Part shown: piece after piece, positions 1 to 5,393 of the stretch
Numbering within the stretch: position 1 is the first letter of the stretch
Layout of the letters: every line of letters begins with the position of its first letter
Source: Chlorokybus atmophyticus
Lineage: Eukaryota > Plantae > Mesostigma and Chlorokybus algae
DNA length: 5,393 nucleotides
Direction of reading: 5' to 3'
Assembly: GCA_009103225.1 (NCBI GenBank)
Contig: RHPI01000772.1
Location: 144,875 to 150,267, forward strand
Notes under the pieces: generated by a model
The model's database searches: none
What the model was told of the DNA's origin: nothing
Seen by the model: only the letters and a program-made list of their open reading frames with translations
Made by a program: the position numbers and the translations under genes

Positions 1-24
1 GCGTTTTGTGTGTGCAGAGTCACA

Positions 25-1377
25 ATGGATGCTCCAGCAGCAGCAGTAATGCGAGGCATGTTACTGGCCATCATTGGGGCGTTGATCGCCACAATCAGGC
101 AGGCGTTGACCAGTCACCAAGCTCGGCGTCAGCGTTTGCTATCCTTGCCAGCAGATGGAGAGGACATGCACTCCACAAGCACTGCATGGGCGGCTGTTGC
201 TACGATGCGAGAGCATGTCAGCATTTGGTATTGCTTTCCGCGGACACAAGCGTGGTTTGATAGAGTCGTGTCTGTACATTGGCCTGATGCTATGTGGAAG
301 ACTCACTTTCGTTCGAGTGCAGCTTCATTCAATGCATTGTGCCAGGCCTTATCTAACACTGAGTTATTTAAAATCGATACACGCTTTAGAGAAGCGATAC
401 CATTGCATAAGCGGGTTGCCATAGGGTTGCATAGGCTTGGACATGGTACCCCTTATCATGTGTTAGGTGAGTTGATGGGTGTAAGCACTGCTAGTGCTTG
501 CCAAATTTGTGAGCAGTTTGTGCGAGTTGTCAGTGCAGAACTGCGTGTGTTAATAGCATGGCCGGAGGGTGCGCGCTTGAGGCAAGTAATGGCGCGTTGG
601 GAGGGTAAAGGATTCCCAGGCTGCGTAGGCGCTATAGATGGCAGTCACATTATGATCAAGAAGCCGACTACTCCACACGCTGCTGATTACTTCAACCGCA
701 AAGGCAGCTACTCCATCATCCTTCAAGTAAGCGTGTACCTATCTATGCAACCTATGCAAGTATGACCCATGCATTGTGTCGCCACAAGTTGTGTCGTACA
801 TAAAACTGCATGCGTGCTGCAGGCCGTGGTCGATTACGACCTGCATTTCACCCATATCGACATTGGCTGGCCCGGCAGTGTGCATGATGCAAGGGTGTTC
901 AGCAGTTCCGGGTTGTATCGATCCATTTACCAAGACAAGACCATCATGCAAGAGCCCATCCTGACACTTGACTCTGGTGATCGTGTGACCCCTTACATTC
1001 TCGGTGATGCTGCATACCCGTTAACTCAACACCTGATCGTGCCCTACCCTGGACAGCGTGATGCTTTACCTGAGTGGCAGAGTGTTTTCAACTTTCGCCA
1101 CTCGTCCGCACGCATGGCTGTTGAACGAGCGTTCGGGGTGCTAAAAAGCAGGTGGCGCATCTTGAAGGAGACTATCAGTAGCGACGTGTTGTCCGTGCCT
1201 TATGTTATTGGTGCATGTTGTGTACTTCACAACTTCTGTGTTAGAGCGGGGGAGGAGCCTTTAGACTATGCGCTAGATGCTGATGGAGATATGGCCCTGC
1301 ATGCTACTGCAGACAATGACAACCTGGACAACACTGGTAGCTTGGTCAGAGACCTACTAGCGGAACAATTCATGTAG
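25..1377 (+). CDS. Harbinger/PIF DDE transposase (HARBI1-like, DDE_Tnp_4 family); exons 25-726 and 823-1377, about 418 aa
   Basis: Joined translation shows family motifs REAIPLHKRVAIGLHRL (HTH region), GAIDGSHI, YFNRKGSYS, GWPGSVHDARV, ILGDAAYPL, FNFRHSSARMAVERAFGVLKSRW and ACCVLHNFC. Catalytic D (637-639), D (1006-1008) and E (1123-1125) are present. The start is uncertain because an upstream exon is possible. Confidence 0.93.
727..822 (+). other. Spliceosomal intron in the transposase gene (96 nt, phase 0)
   Basis: CAA|GTAAGC donor and GCTGCAG|GCC acceptor. Removal skips the TGA at 763-765 and restores YSIILQ-AVVDY. Confidence 0.9.
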
Positions 1378-1413
1378 TGCAAATTGCTATCACGTTGCAA
1401 CACTAACCCTACT

Positions 1414-1420
1414 TGTAACA
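1414..1420. terminator. Possible overlapping poly(A) signals: TGTAA (+, 1414-1418) and TGTTA (-, 1420-1416)
   Basis: Located in the 92-bp gap between the two convergent stop codons. UGUAA is the chlorophyte poly(A) signal. Short motif that could be chance. Confidence 0.3.
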
Positions 1421-1469
1421 TTGTTCCCTGCTACAGATACATAATGCATGATTTTGCTACAACATGCCC

Positions 1470-3536
1470 TCAAACGGAACGCAGTGTCATAATAGCCTCA
1501 CTCAGCATTTTTCCTAGACTTAAAATAGCTGAGCACTGCTTATCCCCCTCTGCCTTAAGTGCTGCTAGCTCTATCTGCTTGGCAGCTGCCTCCCTTTCGG
1601 CGCGCTCCGCTGCCATACGTTCCTGCTGCTCACACTGGCGGTTGATCGCGTCACTAATGGAAGAGACCTTGGCCTTGCGCTTCTTACCCGTGGTGCCAGC
1701 AGTCTCATCTAGAATAGCACAACGTAAGCATGCTATTGCCAAGTGTGAGGCAGTCTTGCTTGACAACATGAACATACCTTGGCAAGTCTTTGATGGCTCC
1801 TCCTCACCTCCCCCGGCGGTGAAAGAGGTGGGTGGCTCTGCAGCTGCGGTGCTGCCCAACGCGTCCTCCATCAACTCGTAGACACGGATGTTGTTGCCCA
1901 GCAAGTTGTTGGGCACTTCCCACTCCTTCTTGTGATCTACCTCAAGGCTGAAGTAGTCGGGTGCGCCTGACCGCCTAGCAAAGCGACGGATCTCATAGTA
2001 TTGCGATCTCATGTTGCTCCACCTGTAGCCCATGCACATGTTAGCAAGGCGCACTACCCACTCACATACACGAACCCTGGCTGCATACATACGTTCAAAT
2101 GCACACAACAACCAGCAAGTGGCTGACCTATCATCGCACTGAGCGGGTGTGCGCTCGAACACCCCATTGGCTGCCTCGGCAAGCTTAGATGCAGCTGCTG
2201 CAATCTCCTTCCACTTCAAGGTCTTGTTCTTGCTTGCTTGGTAAACGCCGGTGGCCCACTTCTCGTGGGACTCCTTGTGTGCAGCAATCAACCAAATGCT
2301 TTCCGCTGCACTCCACGTTCCTGCACGCTTTTTGCCTGCACAGTACACGCCGGGCAGTCATGCAAGCACCTACTCTCATTCTACACACCTGCACGCGCGC
2401 AGCCTCTAGCCATGCACATGTACAAACTTCAACACTGACTGTGCACGTGCACGCAGGTGCTGTGAGTGTGCACACACATGCACGCTAGCAGATTCTGACT
2501 GTGAACACACACGCACAATTATTGTATCACCATGCACACACATGCAAGCACCTATCAATCTACACACCTGCACGCGCACAGCCTCTAGCCATGCACATGT
2601 ACAAACTTCAACACTGACTGTGCACGTGCATGCAGGTGCTGTGAGTGTGCACACACATGCATGCTAGCAGATTCTGACTGTGCACACACATGCACAGTTA
2701 TTGTATCACCATGCACGCACATGCACGAATTGCTTGACTCTACACACACATACATCACAGCACACAAACACATTCGCACTGCGCACACGTGCACATTCTA
2801 GCACATGCATGCAGCACGCAAGCTCATCCAGACTGTGCACACACGTGTACCTGCTGCTGCAGGCGTGGCCTTCTTCTTCTTCGAAGGGGCACTTCGCGCA
2901 ACATGCTCAGACGTTGGGCAATGCACCGGCGCAGTTTCGGAGTGCGCGGGGGGCTCTTGAGCCGGAATGGGCTCAGTCGGCACGGTGCTGGGCGGCGAGT
3001 CGGGGCGTGCGTCTGGCCAAGACATTGCGGGTGCTGGGATGGGCATCTGCAGATCGGAATCACGCCACTGAGTGATGCATGAATTGAATGCACGCACGCA
3101 CGCATGCAAGCTCACTCGCACACACACACACGCACTCACATCTGCAATTACACTCTCACACACACGCACACACTCACAAGTACAATCACACTCTCACACT
3201 CACGCACGCACGCACTATACTGCACTGCACATACACGCACGCACTCACATACGCAATCACACTCTTACACACACGCACAAACACACACACACACATACGC
3301 ATGAACACACACGCACGCACGCATGCACGCACGTGCAATCACACCTGCACCAGACGAGGTCCTGTGGCTGGGTTGGGAGGGATGTGCTGCAGTAGCTCAT
3401 GCGCTCGCTGCGCCCAATAGCCATCAAGGGTTACATCCGGTGACGTGGACGCAGCATAGTGCAGTCTACCTGGTGCAGCAGTGGGTTGACTAGCTTGCAT
3501 TGCATGCCACAGATGCTGCATGTGCTGAGCGTCCAT
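1470..3536 (-). CDS. Myb/SANT-like (trihelix-type) DNA-binding protein, Harbinger ORF1; exons 3536-3345, 3046-2851, 2335-2128, 2022-1778, 1708-1470; about 359 aa
   Basis: Spliced model gives 1080 nt in one frame with GT-AG introns. Trihelix pattern WSAAESIWLI...KWKEIA...RTPAQCDDR|WSNMRSQY is restored by removing 2127-2023. Has basic NLS-like runs (KKKK, KKR, KKRK), a Pro/Ala-rich N-terminus and an E/A/R-rich coiled-coil-like C-terminus. Exons 1-2 are less certain than exons 3-5 (alternative in-frame acceptor before 3067). Confidence 0.8.
1709..1777 (-). other. Myb gene intron 4 (69 nt, in frame, stop-free)
   Basis: CAAG|GTATGT donor, TTCTAG|AT acceptor and a GCTTAC branch-like motif; phases match. 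Could be retained because it has no stop. Confidence 0.6.
2023..2127 (-). other. Myb gene intron 3 (105 nt, in frame, stop-free)
   Basis: AG|GTCAGC donor, GCTAAC branch point and CTACAG|G acceptor. Interrupts the conserved QC..RW.NM helix. Confidence 0.85.
2336..2850 (-). other. Myb gene intron 2 (515 nt)
   Basis: CAG|GTACAC donor and TGTGCAG|GC acceptor; phase 1 at both ends gives ...PAAA-G-KKRAGTW. Confidence 0.7.
2359..2760. repeat. Tandem duplication with a unit of about 179-182 bp (units 2359-2540 and 2541-2719, plus a degenerate partial third) inside Myb intron 2
   Basis: AGCCTCTAGCCATGCACATGTACAAACTTCAACACTGACTGTGCACGTGCA occurs at 2401 and 2580 (offset 179). Confidence 0.9.
3047..3344 (-). 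repeat. Myb intron 1 (298 nt), filled with CA/CACG low-complexity alternating purine-pyrimidine sequence
   Basis: GTGCAG|GTGTGA donor and TCTGCAG|ATG acceptor, both phase 0. The degenerate (CA)n/(CACG)n tract explains the HTHT-rich spurious ORFs. Confidence 0.75.
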
Positions 3537-3921
3537 AGCAAGCAACACAACAAACCACCTCGCAATGCCACCGCCTCCGCCTGCCCTGCGAACTCCGCCG
3601 TCGCAGTCTTACAAAAACCCCAGCGCCGGCATGTTTGAAATACACGACAAAAGGCGGAGTATCAGCTCAGGCTTTGTCGTCCACTCAGACGCGACCGCAA
3701 CTGCCGCGGCCCCCCTTAACATTTCCTAAAGCCGCTCGGGAGGTGGTTTAGGAAAAGTTGATAATGCACTGCAATGCATTGCAGACAAATAGCCACGCTG
3801 GCATCGAGGTTAAGCAGCTCGATACTAACCGGCGGCCTAATCGACTAGTGTAACTGGTGCCTCCATTAGGTTAGAACGAAAAGCGCCGCCACGTTTGATA
3901 ACTGCGAGGCTCGAACCTTAG

Positions 3922-3935
3922 GTGTAAAGACCCTC
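3922..3935 (-). repeat. Putative TIR of copy A (GAGGGTCTTTACAC read inward)
   Basis: Directly abuts TAA. G-start with TTT at positions 8-10 resembles PIF/Harbinger TIR layout (compare maize PIF GGGCCCGTTTGTTT). TIR length cannot be fixed without the other end. Confidence 0.75.
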
Positions 3936-3941
3936 TAAGAG
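3933..3941 (+). other. Junction 9-mer CTC-TAA-GAG (TAA at 3936-3938 is TSD-like)
   Basis: Reverse complement CTCTTAGAG fits the PIF target consensus CWCTTAGWG. Repeated directly at 4031-4039. Confidence 0.8.
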
Positions 3942-4030
3942 CGCTTTTGGTTCTAACCTAATGGAGGCACCAGTTACACTAGTCGATTAGGTCGCCGGTT
4001 AGTATCGAGCTGCTTAACCTCGATGCCAGC
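3942..4030 (+). repeat. 89-nt filler copied from subterminal sequence 4087-4175 (direct) / 3797-3885 (inverted)
   Basis: Identical to 4087-4175 (offset 145) except 3992 T vs 4137 C. G3941 also matches G4086. Confidence 0.95.
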
Positions 4031-4039
4031 CTCTAAGAG
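4031..4039 (+). other. Second junction 9-mer CTC-TAA-GAG (TAA at 4034-4036)
   Basis: Direct repeat of 3933-3941; TAA immediately precedes the copy B terminus. Confidence 0.8.
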
Positions 4040-4050
4040 GGTCTTTACAC
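4037..4050 (+). repeat. Putative TIR of copy B (GAGGGTCTTTACAC)
   Basis: Exact reverse complement of 3922-3935, preceded by TAA. Confidence 0.75.
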
Positions 4051-4435
4051 CTAAGGTTCGAGCCTCGCAGTTATCAGACGTGGCGGCGCTTTTGGTTCTA
4101 ACCTAATGGAGGCACCAGTTACACTAGTCGATTAGGCCGCCGGTTAGTATCGAGCTGCTTAACCTCGATGCCAGCGTGGCTATTTGTCTGCAATGCATTG
4201 CAGTGCATTATCAACTTTTCCTAAACCACCTCCCGAGCGGCTTTAGGAAATGTTAAGGGGGGCCGCGGCAGTTGCGGTCGCGTCTGAGTGGACGACAAAG
4301 CCTGAGCTGATACTCCGCCTTTTGTCGTGTATTTCAAACATGCCGGCGCTGGGGTTTTTGTAAGACTGCGACGGCGGAGTTCGCAGGGCAGGCGGAGGCG
4401 GTGGCATTGCGAGGTGGTTTGTTGTGTTGCTTGCT

Positions 4436-5121
4436 ATGGACGCTCAGCACATGCAGCATCTGTGGCATGCAATGCAAGCTAGTCAACCCACTGCTGCACC
4501 AGGTAGACTGCACTATGCTGCGTCCACGTCACCGGATGTAACCCTTGATGGCTATTAGGCGCAGCGAGCGCATGAGCTACTGCAGCACATCCCTCCCAAC
4601 CCAGCCACAGGACCTCGTCTGGTGCAGGTGTGATTGCACGTGCGTGCATGCGTGCGTGCGTGTGTGTTCATGCGTATGTGTGTGTGTGTGTTTGTGCGTG
4701 TGTGTAAGAGTGTGATTGCGTATGTGAGTGCGTGCGTGTATGTGCAGTGCAGTATAGTGCGTGCGTGCGTGAGTGTGAGAGTGTGATTGTACTTGTGAGT
4801 GTGTGCGTGTGTGTGAGAGTGTAATTGCAGATGTGAGTGCGTGTGTGTGTGTGCGAGTGAGCTTGCATGCGTGCGTGCGTGCATTCAATTCATGCATCAC
4901 TCAGTGGCGTGATTCCGATCTGCAGATGCCCATCCCAGCACCCGCAATGTCTTGGCCAGACGCACGCCCCGACTCGCCGCCCAGCACCGTGCCGACTGAG
5001 CCCATTCCGGCTCAAGAGCCCCCCGCGCACTCCGAAACTGCGCCGGTGCATTGCCCAACGTCTGAGCATGTTGCGCGAAGTGCCCCTTCGAAGAAGAAGA
5101 AGGCCACGCCTGCAGCAGCAG
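4436..5121 (+). pseudogene. Mirror copy of Myb exons 1-2 (4436-4627, 4926-5121) with premature TAG at codon 41
   Basis: TAT TAG GCG at 4553-4561 versus TAT TGG GCG in copy A (TGG at 3416-3414). Depends on the exon 1 model being right. Confidence 0.7.
4628..4925 (+). repeat. Mirror of Myb intron 1, GT/GTGC low-complexity tract
   Basis: Exact reverse complement of 3047-3344. Confidence 0.85.
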
Positions 5122-5393
5122 GTACACGTGTGTGCACAGTCTGGATGAGCTTGCGTGCTGCATGCATGTGCTAGAATGTGCACGTGTGCGCAGTGCGAAT
5201 GTGTTTGTGTGCTGTGATGTATGTGTGTGTAGAGTCAAGCAATTCGTGCATGTGCGTGCATGGTGATACAATAACTGTGCGTGTGTGTGCACAGTCAGAA
5301 TCTGCTAGCGTGCATGTGTGTGCACACTCACAGCACCTGCGTGCACGTGCACAGTCAGTGTTGAAGTTTGTACATGTGCATGGCTAGAGGCTG

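Follow-up and report, generated by a model that had tools for sequence, protein, structure and literature searches.

How did a stretch of the Chlorokybus atmophyticus genome come to read as its own mirror image about the end of a transposon? The sequence analyzed here (the window; 5,393 nucleotides, GCA_009103225.1 RHPI01000772.1:144875-150267) is an internal stretch of a piece longer than 60 kb, not a whole contig. Our repeat finder returned two arms in it that are reverse complements of each other, 1363 nt each and 99% complementary, with 89 nt between them. The reading that we favor, as somewhat the more probable course of events, is that a young PIF/Harbinger transposon with two genes is truly present twice, its copies inserted head to head, and that the centre was later rearranged.

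Sequence comparison supports the assignment of the repeat unit as a two-gene PIF/Harbinger transposon, with a predicted DDE_Tnp_4 transposase gene on the plus strand and a predicted three-exon Myb/SANT-like gene on the minus strand (Table 1). Exons were handled one by one, and no joined-exon protein was used in the searches. Transposase exon 2 matched Pfam family PF13359 (DDE_Tnp_4) with E = 5.6e-31 (107.8 bits, cut-off 24.8), and a match to PF04827 was found in the transposase at E = 1e-15. The Myb-like gene matched PF13837 (Myb_DNA-bind_4) with E = 7.5e-5 and 23.5 bits, slightly below the cut-off of 27, and its three-exon model is consistent in reading phase throughout. The transposase had 272 homologues, the best 50% identical, with DDE_Tnp_4/Plant_tran domains in all 120 among the matches listed; two protein searches of a large collection gave nothing above 50% and 43% identity, respectively. 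Both genes are open in the left copy, E1, which may still be autonomous. ARAGORN found no tRNA gene at the terminal or central block and Rfam gave no family in 3600-4400 at E up to 1, and a tRNA or RNA origin of either block was rejected.

Table 1. Features of the window, with predicted genes; positions are counted from its first letter.
Feature	Position	Strand	Basis
Left element copy E1	1..3935		Pfam matches; X2 contig match to 3939, then unrelated flank
Transposase exon 1	26..726	+	ORF 10-765, DDE_Tnp_4 match start, splice sites
Transposase GT..AG intron	727-822	+	Splice sites read off the sequence
Transposase exon 2, DDE_Tnp_4 core, stop codon included	823..1377	+	Pfam, homologues
Myb/SANT-like exon 3 with Myb_DNA-bind_4 domain	1470..2335	-	ORF 1470-2348, Pfam, acceptor and phase check
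Tandem duplication, 179 bp, in Myb-like intron 2 of E1	2373-2546 and 2552-2725 (span 2373..2725)		Units 95% identical
Left arm of inverted repeat	2579..3941		Repeat finder and base-by-base comparison
Myb/SANT-like exon 2, 217 nt, phase 1 end	2851..3067	-	Phase check; frame fits ORF 2798-3169
Myb/SANT-like exon 1, ATG at 3536, 64 codons, donor CAG/GTGTGA	3345..3536	-	Open in E1
Subterminal block A in E1	3797..3886	-	98% complementary to 3941-4030
Last 49 nt of E1 with putative TIR	3887..3935	-	Mirrors 4037-4085; X2 contig match ends here
9-bp direct repeat CTCTAAGAG, left copy	3933..3941	+	Pattern search
TAA adjoining E1 terminus	3936..3938	+	Sequence, arm comparison
Extra block A copy (A_c), oriented as in E2	3941..4030	+	99% identical to 4086-4175
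Right arm of inverted repeat, running off the window end	4031..5393		Repeat finder and base-by-base comparison
9-bp direct repeat CTCTAAGAG, right copy	4031..4039	+	Pattern search
TAA adjoining E2 terminus	4034..4036	+	Sequence, arm comparison
Right element copy E2, inverted relative to E1	4037..5393		Repeat finder and base-by-base comparison
Block A in E2, probable template of A_c	4086..4175	+	Repeat finder
TAG stop in E2 Myb-like exon 1	4555..4557	+	Mirror codon in E1 is TGG (Trp); mismatch 3415/4557
E2 version of the 179-bp intron repeat, hybrid	5247..5393		Six diagnostic sites

Compared base by base, the arms differ at 7 positions in 1363 nt, one being the middle base of the TAA and the other six being substitutions elsewhere, among them the pairs 3415/4557, 3878/4094 and 3895/4077. 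The right arm stops at 5393 where the window ends, which makes the arm length a lower bound. An earlier note on this DNA had described a head-to-head dimer of a Harbinger element whose arms measure 1.36 kb or more; the arm comparison and the Pfam domains bear this out. The transposase-side end of E1 lies upstream of the window, and the last bases of its Myb-side terminus, up to 3935, are ...CCCTC; E2 is visible from its Myb-side terminus (GAGGGTC...) as far as intron 2 of its Myb-like gene.

The symmetry axis coincides with the Myb-side terminus, the only terminus that falls within the window, where it is seen twice, and a TAA adjoins it in each copy; both TAAs read as such on the plus strand. 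Independent data came from Logan contigs of four sequencing runs (X1-X4), which are of low depth and apparently from other strains or species. A contig from X2 aligns with 3511-3939, beyond which it has 30 or more nt that are absent from the window; this gives independent support for a Myb-side element terminus at this position. The target site duplication (TSD) of the superfamily is the 3-bp TWA; TAA adjoins the visible terminus of E1, E2 and the X2 copy, the other end of each element lying outside the window. An exact scan of metagenome contigs with the 20-nt terminus gave no match. The claim that the axis falls exactly between two ends of the same element, each bounded by TAA, agrees with the arm comparison, and the preference for a transposase-made junction over a random fold-back held up as well: a random fold-back would be expected to place its axis at an arbitrary position, so that transposition into or beside a TAA is the better account of an axis at a terminus and TAA where the X2 copy stops at the same base.

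The PIF target consensus is CWCTTAGWG; a literature search for the exact PIF target consensus did not find it. The pattern CWCTWAGWG occurs twice in the window, where 0.19 matches are expected, and both occurrences are the CTCTAAGAG copies at the junctions, a fit that concerns a single locus and does not amount to a preference. An extended target, 9 bp in plants and made up of the TSD with 3 bp to its left and 3 bp to its right, is a trait of the PIF/Harbinger superfamily (PMC2836001). Like PIF, Ping, Pong and other autonomous PIF/Harbinger elements of maize, rice and animals, the element combines a DDE_Tnp_4 transposase with a separate Myb/SANT-like gene, has TAA at its terminus, and shows around that TAA a 9-bp context of the extended-target kind (PMC2836001). 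It differs from them in that its proteins are at most 50% identical to anything in the large collection, its genes are convergent and contain introns, and the 9-mer is restored by its outer GAG...CTC in combination with TAA. To our knowledge, such a restoration by terminal bases and TAA has not been described in PIF or mPing.

Long-read data often contain palindromic artefacts, and a false palindrome could have come about here through a chimeric long read that folds back, or through dispersed copies wrongly joined in the assembly. No contig of X1-X4 crosses the centre (3940-4040), a gap that proves nothing in such low-depth sets. The family is also of a kind that invites mis-joins, being young and near-identical: over 1-3260, the window and the X2 contigs differ by 0.3-0.5%, and the family looks recently active, copies from different data sets being 99.5% or more identical. 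We nevertheless regard an artefact as distinctly unlikely. The window is internal to its piece, the axis sits at the exact transposon terminus and TAA instead of at an arbitrary point, and the ordered centre, a CTCTAAGAG pair around a 90-nt copy, is not what ligation or template-switch chimeras make.

The differences between the arms weigh on the same side. Exon 1 of the Myb-like gene in E2 carries a nonsense transition (TGG to TAG). At the six diagnostic sites of the 179-bp intron repeat, E2 reads C,C,C,C,G,G, copy 1 of E1 reads C,C,A,C,A,A and copy 2 reads T,T,C,T,G,G, which makes the E2 repeat a crossover-like mosaic, copy 2-like near the centre and copy 1-like farther out. The junction between the two 179-bp units of E1 is itself covered by X2 contig 11. 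To judge from these bases, the nonsense codon and the repeat mosaic argue for two real copies over a fold-back artefact.

Real copies could also have arisen without a second insertion. [quoted passage not shown] Both arms have in common states not seen in the X1 and X2 copies, at positions 3612, 3626 and 3655 and in two indels at 3608 and 3656, as sister copies would, although the shared states could be specific to the strain across the whole family. An axis at a transposase cleavage site fits this origin too, and central filler with duplicated bases is typical of break repair. Against it, dicentrics result when whole sister chromatids fuse, a local event requires a second break, and each copy still has its TAA and its complete terminus, as a clean insertion predicts. 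An inverted duplication of this kind appears unlikely to us.

The asymmetry of the palindrome is restricted to its centre, with the arms intact. From TAA to TAA, both included, the centre measures 101 bp, the figure given in the earlier note, which had taken it as two junctions and a spacer. The length stands; the interior is more structured than that description, since 90 of the 95 nt of the centre form a third copy of subterminal block A, lying between the two CTCTAAGAG copies. This copy, A_c (3941-4030), repeats 4086-4175 of E2 in direct orientation at 99% identity (89 of 90 nt) and matches 3797-3886 in E1 as a reverse complement at 98%. A_c and E2 both have G at the informative site (3949 and 4094), and the other state is found in E1 (3878) and in the X2 contig. 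As A_c and E2 share a derived base that E1 and the X2 copy lack, A_c was probably copied locally from the right element.

Within the element, the neighbors of block A are GTGGCG and GTGGCT, where the centre has GAG and CTC, and the centre is for that reason not a native piece of the element. The chance that a random fragment between two TAAs would start with GAG and end with CTC is about 1 in 4096, and a random spacer was rejected, the spacer being a local copy with element-like ends. A 9-bp duplication yields both the GAG start and the CTC end of the centre. Judged by its bases, the centre resembles a scar left by repair after an earlier, tighter palindrome had broken in the middle.

The same observations bear on the proposal that two elements were inserted independently at TAAs 95 bp apart in an older fragment of the same family, with no central rearrangement. 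In its favor, Harbinger elements insert at TAA and local clustering of insertions is common. This origin would, however, leave a central block that is 89/90 identical to that of E2 and carries its derived base, and the flanks of the block, which in the element are GTGGCG and GTGGCT, would need to recreate the 9-mer by chance. We consider it most improbable.

In another account, a third element entered the shared TAA, with the two TAAs as its TSD, and the centre is what was left when this element was reduced in place or excised to GAG, block A and CTC. An element bounded by its target duplication would have the form TAA-GAG...CTC-TAA seen here, and deletion derivatives are known in the family, as in the X2 contig that joins 1142 to about 1717. 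The survival of 3 nt at each terminus, however, requires two deletions with near-identical end points, and the derived base that the central block has in common with the neighboring E2 points to local copying; this history seems very unlikely. Excision in PIF/Pong/Harbinger elements is usually precise and proceeds by staggered cuts in the TSD, not in the element (PMC4561436), so that a footprint keeping GAG and CTC is not expected, and an excision footprint was set aside as their source.

If two copies were indeed inserted head to head, the locus may be put together in three steps. A second copy would have inserted into the TAA flanking the terminus of the first, whose last bases CTC, with TAA, supply most of the 9-bp preferred PIF/Harbinger target; the product would have been a perfect palindrome centred on ...CCCTC-TAA-GAGGG.... 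The centre of this presumed ancestor would then have broken, most simply as a hairpin or cruciform opened on either side at a distance of a few bases from the tip, which would leave both broken ends with the 9-mer CTCTAAGAG. The ends would have been rejoined by a 90-nt filler for which the subterminal block of E2, 145 bp away, was the template, giving a 99-bp central insertion that sets the long arms 89 nt apart and should make the palindrome far less prone to extrusion. The third step is visible in the present sequence, in which the copies have diverged by six substitutions in 1.36 kb, the E2 stop among them, and E2 has a recombinant 179-bp repeat. A templated filler of 90 nt is long for end joining and counts against this origin.

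The central 413 nt fold with -226.7 kcal/mol (z = -40), and the inserted block makes a new local inverted repeat of 90 bp with a 54-nt loop. Extrusion-prone palindromes have long, near-identical reverse-complementary arms, as found here (1363 nt, 7 mismatches), and a very short or absent spacer at the axis, where this locus has 89 nt, or 54 nt for the local repeat. In mammalian cells, the effects of such palindromes were abolished by spacers of 42-52 bp (PMC3300023). By that work, extrusion and replication stalling should be much reduced with spacers of 89 and 54 nt; the stabilization is relative only, because a local 90-bp repeat with a 54-nt loop arises at the same time. The instability expected in the earlier note thus applies more to the presumed tighter ancestor than to the present form (PMC3300023).

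Revision of palindromes by centre breakage, and a strong effect of a central spacer, are described or cited in PMC3300023, which cites Cunningham et al. 2003 for such revision of long palindromes, in cultured cells as well as in mouse transgenes. The present locus resembles such cases in having asymmetry at the centre only, with the long palindrome otherwise intact, in having duplicated tip bases as from off-centre hairpin opening, and in ending as a spaced, less extrusion-prone inverted repeat. Published cases mostly involve small central deletions, unlike the 99-bp insertion with templated filler proposed here, and the host in this instance is a green alga in which the event is deduced from one sequence.

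Known multimers of other transposons offer a second comparison. In the maize 'double Ds' and in nested or abutting MITE multimers, inverted pairs of the same element result from insertion into or beside a resident copy. As in double Ds, two copies of one cut-and-paste element lie in opposite orientation at one locus, and their facing ends could be substrates for reversed-ends transposition and chromosome breakage. Unlike double Ds, the copies abut at a shared target triplet instead of one lying inside the other, the superfamily is PIF/Harbinger and not hAT, and facing-end breakage or aberrant transposition is only putative here.

[quoted passage not shown] A broader proposal, which we put forward tentatively and as rather doubtful, is that every insertion junction regains the preferred 9-bp target from the GAG...CTC termini and the duplicated TAA, so that copies tend to stack end to end, and that the locus records the repair of a centre break. 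If so, self-stacking would yield perfect palindromes wherever copies are inverted, and the window would hold a natural, datable palindrome made by a transposon, together with its revision, in an early-diverging green alga.

With facing transposon ends next to a copy in which both genes are open, the locus is a possible rearrangement hotspot, and it is a useful test of how palindromic repeat junctions are resolved in genome assembly. The building of palindromes and their central alteration have mostly been studied in engineered systems. If real, this locus would be a natural record of a target-specific cut-and-paste transposon building a long perfect palindrome beside a resident copy, and of how such a palindrome changes at its centre.

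The repeat finder places the arms of an inverted repeat at 2579–3941 and 4031–5393; they are 1363 nt long, 99% complementary and separated by a gap of 89 nt; the right arm stops at the window edge (5393), so this length is a minimum. Base-by-base comparison gives seven mismatches between the arms, including one at the middle base of a TAA (3937/4035). The + strand reads TAA on both sides (3936–3938 and 4034–4036), so this position is a direct repeat and no real mismatch. From TAA through TAA inclusive, the base count is 101 bp. The mirror arms of at least 1.36 kb and the TAA-bounded centre of 101 bp described in an earlier note are both borne out.

The left element (1–3935) encodes a DDE_Tnp_4 transposase on the + strand (1–1377), with a single GT..AG intron (727–822); the domain starts at the end of exon 1, and exon 2 matches with E = 5.6e-31. 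Its relatives are all DDE_Tnp_4/Plant_tran proteins, with identities of 50% or less. The - strand carries the gene for a Myb/SANT-like protein; its Myb_DNA-bind_4 match (E = 7.5e-5) falls slightly below the Pfam cut-off, and the gene's three exons, read from the sequence, were searched singly. The transposase, the Myb/SANT-like gene and the terminal TAA together identify a PIF/Harbinger element. Both genes are open in the left copy, and the splice sites are canonical. A small local palindrome, TTTCCTAAA...TTTAGGAAA (3718–3759, mirror 4213–4254), occurs about 180 nt in from each terminus, on the upstream side of the Myb-like gene.

Features of the Myb-like gene and its intronic duplication (window coordinates)
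Feature	Coordinates	Strand	Location	Remarks
Myb-like gene exon 1	3536-3345	-		canonical splice sites, compatible phase
Myb-like gene exon 2	3067-2851	-		canonical splice sites, compatible phase
Myb-like gene exon 3	2335-1470	-		canonical splice sites, compatible phase
179-bp tandem duplication	2373-2725		Myb-like gene intron 2	units 95% identical

A 463-nt contig from X2, one of four other sequencing runs compared with the window, matches 3511–3939 and continues into at least 30 nt absent from the whole window. Another family copy thus has ...CCCTC as its end, with TAA and a flank of its own beyond, and the palindrome's axis coincides with a real transposon end. The terminus is therefore backed by an independent copy, beyond symmetry alone. 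As far as the axis position goes, the earlier proposal of transposase-made junctions is supported, the X2 copy ending at the identical terminus.

TAA aside, the arms differ at six sites. One difference changes TGG (Trp) in Myb exon 1 to TAG in the right copy, and three sit at sites that separate the two units of the tandem duplication in the left copy. The six diagnostic sites give C,C,A,C,A,A in copy 1 of the duplication and T,T,C,T,G,G in copy 2; the right element, with C,C,C,C,G,G, resembles copy 2 near the centre and copy 1 further out. The duplication, its unit junction and most diagnostic states also occur in X2 contigs, marking it as a family feature. This mosaic matches the pattern expected of a single unequal crossover. 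In the right copy the 179-bp unit seems to be single and recombinant; with one such hybrid unit, the right element is predicted to be 179 bp shorter just past the window. Such patterned differences are typical of diverging paralogues; neither a polishing error nor a fold-back read would produce them, and they argue against the palindrome being an artefact. The window is moreover internal to a larger piece, which extends at least 37 kb before it and at least 22 kb after it; this removes the usual mark of a contig-end palindromic artefact. The contigs of the four other runs are low-depth sets, apparently from other strains or species, and disagree with the window at positions that they share; they leave 3961–4680 uncovered and the centre uncrossed, holes that carry no evidential weight. 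We regard an artefact as improbable.

The 95 nt between the two TAAs start with GAG and end with CTC. According to the repeat finder, 90 of them (3941–4030) are a 99% direct copy of the right element's subterminal block 4086–4175 and also the reverse complement of left-element 3797–3886. CTCTAAGAG borders this block on both sides (3933–3941 and 4031–4039); CWCTWAGWG is matched nowhere else in the window (0.19 matches expected). Most simply described, the sequence suggests a 99-bp insertion (9-bp duplication plus 90-nt templated filler) in an ancestral ...CCCTC-TAA-GAGGG.... The central block matches the right element in having G at 3949/4094, where both the X2 copy and the left element (3878) show the other state. 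This indicates local copying from the right element and argues against import by a third element from elsewhere. An excision footprint of a third element was also considered for the centre and fits poorly, as elements of the PIF/Pong type are excised by cuts inside the TSD, usually with precision (PMC4561436).

The inserted block creates a new inverted repeat of 90 bp with a 54-nt loop, and the central 413 nt, as a single strand, have a predicted fold of -226.7 kcal/mol. The revised centre would thus be less prone to extrusion than a perfect palindrome, yet not inert. The instability attributed to the present arms better fits the inferred ancestor, whose repair scar we read in the centre. Inside the element, the corresponding block (4086–4175) is bordered by GTGGC on each side (GTGGCG before, GTGGCT after; 4080–4181 with these flanks). 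This may reflect an older duplication or mere chance. The subterminal blocks (3790–4180) are rich in GGTTA/TAACC motifs, with 9 of the window's 12, and in TTAGG/CCTAA motifs, the central extra block contributing a third set. The Myb/trihelix-like protein of the element is a candidate to bind these motifs.

The maize PIF target consensus is CWCTTAGWG. The outer bases of the element, GAG...CTC, together with TAA appear to rebuild a similar 9-mer at each junction, which makes insertion at a TAA adjoining a resident copy plausible. TAA/TTA is the insertion site of PIF/Harbinger elements, and their preference reaches a further 3 bp on either side (PMC2836001). A second copy, landing inverted in the TAA next to the resident copy, would have produced a perfect palindrome. 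Its centre would then have formed a cruciform or hairpin, opened on each strand a few bases to the 3′ side of the tip; such off-tip opening would leave the full 9-mer on both ends with TAA on the top strand, as seen, and the ends would have been joined with filler copied from 145 bp away. For mammalian cells, PMC3300023, citing Cunningham 2003, describes centre-break revision of palindromes and strong protection by central spacers. We favour this full sequence of insertion and then centre revision by slightly better than even chances; an inverted duplication at a transposase-made break, a third-element remnant and pre-existing central DNA share the probability left beside it and an artefact. 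Transposon dimers in inverted orientation, insertions next to a resident copy and palindromes altered at their centre all belong to known kinds. The locus is well resolved, and the observation of a transposon palindrome is confirmed and sharpened.

Variant copies occur in the other runs. In one X2 contig, position 1142 of the element is joined directly to 1717. This deletion derivative has lost about 575 bp, the 3′ ends of both convergent genes; non-autonomous family copies therefore exist. An X1 contig lacks 1+4+9 = 14 nt at 2241–2256 in Myb-like exon 3, giving a frameshifted copy in that organism. Myb-like intron 1 (3091–3340, mirror 4634–4880) consists of an imperfect, CA/CGCA-rich repeat with a period of 109 nt; a variant in X1 and X3, with 3141–3194 replaced by 13 other letters, has much higher depth (114 and 52) and is probably a genome-wide simple repeat. 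Along most of their length, family copies in other runs are at least 99.5% identical to the left copy. Judged by this high identity between runs, the family looks recently active, and the left copy may be autonomous.

Follow-up and report, generated by a model that had tools for sequence, protein, structure and literature searches.

Two head-to-head copies of a PIF/Harbinger transposon in the alga Chlorokybus atmophyticus meet at a TAA-flanked junction with a 95-nt centre

[quoted passage not shown] In bacteria, elements of the IS30 type take sites beside their own inverted repeats as targets, which gives head-to-head dimers. Dimers of transposable elements, some of them head to head, form when two copies insert at one target, and the TSD is kept in their junction (PMC5932611); those described by McGurk and Barbash (2018) comprise the P element, hobo, R1 and an inverted Rover pair (PMC5932611). 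For Tourist-type MITEs a dimer, adjacent and nested insertions and families with frequent self-insertion are known (Jiang and Wessler, 2001, as far as summarised in PMC5172404). The target preference of maize PIF/mPIF and of rice mPing extends over 9 bp, made up of the 3-bp TWA TSD and 3 bp to either side (PMC2836001). Already described are MITE multimers and head-to-head dimers, as well as adjacent and double insertions. What would be new is a transposon tip that completes an extended target, so that an element with a 3-bp TSD regenerates its own site. Since this TSD has just 3 nt it does not keep an extended target by itself, and the idea put forward in the preliminary description of the locus analysed here was that the tip supplies the rest.

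The locus lies on a stretch of 5,393 nt of C. atmophyticus DNA (the window), which contains one nearly full-length PIF/Harbinger element (copy A) and the first 1.36 kb of an inverted second copy (copy B). The coding element of this streptophyte alga is longer than 3.9 kb. Copy A carries a transposase gene and a Myb/SANT-like gene (ORF1) with the following exons.

25 to 726, + strand: transposase exon 1, an open frame with the motif GAIDGSHI and a donor GT at 727
823 to 1377, + strand: transposase exon 2 with the DDE_Tnp_4 core, open translation, stop at 1375-1377
1470 to 2335, − strand: last exon of the Myb/SANT gene, open frame 1470-2348, acceptor placed by sequence
2851 to 3046, − strand: putative middle exon of the Myb/SANT gene, open translation, splice sites placed by sequence, phase fitting the last exon
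3345 to 3536, − strand: first exon of the Myb/SANT gene, 64 open codons, ATG at 3536-3534

The transposase is a DDE transposase of the DDE_Tnp_4/IS5-like type, as is found in the PIF/Harbinger superfamily: exon 2 matches the Pfam families PF13359 (DDE_Tnp_4, E=9.7e-29) and PF04827 (Plant_tran, E=4.5e-13), and the motifs GAIDGSH, GDAAYP and VERAFG are present. Homologues of exon 1 show 30-43% identity, and joining the end of this exon (...YSIILQ) to the start of exon 2 (AVVDY...) yields the motif SIxLQAVVD, which is conserved among homologues. The last Myb/SANT exon matches PF13837 (Myb_DNA-bind_4) with E=7.5e-5 and 23.5 bits, which is under the 27-bit cut-off; the position of this gene and its orientation opposite to the transposase fit PIF/Harbinger. 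Exons were searched and translated singly. Every exon of the two genes is open in copy A. To judge by its sequence, copy A thus looks intact and is a candidate for an active Harbinger element in a streptophyte alga, which would be of practical value. The second intron of its Myb gene contains a 174-nt tandem duplication (2373-2546 and 2552-2725; 95% identity, 179-nt period), and CA/GT and GCAC repeats abound in both introns of this gene. Scans of the window for tRNAs and Rfam families gave nothing real.

Copies A and B are arranged head to head, and their Myb-side ends each touch a TAA. The junction region and copy B are composed as follows.

3797 to 3886, − strand: segment X of copy A, a subterminal stretch of 90 nt with most of a cluster of TAACCT/AGGTTA motifs
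3887 to 3935, − strand: terminal 49 nt of copy A, with the tip GAGGGTCTTTACACC read inward from 3935
3936 to 3938, + strand: TAA adjoining the terminus of copy A, a TSD-type triplet
3939 to 4033, + strand: the 95-nt centre, made up of GA, a 90-nt copy of segment X (3941-4030) and CTC
4034 to 4036, + strand: second TAA, adjoining the terminus of copy B, on the same strand as the first
4037 to 5393, + strand: copy B (inverted) with terminus, segment X (4086-4175) and Myb exons 1 and 2, running past the window end
4436 to 4627: Myb exon 1 of copy B, with a stop codon at 4556-4558
4926 to 5121: Myb exon 2 of copy B

The 9-mer CTCTAAGAG is present at 3933-3941 and 4031-4039 and nowhere else in the window, both times on the + strand. 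Matches to the degenerate motif CWCTWAGWG number two in the window with 0.19 expected, and two or more were reached in 5 of 200 shuffles. Each of the two 9-mers marks the contact of TAA with a PIF/Harbinger terminus (...CCCTC at 3935; GAGGG... from 4037), and the 15-nt tip is found exactly twice, running leftwards from 3935 and rightwards from 4037 (0.06 expected). The exact direct repeat extends to 10 nt, CCTCTAAGAG (3932-3941 and 4030-4039), owing to the single-base overlap at each junction of the centre. Both 9-mers have A as their central + strand base (3937 and 4035), whereas mirror symmetry would demand a T at one of the sites; the TAAs thus repeat each other directly and are not mirror images. 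The preliminary description had assigned the element to PIF/Harbinger, placed a 9-mer at each junction, read both TAAs on the same strand and taken copies of the family to adjoin one another at this locus with TAA between them; the DDE_Tnp_4 transposase with its Myb/SANT-like gene and the positions given here bear out all of this. Both termini that can be seen adjoin a TAA, but neither copy has its two flanks in view, since the window includes just the Myb-side end of A and that of B. Beyond the window are the transposase-side ends and the outer ends of A and B, and with them the TSDs of either copy and the host flank as it was originally.

The inverted arms, 2579-3941 and 4031-5393, comprise 1363 nt up to the point where the window end cuts them off, and they are 99% alike (99.5%). 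They differ at seven positions, which are six ordinary substitutions and the centre of the 9-mer. Codon 41 of Myb exon 1 is TAG in copy B (4556-4558) and TGG in copy A (3414-3416), so that copy B is disabled in its Myb/SANT gene. Copies A and B are two real copies and not one sequence folded back, as seen from the six substitutions in 1363 nt and from the nonsense codon private to B; the same differences argue against a fold-back read or a mirror made by the assembly. Copy B shows decay that dates from after the separation of A and B. Three of the six differences between A and B fall in the region of the tandem duplication in the second Myb intron.

The centre is templated. Its 90-nt copy of segment X is 98-99% identical to the internal segment, which lies 50-139 nt inward from the tip in both A and B, and it has the orientation of B. 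It differs at one position from the segment X of B and at two positions from that of A; at the sole difference between A and B within the segment it carries the base of B, and one change, at 3992, is private to the central copy. The junctions of the centre share 1 nt each (G at 3941, C at 4030), and the whole is enclosed by the TAA/TAA direct repeat. Together with the segment X of copy A, the centre folds into a 90-bp hairpin (−120 kcal/mol, z −23.7). Where a MITE-type derivative has an inverted terminal repeat of at least about 10 nt that matches its parent, the centre has GAG/CTC, that is 3 nt, and its ends match the parental terminal inverted repeat (TIR) at 8/15 and 6/15 positions; its flanks, TAA at 3936-3938 and again at 4034-4036, form a direct repeat of the kind a MITE-type TSD would give. 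The junction consists of TAA, 95 nt and TAA, in place of the single TSD-length copy of the target that joins a simple dimer.

A cluster of TAACCT/AGGTTA-type motifs at 4050-4166 (mirrored at 3806-3922) lies in the TIR and the subterminal region and resembles the GT-box GGTTAA. Within the terminal 180 nt of copy B, a stretch that takes in its segment X, AACCT occurs three times (0.1 expected) and CCTAA likewise three times (0.05 expected). Three of the four TAACCT/AGGTTA motifs are within the segment that was copied into the centre. These motifs may be binding sites of the Myb/SANT protein.

As just one type of end can be seen, the position of the element boundary does not follow from the window by itself. 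A 5-sequence alignment gave 80 metagenome loci with distant relatives of the transposase (31-50% identity). An independent inverted-repeat search yielded paired TIRs in two of these loci, L009 and L039, which start with GGGCGTCTTCACAAA and GGGTGTCTTCATAAA. Aligned from the first base, the alga tip agrees with these TIRs at 10/15 and 9/13 positions; the chance of 10/15 or more in this fixed register is about 8e-4 by a binomial estimate. For the soil family the boundary is fixed by 12 termini, which come from ten soil contigs and differ in their flanks. This alignment from the first base, with a boundary set by 12 termini, supports a start of the alga TIR at the G of GAG, adjoining TAA. The terminus thus stands where the preliminary description had put it, and the start at GGTC that it had named as the opposing case does not apply.

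The relatives with this TIR form an AT-rich soil Harbinger family (L009, L014, L016, L023, L024, L025, L035, L038, L039 and L066). Their TIR, GGG[CTG]GTCTTCA[CT]A, is homologous to the alga tip. AAT/ATT stands in their flank in place of TAA/TTA, and in the two complete copies the flanks agree at 2/3 positions. The flank of this family is composed as follows.

Position −5: A, at 10/12 termini
Position −4: C or T, at 12/12 termini
Position −3: A, at 12/12 termini
Position −2: A or T, at 11/12 termini
Position −1: T, at 11/12 termini

The extended flank A-Y-AWT does not mirror the GGG tip, with 0-1/3 matches at each of the 12 termini. Among the 80 loci, pairs of TIRs bounded by TAA/TTA were mostly false or of mirror type, and a search for abutted termini gave just local hairpins of 23-25 nt in L013 and L080. 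These are near-perfect hairpins of the form ...CCACCTC-NN-GAGGTGG... (L080:145-196 and L013:1616-1663), which lie in two unrelated Harbinger-bearing contigs, some 800 nt away from the match to the transposase. Perfect TIRs of 31 nt are present in L080 as well (57-87 and 2385-2415); their inner part starts with GAGTGTGTTCG. Three further loci (L017, L027 and L031) are one coral locus present three times and are uninformative. Searches for other copies of the alga family came up blank: a word-based protein search with transposase exon 1 had a best match of 43% identity, exact look-up of eight ORF references of the window (seven distinct sequences) gave no other copy, and neither did scans with 22-mers and 20-mers of the TIR through metagenome, genome and viral contigs.

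Long palindromes without a spacer are prone to break at their centre. The origin of the locus that we prefer, tentatively and with some reserve, is an insertion of adjacent copies with a later, templated repair scar. A second copy would have entered at the TAA that had been duplicated by the first insertion, a double insertion at one target. The result would be A-TAA-B, the simplest precursor, a long palindrome without a spacer in which the cuts for the end of A and for the end of B would coincide. The shared TAA would have been broken later, either by the element's own transposase with a 3-nt stagger inside the TSD, as for mPing, or by breakage at the palindrome centre. Fill-in of the 3-nt overhangs would duplicate the TAA, short copying off the neighbouring tips would give GAG and CTC, and the 90-nt filler would come from a jump between templates, over about 47 nt, into the subterminal segment. 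Cleavage of mPing is modelled as staggered by 3 nt inside the TSD, and both TSDs are occasionally kept after repair (PMC4561436). Excision of PIF/Harbinger elements is normally precise (109/110 events in yeast; PMC2836001). Three short templated steps are required for this repair, and several other routes would yield an identical sequence; every route that we constructed starts from copies abutting across TAA. The evidence is a single locus, the sequence of which would fit a repair scar and a 95-bp derivative transposed into the junction alike; it would favour neither insertion of B nor a local inverted duplication, and taken alone it cannot separate the repair scar from a miniature element, a third copy or a fold-back. 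Two other sources were rejected. An ordinary excision footprint does not account for GAG and CTC, because cleavage of the mPing type lies in the TSD and repair is normally precise; a simple tandem duplication does not account for the spacing, which is 98 nt between the 9-mers and 145 nt between the copies of segment X.

The 9-mer of the junction fits the PIF consensus quoted in the preliminary description, a string that was not found in the literature searched. An unlikely alternative to the repair scar builds on the target idea of that description: the family would prefer CTC-TWA-GAG, its tip would complete the motif, B would have been inserted at the junction of A, and the centre would be a third, miniature member of the family that entered at the A-TAA-B junction and duplicated the TAA. 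A TSD would be expected to be a direct repeat, as TAA/TAA is; the centre has GAG at its start and CTC at its end, and it holds three of the four candidate sites of the Myb protein; moreover, exact abutment is unlikely under random insertion. The 9-bp preference of plant PIF and mPing (TSD plus 3 bp per side) points in the same direction, as do the tips of plant PIFs, published as GGG, GKG or GGC, the first two of which are near GWG (PMC6327408, table 2). However, partial likeness of the tip to GWG is common among plant PIFs, so that the match in the alga is weak evidence, and ZmPIFa has the tip GGG and not GWG (PMC6327408, table 2). The centre itself has a TIR of 3 nt and end matches to the true TIR of 8/15 and 6/15, which speaks against a miniature member. 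In addition, the GAG and CTC that adjoin the two TAAs on their inner side are derived from the element and not from host DNA, and give no information on any host preference.

Any two ends of this family that meet across TWA spell the 9-mer, and the locus is therefore silent on host-site preference. The 9-mers are a consequence of the abutment, by-products of tips that stand beside TAA, and the locus does not show target mimicry or the recreation of its own site by the element. In the soil family the flank is no mirror of the tip (0-1/3 at each of 12 termini), so mimicry is not a shared trait of elements with such TIRs; the alga may still differ. That the transposase prefers CTC-TWA-GAG and the tip completes this motif, so that every insertion would create two new sites and the family would accumulate in head-to-head and tandem stacks, the former turning into sources of hairpins that silence it, seems quite unlikely to us. 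In a weaker form that would hold for the whole superfamily, one protein surface may read both the tip and the target flank. This is suggested by the PIF tips (G-G/K-G) set against the maize half-site GWG and by the half-sites of another Harbinger element in the alga tip. Both half-sites of AAACACC-W-GGTCTTT, the 15-bp zebrafish Harbinger3_DR target given in PMC3016246 and PMC3432063, are present in swapped order in the tip GAG-GGTCTTT-ACACC (4037-4051, 3921-3935). This likeness may be due to chance (about 1e-3, post hoc) or to a shared reading of tip and flank.

Rather improbable is a route through a third full copy C, in which an array A-TAA-C-TAA-B lost C by excision and the gap was misrepaired from a sister copy; with both TSDs, 3 nt of either tip and 90 nt of subterminal sequence left behind, the centre would be an extreme internal-deletion derivative. 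It would explain that both TAAs are retained and that the centre begins and ends with nucleotides of the tip and has B's orientation. Retention of both TSDs after mPing excision is known (PMC4561436), and non-autonomous PIF elements are usually internal-deletion derivatives (PMC2213677). Nevertheless, this route needs three stacked copies and two deletions that break exactly 3 nt from each end, and it has the normal precision of PIF/Harbinger excision (109/110 events in yeast) against it. We regard as distinctly unlikely, too, that a fold-back with template switch, or a fusion of sisters, at the cut Myb-side end produced a local inverted duplication in place of a second insertion. Complex inversion junctions and inverted tandems of transposable elements are known (PMC5932611), and a fold-back would accord with arms that are 99.5% alike and with a symmetry axis exactly at terminus and TAA. 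The 9-mer is self-complementary at 8/9 positions and could have primed the fold-back, and segment X with its central copy forms the very stable hairpin of −120 kcal/mol. However, the TAA/TAA repeat and the asymmetric centre would still need an earlier A-TAA-centre-TAA and thus extra steps, and the substitutions of B fit any old duplication equally. An assembly artefact, in which reads from dispersed copies were joined into a false palindrome, is highly improbable: the palindrome does reach the window end and repeats are hard to assemble, but chimeric reads usually yield palindromes without a spacer, whereas here the arms show six differences and a stop codon private to B, and the centre is ordered and asymmetric with its private substitution at 3992.

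If the tip does complete the target, a cut-and-paste element with a 3-bp TSD could reuse its own junctions. This would explain stacks of transposons and tandem arrays, and it would provide a simple sequence rule for nesting in the superfamily. With arms of at least 1.36 kb, the head-to-head pair is a ready source of hairpin RNA upon read-through transcription, so that self-stacking could be self-limiting. In this respect the pair recalls the Mu killer locus of maize.

As it stands, the locus is most likely one more adjacent transposon insertion with a repair scar. IS30 and the alga element have abutted ends in common; IS30 belongs to another transposase family, has a bacterial host, and its joined ends are a reactive intermediate. 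Tourist MITEs are members of the same superfamily but are short, non-coding and from grasses, in contrast to the coding alga element of more than 3.9 kb, and the summary of Tourist multimers given in PMC5172404 is silent on tips that complete a target motif. The pair resembles the dimers of PMC5932611, in which two copies are joined via a spacer of TSD length and the target duplicated by the first insertion is reused; one of these head-to-head dimers has a palindromic motif in its junction. Unlike these dimers, the alga pair has a TSD of 3 nt, and its junction holds a 95-nt templated piece between the two TAAs.
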